This document shows positions 1 to 64,000 of a stretch of 64,000 bases of DNA, piece after piece. A program made the position numbers and the translations under genes. The stretch's first letter is position 1; each line of letters begins with the position of its first letter. Below the pieces are notes generated by a model. That model was not told the origin of the DNA. It saw only the letters and a program-made list of their open reading frames with translations, and ran no database searches. Location of the stretch: the NCBI GenBank assembly GCA_002189035.1, contig CM007990.1:5332001-5396000 (forward strand). The letters are read 5' to 3'. This DNA is from Utricularia gibba (Eukaryota > Plantae > Magnoliophyta).

Positions 1-650
1 GGGGGGTTTGGACAGGCAGGGGGAAGGGGGGATGTGGTGTTGTTTGTAGTATTAAGAGGGGAAAGTAGGAGGGGGTCGCTAGTACATTATCTACACAAAA
101 AGACTTGGTGGAGTGGTCAACTAGTGCAGAAGAAGAAAAACAAGAAGAAAGATCCAATACACTTCCCTTTGTGTGTGTATGTTTTTTTTTTTACAGAAGA
201 AAAGGTAGGGTTAGGTTACTAACCCAAGGAATAATGAAAGCTAGAGCGTGGCATTTGTGGTGGCAAAATGCGACTCCAAACCAGGTCTCGGGTCATGAAC
301 CCGACCCGAAGGTGGATCTATTACAAATTTTAAGTGTATGAGAAAATTGAATATCATGTATGTAAAATTTTGATTGTAATATGTGAGTTTGCTTGTTAAT
401 AAAATTTCGATGATTAGAAAATGATGAAATATAGAGTTTGCTTGTTTATAAAATTGAGGATGAAATAAATTCAATATAGAGTACACTAAACTTTCATTGA
501 TTAGATTAATATGAATTTATTTAAATAAATAGTAAAATATTTTATAATATACTTAAAATCAAGAATAAAACCAGAATACATTATTCAAGTCGTTTTTTAA
601 CACACTTTTTATCACCTTGTAGAGAAGAAAGAACAACGTCAATGTCCCGA

Positions 651-666
651 GCGGCGGCGGCGGCGG
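651..666. repeat. (GCG)5 microsatellite just 3' of the AAA-ATPase stop codon
   Basis: gcggcggcggcggcgg at 651-666, 8 bp past the TAA at 674-676 (minus strand). Confidence 0.8.
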
Positions 667-673
667 ATGGAGT

Positions 674-2808
674 TTAGTTCTGGAGCAACCTAAGTCCAGC
701 CTCCAAGTCCTCCATGGTGATTGTGAGCAACGCCTCTGCATCTACACAATTTATATCCGTCCTCAGGTCCAGGTACTCTCTCGCATTCACCAGCATCGGA
801 TCGATCAGCCCTCCGTTCATCTCCCCACGCTGCTTTTCTGTGGTTTCTCGTTCGATGAGGGCGGCGACTGCCTCTACGCTGCAACGGGGGTGCAGCTTAA
901 ACCCATACAGGACACTGTCTTCACCGGGATTATGCATCTTGAGGTGGAGTATTGCGGCCAGGTCCTTGCAGCTGAAGTCGTCGAAGTGGAAGAACTTGGT
1001 CACCCTCCGGCAGAAGCCCTCGTTGGAAGATATGATGCGCTTCATGGGTTCACTGTACCCTGCAAATATTACGACTACTTTGCCACTGTCCATGAAGGAC
1101 ATGATCTCCTCTAATGCCTCCAACCCGTAGTCCTTGTCGTCTAGCTTCTGCATCGGTATTAAGCGGTAGGCTTCATCTACAAAAAGAATGCCTCCCTCAG
1201 CTTCCTTTATCTACGCAAGGAAGCAGGGATTCATGCTACTCGTATGTTGTGTATTCGCATATCATGCCGGAGCAAAAGGGGCTAATGCAAAGGAAGTGTT
1301 TTACCTTCCTTCTTGTCTTTGGCCCTGTATGGCCAACGAACTCTCCCACAAGATCTGTTCTTTGAACTTCAGTCACCCTGTCTGTAGGAAGTATGCCAAC
1401 CATGTGGAGTAGTTTCCCTAGTGCCCTAGCTACCATGGTCTTCCCTAAAGCATTAAGAACACCCATAACTGTCATTCTGGAGATGCATTTCATTGGAAAA
1501 GATGACAAAGTGCAATGTCACATGAGTATGCTGCTGCTGCATTCTCAAATAAGTACCTGTTCCAGGGTTCCCAAGGAAAGCCATGTGAGGTGGTCTTCTG
1601 GATCCCACCTGAAGACCAAGGGCACGTCGTCTCTCATCTAAAAGCATTCCTTTTGCCCATTTTCGAAGTTGCAATTTAATCAAGTTTAAGCCCACTATAC
1701 CCTCAAGTTCCTTTTCCAGGGCATCCAATTTGGCTTGTGTCTCACTGCATGCTTCAATAGCCTTCTGTTTTCGCTGCGTTTCAAGATGCTTGAGGAGGAG
1801 TGCTCTCAATGTCTCATCACCTGGTCCTTGTGAGAGATGATTCAAAGGGGTCATCCCCTCCTGCACTCAACGCTGTTTCCAGTAAGAATCAACTAAAGAA
1901 GAATGTTTGAAGGAGAAACATACATTGTCCTCAGCACTGCAGTCAGCATTATGCTCTAGCAAGCTTTTGACCGCAGCGCAGTCACCGGCCCTGAGTGCAT
2001 GCCACACAGCAAGATGTAAAGGAGTCATCCCGTTCTGTGTAAGAGATCCACGCAAACAAAAAAACACGAACAAGAGAGAAAAGGTTGAGAGAGACCTATG
2101 GAAAATCTGTGGATCATTTAGGATGTCAAGAATTCCAGAGACTCACATTGGCTTTGGCCTCTGTAGATGCACCATGAGCTAGGAGCAATTTCACAGCTTC
2201 ATTGCACCCATTTTTTGCGGCCATGTGCAATGGTGTTTCCCCATACTACAAGATCAATACGTATCTACTACAATCAGTGTAGAATATTCGGAAAATGCGG
2301 AAAATGATACAGTCAAAACAGTAGGACAAAGTATACCATATTTTTAGCCTCTAATTCCACTTTCTCAGATGCGTCCCAGTCAAGAAGAAACTTTACAATC
2401 TCAGCTCTGTTGTAACCAGCAGAAACATGGAGAGGTGTTTGTCCCATCTAAAATGTAGCAATTGAAAACTGCCAGTCAGCGAAAAGATCGCTTCCCACAA
2501 ATTCATCTAGATCTAGAATGATTTCTCAATAATACAATTTCTAGAAAGCAATGTATTTCACCACATTCACCACCAAAATGTCAAGGATTAGAAAAGATGC
2601 AACATTTACATTTCACGATCCCACATTTTCCTTACGCAGATAAAACAAGAAGGAAATAGAAGGAAGATAGCGTCTTTACAACAGGGTTCCGCTCATTGAG
2701 AAGAGCAGAGTTTTCGCCCAGCAACTTTTTAATGGCATCTAGATCTCCAATCTGTGCATAGCCATGAATCGTCGACTGTTTTGTAAACCGCGAAACGGGA
2801 TACTTCAT
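674..2808 (-). CDS. Ankyrin-repeat + AAA+ ATPase (CbxX/CfxQ-like; At3g24530-like), 7 exons
   Basis: Exons 2808-2680, 2447-2337, 2245-2147, 2034-1924, 1860-1557, 1444-1305, 1210-674 with GT-AG borders join in frame. Ankyrin TPLH motifs (GQTPLHVSA, GETPLHMAA, GMTPLHLAV), Walker A GNPGTGKT, Walker B LFVDEAY. Confidence 0.93.
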
Positions 2809-3282
2809 CCTTGCCGGATCCTTCTTTTCGGATAAAAAAAACTCGATATCAGCCAATATTACTCCTTCGGTCGAAACACAGGATCTCGACAGAAGGAAAA
2901 TGAATGAGGACGCAGACGCTTCCGATTCGAAGATAACCCAGATCACATAAACCGACAACTTCAAGCTACAACCGAGAAAGAGATTCAAGACGAAACCATC
3001 TTGGACTCTTGTCGTGGAATGAGAGCAGACACAAAGCGATTTATGAGGAGCAAATCGCGGATCCTCCGCAAGATCTTGCGTATGGCGTCAGCGTCAAATT
3101 TCAAGGCTGCAAATGAATGGAACCCGCAAGATCTCGCAACTTGCAAGTGTGTCTCCTCGATGTTCTAAAAATCACCAAAATGCCATTATCTCATATTTTC
3201 TTTTAAGAATCTCCATTGCTTGGATGACCCAAGCTGCGCTCGTACAAGGGGGCTTCAGTTTCCAAGTCGCAGATTTTGGAAG

Positions 3283-3363
3283 GATTCAATGAGAAGATTA
3301 GACTCTCACTGAGGTGATGCAGCTCCCCAAATGGCAGTGAGAGCAACATAGTTCTGGCGTCAC
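3283..3363 (-). ncRNA. Possible degenerate second copy of the U6-A47 guide snoRNA
   Basis: Same guide CTAATCTTCTC (3301-3291), one spacer nt, then TTGA (3289-3286). C box only weak (GTGACGC, 3363-3357), no clear terminal stem; internal 9-bp hairpin CTCTCACTG...CAGTGAGAG. Boundaries approximate. Confidence 0.35.
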
Positions 3364-4022
3364 ATGACAATGAAATAATGCCTGCCCACATAGCTTATGG
3401 AGGTGAAGCAAAAGAACTGGAAAACAAAGCATTGAAACAATGCAGTCCCTTGGAAGTTCATAATCACAGGTCTGGGGTGGCTGCCCCAGTGTAAAGATGA
3501 AAACGATGAGGAAGCGAGATGCAGACGCAGCACTCCCAAAGGGAAGAAAAGCTTAGTCCCCAACCAGATAGTGAAGTTTCTGAATTGTGTATTCGAAACT
3601 GTATTGTCAAAACCACAAGCTCAGCCACAGGCCAACACATGCCCTTCAGCTTACAGTTTGCAATCAGCAGGCTAGCAACTAGCTTCCCAACTTTTACAAA
3701 AAAGGGGTTGCCTCAGATTCCACTCGGAACTCAATTTCATGGGATACAAACAGTGACACGAGCAGCAGTTCACAAAAGAGGAAGTCTAGGAAATATATAA
3801 CAGGAAATGACATCAGCATAATGCATTCTGTGATCAAGGAATAGCCGTTCTCATACAAGAGGTGTCAGAAAAACGAAAAGCACCCATTATGATCGTCCTC
3901 TTATCAGATATGGAAAAAAAAATCGAACAAAAAGCTACAAGATACGAGAATGAACCAACAAAAACGAACAAATTCTAACACAGCGCCTTAACTAATTGTA
4001 AAGCAGGGGCAACAAGGGAGGA

Positions 4023-4095
4023 GGCCTCAACGAGAAGATTAGACTATCCACATCAACTCTTCGGACATTCTTGTGCAAATGTACTATCATCGGCC
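4023..4095 (-). ncRNA. Box C/D snoRNA, predicted guide for U6 snRNA Am47 (mgU6-47/SNORD7/Z30-type)
   Basis: Minus strand reads GGCC-G-ATGATAG (C, 4090-4084)...CCGA (D', 4064-4061)-AGAGT-TGATGT (C', 4055-4050)...CTAATCTTCTC (4042-4032)-G-TTGA (D, 4030-4027)-GGCC. It has a 4-bp terminal stem and 11 nt perfectly complementary to U6 GAGAAGAUUAG; the fifth nt upstream of D pairs with A47 (human numbering). Confidence 0.75.
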
Positions 4096-4600
4096 GGTAA
4101 GATTTGAAACACTATTTATAAATCAAATTGTTTCATCAGGTAGGAGAGAAAGATCAATTTGTAATCAAAGGCAGATCATTTGAGCTATGCATCCACCCAT
4201 TATATGAAACAAAATGGCTTCTTTAGTCGAAGAACCAGAGAACAGCAAAAACTCCACAAGCATGTTTGGATACATCACCAACAACACGTCTTCATAAGCA
4301 AATCATTCAGAAGATTTGAAAAACCCAACTATCACTACTAAGAATTAGCAACAAAATGTCTGAAAAAAAAAACAAGAATGAGAGAGATATATCAGGATGG
4401 TCGGCATGGCACAAAAAGTGCCGGTACGACGAACGAGACCACATCACAAATCCTCATAGCCCACATTTTTTGAAAGACAAACCTCCTGGCAAAACGAGAA
4501 AGAGGGCTAAAAAAACCGGAACCTTCACATTGCTCAAGAGAGCCATTGATCGGCGGCCAGCAAACTCGATGTCGTGTTCAAATGATCGGGGCCGGTGAGA

Positions 4601-4609
4601 TTAGGGTTT
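4601..4609 (-). promoter_or_regulatory. Telo-box (AAACCCTAA) upstream of the snoRNA candidates
   Basis: Plus strand ttagggttt at 4601-4609. Telo-boxes are typical of plant snoRNA and ribosomal-protein promoters. Confidence 0.5.
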
Positions 4610-5161
4610 ATGAAACGGTAATGGGGGACCGCCCTGCGAAGAGGGAAAAAAAGACGGGGCAAATTTGAATTTCTCGCATTGTTTGTGTGGTGTAACGTTA
4701 TTCATCGCAGATTCAAGCATTGCCCATGGAACCATATACAGTGGCAATTCACCGTTACAGAAGCCATGATCCTCTCTAACCTCACTAGAACACTGATCAA
4801 ACATGAACAGTGTATGCGAAAAGAATACCTTTTCATTCAGGCACCAGTACAAAAAACTCAGGGAGGAAGAAAAAAAGGGTAGGAGCAAAAACTGTGCACC
4901 TCAAGTGAAACGTTGCCTTTTTCGATCTTCAGATTCCAGTTCACTAGCCACTGTTCAAGAGTTTCTGAATCCTTTTTGTCAGGATCTGGTTATGCTCTTC
5001 TGTGTGTGATCAACAGTCAGTCAAGTGTAGTGTTGCCTCTTGTATCCAAATGCTTGCGTTGCAACCGTTTCTGTTCGTGTTTTGGCAAGCGCAGGTTGTA
5101 TTGATAGCTTCCATGATGTGGGTCTCAAATCGGTAGCTGTCTTACTCAGTGGGATTATGAT

Positions 5162-7486
5162 ATGCACAGCATGCGAAAAACTGCTTTATCATTTCCCAGA
5201 ATCTCTTCGCAGTCTGTTTCAATCGGCAGGGAAGGTTATTCAGGCCAAAGTTTTAACCTTTCAGCTAACTCTCGATCATTAACGCTCCAACGACGATGCT
5301 GCACTCACCTGCTCCACAATCCCACGAAAATTGCTTCGGTCGATGAAGCAAAGGCACTTCATGGGCTCTCCCTTACTACGGACTCTGTCTCTCTTTTGGA
5401 CTCGGAGCTTGTTTTCCTCCACAACAACATCATGTCGAAGTATGCATGTTTTGGGGAAGTTCTCTTGGCACGAAAGTTGTTCGACAATATGTGTGTTAGG
5501 AATGTTGTATCATACAACATAATGATAAGCTGTTACAGTCATGATGGGTCATTGAGTGAGGCGTTCAATCTTTTCTATGAGATGAGAAAAGTTGATATCA
5601 AGCCATCGCAGTTCACATTTGGTGTCTTGTTATCATGTGATTGCCTTGATCTGAGTAGTGGAGAAGTGTTGCATGGATTGATTGAAAAGAGTGGAGTGCT
5701 TTATTTGGATGCTTATGTTGGAACGGCGTTGTTGACGATGTATGCAAGGAATGGATTCTGGGACAATGGCGTTGCAGTATTTGAAACTATGCCCAGGAAG
5801 AGCTTGGTGGCACGTAATGCTGTTTTATCCATGTTTGCACAGATGGGGTTTTTACAAGATTGCGTTTTTATGCTATCTCATGCGATGAGTTCAGTGGGAG
5901 TTTCCGAAATTACCTTTGTGAACATCTTATCTGTTATTGAGGAATATGATTTGCAGTTGGGGTATCAAATGCATAGTTTGGTGAAGAAGATGGGTTTCGA
6001 TGGCATGGCATCTGTTTCTAATTGTCTGATTAATATGTATAGTAAGGCGGGAGACTCATCTTTGGCTGAGAAAATGTTTAATGATGCTCCAATAAAGGAC
6101 ATTGTGTCCTGGAACACTCTTCTTGGAGCAGTAGCTTGTAGTGACAAGCCATACAAAGCCCTTTATCTGTTCCTGGAGATGCTTGCAAATGGATTATCAC
6201 CTAACGAAACAACTTTTGCGAGTCTGCTGAAATCGTGTTCAAAAATGCAGACTCCATGTACTGGCGAGTGCATTCATGCCATGATTATAAAGAAAAGATT
6301 GCAAGCAGAAGTTTACGCCGGTAGTGCACTGGTAAAATTTTATGCCAGTTTTGATAAAGGAGAAGAAGTTCAGGCATGCTTTGATGCTATAACCCACAAA
6401 AGCTTGGTGTCATGGAACTCTTTGATAGTTGGATACTCAAACTGGGATTCTTCATTTTTATTGAAGCTAGTTCAAGAGATGATCCATTCGGGTTTTCATC
6501 CGAATGAATTCTCATTTCCAGTGGTGATCAAATCATCTACACAGGTTGAGCTGTTGCAACTTCATTCACTGACAATCAAGACCGGTTACAGTACGAATGC
6601 CTATGTGTCCAGTTCTCTTATGGCTTCTTATGCTAGAAACAATCTTGTCTCTGACGCACTGAACTTGCTCAGTTGTCCTCAAGATGAACTTTCCACTGTT
6701 TCATTGAATATTCTTGCGTGGATTTACAATCGAGCAGGTGAGTTCGAGAAAACTCAGGAACTATATGCTGGAATGGGGAATCCAGATGCTGTATCTTGGA
6801 ACATCTTGATTGCAGCTTGTTCAAGGAATGGTGATTACAAAGAAAGTTTTGAACTTTTTAAACACATGCTCAGATCTGAAGTCCCTCCAGACAATTACAC
6901 TTTTGTCAGCCTATTCAGCGTGTGCACGAGGCTCTGTAACCTTTCTTTAGGGAGCTCTCTCCACGGCCTGATCCTGAAGACAAGCTTCAACCCCTATGAC
7001 ACATTTGTCTGTAACACGATAATCGCCATGTATGGAAAATGTGGGAGCATCGACAGGTGCAGGAAAATCTTCAACGAAACGAAAGACAAGAATATAATAT
7101 CCTGGACAGCCCTTGTCTCAGCCTTGGGACTCCATGGCCAAGCAAATGAAGCCTTGGAAACATTCAGAGAGATTGACAGAGCTGGGCTCAAACCAGACAG
7201 GGTGTCATTTCTTGCTGTTCTTTCAGCCTGTCGACACAAGGGATTTGTTGAAGAGGGGATGAGTCTGTTCAACCAAATGAAACCAGAGTACGGCATGGAA
7301 CCAGATATCGATCACTACGTGGTTGTAGTTGATCTTCTTGCAAGATATGGGCACATAAAGGAGGCCGAGAAGCTGATTCTTGGAATGCCCTTTGCACCTA
7401 ATGCGTTGGTATGGCGTAGTTTTCTGAACGGCTGCAAGCAGCACTCAAGTCATGCGCTTCTTGGACAAACACAATCCTTTTCTTGA
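5162..7486 (+). CDS. Pentatricopeptide repeat protein, PLS class (At3g58590-like), intronless
   Basis: 774-aa ORF with tandem P/L/S motifs (VVSYNIMISCY, IVSWNTLL, AVSWNILIAAC, IISWTALVSALG, PDRVSFLAVLSAC). No recognisable DYW domain. First ATG assumed as start. Confidence 0.93.
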   Translation: MHSMRKTALSFPRISSQSVSIGREGYSGQSFNLSANSRSLTLQRRCCTHLLHNPTKIASVDEAKALHGLSLTTDSVSLLDSELVFLHNNIMSKYACFGEVLLARKLFDNMCVRNVVSYNIMISCYSHDGSLSEAFNLFYEMRKVDIKPSQFTFGVLLSCDCLDLSSGEVLHGLIEKSGVLYLDAYVGTALLTMYARNGFWDNGVAVFETMPRKSLVARNAVLSMFAQMGFLQDCVFMLSHAMSSVGVSEITFVNILSVIEEYDLQLGYQMHSLVKKMGFDGMASVSNCLINMYSKAGDSSLAEKMFNDAPIKDIVSWNTLLGAVACSDKPYKALYLFLEMLANGLSPNETTFASLLKSCSKMQTPCTGECIHAMIIKKRLQAEVYAGSALVKFYASFDKGEEVQACFDAITHKSLVSWNSLIVGYSNWDSSFLLKLVQEMIHSGFHPNEFSFPVVIKSSTQVELLQLHSLTIKTGYSTNAYVSSSLMASYARNNLVSDALNLLSCPQDELSTVSLNILAWIYNRAGEFEKTQELYAGMGNPDAVSWNILIAACSRNGDYKESFELFKHMLRSEVPPDNYTFVSLFSVCTRLCNLSLGSSLHGLILKTSFNPYDTFVCNTIIAMYGKCGSIDRCRKIFNETKDKNIISWTALVSALGLHGQANEALETFREIDRAGLKPDRVSFLAVLSACRHKGFVEEGMSLFNQMKPEYGMEPDIDHYVVVVDLLARYGHIKEAEKLILGMPFAPNALVWRSFLNGCKQHSSHALLGQTQSFS

Positions 7487-7617
7487 CCGTTGGAGGGTAA
7501 AATGGGTATTTGAGATTCGCTGGTTTGCGCCATCATTTTCTCGTCTGCTGATCTACCGGAAGAACAGAAGAAGGAATTCGCAGTTTGAGGAGTAGGGCGA
7601 GAATTGTTGTAGTTCAT

Positions 7618-8356
7618 ATGGGTAAAGGCGGAGCCTTGAGCGATGGGGTAGTGAAGAAGATCGTGATCTCCTATACTTGCGTTGCAATATGGATCTTTCT
7701 TTCATTCGCTGTGATTGTCTTCAACAAGTACATTCTCAATCGGAAAATGTACAATTGGCCGTATCCCATATCGCTCACGATGATTCACATGGGTTTCTGT
7801 TCTTATCTCCCGTATATCCTGGTTAAGGTGTTCAAAGTGGTGGATCCCGTCTCTATGTCATGGAATTTCTGTTTCAGGTCTGTAGTACCAATTGGGCTTC
7901 TTTATTCGCTTTCGCTTTGGTCATCCAATTCGGCTTATATTTATCTTTCTGTGTCGTTTATTCAAATTCTGAAAGCCCTTATGCCTGTTGCTGTTTATTC
8001 AGTTGGGGTGTTGTTGAAGAAGGATGACTTTAAATCCGAGACAATGGCGAACATGATTTCGATTTCTATTGGAGTTGAGATTGCAGCATACCGATAAGCT
8101 AAATTTGATGCGTGGGGGTATTTCTCTCTGTACATTTGCTCTGAATCTGGCTGTGTTCTTGCGTGTTGGAAGACTTCTGATTTTGGGTTACGGATTGGCG
8201 TTTCTGGGGATTTCTTACTACAATCACTCAAAGCTGCTGGCTCTCAAGGCTGAAGACGCCCAGCAGAACTCCCAGCGAAATGATGAGGAAAGTGGGAATC
8301 TGCTGGAGAACAGCAAAGAGGATATTGGTGAAGCCAAGTTCTCCGATAAACGATAA
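7618..8356 (+). pseudogene. Sugar-phosphate/phosphate translocator (At2g25520/At5g25400-like) pseudogene
   Basis: [14 protein letters not shown]...[15 protein letters not shown]... then premature TAA at 8095-8097 where the family reads GE-AKFD. After AKFDAWG the frame shifts and about 70 codons are missing before [13 protein letters not shown]; about 30 more are missing before [12 protein letters not shown]. Confidence 0.85.
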
Positions 8357-8845
8357 CTGAATTTGCATGTGCATGCTGCAACACAAGAATCATTCAAACA
8401 CAGATGGACTATTTCCCGGTTGCAGATCCTTACTGCACTTCTTAAGGTGCTCAGTCAGTCTGCTTCTGAGATAGATGCTTACTGAACTCATGAGTCTGCT
8501 TCCCAAGAAGCCATTTTTGTAGTATCTTATGACTCAATGATCCTCAAAATCAGCTGCCTTCTCAGCTACAGGAGAGGCTGCATCCGGATGAGACCAAAAA
8601 CTTAAAGGAAATTCACCAAAAAGAAACCAAAGCTTCAAATTCTGGTATGTGTTGCTGTACTAGGAAAATACTTCACCAAAAGTTCCGTAAACAAGGAAAA
8701 GACTTCACTTTCAGTGCTTAAATTCTGAATTGGGATGGATTTGTCTGATGCAAATTCCTTCTCTCTCTGTGATCTATTTTAGGTGCATCATTAAGAAAAT
8801 TTTCTAAAAAAAAGTCCCGGTTTTTATTTTATTCAAAGCTAAGTC

Positions 8846-11800
8846 ATGAATCCAGCGTGCACTTCACATCTTCCTCTCAAAAGTAGCGCCACTTCTTCCC
8901 CGTTGATCATCGCGTATGAAGCTCTCCGCAGCCGCAGCCATGGCTGTTTTCCCGGGCCAGCGCCGTGTTCCTCTGCAATTCGAGCAACCTCGGACAGGCC
9001 TTCCACCGGCGGTGATCCTAGTACGGTTTCGACGGTGAAAATTTCCTACGCGGAACTTAAGGTAATGGATTCTCTTTTGCTTGCTTCTCGGTTTTTTGGG
9101 TGTATTGTTTTTTGGTCGTGGTTAATGGCTTACGCAAATTGATGACTTGATAGGATCCCGGTGCTAATATTTTGGACAAGATAGAGATGGGATTTGGCTC
9201 AGATGGGCTCGGGATTCTTTCCGTGACAGATGTATGTAATTGTTCGATTCGGGACTTCTTTGTTTATTGCTTTTTCTTGAATTCTTTTTAGAGAATTTAT
9301 TTTTTCTTCGCATGTAATATTAAATATAGGTGCCGGGGTATGCTGCTCTGCGTAAAAATCTTCTCCATCTTGCACCTAGGTACGAGTATGAAGGGGATAT
9401 GATTTGAGGCAATTTCAGACCCCGTTTTTTCTCCTACTGTTCCTTGTAAAACTGCATTCCGCTACTTTTTATGATCACGATGATGTTCATTTCAAATCAG
9501 ATTGGCCAACCTTCCTGAAGATGTAAAGCGAGAGCTAGAAGACCCTGATAGTCGGTACATACTGTTCATCCTTGCTTTTAACAGTTACGCAAGTGCCATA
9601 ACTGCATTGTTTTAAAATTCCTCGTGTGGCTGAATCCCCAAAAAAATATTGTGCAATGCTGATGATGCTGGTCTTTGTTTCAGGTACAACTTTGGTTGGA
9701 GTCATGGAAAAGAAATGCTTGAATTTGGAAAACCGGGTAGAGATTTTAACCTCCTGAAAATAAGTTTAAATGTACAGGCTAAATATCAAAATATTCTGTG
9801 CATTTGGCATTGCCTTACCTTTCTATCTTACCGTTGCTTTATGAATCACTTTGGTGACAATTGCACAGATATACTAAAAGGCTCCTTCTATGCAAATCCT
9901 ACACATGACAACCCTACCATGGATCTGTCACTCATCAAGCGGTACTAAGAGCTTCTATCTCATGAATCCTTTAACAAATAAGTATTTGTTATTGCATCAG
10001 GGTTTGCCATATATACAATAGCTCCTCAGATGCTGTTTTCTTATTACGAGGAAAGTATATAAAATAATGATGTTTGTAGTTTCTTAATCCGAAACACTTG
10101 TTATTTTTTTGTTCCAAGGTTTTGCCTCACAATTTTCTTCACATTCTGATACATGTGTATTATATTCATTTTTTGTTTCATGACAGGTATCCCTCTTATT
10201 GTGGGCCTAATAAATGGCCTCGTGGTGCTTTGCCCGAGCTTGAACCAGGTAGGGCCTTTAACCATTCTATGTTTTTGTAATATTGTTTTTCAAATTGTAA
10301 AGTGAAAAATCTAGTTAAACTTTAGATATTTTTAAATGATTTGATCTTATTCGTGACCTTTGTTTTGAAAGTGTTTACCTTTCTAACATTCAGGCTTTTT
10401 TAATAGCAATGTCTTTTCCATTCTCTGTTTAATTGAATGCTTGATCTTGAAACGTTCAGAGGTTCTTGAGTTCTCATGGTGCATTCATTTTTTTTTGCTG
10501 ACTTTTCTCTTTCCTCGAATAGCTTTTAAACAACTTGGAAAGCTTGTTCTGGATGTTGGGGTGCTACTGGCATATCACTGTGATCGCTATAGTAAGTCCA
10601 ATTCACTAGCGTCATTGAAAGCATTCAGCTCCATCTGCTGCCAAGAGTAGCAATAATTTGTTGTTTCAATAATCTAATTGTGTGGCAGAATGTCTAAATC
10701 CAACATAACGTAAATTCTAGTCAGGTTTTAAATTCTTAAATTTCTGCGGAGTTCTTTTTAATTTTATGAAGTGAACTATGTGTAGAAATTTTAATGTGCC
10801 TTTTCCTTGCTCAAACATATACAGCATCAAACCTATTCAAGGCGCATGGGAGTTCAAGTCTGCAAGAAATACTTCTCAACTCCCGATGCCATAAGGGCCG
10901 TCTCCTTTATTATTTTCCCGTCCAATTCAGGTAATCTCTTAACATTTGACCACAACTATGAAGAATTGTACAATTACATGTCTAAGGATTCGTATAGTAC
11001 CAAATTAGCTAAATTCCTTTTGTTGATAGTATATGTGGAATCTTTCCTGGTGATACAACATAAAACACAGTGCTTTTTATTAGATTGTCTTGAATTGAAG
11101 TTATAAATGCTAGACTGTGTAAACCAATTTGTACAGGTTGGGTATTGTTAGGTAATATTTGTGAAATGTGATTGTGTCTTTGCAGTAACGGTGAAAGTAA
11201 TGAGGCACAGTCATCATGGTGTGGATGGCATACAGATCATGGGTCTCTTACAGGTCATGAAATTTCTGTGTCTGTACTAGCGCGCAATTTAAAATACTAC
11301 AGCACTTGGACAAGTGCTTTTTTATACCTGTGCATCCACTATCTGATGTGCACTTCATGGAAGAAAATATAATAGTTCTTCTCATACCTCAGGTCTTACC
11401 TGTGCCATTTTTACGAAAAGTGGCGTGGAGGTACCTTGTTTTGATACCACTGCTGGCCTATATGTGAAAACTCGTTCAGGACAAATAGTCAAGGTATGTC
11501 TTCGTCTTCTTTATCTTTGTGATTTATTGTATTTTTGGTTTTAAGTATCTGCACATTGCGTAGAAAAATCTATAAGCATTTGAACAAATCGTTGCATTAC
11601 CCCTGCAATGTCGTTATGTGGCCCATTTTGATGCATGATGCTTTTCATATCATAGGTTTCATATGGAGAAGATGAAATAGCTTACCAAATAGGTGAAACA
11701 ACAGAGATACTGTCCAGGGGTCGGCTATGTGCCACACCTCATTGTGTTCAGGTACTTTCAGTTTCTGAGCTACCAAGGTGCTAAATGGCACGTAAGCCTT

Positions 11801-12777
11801 AGTCCTTGGTATTGGAGACAATCATTTAAGCTCAAGCTGTCACTAACCTCTTTAACCGGTTTATAAAAAAAAAGATGATGTATTTTGCTTGCTATTCTAG
11901 GGTTTAGACAAATTACATGTCTTAGCATAGATTTGCTTACATGGTTTTCATTCAAAATATGATCTTGTTTTTTCTACATCCATTAGATTATAGATTTTTT
12001 AAAATTACCAAAGACTTGTGTATTGTTTTAGTTGCCCATGGCACACACTCAAAGAAGAGGCAGGGTTGATTAATCTAGTGTTACTCGGTATAATCTTTTA
12101 ATACTCTCAATTTTCTTGACTCAGGCACCAAAGTCAGAATCCTCATCTGGTGTGGAGCGATCAACTTTTGCATTATTTATGCAGCCTGACTGGTAAGTAA
12201 TGCTCAAAGCTTAATGATCACTATCAAATCATCTTTACCTTCTGTACTTAAAATCATCCTTTCAAGAAAATCTCATATTAGAGGCACCGAACCCCCTTAG
12301 CATGAACTCAAGTTTGTGAATTTCCATCTGTGAATCGCTGCCTGTATGCATCATATGAGGTGAAAACAGAATACAACTTCACACAGTGAGCGTGTTCCCA
12401 CGATTCCATGTTACTTCATGGTGGAAAATACTTAAAGAGTAGATATCTTGATCTCAGTCTCACAGTCCGGAAGCAGGACACTCCCATTACTCTTTTTTAT
12501 GGTGTCTAACAGTTACTTTTGCCTGTTTTTCTTTGAAATGTTTAGGGATGAAAAGCTGTTCTTCCCAGAGACGGTAAACATTCATGAGGTCAGTCGTTCA
12601 CCGTTGAAAATGAGAACTGTGTGAAGTAGTAGTACCATATCCTCGTTGTGTTGGAATCTGGATCAGTCTTGAGAATTGTGTGACATGGTGTTGCAGTTCA
12701 TGGTGCCAAACGGGTGTCTCACCTTCGGTGAATACTCGGCGAAAGTGATGGCCAAGTACTACGGGGACACTGCATAA
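8846..12777 (+). CDS. 2-oxoglutarate/Fe(II)-dependent oxygenase (At4g13400-like), 15 exons
   Basis: Exon 1 ends 9061; then 9154-9231, 9330-9379, 9501-9554, 9684-9736, 9869-9941, 10187-10248, 10523-10591, 10825-10930, 11186-11253, 11393-11493, 11656-11751, 12125-12192, 12546-12588, 12697-12777. HxD motif in WCGWHTDHGSLTG, distal His in ATPHCVQ, ERSTFALF. Start codon uncertain (8846 or 8940). Confidence 0.9.
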
Positions 12778-13363
12778 AATGGAGTTCGCGGACACGCTTC
12801 TGCCCGTGTCCTCCTGCTCTTCTCTGATTCGTTTCTTTTCTTGTGTTCCCCAATGACAACACTTTCTAATATATATATGAAGTAAATATTATCCTCGATT
12901 GAATATAATATATTTTTAATTTTAATATTATACCACTCTTACCAGTTACCGGGGTTTAAAATGGATCCTAAGTTGAACTCGTAAAGCTTGAAGAAGGAAC
13001 AGTTGTAAAGGGGTTGGGGTTAGACGTAAACACAGTTCGGGTGTGATTCGACTCCGAATCACCGGTGACCGGATTCGTCGCCGTAGTCTGGTTTTGCAGT
13101 TGTCGGGTTTTGGGATCGATGAGCGATGCAGAATCGTGTCTACTGATTTCTGTTCCCCGCGAGTGGATTGACTGGTGCATTGACGCGAATTTGATCCCTC
13201 TGCGAGTTGATCTGGGTGAATTTTCCGATTGGAAGCGCTGGGTGCCAACCATTCCCGGCCGACACCTCTGCCGTCGCCGTCGGCAGGTGGAGCAATAGCA
13301 TGGTTCTTCCTCCGGCGTAGTTCTCCGCAGCCCCAACATCTCCAGTTTCTCCCTGACCCACGA

Positions 13364-16300
13364 ATGGATTTCGCGAGCCGCCATTCTACAGCACCACCAC
13401 CCACGGATCAAAGCCCTACATCGTCCTCCCCTGCTGAGGAGCCTGAGTATATAGCGCGGTATATGGTGATCAAGCACTCATGGCGGGGTCGTTACAAGAG
13501 GATTCTTTGTATTTCTAACCACGCTATCATTACTCTCGACCCAAACACGCTGTCTGTGACGAATTCATATGATGTGGGTAGTGAGTATGATGGTGCTTCA
13601 CCGATCATTGGCAGGGATGATAACTCGAATGAGTTTAATATCAGTGTGCGGCCTGATGGTCGTGGGAAGTTTAAGGCCGTGAAGCTGTCGTCTAATTATA
13701 GGGCGAGTATACTGACTGAGCTGCATCGGTTAATGTGGAATAGAATCGCCGTTGTGGCTGAATTCCCAGTTCTTCATCTGCGGAGGCGGACCTCAGAATG
13801 GGTGCCTTTTGTAAGTTTTCCCGCAAGATATGGTGTTTCTTTTCTGGTTCTTATGTCAGTTGTAATGTAATACATGGTTGATAGTACTTAGTGGTTATAA
13901 GAAAAGTTTTTTGATTGCCAAATATGTGAACGAAATCTGTGCTTTTCGATATAGAACAGGAAATGCTGTGATCTCTTATGGTCCTCTGTTAGGTACGAAA
14001 AATCCTTATATAGGCCACTTATATAGTGTAGAAATCAGAGAAGGTTGAAATTTCGTTGCTCATTACATGGGATAATGATCTAGTTTCAATTTTCGTTTGT
14101 CTGTCTTGCATTATGCATGTTTGTTATTCTTCTCCTATATTTATGCACTCATAAAATTTCTGATGCAGAAACTAAAAGTTACATACGTTGGGGTAGAAGT
14201 GATGGATTTAAAATCTGGAGATGTACGATGGTGCTTGGACTTCAGGGACATGGATTCTCCTGCCATAGTAGTTCTCTCTGAACCCTACGGAAGGAAAACT
14301 GACCATGGTGGATTTGTTATTTATTCTCTTTATGGAAGAAAATCTAAAGCTTTCCAGGCGGCTTCAGGGACTTCTGATGCTGCTATCATATCAAACATTG
14401 TGTGGACTACTTTCCCTTCTTTTCTTTATCCTTCGCATCCATATATAAATTTTCACATTTTATTCCTTATGACCAGATGAGCATATCGAATTTTAATGCA
14501 TATGCATAGATAAATACTATGTGCATAACCTTCAAGTATGTTCAACCGTTGATGATTACTAAGACATTTTTTTCTTCAAACAATTCTCTCCAGACTAAAA
14601 CTGCAAATTCTATGGTTGGGGTGTCCTTAGTTGTAGATAGTTCGCAATCACTTAGCATCTCTGATTACATGAGGAAGAGAGGTAAGATTTCTTCTTTTTC
14701 TTAGTATCTAATGACATAATCCTGCCAATTTGTACTGCTGATGCTTGTTTCGTTTTTATTGGTTGAAATCATTCAAAACGTAGCAAAGGAAGCTGTTGGG
14801 GCAGAAGAAAATCCACTTGCTGCTTGGTCAGTTACGAGGTTGCGCACTGGAGCTCATGGAATGCTTCGTACTTCTGGATTGAGTTGGACAATAGGACCAA
14901 AAGGCGGGCTTGGGGACTCTGGGGATGCAGTCTCTCGTCAGCTTATTCTTACGAAGACCTCTGTCGTTGAAAGGCGCACAGAAAACTATGAAGTGAGAAA
15001 GCATTGTGAATTAGGATTTCCATTTCAATTAGTGCTTCTCTTTTCTATTTTCTAGAATTAATGATTGCTTTGCGTAATAAAAATGGCATTGGTGCTCTGG
15101 GGCATCTTCTTTAAATACTGGATTATAAACTAAAATGTTCTAGTCTTGATAACGTTAAATTATCTAATTTCCATTGCAGCCTTGGCTTGTTTTATTGTCT
15201 TTTTTTTCTTCTTTCTTACCTTTCTATTTCGGCATGCCATCTCAGTTTTCTACTTCTTCAAACGCATATTTGCCATGTGGTGTCTTCCATGTGCTTCCTT
15301 TGTCCAGTTTCATGGTTTGTGCAACATTTATTGATCCAGATTGACAATGTGCGGCCCTTATCTTCGGTTAGTGCTCTTGTAAGGTTTGCTGAAGAGCCGC
15401 AGATGTTTGCTTTTGAATTTAGTGATGGATGCCCTATCCATGTAAGTGTCACCTTACGGGAAATGTTTATCTATGGAGATTTGATTCATATGTAGTAATA
15501 CTTTTGGAGAGTAACGAATGTTACCTGATGATTTCAGGTTTATGCTAGCACCTCTCGAGATAGCTTACTTTCGGCTGTTTTGGATGTTCTGCAAACCGAA
15601 GTAGGTGGTTTTATTTGCTTATGGCATGTGGATTGATTAATGCAGCATTCCGTCAGTGCCAATTTAGGTTGTCATTTATCATTTTGTCTGCATGCATAAT
15701 TCCTGAATGTAGTATTTCTAGAGATCATGTTCTTTAGGTAATCATTTTGGGTAAATATTATTTTAGTTGACATGGTGTTGGTTTCCTCAGGGCCAATGTC
15801 CTGTGGCCATCTTACCGAGACTAACAATGCCTGGCCACCGGATTGATCCACCTTGTGGTAGAGTCCATTTACTCGGTAGCCATCAAGTGCAGCGGCCAGC
15901 TGCTGATATGGAACTTGCAAGCATGCATCTGAAACACTTAGCAGCAGCTTCCAAAGATGCTGTCGCTGAAGGAGGCTCTATCCCTGGTTCAAGGGCTAAA
16001 TTGTGGCGCAGAATAAGGGAATTTAATGCATGTATCCCATTTAGTGGTGTCCCACATAGTATTGAAGTGCCTGAGGTGACTTTGATGGCCTTGATAACGT
16101 TACTTCCTGCTGCTCCGAACCTCCCGCCAGACTCCCCACCCTTACCACCACCTTCTCTGAAGGCAGCTGCCACTGTGATGGGTTTTGTTGGATGCTTGCG
16201 CAGACTGTTGGCTTCAAAGAGTGCGGCTTCACATGTTATGTCATTTCCCGCTGCTGTTGGCAGGATCATGGGATTGCTTCGAAATGGTTCTGAAGGTATA

Positions 16301-19300
16301 GCAGCTGAAACTATTGGGCTTCTTGCTATGCTCATTGGTGGGGGTCCAGGTGATACAGTTCTTCTCTCTGACACGAAAGGAGAGCAGCATGCAAGGATCA
16401 TGCATACCAAGTCGGTCTTATTTGGTGACCAGAATTATTTGACAATTCTTGTCAGTAGATTGAAACCTGTATCGGTTTCACCATTGTTATCTATGGCTGT
16501 TGTCGAAGTTCTGGAAGCAATGATCTGTGAGCCACACAGTGGAACAACCCAATTTCCTGTTTTTGTTGAATTGCTGAGACTTGTAGCTGGCTTACGCCGA
16601 CGCTTGTTTGCATTGTTTGGCCATCCTGCCGAAAGTGTTCGAGAAACAGTGGCAGTAATTATGCGCTCAATAGCAGAAGAGGATGCTGTTGCAGCAGAAT
16701 CAATGAGGGATGCCGCATTGCGTGATGGTGCACTGCTGAGGCATTTCTTGCATGCATTTTATCTTCCTGCTGGTGAACGTCGTGATGTCAGTAGACAGCT
16801 TGTGGCTCTTTGGGCAGATTCTTATCAGCCTGCTCTTGAATTGTTGTCTAGGGTTCTTCCACCTGGCCTAGTTGCATATCTGCACACAAGACCTAATGGA
16901 ATTTCACCTGAAGACATATTTAATCAAGAAGTTTCATTGATGAGCAGAAGACAGCGGCGCCTGCTTCAGATACGGAATCATGCAGAGAAGCCAACACAAT
17001 CTCACCTGCATAGTATTCCCTCTGGGGATTTTGCAGGAGGTAGACAACCGGCACCTGAGAGAGGTGCTCATACGTCTCAGGGATTGGATAGTTCAGTTAT
17101 TAGTACGAACAATGGACATCTATCTGTCCATTCCTCTCTGCATCAGGTGGGTGACAGCGTCCCCCATGAGACCCCAACTATAGGTGCTCCTTCAAATGAA
17201 ATGTCACTGTCAAGCGCGGAAGCTGAGAGTTATGCAGTGAATGGGAATGATTTGATGCAATCAAATTCTCCTAGCACTTCTAAGTTTGACAATATTGCAT
17301 CCGAGCTTCATAATTCAGGGAAAACTGCTCCGGCACAGGTAGTGATCGAGAATGCTGCTGTTGGTTGCGGGAAGTTACTTCTAAATTGGCCTGATTTTTG
17401 GCGTGCTTTTGGACTTGATCATAATCGGGCAGACTTGATTTGGAATGAGAGGACTAGGCAGGAATTAATAGAGGCCTTGCAGGCTGAGGTTCATAAACTA
17501 GATATTGAGAAGGAACGAACTGAAGACATCGCTGCTGGAGGTGCAATTCGTGAAACTTTTAGTGGGCAAGAAATTGTCCATCAGATTTCTTGGAACTATT
17601 CAGAATTTTCTGTTGGGTACCGCAGCTTAGCTAAGGAAGTTTGTGTGGGTCAATATTATCTTCGTCTGTTGCTTGAGAGTGGGACTAGTGGTAGGGCGCA
17701 GGACTTCCCTTTACGTGATCCAGTTATGTTTTTCAGAGCACTTTACCATAGATTCCTTTGTGATGCGGACACTGGACTGACGGCTGATGGTGCTGTTCCT
17801 GATGAAGTGGGTCCAACCGATGATTGGTGTGATATGGCAAGATTAGATGGCTTTGGTGGAGGTGGAGGCTCCTTGGTCAGGGAACTTTGTGCAAGGGCTA
17901 TGGCAATTGTGTATGAGCAGCATCATGATTTAATAGGTCCATTTGAAGGCACTGCACATGTTACCGTACTCGTAGACAGGACCACTGATAGAGCTCTAAG
18001 ACACCGGCTTCTTCTTCTTTTGCGGGTGATTACCTAATCTCATCATTCAACCCTCATGGTCATTTGTTAAGTATTCACATGTAAACTGATGAACTTGCAA
18101 TTCTTATGCACTTCTGTTTATATACCTCTGACAATATATGTGTATCTTGCAGGTTCTTATGAAAGTTTTGTCAAATGTCGTTTCATGTGTCTTAGTCGGT
18201 GGATGTGTGCTTGCTGTTGACTTGCTCACTGTAGTGCATGAGGCTTCAGAAAGAACAGTCATTCCTTTGCAATCCAATTTAATTGCTGCTTCTGCTTTCA
18301 TGGAGCCCTTGAAAGAGTGGATGTTTATAAATAAGGAAGATGCACAAGTTGGGCCAGTCGAGAAGGATGCCATTAGACGGTATTGGTCAATTAAGGAAAT
18401 TGATTGGATGACAAGATGCCGGGCATCTGGGATGTCAGACTGGAAGAGGCTTCGAGATATACGGGAACTTCGATGGGCAATGTCTGTTCGAGTGCCTGTT
18501 CTTACCCCTGTTCAGGTTTCACCATTGTCATTAATGTGCATTTGAAATTCTGAATTAAACTATATACTTGGTGCTTGTCTTTTGGGAATGCGAATGTTTT
18601 GGGGTCTGAGATCTTTTTCATTACTTTCCATTCCAAAATATGAGGCAAGCCAGCCACTAGCTTCACACACCTGAAATACTTGAAAGTTTCAGGTGACTAG
18701 CAGAAAACTTCCTTGGTCTTATGTAAGGTCGAATGTCAAGAGAATGTTGGAATGATAGTGAGTTAATTCACTCAGCATGAGAGAACTAGAGTTAATTAAT
18801 GTGACTGCCTGACTTGCTAAGTTACATTATATGAAAATTAGGCAGCTGCTGGAACTTGGGGCTTTCCGATGTGCAAGTGATCATCTCACTTGAATTTTGA
18901 TTTGAAATTGTTATCTTTTTATTGTGTTTATCTAATTGGTGCCCTTATTTTAATTATTCTATTTTTATTTTTTAGGTAGGAGAAGTAGCATTATCCATAT
19001 TACATAGCATGGTTGCTTCCCATTCAGATGTTGATGATGCTGGAGAAATTGTAACGCCCACGCCTAGAGTAAAACGCATTTTGTCAAGTTCACGTTGTCT
19101 TCCCCATATTGCACAGGTACTGATTCAAACTATGCTTTTTTTCGTAGATTTTGTTGAATAATGATCAGTCTGTCAGCAGGCAATGCTTTCTGGTGAGCCA
19201 GCTATTGTCGAGGCTTCTGCTGCTCTGCTTAAGGCCATAGTTACCAGGAATCCCAAAGCAATGATAAGGCTGTACAGTACTGGTGCCTTTTATTTTGCCT

Positions 19301-22300
19301 TGGCATATCCTGGGTCAAATCTTCATACAATTGCGCAACTCTTCTCAGAGACTCATATTTACCAAGCTTTCCATGGTGGTGAAGATGCAGCAGTTTCATC
19401 TTCTCTGCCTTTAGCAAAAAGAAGTGTACTGGGTGGTCTCTTACCTGAGTCGCTGCTGTATGTGCTGGAGCGTAGTGGACCATTTGCCTTTGCTGCAGCG
19501 ATGGTTTCTGATTCTGATACCCCTGAAATTATCTGGACTCACAAGATGCGATCTGCAAATCTGATTCGCCAGGTAATCCTCTCGAATCTTTAATTGCCTA
19601 TGGAACCCTCCTTGTCTGATTTGTAAAATCTATTTACGTTTTCTAATTTTAATGAAAATATATACTCTGCATGAAATTTGAATGAGTTTATTTTATCAGG
19701 TACTCCAACATCTTGGAGATTTTCCACAGAAGTTGTCCCAGCATTGTCATTCATTGTATGATTATGCCCCAATGCCCCCAGTGACTTACCCAGAGCTGAG
19801 AGATGAAATGTGGTGTCACCGATACTATCTCCGGAACTTGTGTGATGAAATTAGGTTTCCAAATTGGCCTATTGTTGAACATGTTGAGTTCTTGCAGTCC
19901 TTGTTGGTAATGTGGCGAGAGGAATTAAGTCGAAGACCCATGGACCTTTCTGAAGAAGAAGCTTGCAAAATCTTGGAAATTTCTTTTGAAGATGTATCTA
20001 GAGATGACGCACCCAAGAGACCTAACTCTGCATCAAGAGATGAAAAACCAAGCATATCAAAACAAGTTGAGTATATAGATGAAGAAAAACTAAAAAGACA
20101 ATACAGGAAGTTAGCAATGAAATATCACCCTGACAAAAATCCTGAAGGGCGAGAAAAATTTATGGCTGTGCAAAAAGCATACGAGTGCCTTCAGGTATGC
20201 TGTCAGAATCGTCTCAGTTGTTCTAAAAGGTCATGATTGAACTTTATTAACCATTTGATTGAAAGCTATTTATATTACCTTGCTCTGGCTAATCTTATAT
20301 ACCGTGCCCATTTTCCAATTGTATAATTGTGAACAGTATAGGGTATGAGCTTCAGATAACGGTGGTCGTTTGATTTAGACGCTGCTTCGTATTGAAAGCT
20401 TTTGTTGGCTTTTTTTATCTGACACGCCTAGTTACTGTTCCATACATAGCATGAATATTTTTTGATCATCATAGATTGTTCTTAGCCCATATAAAAATAG
20501 CGCAGTTGTATGAAATTGGCAGCATTGTGTGGTTTTACCCATTTAGCTGACCCCACATTGTTGCTTAAAAAGTGTACCACGTTGTTCCATTGTTGAACAG
20601 CTTTGTCTCAAGTTATTGTTTGTAGTTGTTGATTACTAATTCTTATTATGAATCACTTAGGACCATGTGCTACTACGTTTGCTTTATACTTGCCAAGATT
20701 TTGAGTTTATGGCCCTTCCATCATTGTGAAAGGAGTTCCACCACCTTTGACAGTTGTTTTCGTGTTGTTTTCCTCAATTTCTTTCACTTTTTAGGTTGTA
20801 ATGCAAGGATTGCTAGGCCCCCAGAATTGGAGAGTGCTGCTTCTGTTGAGAGGGCAATGCATTCTCTTTAGGAGATACGGAAATATATTGACACCATTCA
20901 GATATGCTGGCTATCCGATGCTTTTGAATGCCATTACAGTGGACAGAGATGATAATTCATTTCTTTCTTCTGATCGGGCACCTCTCTTGATTGCAGCTTC
21001 AGAGCTTGTTTGGCTGACGTAACTTCTTTCGCATAGATTTTATTCTCATGGTATTCTTCATTTCTTCACATTTTACCCTAATTTATGATCTGTATATACA
21101 TTCAGGTGTGTGTCCTCTTCATTGAATGGTGAAGAGCTTGTTCGAGATGGTGGAATTCCTCTTCTCTCTGCTCTTCTTTCACGTTGCATGTTTGTAGTCC
21201 GTCGAGCAACTCCTGCTTCCGAACCATCTGCCACAATTGTTACAAGCATACTGCAAACTTTTTCAGTTCTGAGTCAGTTTGAAAGTGCTAGATCTGAGAT
21301 GCTAGATTTATCTGGGTTAATCGATAACATAGTTCACTCCACTGAACTTGAGCTTGTCCCTGCTGCTGTTGATGCTGCTCTGCAGACAATTTATCATGTT
21401 TGTATCTCAGCCGAACTTCAAAATGCCTTACTGAAAGCGGGTGCAATGTGGTAAGTAGAATAATGTTTTCACTATTTGGATCATATTCTTGAACAATCAT
21501 GTGTCTTCATCCAAGAAAGCAATTTTTGGGGTACTATTAGAGAGAAGCCAGACTTTGTTACATGAAACTTTCCCACCTGTATGCAGAACACAAAATACAC
21601 TTGCTGGATACTGAATCTTGTCGTCTAGTAATGTTGGAAATTGTTGATTTTCATCTATCTAGGTATCTTATACCCTTGATACTCGAGTATGATTCAACAG
21701 CAGAGGAGCCTGATGAAGCTGACACACACGGTGTAGGAACTAGTGTTCAAATAGCGAAAAACACACATGCTGTACTTGCTTCCCGAGCCTTGTCAAGGCT
21801 TAGTGGTTTTGGTAATGATGAGAATCCAGCACCCTACAATGCTGCTGCAACTGATGCACTTAAAGCTTTGCTGACACCGAAACTTGCTAGCATGCTGAAA
21901 GATGAATCCCTACTGGAACTCTTATCCAAATTGAATTCCAACCTGGAGTCCCCTGAGGTATTTATATCACCCTCTAATTTTATTGATCAGTATCACATTG
22001 AGTGCTATCTTACTTCTCCATCCAGTGTGTTATATATTCTTGCGCTTGATCATGAATCGCTACAGTGCATAGAAAAGACATTGAAAGATTTAGCTTTTCT
22101 TAAAAGAAAATTAGACCCAGATAAGGTACTCGAATACAAAAATACCATATCAGACTACGATGATTGCACAAACTGGAAGATATAGCTTGGTGCTTCAGGA
22201 AAATTCTGCATGCTGGATTTTTTATTTTATTATTATTATTAGTATTAGTTTTATTATTATTGTTATTATTGATCAGTAAATGTTTTATAATCTGCTGAAG

Positions 22301-25088
22301 AAGTACTGAAAGTGAAGAAACTATGGTGTTTGATTTTTTCAAAACTTTCTGTCAAGTTGGGCATCAATATCTTCTTCTTTGAATTGCCTTGTCGCATTTC
22401 TCATTGTAACTGGTTTTTATTTTTGGTTTTCAGATAATATGGAACTCGTCTACCAGAGCAGAATTGTTAAAATTTGTTGATGAGCAGCGTTCGAACCTTG
22501 ATTTTGAAGGATCTACTAACATGGACTGTTGCTCGTTTGTTTATGAAGCACTATCCAAGGAACTTTATGTAGGCAATGTATACTTGAGGGTGTATAATGA
22601 TCAACCTGATTCAGAAATCAGTGAACCTGAGGAGTTCTGTCTCGCTCTTGTTAATTTTTTATCAGGCCTAATACGGGAGGCTACAACTGTTACTACAGAT
22701 ATTCTTGAAAACAGTACTATAACTGCTGATCCATCAGAACCGAAGCATTCCGATGAGCATGCCTCTGATGAGCCTTCGTGTGCTAATTCTTCAGCATCCG
22801 ACAGTTTGGAAGTGTTCAAAGAGCGAGAATCTGAATTGTTAAAAAATCTTCGATATGGGCTATTATCTCTTCAGGTACTTCATGTTAGTTCTACATCTTT
22901 TGACATATTTTTGGTGATTCTGACATGTTATGTCTTCAATTTCAGCATTTGTTGACCAAGAATCCCAGTTTAGCATCAGTTTTGTCCACGAAGGAGAAAT
23001 TGCTGCCCCTTTTCGAATGCTTTTCACTTGATTTTGCATCAGAAAGCAACATTCGTGAGCTGTGTCTGGTTGTGTTATCTCGTTTGACAACATATGCCCC
23101 ATGCCTTGAGGCAATGGTTGCAGATAGCTCTAGTTTGATTCTTTTACTCCAGATGCTACACTCATCTCCTAGCTGTCGTGAGGGAGCTCTACATGTTCTC
23201 TATGCTCTAGCAAGTACGCCAGAGCTGGCATGGGCAGCAGCAAAGCATGGTGGAGCAGTATTCATCATTGAAGTCCTCTTGCCTACACAAGGTCAGATGG
23301 TGTATTTCAAATAAAAATGCTAAATAATCTTCACCGTGTTTCTGAAATAGATAATTTGTGTAGAAGAGATACCCTTGCAGCAAAGAGCGGCAGCAGCCTC
23401 CCTTTTAGGGAAGCTTCTCGGGCAGACGATGCATGGCCCCAGAGTAGCCATTACCCTAGCCAGATTTTTACCTGATGGCCTTGTATCCATCATAAGGGAT
23501 GGTCCTGGTGAAGCGGTCGTGAGTGCTCTTAGACAAACAACAGAAACTCCTGAACTTGTTTGGACTCCAGCTATGGCTGCCTCTCTATCAGCACAGATTG
23601 CCACTCTGGCTTCGGATCTATATGATGAGCAGATTAAAGGGCGTGTTGTTGACTGGGATGTGCCTGATCAGGCTTCAAATCAACAGGATATGAGAGATGA
23701 GCCTCAGGTATAAATATAAGTGTGTAGAAGATTCTATTCATCGTATTGCATGATTGAGTCTTTTTAAACACCCTAGTGACTTCATAATCCTGCGTAGGTT
23801 GGGGGAATTTATGTCAGGCTATTCCTCAAAGATCCCAAATTCCCACTCCGAAATCCGAAAAGGTTTCTTGAAGGGCTCCTGGATCAGTATCTTACTTCAA
23901 TTGCAGCAACCCATTATGAAGGCAGTTCTGTTGACACTGAACTTCCCCTGCTTCTTTCTGCTGCCTTGGTCTCCTTGCTGAGGGTGCATCCTTCTCTTGC
24001 GGATCATGTTGGCTATCTGGGTTATGTGCCTAAACTTGTATCTGCAGTAGCTTATGAAGCAAGCAGAGAAAGTATGGCTTCAGAAACCTGTGAACCAGAT
24101 GACAATCCTCCTGAAAAAAAATCACAAACTTCACAGGAGCGAGTTCGCCTTAGTTGCCTGCGAGTTCTTCATCAACTCGCAAGTAGCACCATCTGCGCAG
24201 AAGCCATGGCAGCAACTAGTGTTGGCATGCCTCAGGTACTGTCAGCTTTTTTTATTTTCTCTTCGTGTGCATTATTTTTGCAAATCGGTTTCACATTTTC
24301 CGCTGCTTGCTCCAGGTTGTTCCCATTCTAATGAAGGCTATTGGCTGGCAAGGTGGAAGCATCCTTGCCCTTGAAACCTTAAAGCGTGTTGTAGTTGCAG
24401 GAAATCGAGCAAGGGATGCACTAGTGGCTCAGGGTCTCAAGTAAGTTTCTCACTCAAGTTTTTTTCTAGGACACTGAGTTCTGGCTGCTGCAACTGTGAT
24501 GCCTGGAATTGAAATTCTCTTCAGGGAGAATAGATTCTAGTAATATTTTCTACACATGCTTGTGTAGGGTTGGCCTTGTGCAAGTTCTTCTTGGTCTTCT
24601 TGATTGGCGATCTGGGGACGAAACATGAACTGGAATGAATCCGAAGCATCAATTGCGCGTGTTCTTTCCATTGAGGTCAGTAACATGTACAGAAATCCAT
24701 GCGAACTTGTTCTAGACTTGAGAATTTGCCCTTTCTCCGGTAACCCACACACACACACACCAGGTGTTGCGTGCATTCGCCACAGAAGGAGCCTACTGCA
24801 CCAAAGTGCTCGACATACTGAACGCCTCTGATGTAAGTCCCTGATTCCTTGCCTCGTAGCGCACCACCGATTACATTGTTGCACACTCAGCCGACGCATG
24901 AGCACTGAATTATCCCGGGCATCTGTGGTGCGCAGGTATGGAATGCTTACAAGGATCAAAGACACGATCTCTTCCTTCCATCAAATGCTCAGACTTCGGC
25001 CGCCGGGGTCGCGGGTCTGATTGAAAGCTCCTCTTCCATGCTCACTTACACTCTACCGGCGCCGCCGCCTCCAAGAACTCAATCATAG
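13364..25088 (+). CDS. GRV2: DnaJ homolog subfamily C GRV2 / RME-8 / KAM2, 22 exons
   Basis: N-terminal [27 protein letters not shown]; large exon 15791-18025; central J domain with intact HPD ([14 protein letters not shown], exon 19700-20194); last exon 24936-25088 [19 protein letters not shown]. All introns checked are GT-AG. Confidence 0.96.
22229..22270. repeat. Imperfect (ATT)n microsatellite in a GRV2 intron
   Basis: attattattattagtattagttttattattattgttattatt. Confidence 0.7.
24746..24760. repeat. (CA)7 microsatellite directly before a GRV2 3' splice site
   Basis: cacacacacacacac, then c-AG (24762-24763), exon at 24764. Confidence 0.8.
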
Positions 25089-26611
25089 TGGTTGATGTGG
25101 TACGGCATGCGTTGCTTTATATCCATCCCATTTATAGAAGATTGTACAGCTGGCTTTTCAACTGCGTGATCGTTGACCACCAAAATGCCATGTGTTTTTT
25201 TTTTTTCCTTCTTCAATTGGCATAGTAAATAAATGTATCCGTTTTGTGCATATAGTGTCATCTTACCTTGTGCTTTGGTGAAGAGGGATGGTGTCTTTTT
25301 TTTTTTTTTTTTGAAATCTGCTTCTAAATCTCTTATTGTTTGGATTTTGTTAGGTCGATTTCGCAATAGTGCGAATGGATTTAAAGTTTAGGGTTTAAGA
25401 TAATATTCCAAATGTAGAGATTACAAGGGATTAAAGGAGTACAATGGTGAGATTAAGTGACCTGATTCTCAAAAAGGGGGCTCTTTTGATGTTTTTGAAA
25501 TCATAGGTTTTAATATTTGGAAATTAGAAGTACTTGAGAAAAATCAACTCCTCAAATTTAATGTTTTTAAAATCATGATTTCAATTTAAAATTGGATTTA
25601 ATTTAATCTAAATTCATGACTAATTGAAAAATATTCAATAGGTTTTATTTAAATATTTTAAAGTGTGTAATTAAAAATTATTAAATGTCAATCAATTTCT
25701 TATGAAAATATTATAAACTAAATCGAATGGATGTACCAAACTGCCCCTCCCATGCACCACATGCGTCATGGCATGCTCATCCGCTCGCCATGCAACGTCC
25801 ATCCCGCGCATTCACACATAATTGGCCTAACCACCTGTCTAATGTCGATTCTACCCCCAGCGAGATAGTCTTGAAAAAACGGGTTCAATTTTTAAAATCC
25901 TCAGTTGTTGTTATTTAGAATATTACTAATTTGACATAATTAAATTAGTAAGGAGTGATTTAAGCCCCAACTTGAGGCGGGCTGAAAGGATTTGAGCCCA
26001 TAATTTGTTGGGCTGAAACTCATCTAAATCATAATAAATAGTGTATTTTATTTTTCGAAAAATACTTTTTGAGAATTGATTTTAATAAAATATAAATTAT
26101 TCTAAAACGATACTAAAATACAAATTTAATAATAAAAACGATCATTTTATGTGCATATATATTATAAGTAAAATTGCGTTTCGTTCGCTATGATACGTTG
26201 TTTTTAAGGTTTTTTAGTTGTGGTTTGAAATTCAAATTGTAATGTAGAGTTGTTACCATTTGAATTTGAATGAAGATATGAAGGTTTCCAAAGGGGGGCA
26301 CAACATATGGGAAGGGCTTTTTCGTGAATCCAAATTGTTGTAAGAAGGAAAGTGGCAAGTGCCAGCTTCAGAGTTGGTGTGCAGATGTTTGTTCATTAAA
26401 ACTCCGGCGAATCTTTAGGTTCAAATCTTGACTGAACTTCGGTAAAAAAGAGACAAAACGTATTAATTTCGTTTGCACGGCCAAAACCCATGAAAAAGTT
26501 TCCGCCTTTGCTTTTGTTCCTTCCACTTCCTCCATATTTTCTGTGTACGCGTCTTGATGCCACCTTCTGGGTCACTTTCTTCTGCTTGTGAAACCCGCCA
26601 TTGTTGATAAA

Positions 26612-28872
26612 ATGGAGCTCTTTTCGACACAGATCTGTGGGTTTGTTGTTGGCTTAGTTTTCTGCGTCTCTTTCGCTTCGACGAGTGAGTTTTTTTTTTT
26701 TTCCCCATTTTTCTCGTCTGTGTGTCTTTTCTGTGATGGGCATATTTTGTAATCTTTATGCGTTTTTCTGGCTTCCCCTGTTTTCATTTTGCTGAATTTT
26801 GTGGTGAAACATTGCTCGTTCTTGATGGCGGTGTTAGATATCAACTTTCTTTCATTTGTTTTGAGAAAGCAGAGGACCCATTTTGAAAAGAAAACTTTTT
26901 AGCTTTTGTCTTTGACGCTCTGTTGATGAATCAGAGATGAGTAGATAAAGAAAGCATTTTTAAGTCATTTCGTGACAAGTAAGTGAAATCTCTCTCAGGG
27001 CATTGAATGTTGAATCGTAGAGTTTCATGCAGTCGCTCAAATTATGATAAAACCTCAGATCTCTAGGCATTGAGGAGTACAACTATCACGATGTTCTTCC
27101 ATTTCTTGATATGCTACTCAAACTTCTCTGAGTATAGGATGTTTTATTGCATCCTGCGATAGGCCTGTTTATTGAGCTTTCCTTTGACCCATTATCTTAA
27201 GGTTCATGCAACCATTAATGAATTATGATCAGACTCGAAGTCGAAATGGAACTTTATGCATGGAACAGGGCAAGCCTAGTGTTTCAGGATTGCTGATGTT
27301 TGCATGTGGATTCTCTTTGTGCAGATGCTTACGATCCTCTGGATCCTAATGGGAATATAACAGTCAAATGGGATGTCATGACTTGGACTCAGGATGGATA
27401 TATTGTAAGCTCACTCTACTGTGGATGCACCAGTTGAAACTCTCAACTACATCTGAGCTCTCACCATTAAACTGTGCAGGCAGTTGTTACAATCTTCAAC
27501 TTTCAGAAGTATCGACATATCGAGGCACCGGGTTGGAAACTGGGTTGGGAATGGAGAAAAAACGAAGTGATATGGGGTGCAATGGGAGGGCAAGCCACTG
27601 AGCAAGGTGACTGTTCAAGGTTCAAACAAGACATTCCCCATTGCTGTAAAAGGAATCCCACAATAGTTGATTTGATGGCTGAAGTTCCTTACAACCAGCA
27701 AATAGCAAACTGCTGCAGAGGTGGAGTTATCAGTTCTTGGGTTCAGGATCCCACGAAAGCAGCCACTTCTTTCCAATTAACTGTTGGCCAGGCTGGTACA
27801 AGCAACTTGACTGTGAACCTGCCTGTGAACTTTACATTTCTGACTCCTGGGCCTGGTTATACCTGCGGACCTGCTCTCCAGGTGCCCTCAAGCAACTTCC
27901 TCAGTGCAGATAAAAGAAGGGTCACACAAGCTTTAAGTAAGTTTGATGCAGCATCCGAAGGTCTGTGTTTAGAATCTCAAGTTTTTTTGCTTACCTGGAG
28001 CTACTTTTTACAGTGACATGGAATGTTACTTGCACGTATTCACAGTTCTTAGCTCAAAAGACACCAACTTGCTGTGTCTCGCTTTCGTCTTTTTACAATA
28101 AGACGATTGTCAGCTGTCCCAAGTGCTCATGTGCTTGCCCCAGTGCAACTGAACCCAACTGTGTGAAGTAAGATTTGAACCAGTTTTTTAGATGAAGTCA
28201 CTCTACTTCTGCTGCTCACAGCTTGCTGATGATGCAGTTCCAGCTCCCCTCATCTATCACTGCCGGGATCGAGCCCGCTAACGCCTCTGTTGCAGTGCAC
28301 GAGCCATATGTGCCCTGTGCGGGTCCACTGGCATGTGAAGCTCAATTACAGAGAGTACTGGCGTGTGAAGATAGCCATCACAAATTTCAACTACCTGAGG
28401 AACTACACACAGTGGAATCTGGTTGTCCAGCATCCCAACTTGGACAACCTCACTCAAATATTCAGCTTCAATCATCAGTCCTTGAACCCCTATGGCTCCA
28501 TAAGTGAGCGCTTCCTCCTGCTACTGAACTGCATATCGTTCCATCCGACTGAGAAACAGCACTGTTCTACATTGTGCAGATGATACAGCAATGCTGTGGG
28601 GAGTCCCATCCTACAATGATCTTCTGATGCAGGCCGGGATCAACGGAAACGTGCAGTCGGAGCTGCTGTTCGGCAAGGACAAAACGGCGTTCACATTCGA
28701 GAAGGGGTGGGCGTTTCCAAGAAGGGTGTACTTCAACGGAGACAACTGCGTGATGCCTCCGCCGGATGCATATCCACATCTCCCGAATCACGGCCATGGC
28801 TCCTCCTCTGTCTATGTACGCAACTTGATGACTGGAGCATTCACTTTTTTGATCTTGTTGGCCTGCCTGTAA
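26612..28872 (+). CDS. COBL: COBRA-like GPI-anchored protein, 6 exons
   Basis: Signal-peptide exon 26612-26684 (MELFSTQICGFVVGLVFCVSFAST), then 27325-27404 (AYDPLDPNGNITVKWD), 27480-27936 (PHCCKRNPTIVDL, CCVS family), 28014-28167, 28238-28503, 28580-28872 (KGWAFPRRVYFNGDNCVMPPPD plus hydrophobic GPI tail). Confidence 0.95.
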
Positions 28873-29577
28873 TACTTCCTGTACAAACTGCTTCATAGAG
28901 AAAAACCTGCTGCATCGAAGCTCCTTCATCGTTATCAGCGTGAAAACACGCAGCCCAGTTCCCAGACAAGCTAACATCTTAATCATTTCGCCTCGAACGC
29001 TCGAATCTTCTCCACATTATGCAATTTTGAGGGAAAAAAAAAGCTTTCTTGCCATTCTATATTCAAATATGCAACTGAATTCTTGGGGATCATCATCATT
29101 GTGGATGAATTTGCAGAATCACTGGGGTTAACACATGGAGCCCATGTTTTTTTAGTATTAAGGTGATGACCAATCAATCATAAAAAACAAAGGAAGCTGA
29201 TGGGCTCTCATTCCTCGTACCTTTCAGACCAATCAGAAGTTGACAGCCATTTCTTGGAAACCACCACCTTTCCCGAAACCGCTTACCGCCACCCAACCCG
29301 GTTTTCGCAGCCCACTTCCTCGTAGTGTACTGAAGGTTTCGAGGTGCGGAACTCAGAGTCTCAAATCATCGTAAGAAAAGTTAGTTTTGCAACAACACAA
29401 CAGCAGTATAAACCAGCACAGTCCCATGTTCGAGCCACGCCGACAAAGCTGTCTTTAGATTGACGGGGTGTAATGGAAAACACACACACAGGACGTACGC
29501 CACTTTCATGGTGTTGGGCATATTATTTTGAAACGTGACAAAATAGGGTTGAGACGAGGGCATTTGTTGGTTGCGGA

Positions 29578-31421
29578 ATGGGGAGAGGGAGAGTGCAGCT
29601 GAAGAGAATCGAGAACAAGATCAACAGGCAGGTGACGTTTACAAAGAGAAGATCTGGGCTTCTCAAGAAAGCTCATGAAATCTCGGTTCTCTGCGACGCT
29701 GAGGTCGGCGTAATCATCTTCTCCTCCAAAGACAAGCTCTCCGAGTACGCTAATCATTCTTGGTACGCCACCCTCCTCCTCAAACTAGATTTCAACCCTT
29801 GAAGCTTTTAGATTCTAAAGATTTTATTGATCAAATCCTATGGAATAGTAACTGGAAAATTTGAGATCTGATAGGTCCAGCTCGTGTACAAAAACTTCAT
29901 GATCCCATAGGTAAGGTCGGTATTGATGAACCTCAAATCCAGGAAACCACTGCATCATTTCAAAAAAAATTTCACATCAAGACGATTACCACTAAAATTG
30001 TTCCTTAGATTTACTTTAAGCTTCTATGTGCAGTTGAATCCCTTTTTCTAACACCTTTTAACTTCTATGTGTTCTATTCACTTCACTACATTCTATCAAG
30101 AACCCTAATTCTACTATGGGGTTTTGCCTTGATTGCTATTTTTCTTTAGTTGTGTTGCTGGAATTTTTATAACAGGTTTTGTGGATCTATGATTACATTT
30201 TTTTGTATGTACAGAATAAGGTACTAGATTCCTTGTTTCTCTCACCCTCTCTCTCTATCTTTTTTTTTTTTTTTTTTGCAGGTTTGTGCTGATTTTTTTT
30301 TTTTTTTCTGTGCTGATCTCTCATGATCACTTCGTGTTGTGTTCATCAGCATGGAGAGGATACTCGAACGATACGAGCGATGTTCGTGTGCTGAGAAGCA
30401 GACCAATGAATCTAAGATGGAGACACAAGTAAGGAGAATCGTACATGAAAGCCTACTTATGAGGTTCTTTTGAGTTCAGAAGATAGTCTATGTGATGTAT
30501 TTATTTGCAGACAAGCTGGAGCATAGAGCTTGCTAAGCTTAAGGCCAGACTGGAAATAATGCAGACGAATGAGAGGTACAGAGCAGCACTTCTATGAACT
30601 TGGAACTTGAGCTTAAAGCTGGATACTTTCTGTGTCTGAGTAGGCATTACAACGGGGAAGAGATTGAGAATCTCAGCATGAGAGAGCTCCTAAGCTTGGA
30701 GCATCGTCTTGATGCTTCGCTGAAACACATTAGGACGCGCAAGGTACCAGCTATGTGTGAAGTATGAGAGACTTTCAATGATCATATCTCAGTTCTATGC
30801 GAAGGCGCTTTCTGTAATGTTTGTTGTCCTTATTCCTTGCAGGATCAAGTCATGAATGAATCCATTTCCATTCTCCATAAGAAGGTAAACCATGGTTCTT
30901 TTTTCTTGTAAGGATCTTGTGACTGAAGCATGAAGGGGATTAGCAAGCAGCAGCAGCGTCTGATTGTTTGAGAACCCGTGTCTGGTGCAGAGCAAGGCAT
31001 TGCAACAGGGAAACAACTTGCTTGCCAAAAAGGTGAGATTAGCAAAACATAGTGCTGTAGTGTACATTTGAGCGCTCTTTGGAGTAAAGACTATTCATTC
31101 CATTGCTGTACCTTCTTTCTTCAGGTCAAAGAAGATGAGGAGCAGGTTCAGTTTACTGCATTGGAACAACAGAACCGCAATACAAGCTCCTCGGATGCCA
31201 GGTGATTTCCCTTCCAGCTGCTAAACAGAGCTTCAGCTGAGGCTAAACTCGAAAATCACAAAAGCATTCAAGGTTGGAATTAGAGTCTCTTTATCGGTTG
31301 ATATGACTGCAGAGAAATCTATACAGTCCCATGGGAGAATGGCAGCAATATGGAGGCTAATATCCAGAATCAGGGAGATTTAGCAATTCCACAGTGGATG
31401 CTGCATCATTTGGATGGATGA
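29578..31421 (+). CDS. FUL: MIKC MADS-box factor, AP1/FUL (SQUA) lineage, FUL-like, 8 exons, 232 aa
   Basis: Exons 29578-29762, 30350-30428, 30511-30575, 30644-30743, 30843-30884, 30991-31032, 31125-31201, 31313-31421 total 699 nt. [21 protein letters not shown]; C-terminal FUL-like motif [11 protein letters not shown]. Exact subclade not resolved. Confidence 0.9.
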
Positions 31422-32031
31422 TCACAGCCCAAGCTGTAATGCAGCATTGCTATGTTATCTTATCTGCAAATGATGGGAGGGTTCAGTTAGTGCATATCAA
31501 GCAAGAACCACGATCTATAGTAGAAGCTTGTTTAGTATCTGTATGACAGAATAAATAGATTTGGGAAACATGTATCCGTTTCGTTTGCTGTATGTATACC
31601 TGTTCTGTCCTGCAAACCACCAGACAGATGAAAAGAATAACGCAGTTTGTCTGAAAAGAGAATGAATGAACTCTAAAACAAACCCCTCTCCTTGTCTTGT
31701 ACCAATGAAGCTGAGGTGCTTAGAGATAGATCTCAGGAGCAATTAATGGCAGATGATACGCAGAATCATATAATTATCAAACTTGAGAAGTCAACATCTG
31801 TCAATGGCTGTCTGGGGCCACAGTGTGTATCAGACAACATCACCACCCTTTCTCCTTGTAGAAATTCCCACAAGAAAACAAATGCCACCCCGAAACAGAT
31901 CACTCATTTAGTACACTCACATAAGAATTGAAGTGTATTCTTATGAGAGATATCATCCCCGGAATCCCATATATATATGATCTCCTTCCAAGCATAAGCA
32001 GTGGTTATAAGTGGAATAGAACTCACACAGT

Positions 32032-32770
32032 ATGTCAATGTTATGCAGGAAGCTTCGAGCAACTCAAGTACAAGGACATGTCCAATCTCGAGTTAGAATC
32101 CGCTCACCTTCTCCGAGTCACAAGAAGGATGTGAATTTCCTCAATAGATCTGAAACTTCAACCGACGAATCATGTTTCAGGAGTTACCTAACGAGGTCAG
32201 AATTGGGGAAAAGAGTCATGGTCGTGGTTGACATGAGTGTTGAAGCGAAAGAAGCTCTTGAATGGGTGTTATCTCGTATGGTTCAAAGCCATGGCACAGT
32301 TGTGCTACTTCATGTTACCAAACCCGGAAAAGGCAACGTGGAAGGTGATCAAGGAGCAAATGAGCTTTTGAGGTCCATGAAAAATATATGCGAAGTAAGA
32401 AGACCAGAGGTGACCTCTAATTTGAGATATTAATCCTTCACATTCCTCCTTATGCGACTTTCTGTTCTGAAAGTTTATCTTTGACTAGGTTCGTGTTGAG
32501 ATGGCACTCCGGGAAGGGAAGGCCAAAGGGGCAACAATTGTGGAGGAAGCAAAGCGGCAGAGAGCATCACTGCTCGTATTGGGGCAGCGAAAGCAATGCA
32601 GTCTGTGGCATCTGCAGATTTGGTACGGCAAGCGCACATGCCACAAGCTTGTGGAGTACTGCATTCAGAATGCTCGATGCATGACAGCTGCAGTGAGGAA
32701 GAAAAACAAGAAATGTGGTGGATACCTGATCACAACGAAACACCATGTGGGATTCTGGCTTCTAGCTTGA
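32032..32770 (+). CDS. Universal stress protein / adenine nucleotide alpha-hydrolase-like, 2 exons
   Basis: Exons 32032-32409 and 32489-32770. RVMVVVD..EAKEALEWVLS, GATIVEEAKRQRASLLVLGQ, YCIQNARCMTAAVRKK..GGYLITTK...FWLLA. Confidence 0.88.
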
Positions 32771-33525
32771 AGACATCATACTCGTGGACCTGTGAGCAAC
32801 AAGCGTATGAACACAGGGATAACCCATTGCCACAACAACCATCATGGATTGCTCCAAGAATACATTTTGGCTATCAAGAATGCGATTTTTCTTACCTTAC
32901 AACAAGCCTGATATGCATCCCGAGCACCATGTCCATGGACAAATTTTGGTTATACTGAGATTCGTTTGAGCTTATGAGAAGCCTCATATGCATCCTAGGC
33001 AGCAAACCAACAGCATTATATGGTGAGACCAAGTGGTGGAGAAAGGGAGTGAAGGCAATTAACCTTTTGCCTCGTTTAAAACGAGTTCCAACGTTCATAA
33101 GACAATCTTCTCATGCAGTTAAGCAGTTTCTATAAGGTTGGGGTAAGGGGGGGAGGGGGATGGGGTGATAAAACCTCGAAGAGTTGTAATGGGAAAACTA
33201 TGCCTGTTCTCAAATCAGTGTGTGACAGTAGTAACACAATAGGATCATGTTCATGATTGAACTCACTCTGCAGAAAAGAATACATAAACCAATAGGCAAG
33301 TCATTCAACTGCAGAGCCACTTGTATGAAGAATAATCAATCAAATGCTAATGAATCTACCAATGAAAAATGCATTCTTATGAGTTGCAAGGACATATTTA
33401 CAATGTTCTTTGTCCTTGAAAGAACTTGAAACCTTGGTAGTTGTGTACAGTTGCGTTGCCCTTCAAACTCGGCAGTCACTGAAAAATTTAAGCAAAGGTG
33501 CGAGATTCCTCGTTTAGGTTCATCA

Positions 33526-34778
33526 TCAAGCTCTCTTAGAGCCAGAACTGTAATTTGATCTGTATACTATTCTGTACAGTTGATCATATCCGGAAAGAAC
33601 TCCAGCTCCAGCCACACCAAGCAGAATATTAGCTGTGACTCCCCTAAAAAGTCCTCTGAGACCTTCAACCTGAGTTATTTCACGGAATGCATGAATAGGG
33701 CTGCTATACTTTATTGGTTGCCCAGAGGTCAGCATCATTCTTCGCCTTACTGTGTCAAATGGATAGGCACAGACACCAGAAACAGTGGTCACTGTCCAAC
33801 CCAAGATAAAACTAGCAAAAAAGTTGTCCTGAAAATTGAAGTAATGATAATAAATCTCTTAAAGATGAGGATAGAGAAGAAGTTGCACTAAATGAAACAG
33901 ATATTTGAGAAGCACTGCCTACTTCCATGATTGTTTCAAACTAAAACAAAGTCACCCAGATTACAGCAAACAAAATGTTCTGATTTCATTTACCAAATGT
34001 GAAGTTACGCATAATATTTCTATGTGCATAGACATCTCAAAAAAATTGTGAAGCCAATCAAATGACTATGTGAAACCAACTCACCTGAAATTTTCCAACC
34101 AAAAGAATGGGTTTGAAGGTATCATACAGACCGAAGTACATTCCTCTGTAGATGGTAAGTCCAACAACTGAAGCCCCAAATCCACGATACAAACCAGGGA
34201 CTCCATCAGTTGCTAAGGTTTTACGATAAACATCAACTAGGCCATGAAATTGGCGCCTTCCATTGATAGGGCACAACAAGCCATCTGTTGCCAGACGAGT
34301 GCGTGCATAATCCAAGTGATACAGCAGAAACGAAGTTGTAGCACCAGCTGCACTTCCAGAGGCAACATTTACTGCAAACCACTTAAAGTATCCATCCTCC
34401 TTACGAGATCCAAAGAGGCGTTTGTAATAACCTTTAAATGCAAAGTTGAAGGCCTGAAGAAGGCACAATTATTTCAACCCAACAAGGCATAGTTTTTTCA
34501 TGGTTAAGAAAAAATCATACCTGAGTGGGAAAATATCTTATAACATTAGCCTGATTGCCCCGCCAGAAGGATAAAATTCCCTCTTTATTAGAAATCTTGT
34601 AAAAGCAATCACCTATTCCCACATAAGGCTTCTGCAGTTGCCCACTTTTCAATAACTCCCCTTGGTTTTGCAACAGAAGTTTCACTCTTTCAATAGGTGC
34701 TGCAGCGGTCTTTGCAACAACTGCAGCGGTACCTGCCAAGAGAAAATCTACTGAGAACTCCTCAGGGCCTTTTCCCAT
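33526..34778 (-). CDS. ER-ANT1: ER-localised ADP/ATP carrier (ER-ANT1-like), 3 coding exons
   Basis: Exons 34778-34521, 34453-34085, 33828-33526. Carrier motifs [12 protein letters not shown] and HLDYARTRL; signature RRRMML rather than the RRRMMM of mitochondrial AACs; no long N-terminal presequence. Confidence 0.92.
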
Positions 34779-35698
34779 GGCATTCAACCTCCCTTTTTTC
34801 TCTTCACTGCTGCATAAAAATTTCAAGACTTGATTTTTCCCATCCCTTCAAATAACATTCCCAAAAGATATAGTGGGCAATAACGACAATGGGAAGACAT
34901 CCACAAAACAATTCCAAATTCACTTTTTTAAACGGCGTGGAATCCATATAGATGTGGGGTTCATGTCAATTACCTTCCCTGACCCGCCCAGGCCAAGCGG
35001 ATAGATCCTCGCTTGTCTAAATATACGTCATTCGACGTCATCAATTCTACAACAAGCCCATCATCTCCGTTCCGCGCATCACAAGATAAAAATCAGTTCT
35101 TGAACACATGAAACGTCAACAAAGCTCCCCTGAAGCTCACCCTTTCCCCCCTTCCCGCGGGTGGATGGCAAGAAGCTGCTGCAATCTCGTAATGAACCCG
35201 ACAAACACCACACTACAAAGGATAACCGCTATCCCTTCTTCGGTTTGGACCACCAAACTGATCTTCTTGGGTTTTGGAAGCACTGCATCGCCATCCTCCT
35301 TACAGGCCCAGGCGGAAGTGAATCCAGCCCACCAGTAACCTTATCTCCAAATCTGTTGTAATACCCAAATTACCCTCAGCCAATCTCATCATCCTTCCTA
35401 AGGAGTAGTACTTACAAGAGGTTTGCTTTTCGAGGAATTACACTACCAAAGTTTGGCTCTTTGGTTTCTTTTCCAAAGTCATTTCTATCGAACTCATTGC
35501 CCTTAATATTTACACGATACCGCGGTTTCGGTTTTACGGATTTTCGAATACATTGGTGTTATTCATGATGGAAAATAAGATAAAAAGATGAGATTATAAA
35601 TCAAGAACCCATTTCCTATGTGACAAAATGGGATAGATAATATGGGGTCGCTCCATTCCCGGGTTTTGTGGCAGACAATGCAATTCCAACGCCATGGT

Positions 35699-35737
35699 GA
35701 CACGTCCGGCCACTTCGACACGACAACGCGCGTGTCC
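35699..35737. promoter_or_regulatory. ABRE plus CE3-like coupling element
   Basis: GACACGT (reverse of ACGTGTC) at 35699-35705 and CGCGTGTCC at 35729-35737 in a CpG-rich island. Motif match only. Confidence 0.35.
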
Positions 35738-36607
35738 GAATCGTGACTTGTTTCGTCCTCCGTGGACCCCACCCCCCAGAAAACTTGCCCCCGTCCCGTC
35801 ATTGTTGTAGTCCGAGTTCAGAATTTATACAATTCATAATTCCATCCAAAATAAATTTTCATACAAATAAAAAATACTATAAATTATTGAAATATTCTCT
35901 ATTTTCATTTGATCCAAGAAAAATAAAATTTCAGTCAAAATAACCAAACTTGTGAGGATTAGCTCATTTAGAATGGATCTCATTGGTCTAAGAAAATCTG
36001 ATTATAAAATGAAGATTGGAGATCTTATATTTAACTTCAAAGAATGTGTGTGTGACGAATGCGATATAAATGTTATGATATCTTATAAACCGTAAATATT
36101 CTCGTCGAACATAGTATACCATTTCGAAACTCATTCAAGAGCTAGATAAATTTAAAATATTAGATAATCTATTTTTATGTAGTTATTCTTTTTGGAAAAT
36201 AGGTTATTTCCAAATTGTAGAAGAATAGGAGGGGAGATGTGACAATGAGAAACGATCCACCGCGTGGGGAGGCAGAGTAGAGAATCCGGCCCCTACCACA
36301 CTATTCAGTGGCGTGCACCTAGACTTAGACAACACCACCGACACCAGATTAATGCTCTCTAACATATCATTGTCAATTCCTTTGTCAACTGTTAATTATC
36401 ACCATCATTATTTCTTAAAATAAATGTTTTATAAAACGGCACAATGGAAAGAGCCCATCGGAAAATCAACTTCAATCGCGCCAATACAATAAATCCGAAA
36501 AGGGAAACTATAAAATATATAATATTAATAATCATAATATGTTTTTTTTAAATGTTATACAATTTACAACAATAATTCGGAAATGAGAATTATATATGAA
36601 ATGTAGA

Positions 36608-37465
36608 CTACGGGAGGAAATTAAGCGACGATTGATCGGTATCCGTCCATGGAGGCTGACTCCAGTAGGCGGGATCAACGGCGGCCGTCAGATCGAACAA
36701 CCCCTGATCTTCACCTCCGCCGCTGGAGGCCCACTCCGGCGCGGCGGAGATATCACCGCAGTTCAGTTCTCCCTCTATTTCCGGCAGCTTGATCTCTTCC
36801 ACCGCTTGATTGCAACTCTCAAATGTAGTAGTGGTAGTAGTAGAATCGTGGAGGGCTTCCGGATACGACGTCGTTGGGCAGGGTACCACGCCGTACACCA
36901 TCATTTCCGACGCCGGAGCCGGCTCCATCAAGCTGGCGTACCCGCCTATTTCGGAGGGAAAGATCTGGGCATCGGATGGATGAGTAACCAACGGCTGTCG
37001 ATTGTCGAAGCTAGGGTTAGCGTTAAAAAACGAGGAATCTGGGAAATCATACACCGCGGCTGAAATAGACGCCGCCTTAGTCGCCGCCGAGGGTTCCTCG
37101 ACGACGGCGGAGGAAGAGCTGGCCGCGATTGTGTGATTATTAGAGCTGTCCGTACTGCTTGTGCTCTGAGTTCGCTCTCTCGCCGCTCCTCTCCTCTGAT
37201 TGGCGCGCTTCGTCTTCCGGCAGCCGCCTCCGATTGGGACGTTGCGTAAAACGCCCCCCTTCGTCCAGTACCGCCGACAGTTTTTGCAAAAGTGGCGAGG
37301 CTGAGAGAGATTGTAGTTGTTATAGTAACAAAACTTTGTGTTCTGCGAGTCGCACCGTGGGCACTTCAAGGCCTGGAGATGGTTGTTAGGGTGGTTGTGA
37401 GCCCGCATCCGACGATCCCCCCCGCCGAGAAACGGGCCACCGCCGACAGCATGTATGTCTTGCAT
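36608..37465 (-). CDS. DOF5.4: Dof zinc-finger transcription factor, OBP4/DOF5.4-like, intronless
   Basis: MQDIH...[11 protein letters not shown]-terminus typical of OBP4; Dof domain [37 protein letters not shown]. Confidence 0.93.
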
Positions 37466-37743
37466 TTCTAGAATACCTTTTCAGAGAAAACCAACGCAAA
37501 CGGAAGAGGGATCTCCCAAATTCCGATGAAGTCAAAGATCAGACGATTCTCCCGACGACTCCTCCGGAACAGCACACGGCGGTGGTTATGGCGGAACTAA
37601 GCTTGAGAGAGATTTCTCATCACTTCTCTCTGACAGAAACAAATATCCCCCACCAAATCTTCCCGTCCAAGTATTTCTACATCGCCATGATTACCCCTAT
37701 GGAGACGGATACCCTGAAATGACTCTAATACCCCTTGCACACG

Positions 37744-37770
37744 CCCCCCCCCCCCCCCCCCGGGGGCCCC
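37744..37770. repeat. C18 homopolymer followed by GGGGGCCCC, upstream of the Dof gene
   Basis: C at 37744-37761, G at 37762-37766, C at 37767-37770. Confidence 0.8.
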
Positions 37771-39315
37771 TACGCTTCCTTTTATTATTCTCAATGCATT
37801 TTATTTTCATACACACGAATAAATTAAACACTGAATTAACAAACCCGAATATTAAAAAAATACATAAAATGAATTAATTAATCAGTATCCACGTCCAGGT
37901 GCATGCGCATCCAACTAAATCCGTACACTGCAAGTTAATTACGTAATTAAGATTATTATAAAGCATGCCATGCGGGGCACGTCCAAGCCGCATGTGCATT
38001 TTTGCCAATTAAAAAAACAAATCATCGATATCGTGTTTTTAATAATTATTAATAGTACTTATATTAATTTAAAAATATAAATATATCATTAGGTAAACTA
38101 ATTGACATTTATTTTATCTTTACTATAATAAGAATAACCGGTTCGAGACGGCACCCACAGTCGGTCCACTATTGACTCGTCTGCGGACATGGCGGCCTCA
38201 CCCTCGGCCACGTGGACACCTTAAGCACGCATTAAGAACGCTTAATCATCCATTTCCCGAGCGAAATCACGCTTAGTTGTGTCATTTACAGAGGGTGATT
38301 AATAGGGACGGGAAAAAGGATTAGGGTTAGTTGGTATAAATAATTATTTAATTAATGAGTTGAATTTGGTAGGTTAGGATTAGGTAATTAATTTGGTTAT
38401 TTGAGTAAGCCGGCGCAATTATTTCTGATTGGTTGTTTTGTTTTTTACCGCGGTAAATTGAAATTATTTTATTATTATTATGGGGGAGAGTAAATGGGGG
38501 ATAATGAAACAAAAGATTCCCATCACGGGGGTGTAGCTGCAGGACATCTCCATCCCTGGGGATCGCACGAAGATTTGCCATTCAATTCCTTAATAATTTT
38601 AAGGTAAATTTCGTAGGTGGTCCACGTAAATCATAATTTCTCATAATGAGCATGTTTTTCATACCATGTAGTTTCTTGAAAATTACTGGATTCTGATAAA
38701 AATATAAATTAAAATTATGAAATTTAAAATAAAATGGAATTTGCGAATTTTGATTTAAAATGCAGTTAGTATGGTTTTAAATTGTATAGTAGATGTTCAA
38801 GTAAAATATTTAGCGTATGTTCTGTATTAAGAATTTACTATAGTGATTAATTTCATAAATTATTGAATTAATTGAATTTTTATTTTAATGATTAAATGAG
38901 ATATTAATTAAAAAATTGTAATATTTAATTTTAATTTACTTTAAATATATATTCACACATAATATTAATTTTTACAATAATTTAATACAATAATTTTTAT
39001 AATATATATTAAAAAATAATTTTATGATGTTAAAATTGATTTTATTTACATAATCTCAAAATTAATTATATTATACATAATGGGAAGTACAATTTCAAAC
39101 TACGTAACAGTCTTATTTTCTTATGTTTTACAAAAACATATATAGACTATTTAAAATCGTTTAAAACCAACTTAAAATTACACAATTTATTTAAAATAAG
39201 CATATACCGAACGTAAAATTATCTTAAATTAATTTATTATAAGTATGATGGAAAATGCGTAATTTATTTTTTTACAAATATTTTTAAAAAATACTAATGA
39301 GATGGGTGCCTTTGG

Positions 39316-39418
39316 GGCCCAATAATGGCCCAGAAATTCTCCATTGGTCTCATTATCATGCCGTGGCTTTTTTGGGCCAGCTGTGATTTCCCAAAAGAAA
39401 ATGTATGGCCGAAGCCCA
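39316..39418. promoter_or_regulatory. Site II (TGGGCY) cluster, promoter of the BSD gene
   Basis: GGCCCA 39316, GGCCCA 39327, TGGGCC 39373, AGCCCA 39413, all 180-290 bp upstream of the ATG at 39602. Confidence 0.6.
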
Positions 39419-39601
39419 ACATAGTATGGTCTTGGGATTATTATTAATTTGTATTCAGGTTTGACTTCGTTAGAATCTTATTAATTTATGTAATTCGATT
39501 AGTGATTAGGTTTAGGTGCTAATTGAAAGCTAAGCGCAAAAAATTGAATTCCTTGCTTCCCCTCTGAGTTTCATGGTAGATTGACGCTGACTCAGGAGGA
39601 C

Positions 39602-41225
39602 ATGGATTTCTGGCTCAAAGCTCGGAGTTTCGTGGAGGAGACCGCGAAGAAGTCGCAGGAGCTGACTCAGGGCATCACCGCTGCCAAGTTATCCGATGTC
39701 GTGTCGGAGGCGTCGAAGAAGTCCAAGGAGTTGGCGGCGGAGGCGTCCACTTTGTCCAAGGAACTCGCGGCAGATGCGCTGAAGCGAGCTGATCAGATCA
39801 AGGCAAATATTCCGCCGGTGCTGAATAAATTCGTCGATTCATCGCCGAAAGAGGGTCCCGATGTTGCTGATCTGGAGAAGTTCGGTGTCACGGATGAGTT
39901 GCGGGAGTTTGTGAAGGGACTTACGACTAATATTTTCCAGGATTTCCCGCTTGACGGTATGCGTAGTAATGCCGTGATCTGCTTGTGCTTCTTGTTCCTG
40001 ATTAGGAATTGGATCATTTTGAGTAGTGTTTTGTGTGTCTCTACGTGTAGGCGATGCGGACGTCTCAGAAGTTCCAACAATATCAAATGTTAGGCAGGAT
40101 CTTTCAGAGTGGCAAGCAATACATGCTAATCTTGTTCTCACCACTGTAAAGGTCCGATCACCATCTGTGTTTTGATGAGGAGTTGTGCTAGCGTAGTGAA
40201 TTGTTTGATCGTGATCTGGACATGGAAACCTCGAAGGCTCTCATTTTCTGCTTATCTCATCAGTGCTATCGTTGTTTCATCGCATGGTTAGTTCGTAGAG
40301 CGTAACAATAATCCTTCTAATTGTGCGCATAGTCATTTTTCTGCCAGGAAATTGCAAAGCTCAGGTATCAGTTGTGCCCACGTGTGATGAAAGAACGAAG
40401 GTTTTGGAAGACATACTTTATCCTCGTTAACACTCACGTGGCTCCGTAGGTCTTCATTTCTTCCGAAATTTTGTTTTTTGGATGGACTGTTGTTTCATTT
40501 TCCTATATACACTGCAACATTAATTGCGTCCGTTGTATTATTTTGATGTCTCTATGGATGCTCATCTCTTCTTTGTTTTGTGCTTGTGAACTGTGGAAGT
40601 TTCCAAATGCATGTCCTTGTGTACCTATTCTGTGATTTGGCTTAGTATTTGTGGCATTTAAAATTGAGTGTTTCTAGCTTAAGCTTGCATCGGCAACTCG
40701 ATTTTGGTTACTATGGTTTGCGGTGGTGTTTCTACCACATATCTTGGAGGAGTTTATAGATTTTGATGGATATGGCTTATACTAACTGTAAAAGATTCTG
40801 AAATACAAAAATATCCCTCTGCAAAAATGGCACTTTCTTACGCTGCATCATGGCTTTACATGTGTATTTGCATGAATCTAACTAAACCATTTTCTTTCAG
40901 ATACGAAAAAAGGTATATGGAAAGCTTAAAGAACAATTCATCTGACAAGGTGGAAGCAGCTGAGATTAAGCGAACTTCCTCCGGAGAGAGACCTGAACAA
41001 GTTAGTGGGATATCGGATCCCAAAAATGAGAAGGCAAAGTCAAAATCCTCTGAGCAAGACTTGGACGTATTTCTACTTGGGGACCATGATGACCTTGATC
41101 ATGGGCCAGGTAACGTGACTTTGTTAATTTAACTGTCTTCTATGCAATTTGTCTTCTTCAACTTGTGTTTCCTCTTTCCAGATGATGGAAGTGATGACAT
41201 TGATGATGATTTTGAGAAACTATAG
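39602..41225 (+). CDS. BSD domain-containing protein, 5 coding exons
   Basis: Exons 39602-39956, 40051-40151, 40348-40445, 40901-41109, 41182-41225. BSD core LSEWQAIHANLVLTTVKEIAKLRYQLCPRVMKERRFWKTYF; acidic C-terminus. Confidence 0.88.
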
Positions 41226-43955
41226 CCTGGTAAGTGCGCCAGCTATTCCTCTCAGCATCATATACACATTTCCAACACCATCTATCTCCTTGAAAGTCAC
41301 TGATGCCCCACTTGGGAGTTACAAGTAGTCTATGTTCGATTTGGTGTTGGTTTTGCAAATGTCGGTGCTCGATTTTCGTCTCATCCTTTTGACATGCGTC
41401 TAGTTTACATATCCACATCCTTGGAAAGTCTGGTTTGTCTTTCAGCTCACATATCCACATCCTTGCAGTGTGAGAGAGCATGCTAATGTCTGCAGCTGAT
41501 GTCCCAAGTTGAACACCACCACGCCTCCATTGTCGCTACTTCGCTTATGCAACAAGTGGTACTCCCATGTCCCTTCAACCCACAACAATGATCCCTTTTC
41601 TTGTCCTTAATTTCTGTATCACTGAACAACGCTTCCATGTGTTCGAAATTGTGTTTTAAAAATGGGTGGTTGGTTGGTTGGTTTAATCATGAATTGGGTT
41701 GAATTCCTTGTATAATAGTATGCATCCGGTTCAATACTTTTTTAATTATACTTAGAAAAATATAAATTATTGTTTAAATGGTCTGAATCATTCTCGGGTT
41801 TCTTCAGATGTTTGATGCAGTCGTTTTAAATGTATGAAAATGTTGAAATTGATCAGTTCATGAACAAAGCCCGGACGTCCGCACTAGCAGCAGGTAACGG
41901 GCCCCAAAAGCCCATTATTTAATGGGCCTTAAAGTCATATCTTAAAATTACCACTTCCCGGCCCGTCACATGGCGCATAATCAACCAATGGTAGCACAGT
42001 ACATGAATTTCATCGTGTAGGCATCTGCATAGCATGATTCCATCTTTCTTTTGGAGGGAAAAGTTAGAACTTAGAGTCTCGTAACATTCCCATACATACG
42101 ATGAGAATTATGTTCATTTGATATGCTCTTCAAAACATACGTGATTTGTAAAACAATTGCTTAATCAATACAATACATTAATAAAATACAATAAAACATA
42201 ATGAGTTTAATTTAAATATACAAATAAACGTACCTAATAATAAAGCAGTTATGAGAAGGGTCAGTGCATTCCCCTTGTTGATTATGCGCCTAACTCGTGG
42301 TCATTAAATGCAATCCCCTTCCCCTTGATTATGCACCTGCATCTGTCCATTATTTAGCTTCATTTAATACAGTTAAAAAATATTAATAATAATGACGATG
42401 AAGCGTTCCTTCTTTTTTTTTTAATTAAAAAAGGGGAAAAAAAGAAAAGAAAAGGCGTCAATTTCATCCATCGGGTGTGTGATGGATTCAGGAACAAAGT
42501 CCAACAATCATGCGCAATACTTTAACATATGGTAGGCGACATCTGGCGAAAACGACGCCGTTGTGAAGCGCACTCATCGCGACAAATCGTTCCGGCCACT
42601 AGATGGAATGGAATCCCCCACATCTCAAATTCTAGGGCAGCAGCGACATCCAACTGCAACTCCAATATTATAAAGTAATTTTCCCCCGAACGGAGTTTTC
42701 GGTGGCGATGGTACTAGCCTTACCTGCCTATCTACTATAATGCCTTCGGAATTGCGCACAATCAATGGCGATTGGATTGGATTGTGTTCGCGCACATGCG
42801 GAAACGGCAGGCAGCCGGCAGAGGGCAATGCGGATGCTGTTCGCGGCTGCCGCCATCTATCTTCCTCGTAGCCTCGACTCCATCAAATGAATGGAGGCCC
42901 GGTTCTACCCCCTGATTCCGATTCCATCTGGTACTTTTCTCTCCCCCTATCCTCGATATCTCCACGCGGATTAAAAAATAAAAAAAATCTTTTTAGAAAT
43001 TGTAATTATATATATGCTCGTATTAATTAAATTAGAAAATTCCACACCATGGTTTTGTATCTTTTTGTGTGACTTGTGTTGCATTAAAATAATTAAATTT
43101 GTATGGAAGAATAATCAATAAGTATAAGAAAAGACGTATTGTCATAAAATTTATTTGTAAAAAGAAATTGATTCCCAAAAATTATTTCTTCAAAGCATAG
43201 AAATCTTCTCTTACTTTGAAAAATTCGCGTGAAATTATTATTAGGGTTTATTTAGTAAATTGAAGGTGTAGTTTTGGATAGGTGAAGTAGGATTTTGGAA
43301 CTTTATTTACCTGACAAAAAACATTGAATTGGATTGATTTATCCGGCTGCGCGTCCGTGTCGAGTGGCGTATCGGTGGGGATCCCATCAAACTTTATTTG
43401 TTGTTATTTATTTATTTTTTATAAAATTGTAGAGGAGGAGGTGGATGAGTGAGCCAAAGCGTTTCACGTAGTGCTTGCATCCTGGGTCCGGGGGGCGTTG
43501 TGGGGGGATACAGCGCTTGATGATGACAGCCTAAAGCCCACAGCTTTCTCTCTTTGATTTCTCTTCTTCCGTGCGAGAGCATTGTTCCACTAACCGACGA
43601 CGCGCATTCCCACCTTCTTTTGTTGTTTTCTCGACCGCGCCTTGCGCCGGGCCGTAGCTTCCAGTACATACCCAGATCTCGATTTCTATTCTTGGGTTCC
43701 TTGGAATCGAGCGAATTTTGAGTTTCCTGAGTGGGTTTTTCTGTTTTCTTTGGGTTTTTTTTTGTGGCTAGGGGGAGATTTGAGAATCTGAATCTCGTGT
43801 TGTATTGCCGACATCCCAGATTTGCAGCTGGGGGCTGAATTCATCTGTTGTTCTTCGGGGAAAAGATTAGGTTTGGGTGGTGATATGGAGGCTCCCAAAG
43901 TATTTGACTTGTTCTGAATTCGCTGGTGAATGTGTGTGTCATACGGAAGTAGGGG

Positions 43956-46079
43956 ATGAAGAGGTGGGATACAATGGCGCTAAAATCGCCGGTGTTTGGT
44001 AGGGAAAGATTGGAGAAGCTCAGAGGGAGTGGAATGGTCTCAAGGTCGCGGGTGAAGCTGTGGATGATAAGGGCTGCAACTTCCGTTTTGCTGTGGACTT
44101 GCCTGGTACAGTTGACGGCGATGAGCGAAACCTGGGGTCCTCGTGTACTCAAAGGTTGGCCTTCTTGCTTTTCCCAAGAATCCGCAGCCGTCGCCTTGGA
44201 TGTCCGTGAGGTTCCTGTTAGAGTTCTTCCACCCAAGAGTGCGTCTCTTTTCACCTACTCCAATTTCCGATGCTATGAACTGATCCTTTTTCTAATAGCT
44301 GCGTACTTCAATTGCTCTCTTTAGGGGTCTACAAGAACAATGGTTACCTCATGGTGTCATGTAACGGAGGCCTTAATCAGATGCGAGCTGCGGTGCGTCT
44401 TTCTGCTCTATCATGATCTGCGTGCTATTTCTGGTTTCAGGTTTCTTGGTTAAGATTTTCATCTTGCTTTGGTTACAGATATGTGACATGGTAGCGATTG
44501 CTAGGCACCTGAATGTTACTCTGATCGTTCCCGAGCTTGACAAAACATCTTTCTGGAATGATCCAAGGTCTGTTTTTCTAGTCACGATCATTACTGATGC
44601 CTGGAAATGGTTGCAGCATATTGAATGAGTTCATGAACTTTCTGCAGTGAGTTCGACCAAATATTCGATGTTGATCACTTCATCACGTCCTTGAGAGACG
44701 AAATTCGAATACTCAAGGAGCTTCCCTCTCGTGTTAAGAGGCGAGTAGAGCTAGGAATGTACTACACCATGGCTCCCATCAGCTGGTCCGATATTTCTTA
44801 TTATCAAAATCAGGTTGAAAAGAAGTTCACTTGCAATGTGTATTTCTGTTGATTGCTCGTGCATCTGAAGCTCAGTTTTTATTTTTCGAGTGCAGATTCT
44901 TCCTCTGATTCAGAAATATAAAGTTGTCCTTCTGAACCGAACTGATGCTCGTCTTGCCAACAATGATCAGCCAATGGAGGTTCAGAGGCTCCGATGCCGA
45001 GTGAACTTCGAAGCCTTGAAGTTCACTCCCCAGATAGAAGATTTGGGTAGGAAAGTTATCCAGAGATTGAGGAAAAATGGTCCTTTTGTGGTCCTCCATC
45101 TCAGATATGAGATGGACATGCTTGCATTCTCAGGTTGTACTCACGGCTGCAACAAAGACGAGGTGGAAGAACTAACCAAAATGAGGTAGGCCTGATAATG
45201 CGAAACCATGGTGTTCGGATTGCACAACAGCTAACATACGCTATTTCTTCACTTCAAGATATGCCTACCCCTGGTGGAAGGAGAAGATAATCGACTCTGA
45301 CATGAAAAGGAGGGAAGGTCTTTGCCCGTTAACACCCGAGGAGACTGCTGTCACATTACGAGCATTGGATATTGATCCAAGCATCCAAATTTACATAGCT
45401 GCAGGAGAAATATATGGTGGGGAGCGAAGACTCAGAACTCTTACTGCTTCCTATCCAAATCTGGTCAGTTGATAACATGATTTCAGCAGAGTTATCTGAA
45501 TTGCACAAAGTTTTAACCTGCCTCTTCTTGTATGCACGTGGTACATGAACAGGTGAGGAAGGAGACTTTACTGGCTCCCTCAGATCTTGGCTTCTTTCAG
45601 AACCACTCATCCCAAATGGCAGCTCTGGACTACCTTGTTTCTCTCGAGAGCGATATCTTCATCCCCACGTATGATGGGAATATGGCTAAAGTCGTCGAAG
45701 GACACCGCAGGTAGGTGTAGTGTACATGTCATTAGAAAAGTTGAATCTTTATCCATCCCCCACATCCACAACTTCATCCGGCTTCCTCCATCTTGCAACG
45801 ATGATCAGGTTCCTGGGGTTCAAGAAGACCATTCTACTCGACCGGAGATTGCTCGTCGATTTGATCGACAAGTACCGATCAGGGCTCCTCGGTTGGGATG
45901 AATTCTCAGCTGAGGTTAAGCGCACTCATGCTGATCGCATGGGGAATCCAGTTGAGCGCCTGGGGATCCCCGACCGCCCCAAGGAAGAAGACTACTTCTA
46001 CGCCAACCCGGTGGAGTGTTTGCAGCCGGTGAGTGAAGATGATCAACTGCCCTCCAACACCTATAGCAGCAGCATCTGA
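43956..46079 (+). CDS. RRT1: GT106 / O-fucosyltransferase family, rhamnogalacturonan-I rhamnosyltransferase RRT1-like, 8 exons
   Basis: Exons 43956-44238, 44325-44392, 44479-44567, 44648-44813, 44896-45185, 45259-45463, 45553-45710, 45809-46079. KLWMIRA...[48 protein letters not shown]. Symbol marks the clade, not a proven ortholog. Confidence 0.9.
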
Positions 46080-46624
46080 AGCCTCAGAATTCATCTGGCC
46101 TGTGGATTGGTTGCTAATTGAAGGAAGCATTCTCCATGAAGTTAGTTCACTAGCCAATTTTTGTCTTTCGTGTACCAAAATCGTTCCCTTGAATAATACA
46201 ATACGTGTATAAAAAAATGCTACTATAAATTTTTTTTTACAATTAGGGAATAATCAATAGGCAACCGCAGTTTTGTAGGCTGAATTATGAGATGCGAATG
46301 AATAAATAACCATCTACCATCTAACAGCACATCTATGCACATTAATGCTTGAGGGTATCACTGCAAAATAATGCTAATCTGATTGGCGCTCTAGCATCCT
46401 TTGTATGTATGCACTCAACAGTATTACATGAAATTTCTTCTTATATTGCACGTAAATCTTCTTGACATCAACAGTACAGGTGCCTGGATATGATACACCA
46501 AAAAACATGCATACAACTAATAAGTACGTGTACACTAACCTTGTTGGCCATTGCCTTTCTGCTTTGCACTCCGTGGGAAAAAATAGCGATGGAGGAACTC
46601 ATGCAGATTGTGGAAACCGTACCA

Positions 46625-48797
46625 TCAAAGACCTGTGTTCTGCGATAAGGCAGCATCAACTATCTCCTTGATAAATGTTCTGAAGCAATCTGTGCAGGTG
46701 TTGGGCAACAGGATTGGTTTCTGAAGAAAGGAAGTGTTATTGACATGTGAGCATGCAGGTACTGGGATTGAACAGAAACCAGGTCTGTGGGCTTCGAAAC
46801 CACACGCAGCTAATATGGAGTGTGTCGCGCGTCTAGCGACCTCCTTGAATGCATCAGCATCTGGGTGAAGACAAGAGGCTAGTTATTACAGATGAAATGG
46901 ATAATGCTATGCACGCATGGCAGGAGCCTAAATGGAAGCATTCAAAATACTACTTGTAGTATGGGAAAGCGAAAATGCACTGATCATGTACCTAGTTTCT
47001 CCTTTTTTGTTCGAAGTTCCAAGTAGCGTTTCACCTGAGATCGAACCTCGCTCTTTGCCTCATCATACTTCTGAGTGGGAAGACTTGTACTTTCCAATCT
47101 TTTCTTTCTAGCAGCATGGCTGCCAGCACTACTGCATGAAAGGGGAGCTTTGTGAACCCCACTATCTGTATCCGAAGACATTGACTCCGATGCAGTCGAG
47201 CTCATGGGTACTTTTACAGAACTCCTTGTGATGTTCTCTAAGTTTCTTGGACAAGGATTTACGGGTGAGTTATGAGCATTGAATGATTCTGGTTCCAAGT
47301 GAGCTCGTGAATTGGTTGTCGTTGACCCCATTGCATCACCATAGAAAGGTCTCCTCATTGACCCCTCGAACCTACGTTCCATGGGGAATGACTCTTCATG
47401 CAAATCTCTTTCAAGTGAATGATTATTATGATATCCAGATCCAATACTCACAGCATTCCGTGATGATCCTCTTCTGGTATCGGGGATTACTCTGTGAATG
47501 TGAGACACATTTCGACCATTTCCATGGCCATTCGACTTCATGCATTCCTGAGACCTAATGCTGGAACTTTCATGCCTCTGAGTAATAGCCTTGGCTTTAT
47601 CCATCATTTTCCAAGCTTTCTGTATCTCATGTTCCCTATCATCAGCTTTCGGCAGAGAAGAACTGCATTGAGCTAGTTGCCCACAAGACGCACTAGATAA
47701 TGATTGTTGAGCAACACCACTAGCACAGGAAATCCGACCTGAGCATTCACTATCACCTGTGCTGTTAGAGAACTGCAGGACGCCTCTTTGAATGGCAGTC
47801 CAATTTTTACGCAGTAAACATATGCGGTTGTTCAGATTCCGACGGTAAGGCAAAGTTCTTGTGTTTATCTTGGCTTTATGCTGTGTACCAGAGTTTTGGC
47901 TCACCAAACTAGCTACATCAACAGTATTTACCTCAATAGCAGGACTACTGAGCTGTGATTGCCCAGAATCAATCGAAAGGTTTCTATTCCTCCGAATATC
48001 ACCGGCAGGAGAGTCTCGTACAATATCAAAGATGGAAATCGCTTCCTCTTCTGAAGATATATTTTGACCTCTAACAACTCTAATTGGACATTCAGATTCC
48101 TGATCTGATTCACATTTCAGGCGTTCATCCCTCAAAACGGTACATTCCTGGCAAAACCAGTCACCTTCAGGAACGGTTGCACCCAGACCTATGCAGTAAG
48201 TATGAGCAGCAGTGTCACAAAGATCACATAAAAGAAGTAGAAATTCATCATCTTGGCCAAGACAAACACTGCATCTGATTTCAGAATATGGATCTGGGGG
48301 CCAATTGTCGCATTACCTTGAACATGATAAACCTGCACGGATGAGGAATAGATAAAAAAGCAAAACTTTGACTATTGACACAAAGGTATCCTATCAAATA
48401 CCTGATCACGAACTGGCACTTGAACAACGCGTTCAGAATCGAACACGTGCGGCTTTGCAGGGCGACGAATAGTGGAAAATCTACGCTTACAGAGGGGACA
48501 TTTGGATTCAACTTTCGCCCACTCCATGATACAGAGGAAACAGAAGTAGTGATCGCAGGAGTCGATATACCCCCTGCTAACTCCGGTAGTTCCAGATTCT
48601 GACAAGCAAATTCCGCATGAATCACCGCATAATTCTTCATCCTTGGCGTCATTCGTCACCAGCGTTTCCGGTTCTTCCTGGATTTTGGATTTCCCTTTCG
48701 AAATCAACGAAGTTGGCGATATGAAAGGGGATCCAGGGTCCTCGCTTAGGGTTTTCTGTCGTTTATCTGGGGTAGTTCCCTCGTCCGCACAATCCAT
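46625..48797 (-). CDS. RING + PHD finger protein (PHRF1-like) with an apparent 1-nt frameshift at 48296-48300
   Basis: Exon 48797-48402 carries a C3HC4 RING (CGIC...CDHYFCFLCIMEWAKVESKCPLC). Exon 48332-46992 carries a PHD (CSVC...CDLCDTAAHTYC...WFCQEC) that is out of frame with the exon start. Last exon 46860-46625 (DAFKEVARRATHSILAACG). Confidence 0.8.
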
Positions 48798-48898
48798 AGA
48801 GCTCTTCACCCCTTGATCCTTCCTCGAATTCAACGACAATTGAGTTAGTTAACAAAAGAAAGGAGGAAAGAAACTAGATGGTGAATGGACAAAGCACG

Positions 48899-48905
48899 AC
48901 GTGGC
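48899..48905. promoter_or_regulatory. ABRE / G-box-like ACGTGGC upstream of the RING-PHD gene
   Basis: ACGTGGC about 100 bp upstream of the ATG at 48797. Motif match only. Confidence 0.35.
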
Positions 48906-49763
48906 GTAATATGATTGATTCATGAGTTTGACTCGTCAGCCCCGCTGCACCTTATTTCCAGCCAACAAAAAACACGGAGGCGCCGCCGCCGGAGAGCAGC
49001 ACCTTGATTCAGCTGAAGTAGTTGCGAAAACGCTAACAAGGCTTGAGTTCAAGAATCACTTGATAGTAGCAGATGGGACTGGCTGCAATGCCGTTTGTGG
49101 GACCGATGTTCCGGCCGCTGTTTTCAGTATATCCATATTGGTTACGTACATCTTGAAATAGAAGTAGATGCATAAAACATTTTTTCGGAAAGAAAAAAAC
49201 ATAAAATTATGATATTAAATGACCAAGTAGACAATATCATATACCAAAAATGTGAATTGTGACATTAGGTATAATATGTCTTTTGCGAAGCTATTTCATC
49301 ATCTCGAAAAAAGTCTCTTAATAAAACACATGTTTTTGAAATAGACAAACAAAAATAGGCCTCTATTAGAAGAAAATGGATGTTTGAAATTTTAAAAAAA
49401 TTGAATTTTGGGATTAGATAAAAAAAATTAAAATTTTGAATAGATAACAAAAATTTCGAACAAGTTTCAAAGATAAAGAGAAGATATCTCATTTGTGTAA
49501 TTGATTTCAAGATTGCCTATAAGACTTACAAATGTTGATTTAAATTTCAATCAAAATTACTTTGTAAAAAATGTATAGAAATTATTTTGAAAATCGAAAT
49601 TTTAGAAAAATTTAAAGCCTTTGTTTAATTGGGCCTCTGGGACTCCCTAAGCGTGGAGACTTATTAGCCCGACTAGCATTCGATCCGAGGGTAATTCCGT
49701 CATTTAAGTGTTCAAGTGTTTTTGTTTATCCATTAAAGAAAAGGTATATAAATGTTTCTACGC

Positions 49764-49771
49764 GCGGGAAA
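49764..49771 (-). promoter_or_regulatory. Canonical E2F site (TTTCCCGC) in the Pol epsilon promoter
   Basis: Plus strand GCGGGAAA, about 150 bp upstream of the ATG. Replication genes are established E2F targets. Confidence 0.75.
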
Positions 49772-49919
49772 TGGTGGCCATTTTCCTCACCCTCACCCGC
49801 CACAATCTTGCTTCCCTCTCCTCCCTCGTGAATCGTATCACGGCGGCGGCGCCCGGAACGTGCCTTATTGACATATGTTTTTCTTTTATCTGCGTCGAAT
49901 CTAACTTGAGGAAAAAAAG

Positions 49920-52900
49920 ATGAGTGTCTCCGACACTCGGAGGAGAGATTGGGTGGACACTCGAATTTCGAAGAAGCAGAAACTAATTTTAAGCGCTGAG
50001 GAGAAACTCGAGGCGAAGCTCGGAATTGATCTTTTCACGGATGGTGAAAAGCGATTAGGGTGGTTGCTCACGCTAGCATCTGTAAGTTGCATTTTCCGTT
50101 TTGAGTTTTCTTTTCCTTTTTTTTTGTTCAAGTTTAGGCTGAATGCGTTTGCTTCAATCTGTGTATGTTGTTTGGGGTTATGTAATAGTCATCGTGGGAG
50201 GACCAGGATACTCACAAGGAGTACAGCTGCGTTGATTTGTACTTCGTTTGCCAGGTAAGGATTTCAATGATATTAGGAAAATTAGGCGACCTGCTCACTT
50301 CATATTGATGGTTCTTTGAATTTGGATGGATGAAGGATGGGACTGGATTTAAGGCAAAATATAAATTCCGGCCATATTTTTATGTGGCCACCAAGGTGCG
50401 ATATTCTGCATTGAAGTCCGTGGTCGTGATTGAAATTGGTACTGCTAGATATCATTTCTTGCATGTGATTCTTTCATGGCTTTTTTTATAGGAAAAAATG
50501 GAAATGGATGTTGATGCATACTTGAGACGGCGCTATGAAGGTCAAATAGCAGATATTGAGATTCAGGAGAAAGAAGATCTTGATCTTGTAAACAAATCTC
50601 TCCTCCGTTACAATGTCAAAATTTAAATAGGTTTTTTCTAAAATCTATATGCGGAACATAAGATACTCCCATTTTTCTGTGGCTGGTCTCTTAAGTTAGC
50701 AAAATCTCATGAGCTTGACGGAAATTTCATCTGTAATGCATCCTGAGCAGAATTTCAAATCGAGGCAATTCCTAATAGCTTAAATTATTACCAAGTCCTT
50801 TAAGGCATTGATTTTAACTGTATAGAGAATATTAGCATTTTCCAACATGGGTATGACATGCATAACTAACTAATATATCAGGGTGAGCAATGTGAATCAC
50901 GTGAAAAAGTGGCAATTTTATGGAAATGCCATGTGTGTTCTGAGGTACAATGGAGACCAACTTATTGGTCAGTAATAATCTGGTGATGCATGTCTCATTT
51001 TTGCATCAGTTTTGTGTTCAATGAGTTATAATTGCAAACTGCCAATTGTTGTCTTTATCTTCAATTTTCATAGTTTCTAGCCTGCTTTAAATTGAAATTC
51101 TGTGTCTACTTAAGCGACATTGTGAATGTTTTTAGATTTAATGACAGAAAAACCATCTTTCTGGGTTGCGCAAATGCTACCTGAAGATTTCGTTTGATAC
51201 TGTTCAACAACTGATGCAAGTGAAAAAGGATCTTGTGCATATTGTTGAAAGAAACCAAGTCAAGTTGGATGCTGAGGAAGCATACGAGTCCATATTGACA
51301 GGGAAAAGGTTACATGGCTTTTTTTTTTTTTGCATAAATGTGCTTTTAAACTGTCTACGATTTTTTTATACTTTTCAGATAATAGCTGCGTATTCATTTT
51401 TTTCCAAATTCATTTTTTCATTCTTCAGCAATCAGCAGCTTCAAGATTTCATAGATTGCATTGTTGATCTTCGTGAATTTGATGTTCCCTATCATGTTCG
51501 ATTTTCCATTGACAATGGTGCGTGCTGCCTTTCAACCTTTTCTTAGTTTTTATCTTTATTTTTGATGGATTTAACACATCGCATACTTAAATTTTTTTAG
51601 TTTGCACAATTCAGATGTAAGATGTGGTCAATGGTATGATGTAAGTGTATCAGCCACTGGTATCATACTAGAAAAAAGGATGGATCTGTTGCAACGTGCG
51701 GAAGTTCGTGTTTGTGCATTTGATATTGAAACGACAAAACTACCCTTGAAATTCCCAGATGCTGAATATGACTCAATCATGATGATTTCATACATGGTTG
51801 ACGGGAAGGGATACCTTTTAATCAATAGAGAGGTAATTGGATGGATTTTTTTGGTAGATTATGCGGTCTAGAAATATAGAAACTAATCTCCACGCTGGCA
51901 CCTGCGAAATTGAAAAAACGAATCCCATTTAATAGTGTACGTGCATTTAGTATGTGCATCATTAAGTTGGTCTACCTGTCCTCTTTTGCTGCCTGTTCCA
52001 CATCTATAGAATATGTATATTTATTATAGTCATTCATTGCTATTGAGGGTCTCCAAAATAACTTGTGGAACACATGGTGGTCTGCTTGATTGCTGTTTTT
52101 TTTTTTTTTTTTGGCATAGTTTGATTTTTCAATTTTTTTCAGTGTGTTGGAGAGGATATTGAGGATCTTGAGTACACACCTAAACCAGAATATGAAGGGT
52201 ATTTTAAGGTTACCAATGTAAAAAATGAGGTATGGCATTTGTGTACTAACGAGATGCATTATTGTAATGACGCATAGCATCAAGCGTTTGGCTAACTCCT
52301 GATTTTTTTCACTTCTGACAGAAAGAAATTCTCTCCTGTTGGTTTGAGCATATGCAATATATTAAGCCAGGGATATATGCTTCATATAATGGAGACTTTT
52401 TTGATTGGCCATTCCTGGAATCCAGAGCGGCTCACCACGGTTACAATCTAAAAGATGTATGTGTAGCTTAATGACTTTCATATTTCAAAGTTTTAAAGTA
52501 ACCAAGTATTGAATAATTGAATGTTGAATATCTAATTATCAAAAAATGTGCTTGATAGAAACACTCAAGTCCTTCCATGTTGTTGCCATCTGGCAAAAGA
52601 AGCTTCCGGCAGACAAGTTTGGAATATTTATGTAGACTTATCTCACTTACCATGCAGGAGCTTGGATTTCGCTGTGATAAGAACCAAGGTGAATGTCGTG
52701 CCAAGTTTGCTTGCCACCTTGATTGCTTTGCATGGGTCAAGCGTGACAGCTATCTCCCTCAAGGCAGTCATGGTCTAAAGGTGACTCAATCCTTTCTTTC
52801 GCTTTGTATTCTCAATTAATTTTCCTCTTAGCCAGTTACCGCTCATCATCTTTCATGGATGCAGCCTTACACTCCAAGATTTTTTTTCAATTTTATGTAA

Positions 52901-55900
52901 TCCTTCTCTCATATGATTCTTATTCATTCTGCAAGAATTTCAGGCTGTAACTAAAGCTAAATTAGGGTATGATCCATTGGAAGTGAACCCAGAGGATATG
53001 GTTCGATTTGCCAAGGAAAAGCCCCAGGTATATTACAATTTAACCAGTTATGTGTTTTGAAATTTAGGAATATCCATGACTGTTGCATCATTTTTGTTAT
53101 TCTATAAAAGCAATTATTAATTATTTCATAGTTTTTATTTCTAATGCAAGTGTCTAATGACCTTTTGGAAAGGTTGCAATACGCTGAATTTCTTTGCTTG
53201 TTTTGATTTCGTATCACTTTTTACATTATTAGAGAACATCAAACAACTTTTCATGCTAACTGCTGCTCTAGTATAGGCTAGTTACGAACTTTATATGAAC
53301 AATTGTATGTCCAAGCTATTTCATGGCATTTGGGCAATGCATGTATTAAACTGCCGATTACTTTGTCTACCTCCCATTACTTCAAGTCTATTTTGTACTA
53401 GGTTATCACACAAAAGTATTTCATGCTGTTCATGTAGTCAAATGGTAAGAATATTCATGCTGATCTCAGCTTCTTCTGTTGTTTTCCAATTTGCAGATGA
53501 TGGCTTCTTATTCCGTCTCTGATGCTGTTGCTACATACTACCTGTACATGACATATGTTCATCCTTTCATATTCTCCCTTGCCACCATCATTCCCATGCC
53601 ACCAGATGAAGTTTTACGCAAGGGAAGTGGGACACTCTGCGAAATGCTCCTTATGGTTCAGGTTAATGCAAGTTGCTCGAGCTGTGATTTCTCAATGGAG
53701 CCTTGTATACTGTTACATTTTTCAACTTTGTGAGCATCGCTCTATCTGTTCTTGTTGATATGATTGCAGGCATATAAAGCCAATGTTATATGTCCCAACA
53801 AACACCAAAGTGATCCGGAGAAGTTCTATAATAACAAACTTCTTGAGAGCGAAACATACATTGGTGGTCATGTAGAATGTTTAGAAAGTGGGGTTTTCAG
53901 ATCAGATCTGCCTACTAGCTTTAAGCTTGATCCTTCAGCTTTTGAGGTTTACCTTTTCTAATCCCGTTATATGTAGAGTGCAATCTATATGTGCACTAAA
54001 TTATTTGTTCCAAATTTAGAAATTATGATCATTCATTTGTTGAAAATTCCTTTGGAAAATTGCATTATTTGATTCAGATGGCTATCAGCATTCTACTTAG
54101 CTTATCAAATAGGTTAGAGTCCTCATATGCTTCTTGACTCAACTGATCTGCCTGAAATATGCTTCGACAAACTAATTCTTGACAGAATTTTGCATTGTTT
54201 TATTGTGACATAATGTTCATGGTTTTGGTTCTTGTATTGCTTATGTTCTAATATTTTAGGGATCCATTAAGGCCTTGAAGTTTTATTTTGTTCATTGCTT
54301 CATCCTATTGTAAATGTGAATACTTTATCTTTGCAGACACTAATTGAGAATCTAGATCGTGACCTTCAATATGCCATCAGAGTAGAGGGAAAATTCGATA
54401 TAGAAAAAGTCATAAATTACAATGAAGTGAAGAATGCTATCAAGGAAAAGGTACCACAATGTGTTCCCAGAAACAGGGCTTTCCCTCAATCTTTTTTTTT
54501 TTTTTGGAAAAGAGGGATGCATAAGTCTGGTTTTTATCTGTAATTCAGCATGTAAATCCGAAAAATATATGAACTTTTGATATGTGGGTCTTTACACAAT
54601 TTTGAAGTAGCTTTTACTTTTGAAGCTTCTAAATCTGCGAGATGGACCAACACGTGAGGAATGTCCTCTGATATATCATCTGGATGTTGCTGCAATGTAC
54701 CCAAATATTATCTTGACAAACAGACTTCAGGTAATGAATCTTTCTGTTTCTAAAACGCCCCTGGATTATAAGCTAACACTAGTTCTCGTATTTTCTAGCC
54801 CCCTTCCATAGTTACTGATGAAATATGCACTGCGTGTGATTTCAACCGACCTGGGAAACAATGCCTTAGGAAGCTTGAATGGGTTTGGCGTGGCGAGACC
54901 TACATGGCAAAGAGAAGGTTTGGTTTGTGTTGCTCTACCGCATCATACAAATTTTGAAATGTGGGTGTCTATGAATTTATAAATTTTTAAGAATTGTTTC
55001 AATGCCAGTGATTACTACCATCTGAAAACACAAGTTGAATCAGAGTTGTCTTATTCGGGTCTGAGTAAAGCTGACCAAGAATTAAAATTAAAGGATCGTC
55101 TGAAGAAATACTGTCAAAAGGTGCGCAAATCATCCTTCCAGATATGGTTTTAACATAAAGCCTGATTAATCCTGAATAGTATAATGCTTTATGTTCAAAC
55201 CTAAACTTGCAGTATTTCTGTACGTAGAAGATAAATTTGCAGAGGTGTCTTAAGTTCTCTGTGTATCTTTGTTCAGGCATATAAAAGAGTGCTTAACAAG
55301 CCTGTTATGGAGCTTCGAGAGGCTGGAATCTGCATGCGCGAAAACCCATTTTATGTTGATACAGTCCGCAGGTGATCATCTAGGGGTATTATTTTTAGAT
55401 CCTTTCCTGCTCACTTGGAGCTTTCGGAATTCAAATATTCTTTGTTAATCTAAATTCTTGTTATGTGTTATCATTTGGTGTGTGTTCAAAGTTTTCGAGA
55501 TAGAAGGTATGAATACAAGGGACTGAATAAGGTTTGGAAAGGAAAATTGTCTGAGGCGAAGGCTAGTGGGAATTCCATGAAAATCCAGGAAGCTCAGGTA
55601 TGGTGTTTCCTCTTTCTAATATAATCTATAGTTTTTCATTGAATGTATTACGTGATGTCACATCCTTTGCAGGATATGGTAGTTCTCTATGATTCATTGC
55701 AGCTCGCCCATAAGTGCATTCTAAACTCTTTCTATGGATATGTCATGCGGAAGTATGTCCATGCAGTATTCTGTGTTTCTACCACCTTTCTTACAGAAAT
55801 TTATGTTCAATTGGTTCCTTATAATCTAAAGTTCTTAGGGGTGCAAGATGGTATTCAATGGAAATGGCTGGAGTTGTTACTTATACCGGTGCAAAGATCA

Positions 55901-58900
55901 TTCAAAATGCTCGTTTGCTGATTGAAAGAATAGGAAAGCCTCTTGAATTAGATACAGATGGTATCTGGTGCGCTTTACCAGGGTCATTTCCAGAAAACTT
56001 CACGTTTACAACAAGGTATACCATAAGCAACTTCATATCCGTGCTTTCTTAACCCCTTTGTTTTGGTTTTTCTCACAATGTGAATATTATGATTTATCTA
56101 GAACCTCCTTTTGATGGTTTTCCTACTATCTTTTTTTATTTTTTTTGTTAGTTGTGAGCATTTTATCCAAGATATGCTAATTCTCTTTTTTGGAACTTTT
56201 ACTTAGAGACTTGAAGAAGTTTACAATATCATATCCTTGTGTCATGCTTAATGTCGATGTGGCACAAAACAATACCAATGATCAATACCAGGTTTGCAAA
56301 TTTGTCATATTTATTTTACTGTCTCTATTACTATATTAAAAAGCCAAATTTTCATTGCTTGGTGGCTAAAGACGCAGATCATTTAATATCCGTTTAACTT
56401 TAGTGCATTGTGTAACCTGCAGACACTAGAAGATCCTCAAAGCAAGACATACAAAACACACAGTGAATGCTCGATTGAGTTTGAGGTGGATGGGCCATAT
56501 AAGGTGATACGATACAATTGACAGATGAGATTGCCATTTATTTTTGGATCTTAGCTGAAAACTGTCCCAATCTTTCTGGGATTTCTTTTATCACTATCAG
56601 TTCTTTATTTTAGGCAATGATACTACCTGCTTCTAAGGAGGAGGGAATTTTGATTAAGAAACGGTATGCTGTATTTAATGATGATGGTACCTTAGCAGAA
56701 CTAAAGGGTTTCGAGATAAAGCGTAGGGGTGAGCTGAAGCTCATCAAAGTTTTTCAGGTATCTGAGCTGGACTACTTCCTTCACATCTCACTCATTTCTG
56801 CAAGATGCGTGAAAACACTTTTAGGTTACATGTATTTTTTTTCATTCCATATATTTTAATTGACTCCTTTTACGTGCGTATTTTTTTTTCTTAGAATCAA
56901 TGCCAATTTTTCTCTTCTTCCTGATAGTATATTGTTGATAATCTTGCCCTGTCCCTCTTTACAAAATTTCATCTCATGAATCAATAATGTGCATTTTTCA
57001 GGCTGAGTTGTTCGACAAGTTCCTTTATGGGTCAACATTGCAAGAGTGTTATGCTTCTGTTGCTGCTGTAGCAAATCGCTGGCTAGATTTTCTTGACGTA
57101 TGTAAATCTCTTGGCTATGTGTTCTTTTGTTTGAAACACTGTTAAAGGTTGCTTCAAAGCTGAATCTGTACTGCCGAGTGTCCTGCTGGGAGCTAATTCT
57201 TGTTCCAGTCGTCTATGCCACACTATCTTTTTCAAGAGTTTTGGATAGTTGAATCTAAGAAGGAATTGTCTAGAGTGCACTTGCAAGTTTTCCAGATTTA
57301 CGGAGTTGCATGGATTGTTATAATCTTGTATGCTAGTTTGAGAGGAGCTTTACAATATTCAGCCTTTCATATCCAAGACCACAAATGAGCTGCTGATATA
57401 GAAACACTGGATTCCTTCATTTTGTTTTAAGCTATATATCTTGATTTTGCCCACAAAAGAAATCTGGATTTCCTTTTCTTTCTCCTCGTGAACACTAATA
57501 TTAATGGGGTCATCTTGTACTTTCAGAGTCAAGGTTCTGATATTGCTGATAGTGAATTACTGGATTATATTTCTGAATCGAGCACAATGAGCAAGTCTTT
57601 GGTGGAGTATGGTGAACAGAAATCTTGTGCCGTCACTACAGCAAAACGTCTGGCTGATTTCCTTGGGGATGCCATGGTCAGAAATAAAGGTCTTCTATGC
57701 CAGTATGTAGTGGCATGTGAACCAAAGGTAACACCTTTTCAGTTCGTATTGATTGAGAAACTAAGCGTAGGACCATGCGTCTGCTTACAATTATTCAATT
57801 GAATTTCGTATGTCCAATGTCTAGCATTTAGTATCAGATTCAGCCCTTGTAATGTACTTATGTGTTTCACTTTTGGAGTTTCAGAACTTGCTGCTTACCT
57901 TAAACTTCTTATCTTTCCAAGGGAATGCTTTTGTCTTCTTCGGTGGTTTCATCTTGGATTCTCATATTTTCTTATTCAAGGTTATTATACATGGTGATTT
58001 ATGCAGGGAACTCCAGTAAGTGAACGTGCGATTCCTGTTGCTATTTTTGAGACTGAACCAGGTGCATTTTCTTTGAGTTACATTCATATGTTAATCAAAT
58101 ACTTCTGCTAATGCCATACTTGTTTTCAGAGATTATGAAATTCTATGTGAGGAAGTGGTGCAAAGTTTCATCTGAAGTTGGCATCCGCTCAATCATTGAT
58201 TGGTCATATTATAGACAAAGACTTGGCTCAGCTATTCAAAAAATCATCACAATCCCTGCAGCAATGCAGAAGGTCAGAACAAATGTGATGTAATTTATCA
58301 ATATTGGCTTTCTTACCATCTTGCCAAATTTCCAGATTATGAATCCTGTACCGAGGGTGCTTCATCCTGATTGGCTTCACAAGAAGGTGCGTGAGAAGGA
58401 GGACAAATATCGTCAGCGAAAATTGGTTGATGTGTTCAACAGTCACCAGAGAGATGACACTGTGAGAGCGGATCAGCATCCTGAAAAGAATACTGATACA
58501 ATGGATGAACATATTAGAGATATTGAAGACTTCATGCCAGAAAAAAATTATTCACTTAAGCCTCAACCTGCTCATAATCGTCATATCCACAATGATTTAG
58601 AGATGACTAACATGAAGGAAATTTTACACAAAGGTAAGGAGGGAAATGGAGATAAGCATTCTGCTCCATGCTTACAGAAGGTTTTTGAAGGGAATATTGA
58701 CCAGAAGTCAAATTATCATGGATGGCTTGAGTTTAAAAAGAGAAAATGGAAAGAGGATCGCGAAAAAAGAAAGCGGCAAAGGTGATCTGATATTTTTATC
58801 ATCATGTGTGATTGTTTTAAAAGTTTAAAACCACTCAACCAGTAACAAGATTAGAAAATCAATCTTTTTTTCCCTCTGAATGCTAGACTAAATGAAAGCA

Positions 58901-61900
58901 GACATAAAAGTTGGGTCCTCGTGAAAAATGTAAAAAGAAAGTGACACTTGATGATAAGAAACATGTACTTTCTACTGTTTTCCATGTGTTAAGTTCTATT
59001 TTCAATTTTGTTGAAAACTTCTTCTGTGAATCTTTTGGTATTAATAATCATATTGCCCATGTCAAATGATGTTATTAGGCTAGACAACTCGAGAACATTG
59101 AAGGTCATTTCTGGTTCTGAGTCACCAATAGGTGCTGCCAACTTGAGAAGGCACCGAAGAGTAGCTGGTGTTGGTTCGTATTTTCAGCAACAAGACTTAG
59201 CATTGACACATTATCATTGGCAGGTGTGTTTACCTCAATTCTTTGCAACGTATTGAATTTCTTATCTACCAAATCCACTTATTCTTGCATACTGCTAAAC
59301 TTCTATATGTCAGATTATTCAGCTTGTACCTGCCCAACAGCCAGGGCAACTTTCTGCCTGGGTTGTTGTGAACGGAATAATGCATAAGGTTCCCATTATT
59401 GTTGCTCGAAAGTTTTATCTCAACTCTAAAGCCCCAGTAACAGAGGACTTTCCTGGTAGGCATGTGAACAAATCTCTTCCACATGGGCATAAAAGCTACA
59501 ACCTGATTGAGGTAGGAAATTGATAGATTGTGCCATTGAAAGGTAATTTGTCTTATGATTTTTTATTACTCTTGTTCCAAGGTTACAATTGACGAAGACC
59601 AGTTCAGAGATGAAAGCCAGAGATTATTGGCTCATCTTGCTGATCCTGATGTTGAGGTGACGTTTTTCTTGTTTTTTTTTTTTTTAAATCTTGGGATTCA
59701 AGCATTAAAGCTAATTTAATATTGCTTCAGAAATACAAAAATCAGATGTCTGTATCCTATCAAAAGCTCAAGAGGCATTGGAAGTATATTGTTGACTGCT
59801 CCCTACTATAGGTTTTCTATCAAACTAAAATATGAGCGCTAATTTGAAAGAGTTACCGTGGTTTTTATCAATTGTGTCACAGATATTAAGGCAACGTATG
59901 GATTTTTTATATAGCTTGACGAATTCTGATGTAAGAGGATAAATAAGTTGATTGTGTCTATTGTTTTTTTATATTTTGAAAGAGGGAAGTGGTTGTCTAA
60001 TTTGTTGTTTCTCTTGTTTGGGGAGAAAGAATTAGGATTAATTGATATATTACACACATGTATTGTCACCCTTCAACCATCATTTGCTCTAGTTTTCTGA
60101 AGAGTAGAATGGAGTCTTTGTCAAATGATTATGCCATTATTGTATCTAATGAAATTTACAATGCTGCTTGAAATTCAACATCGATAGAATGTCGGAACAG
60201 GTTTTATTTTCTGTTTGCGAAGTCTGATGCTTGATTTTGAACTTGCCAGGGAATATATGAAACTAAGATCCCCCTGGAGTTGAATGCCATCTTGCAAATT
60301 GGTTGTGTCTGTAAAGTTGACCATACTGCAAAAAAGAAAAGTTTCCGGGATGGCTGGAGTTTGAGTGACTTGAATATGAAGACTACAACTGAATGTCCAT
60401 ATTTGGAGAAGTCAATTTGCTTCTTCTACTTGTATCATAGGTACATTTGTCTCTGTCGGTGGTATGCAAGACATTTTTCCGTGACCATGTGGTTCTGACA
60501 TTCTTTGCACCTTTGCCTCTCGGAAAAAATCCCTATGATCAGTTTTTCTTTCAGCATTCTGGTGTTGAATTTTCTAACTGTTGATCTATTTGATGCAGCA
60601 TTTGTTAAATGACCATGGGTTTTAAACATTGCTTATTTTTTACTTTTTCAGCATTTCAGATAGTCGAGCTATTTATATTGGATACTTCCCAGCATCTAGC
60701 CAAATATATGTGGTAGTTGTAAATCCTTTCCAGACTAAGGAATTATCAGTTCCAATGCTAGAAAGGCAATTTCGTGAAGTAAGCCAAGCATCATCTTGTC
60801 CAACTCCAGCTGTAAATGAAGGAATTGCATTCAAGGTAAAAGTTTGGAAGCCCTTTTCTCTTAAAAAAAAATCCCTGGTTCAATCCAATATCTTTCTTTC
60901 CTTCTATTTGGTTCATACGATGGTATCATATTCAGTTATTTTTACTATGACATTGAAAAGATGGATTATGTTAGCGACATCAAGGATGCTGAAAGGATCC
61001 TGCAGATGACACTAGCAGAATACAGGTTTTTTTTCTTATCATTTCTTTATGCAAATGCAGTTTATATAATTTCTTGTGAATCTTTTTCCTCTCTCCGTAG
61101 AATTTTGTCTACATTTATGGAGAACTATTACTTGTGTTAGAGAGAATGAGTGTTCCTAGAATTGAGCAAACAAATTGAAAGTTTGGAGCTATTTGCTCTT
61201 TTTACCAGTAGTATAAATGGTGCTGAATGCAAGGACATTGACATTTTAATGACCAACTTTGTTTTTGTCAAGCTGTGAAATGTGAATTAATGTCCTGCCC
61301 ACCCATGCTCACATTTTCTTTTTGGTTTCCAGGCACAAGCACCAGCGACCTATACTCGCTGTTGTTGAATGCCCAAATTTCCAGCTAATGAAGTCAACGG
61401 TGCCAGCATTGGAAGATTTTCCCTGTGTTACCATTCCTTCTAATCTGCGCGATAGTCAGTATCAGGTTGTGAAAAATCTTTACGTGTATGTCTGTTCAAC
61501 AGTGCCTACATTGCAAGATTCTCCCTATGTTTCTCTTTTTGGTCTGACGTTAGTCTTTCTGTTTGTATAGGCCATAGGATGGCAAGTCATTGCTGCTAAA
61601 ATTGGACTGCAGAGGTGTGCTGCCTCTTCTCAGTGGTTGAATGAAAGAGTTGCTCTATCACGATATGCCCACGTAAGGACCAGAAAATTTTATCAAGTCA
61701 TCCTGTTGTGTTTCAGAATTTCTTTACCTATTTACATGTGCAGGTTCCACTGGGGAATTTTGAAGTTGATTGGCTGATATACACATTGGATGTCTTCCTA
61801 TCTAGGGCATTGCGTGATAATCAACAGGTTTATGTTTTACCATGCAAATGCATGATAATTAGTTTTAGTTTACCGTGCAAATTTTTTTCATGTCCTTGGA

Positions 61901-64000
61901 GATTCTGCTGAGTATAAGTGATTTCTGGAGTGTCGCATCATGGTTTGGAGCCTGTGCCATATATTTGATTTATCTCTTGGGAACTGCTGATGTAGCAGCT
62001 TCTATGGATTTCCGACAATGGTATCCCTGACCTTGGAGGCACCAATGCAGAAGCTACTTGTTTTATAGATGAGGTTGTTGCTTCGGTGTTTCTCTTTTCT
62101 TTTTTCCTGGGCCTGTTATTTTATCGATATCATGTATGCTGAGTTTTTCTTTCCAATTCCAGGTGAATCAGCCTTGTCTCACCAATCCTGGAGCGTATAG
62201 AAAAATAACTGTTGAGCTTAAGGTCCAGTGCTTTTTTCGGGAAATCTGATATAACGACCACCAGTCCAAGGATCACAGGCATTGACATGAATTTTTTATT
62301 CTGAATTTTAGATACACCACCTAGCTGTCAATGCCCTTCTGAAGAGCAATCAAGTGAATGAAATGGAAGGAGGTTCCGTATTTGGTCTAGACCCCAAGTT
62401 GGATCCTGATTTCTACTGTTCCGAAAAAGAATATAGCTTTGATGAGGCTACATCCTGTGCTCCTGCTTTTCGAGTTCTCAAACAGTTAGTCCAGAGATGC
62501 CTTGCTGATGCAGTCACATCCGGAAATGTCTTTGCAGATGCTATTCTACAGCATTTGTACCGCTGGCTATGCAGGTTGCTGAATGCTTTCTGTTCAATAC
62601 ATCACAGTTCGTTTCTTTTTGAACCAAATTTTCATTATCCTTATTGCAGCCCAAAATCTAGACTTCATGACCCTGCTCTCCACTGCATGCTCCACAAGGT
62701 AAAAATTTTCTTCAATGGTAACAAGATCCGTTCTCAATTAAAAGAAAGAAATCTACCAACGCAAATGTTGTGATGCACATTTTTTCCGTGCCCCTTCACA
62801 ATTGTCACACAAATGTAAAATACAGTCTAAACAACCTTTGGAGGCTAAAATGCTACATGGATAGTCCTTTTCAGTACTCCAAGTTTGTCTAGCCATAATT
62901 TTCTTTACATGTTGCTTGGAACATTGATTGACAGATCATGAAAAAGGTTTTCGCATTGCTGTTGGCGGAGATCCGCAAAATGGGTGGTACCATCATATTT
63001 GCAAGCTTCAAAAAAATCATATTTGATACAGGAAAGTTGGACCTATCTGCAGCTAAAGTTTTCTGCGAGAGTGTGCTCAAGACCCTACAAACTAGGTATT
63101 GCATGATTTTCTGGGAACTGCAATGGCTTTCTATATCCTTGGGTTTTTCTCCAACTTTTTTTTTCGTCTTAGGGATTTATTTGAATGGATTGATCTGGAG
63201 CCTATCCAGTTTTGGGATTGCCTACTTTTCATGGATCAGGTAAGTTGCATCATTTTTTGAGTATTGCCTTTGAACAGTCTTAGCAGTCCTATTTGCTATT
63301 TTGGTTGGAATTCTGATAGTTCTCTCTATCAATTTATTCCTAGTACAATTATGGTGGAATTCAAGCTAGAATGGAGGTGGCAGAAGACAGTTCAGAAGTA
63401 AGACCAGAAATCATTTTCAAGAATGATCCTGACATTGTTTCCAGCTGGGCCATCGCAGAAATGTTGCCTAAAGTCACCCAGGTAAATTTTTATAGAACAA
63501 AAAAGATTGGTTCAGCATATGGGCGGGGTTTCTGGTCCTATCTAAAGTTTTATTGAATCGCACATTGTTAGCATAAACGGGACAAAGTCCCTGGAATGAA
63601 ATGTCACCATTGAGCTTTCCAAAACCCAACTATTGTCATTCAAATCTGTTAGCTGAATTCATAGGAGGTATTTTATTTGATTCATCCAGATACAATGTTA
63701 TTTCTGTTCACAGGACCACTTTATTGTAATTGTTTCGGAGTTTCTGTTTTTCCCATGGAAATATGCACAAGATGAAGCTGCAAAACGAGAATCTGCATTG
63801 GGCAATGCATGTACTCCATCAATAACTGCTTCAACTGCTGAAGCTATCGAATCAGTGATTACAGAATTTCTCAGAAAGAAGGTAACTGTATAGATTCATT
63901 TGATTGTTGTTTTTACACTTATAAATTACCACCCTTTATTTAATGCGTACGTTGCAGATTGCCTCTGATTTTACAGAGAAGCTTCTTAAAATTGTCTGTG
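49920..64000 (+). CDS. POL2A: DNA polymerase epsilon catalytic subunit A (POL2A/TIL1/ABO4), at least 47 exons, 3' end outside the window
   Basis: [10 protein letters not shown]...[10 protein letters not shown]; ExoI FDIETTK, Exo[12 protein letters not shown], ExoIII YSVSDA; pol motif A DVAAMYPN, motif C LELDTDG; CysX CTACD...C...GICMREN. Exon chain followed from 49920-50081 to 63959 onward with GT-AG borders. Confidence 0.97.

Follow-up and report, generated by a model that had tools for sequence, protein, structure and literature searches.

A box C/D snoRNA-derived unit with a guide to the U6 ACAGAGA box in a damaged snoRNA cluster of Utricularia gibba

A short element in a 64,000-nt stretch of Utricularia gibba DNA (hereafter the window) raises the question of whether a box C/D snoRNA with two altered boxes can still guide the methylation of U6 snRNA, or whether it is a copy on its way to loss. 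The original prediction described a hidden guide for U6 A47 in which the departures of box C and box D from the consensus compensate each other, and regarded the unit as unusual for that reason.

The boxes C, D′, C′ and D were found in the predicted order inside a GGCC/GGCC stem, each element at its predicted place (Table 1). The spacers from C to D′ and from C′ to D are both 19 nt long, and the loop between D′ and C′ measures 5 nt. The first nucleotide of box C is nt 6, and four nucleotides follow box D, in keeping with the terminal-stem arrangement of box C/D RNAs (box C 4–5 nt from the 5′ end, box D 3–5 nt from the 3′ end). Compared with the strict RUGAUGA/CUGA consensus, AUGAUAG agrees at five of seven positions and UUGA at three of four. 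In an Infernal/Rfam search, as the original prediction had proposed, no model attains its threshold on the candidate, and all the matches seen at gathering and at E ≤ 10 are sub-threshold. MFE folding is uninformative (z = −0.08), as is expected of C/D RNAs, and no terminal repeats pointing to transposon capture were found. In summary, the candidate is a genuine, unannotated snoRNA-derived unit of a known kind with one clear guide, and both its box C/D type and its U6 A47-type guide agree with what had been predicted from the sequence.

Table 1. Features of the candidate unit, its cluster and their surroundings (positions in the window).
Feature	Position	Strand	Basis or remark
Box C/D snoRNA unit (candidate), 73 nt	4023..4095	-	sequence reading and weak Rfam matches
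Candidate terminal stem GGCC/GGCC, 4 bp	4095-4092/4026-4023	-	sequence reading
Candidate box C AUGAUAG, after a single G	4090-4084	-	sequence reading
Candidate D′ box CCGA	4064-4061	-	sequence reading
Candidate C′ box UGAUGU	4055-4050	-	sequence reading
Candidate U6 guide CUAAUCUUCUC, then a single G	4042-4032	-	sequence reading
Candidate box D UUGA	4030-4027	-	sequence reading
Sub-threshold Rfam match on candidate: snoZ168	same span as 4023..4095		16.3 bits
Sub-threshold Rfam match on candidate: snoU6-47	same span as 4023..4095		13.9 bits vs gathering 54
Sub-threshold Rfam match on candidate: snoZ30a	same span as 4023..4095		13.8 bits vs gathering 80
snoZ43 copy, first unit of the cluster	4370..4462	-	Rfam 50.2 bits vs gathering 43
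snR60/Z15 (plant U80) copy	4128..4212	-	Rfam 44 bits vs gathering 41
snoR1 copy	3809..3897	-	Rfam 49.6 bits vs gathering 49
Telo-box AAACCCTAA	4601..4609	-	about 140 nt upstream of Z43; then GGCCCC, site II-like
Partial second copy of candidate 3′ end: AGUCUAAUCUUCUC-A-UUGA-AUCC	3281..3307	-	23/27 identical
Possible third, internally deleted remnant: GUGAUAG ... AAUCUUCUGAAUGA	4303..4337	-	weak
Intronless PPR gene, orthologue of At3g58590	5162-7486	+	best protein matches in Lamiales, 59-65% identity
Ankyrin-repeat AAA ATPase gene (CfxQ-like), multi-exon	about 600-2808, ATG 2808-2806	-	protein matches

The 11-nt guide is perfectly complementary to U6 GAGAAGAUUAG and ends 1 nt before box D. The duplex is thus longer than the minimum of 10 bp expected of an antisense element beside box D, and a known Nm site lies at D+5. 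The nucleotide at D+5 pairs with the last A of ACAGAGA, which is A47 in human U6 and A42/43 in Arabidopsis. Both the perfect antisense and the position given by the D+5 rule had been predicted, and both hold; the Rfam consensus of snoZ30a and snoU6-47 contains the identical 11-mer in the identical register, 1 nt 5′ of box D. A eudicot U6 reads AGAGAAGAUUAGCAUGGCCCCU, according to flax U6 reverse primers (PMC11991013), and CTAATCTTCTC, which is present in many U6 probes, agrees with this reading. The D guide of Arabidopsis U27-2 is directed to Am42/U6, the equivalent of human Am47 (PMC2685112, Table 2), and methylation at the ACAGAGA site has been detected by RiboMeth-seq and assigned to U27 (PMC8053127, Table 3). 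Judged from its complementarity, the guide of the candidate would direct 2′-O-methylation to the final A of ACAGAGA in U6. The idea that the unit is special or new finds no support, as U27-2 already guides this site in Arabidopsis (PMC2685112, PMC8053127).

The same guide, 1 nt before box D, is that of SNORD7/mgU6-47/Z30 (Rfam snoZ30a and snoU6-47), and the duplex is as long as that of N. crassa CD11 (11 bp, 11/0 match; PMC2780460, Table 1). U6-47 guides are carried on differing backbones in human mgU6-47, S. pombe mgU6-47 and N. crassa CD11 (PMC2780460). The scores of the snoZ30a and snoU6-47 models on the candidate are far under gathering, and no sequence similarity extends beyond the guide and boxes, which points to functional analogy or deep homology with SNORD7-type guides rather than to family membership.

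Box-like motifs and a U6-complementary 11-mer might also have come together by chance, without snoRNA ancestry. Such a coincidence gains some plausibility from the frequency of perfect 10–11-mers antisense to U6 beside NUGA, of which about 0.3 are expected by chance per 64-kb window. However, a relaxed version of the full motif (an antisense stretch of 10 nt or more to the U6 core, 0–2 nt before NUGA, together with RUGAU and 4 bp or more of stem) was seen in just four of 300 first-order Markov surrogates of the window (1.3%), and the candidate lies with normal spacing between two Rfam-detected snoRNAs, on the right strand, and has a second partial copy. Since the site is part of a 650-nt same-strand cluster of Rfam-detected snoRNAs, chance is negligible, and we consider an origin of this kind extremely improbable.

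We then asked what the altered boxes would mean for the K-turn. Its core can be read from the sequence as the pairs G8·A69, A9·G68, C4–G70, U10·U67 and A11–U66. Eukaryotic SNU13 requires both sheared G·A pairs plus the −1 pair of stem I (PMC8413462). The two changes in the boxes, G to A at C6 and C to U at D1, fall on the two partners of stem II and turn a G–C pair into A–U. Since the unit has all the pairs that SNU13 requires, together with a 4-bp stem and A–U at C6:D1, it could still bind SNU13 and NOP58. The candidate may, then, be a working snoRNA or scaRNA, in which the A–U pair would keep stem II, the snoRNP would assemble and U6 would be methylated. We give this reading a real chance, although one below even; the intact core and stem, the regular spacing of the four boxes and the perfect guide in register all speak for it. 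Position 7 of box C is a G facing G, which counts against it; this position may vary in the Arabidopsis search patterns of PMC2685112, so the G is not alarming.

Covariation between C6 and D1 is the mark of an established Arabidopsis subgroup, RUGAUU[UAG] with AUGA, of which eight known and two new members were reported (PMC2685112). These ten or so snoRNAs support a working candidate by analogy, in that the compensatory principle is shared, whereas the pair is U–A there and A–U in the candidate. The A–U orientation, RUGAUAN with UUGA, is not among the search patterns of PMC2685112, and no example of a RUGAUAN/UUGA box C/D snoRNA was found in limited literature searching. When metagenomes were scanned for the guide with NUUGA after it, at least 120 loci were returned, and among the matches listed, none is snoRNA-like, all of them being coding-like or due to chance. 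A GTGATAT...TTGA match that recurs at three of these loci was set aside, as it has by eye the appearance of a protein-coding region. The predicted compensatory change does fall on stem II pairing partners, but its novelty is not supported, since the covariation subgroup is known (PMC2685112). It is conceivable, though we doubt it, that RUGAUAN/UUGA is a working and overlooked K-turn variant, reached via a G·U intermediate, and that the unit is a U6-only U27 descendant methylating ACAGAGA; the variant would be the A–U mirror of the RUGAUU[UAG]/AUGA class, amid a decaying cluster.

The complementarity of the two changes discriminates little between decay and function. By our own rough estimate, the probability that both transitions arise by decay at about 6–12% divergence is a few per thousand, and A6:U1 is probably no commoner than that among functional plant snoRNAs. 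On these rough figures, neutral decay accounts for the compensatory pair about as readily as selection does, which weighs against a working unit, and the 11-nt guide would, by an equally rough estimate, be kept 25–50% of the time at the same divergence. The pair is real in the sequence and in principle precedented; selection may or may not lie behind it.

The surroundings of the candidate place it in a family of genes. At Rfam gathering, three box C/D snoRNAs flank it on the same strand, and the order on the minus strand is snoZ43, snR60/Z15, the candidate as the third of four, and snoR1, with the candidate starting 32 nt past the end of Z15. Plant snoRNA and ribosomal-protein genes typically bear a telo-box followed by GGCCCC in their promoters, and the element upstream of Z43 is likely the promoter of the cluster. 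Together, the Rfam neighbours and the telo-box mark this as a textbook plant polycistronic snoRNA cluster, presumably a single transcription unit. The second unit, snR60/Z15, corresponds to plant U80 (PMC2780460, Table 1).

All three neighbours are damaged. Z43 has lost box D, with CUUG where the family has CUGA (Rfam alignment), and its terminal stem is unpaired (GGGC/GUUU). In Z15, box C reads AUAAUGG, so that the G of the first sheared G·A pair (K-turn position 1b) is gone; the D′ box is AUGA, the nucleotide at D′+5 (4184), which faces the nucleotide to be methylated, is C where the family has U, and the D guide contains one internal mismatch. The box C region of snoR1 (AUCAUAAUGG) lacks UGAUGA and there is an 8-nt internal deletion, whereas the D′ guide and box D of this unit remain undamaged. 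Z15 and snoR1 fail the SNU13 requirement and the candidate passes it, being the only unit of the cluster with an intact K-turn core. Judged by their boxes and guides, three of the four units no longer have all that snoRNP assembly or guiding requires.

The damage to three Rfam-recognised neighbours suggests that the candidate is a redundant copy, expressed weakly or not at all, that is being lost in a decaying cluster, and this is the reading to which we incline. Several findings run against it: the candidate alone keeps all the K-turn essentials together with a perfect 11-nt guide in register, its two box changes compensate each other, and UUGA is also present in the partial second copy. For a working snoRNA, conversely, the three dead neighbours are an unfavourable setting. 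According to the reading that we favour, a telo-box-driven polycistronic cluster of four units would be a diverged, lineage-specific paralogue undergoing decay, and the candidate would be its best-preserved unit.

The partial second copy lies 741 nt downstream of the candidate, between the cluster and the ankyrin-AAA gene, and contains the whole guide, UUGA again and a stem half. As UUGA is common to both copies, the C-to-U change in box D may well predate the duplication and have been tolerated in a working gene, which is a point in favour of function. The partial copy itself was rejected as a full snoRNA, having no box C upstream and no stem, and the guide part alone matches snoU6-47.

Two further observations concern the damaged neighbours. 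A 10-mer, AUAAUGGGUG, is common to the damaged box C regions of the unrelated snoRNAs snoR1 (3881–3890) and Z15 (4194–4203) on the minus strand; it has just two exact copies in the window and is in neither the snoR1 nor the Z15 Rfam consensus. This could reflect micro gene conversion inside the cluster or parallel G-to-A changes. On the same strand, Z43 is bracketed by AG|GUUUGU (GU at 4482–4481) and by a U-run then CAG (AG at 4361–4360), which gives its surroundings (4360–4482, 123 nt) an intron-like look; the contig over 4343–4491 is unspliced.

We also looked for the locus among contigs from four small runs that are guessed to be RNA and whose library types are not on record, comparing them with positions 3250–4650. 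Exact-match contigs, one in each of three small runs, cover 4207–4397, 3837–3988 and 4343–4491 at a depth of 3–7, mainly over spacers and with ends that do not coincide with snoRNA borders. They could stem from a precursor present at a low level, or from DNA contaminating the library. The exact match of spacer contigs from such runs to the locus is in favour of a working candidate. No contig covers 4002–4095 in these four small runs of unrecorded library type, where contigs show presence and not absence, and the candidate's lack of a contig there counts to that extent against its being at work.

A 491-nt contig of run X4 (depth 14.8) represents a paralogous Z15...snoR1 cluster from a different locus. 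Its Z15 has 12 differences and its 38-nt snoR1 part has one, and 299 unalignable letters stand between them, compared with 235 nt in the window. At the position corresponding to 4184, the paralogue has the base of the family consensus, in contrast to the disabling C of the window copy. There is, hence, a better-preserved paralogous cluster in RNA contigs, and its deeper coverage makes a working role for the window copy less probable. The snoRNA parts are far better conserved than the spacers between the two clusters, which implies that selection acted for much of their history and supports function.

The history of the locus was approached through its flanking genes, a PPR gene and an ankyrin-AAA gene that are not neighbours in Paulownia. 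With these genes as anchors, seven loci in five Lamiales genomes were checked over 5–6 kb at the syntenic places. No snoRNA at Rfam gathering and no U6 guide were found near the PPR orthologues of Paulownia, Erythranthe and Buddleja, or near the ankyrin-AAA orthologues of Erythranthe, Paulownia, Penstemon and Salvia. Conservation in relatives, which the original prediction had named as a test, is not seen at these seven loci, and this absence weakens the case for a working unit. Since the cluster is absent at the syntenic places in the relatives checked, it appears not to be ancestral at this position; a lineage-specific, recent placement fits a dispersed duplicate.

The known plant guide to the same site offers a further comparison. 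Arabidopsis U27-2 has a predicted D guide for Am42/U6 and a predicted D′ guide for Am28/18S, and was confirmed by northern analysis (PMC2685112). Like the candidate, it is a box C/D RNA of an intergenic polycistronic cluster with a D guide to the last A of U6 ACAGAGA. U27–U80 clusters are known in rice and Arabidopsis (PMC5122169, PMC2780460), and the candidate adjoins Z15/U80, which argues for its being at work, but it lies downstream, whereas the published order is U27–U80 (PMC5122169). At 73 nt, it is 11 nt shorter than U27-2 (84 nt), and its boxes, AUGAUAG and UUGA, differ from those of U27-2. No Rfam SNORD27 match was found on the candidate at E ≤ 10. U27-2 has the second guide for 18S Am28, whereas the candidate has no significant 18S guide: against a generic 18S 5′ segment, 8% of shuffles do as well as the best duplex of the D′ spacer, which lies elsewhere than at A28. 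An identity with U27 through an 18S A28 D′ guide was accordingly rejected as not significant, and the lack of an 18S match in the D′ region is a further point against a working unit. The U6 guide and the neighbouring U80 favour a U27, while the missing 18S match, the shorter length, the place downstream of U80 and the lack of a SNORD27 match tell against one. By its sequence, the candidate would count as a U6-A47-type guide whose family is uncertain, perhaps a derivative of U27 that has lost its 18S guide. If it works, subfunctionalisation of the dual-guide plant U27 could have left it as a descendant that serves U6 only, and the cluster would be kept for its sake.

The well-formed D′/C′ pair, with a 19-nt spacer upstream of D′, raises a different possibility, namely that the candidate is a functional C/D RNA with its main role elsewhere, such as a D′ guide to rRNA or another RNA, and that its U6 complementarity is inherited and secondary. 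The D′ spacer has no target in the 18S 5′ region, the part of the rRNA with which it was compared, and we regard such a role as unlikely.

The two main readings differ in what they would mean. If the candidate is functional, then CUGA-requiring snoRNA finders and Rfam miss a class of guides, a wider box definition is needed for plant snoRNA inventories and Nm-guide assignments, and the unit is a natural test of the sequence freedom of stem II in the C/D K-turn for NOP58 assembly. More likely it is a relic, and then it is an annotation detail that illustrates the unit-by-unit decay of duplicated plant snoRNA clusters, and a warning that single-sequence compensatory changes are weak evidence. 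The gene type is an ordinary one and the candidate may no longer work; the compensatory pair is nevertheless worth a bench test.

Two observations lie outside these readings. The 158-nt spacer between Z43 and Z15 (4213–4369, minus strand) contains the box-like strings GUGAUAG, AAUGAUUUG, UGAUGU and CUGA and the 8-mer AAUCUUCU; it may be what is left of another snoRNA unit, and no Rfam match was found in it at E ≤ 10. Exact telo-boxes occur four times in the window, against 0.8 expected, and the three other than that of the cluster, all on the minus strand (25388–25396, 43241–43249 and 48746–48754), may mark other promoters of the ribosome-biogenesis type.
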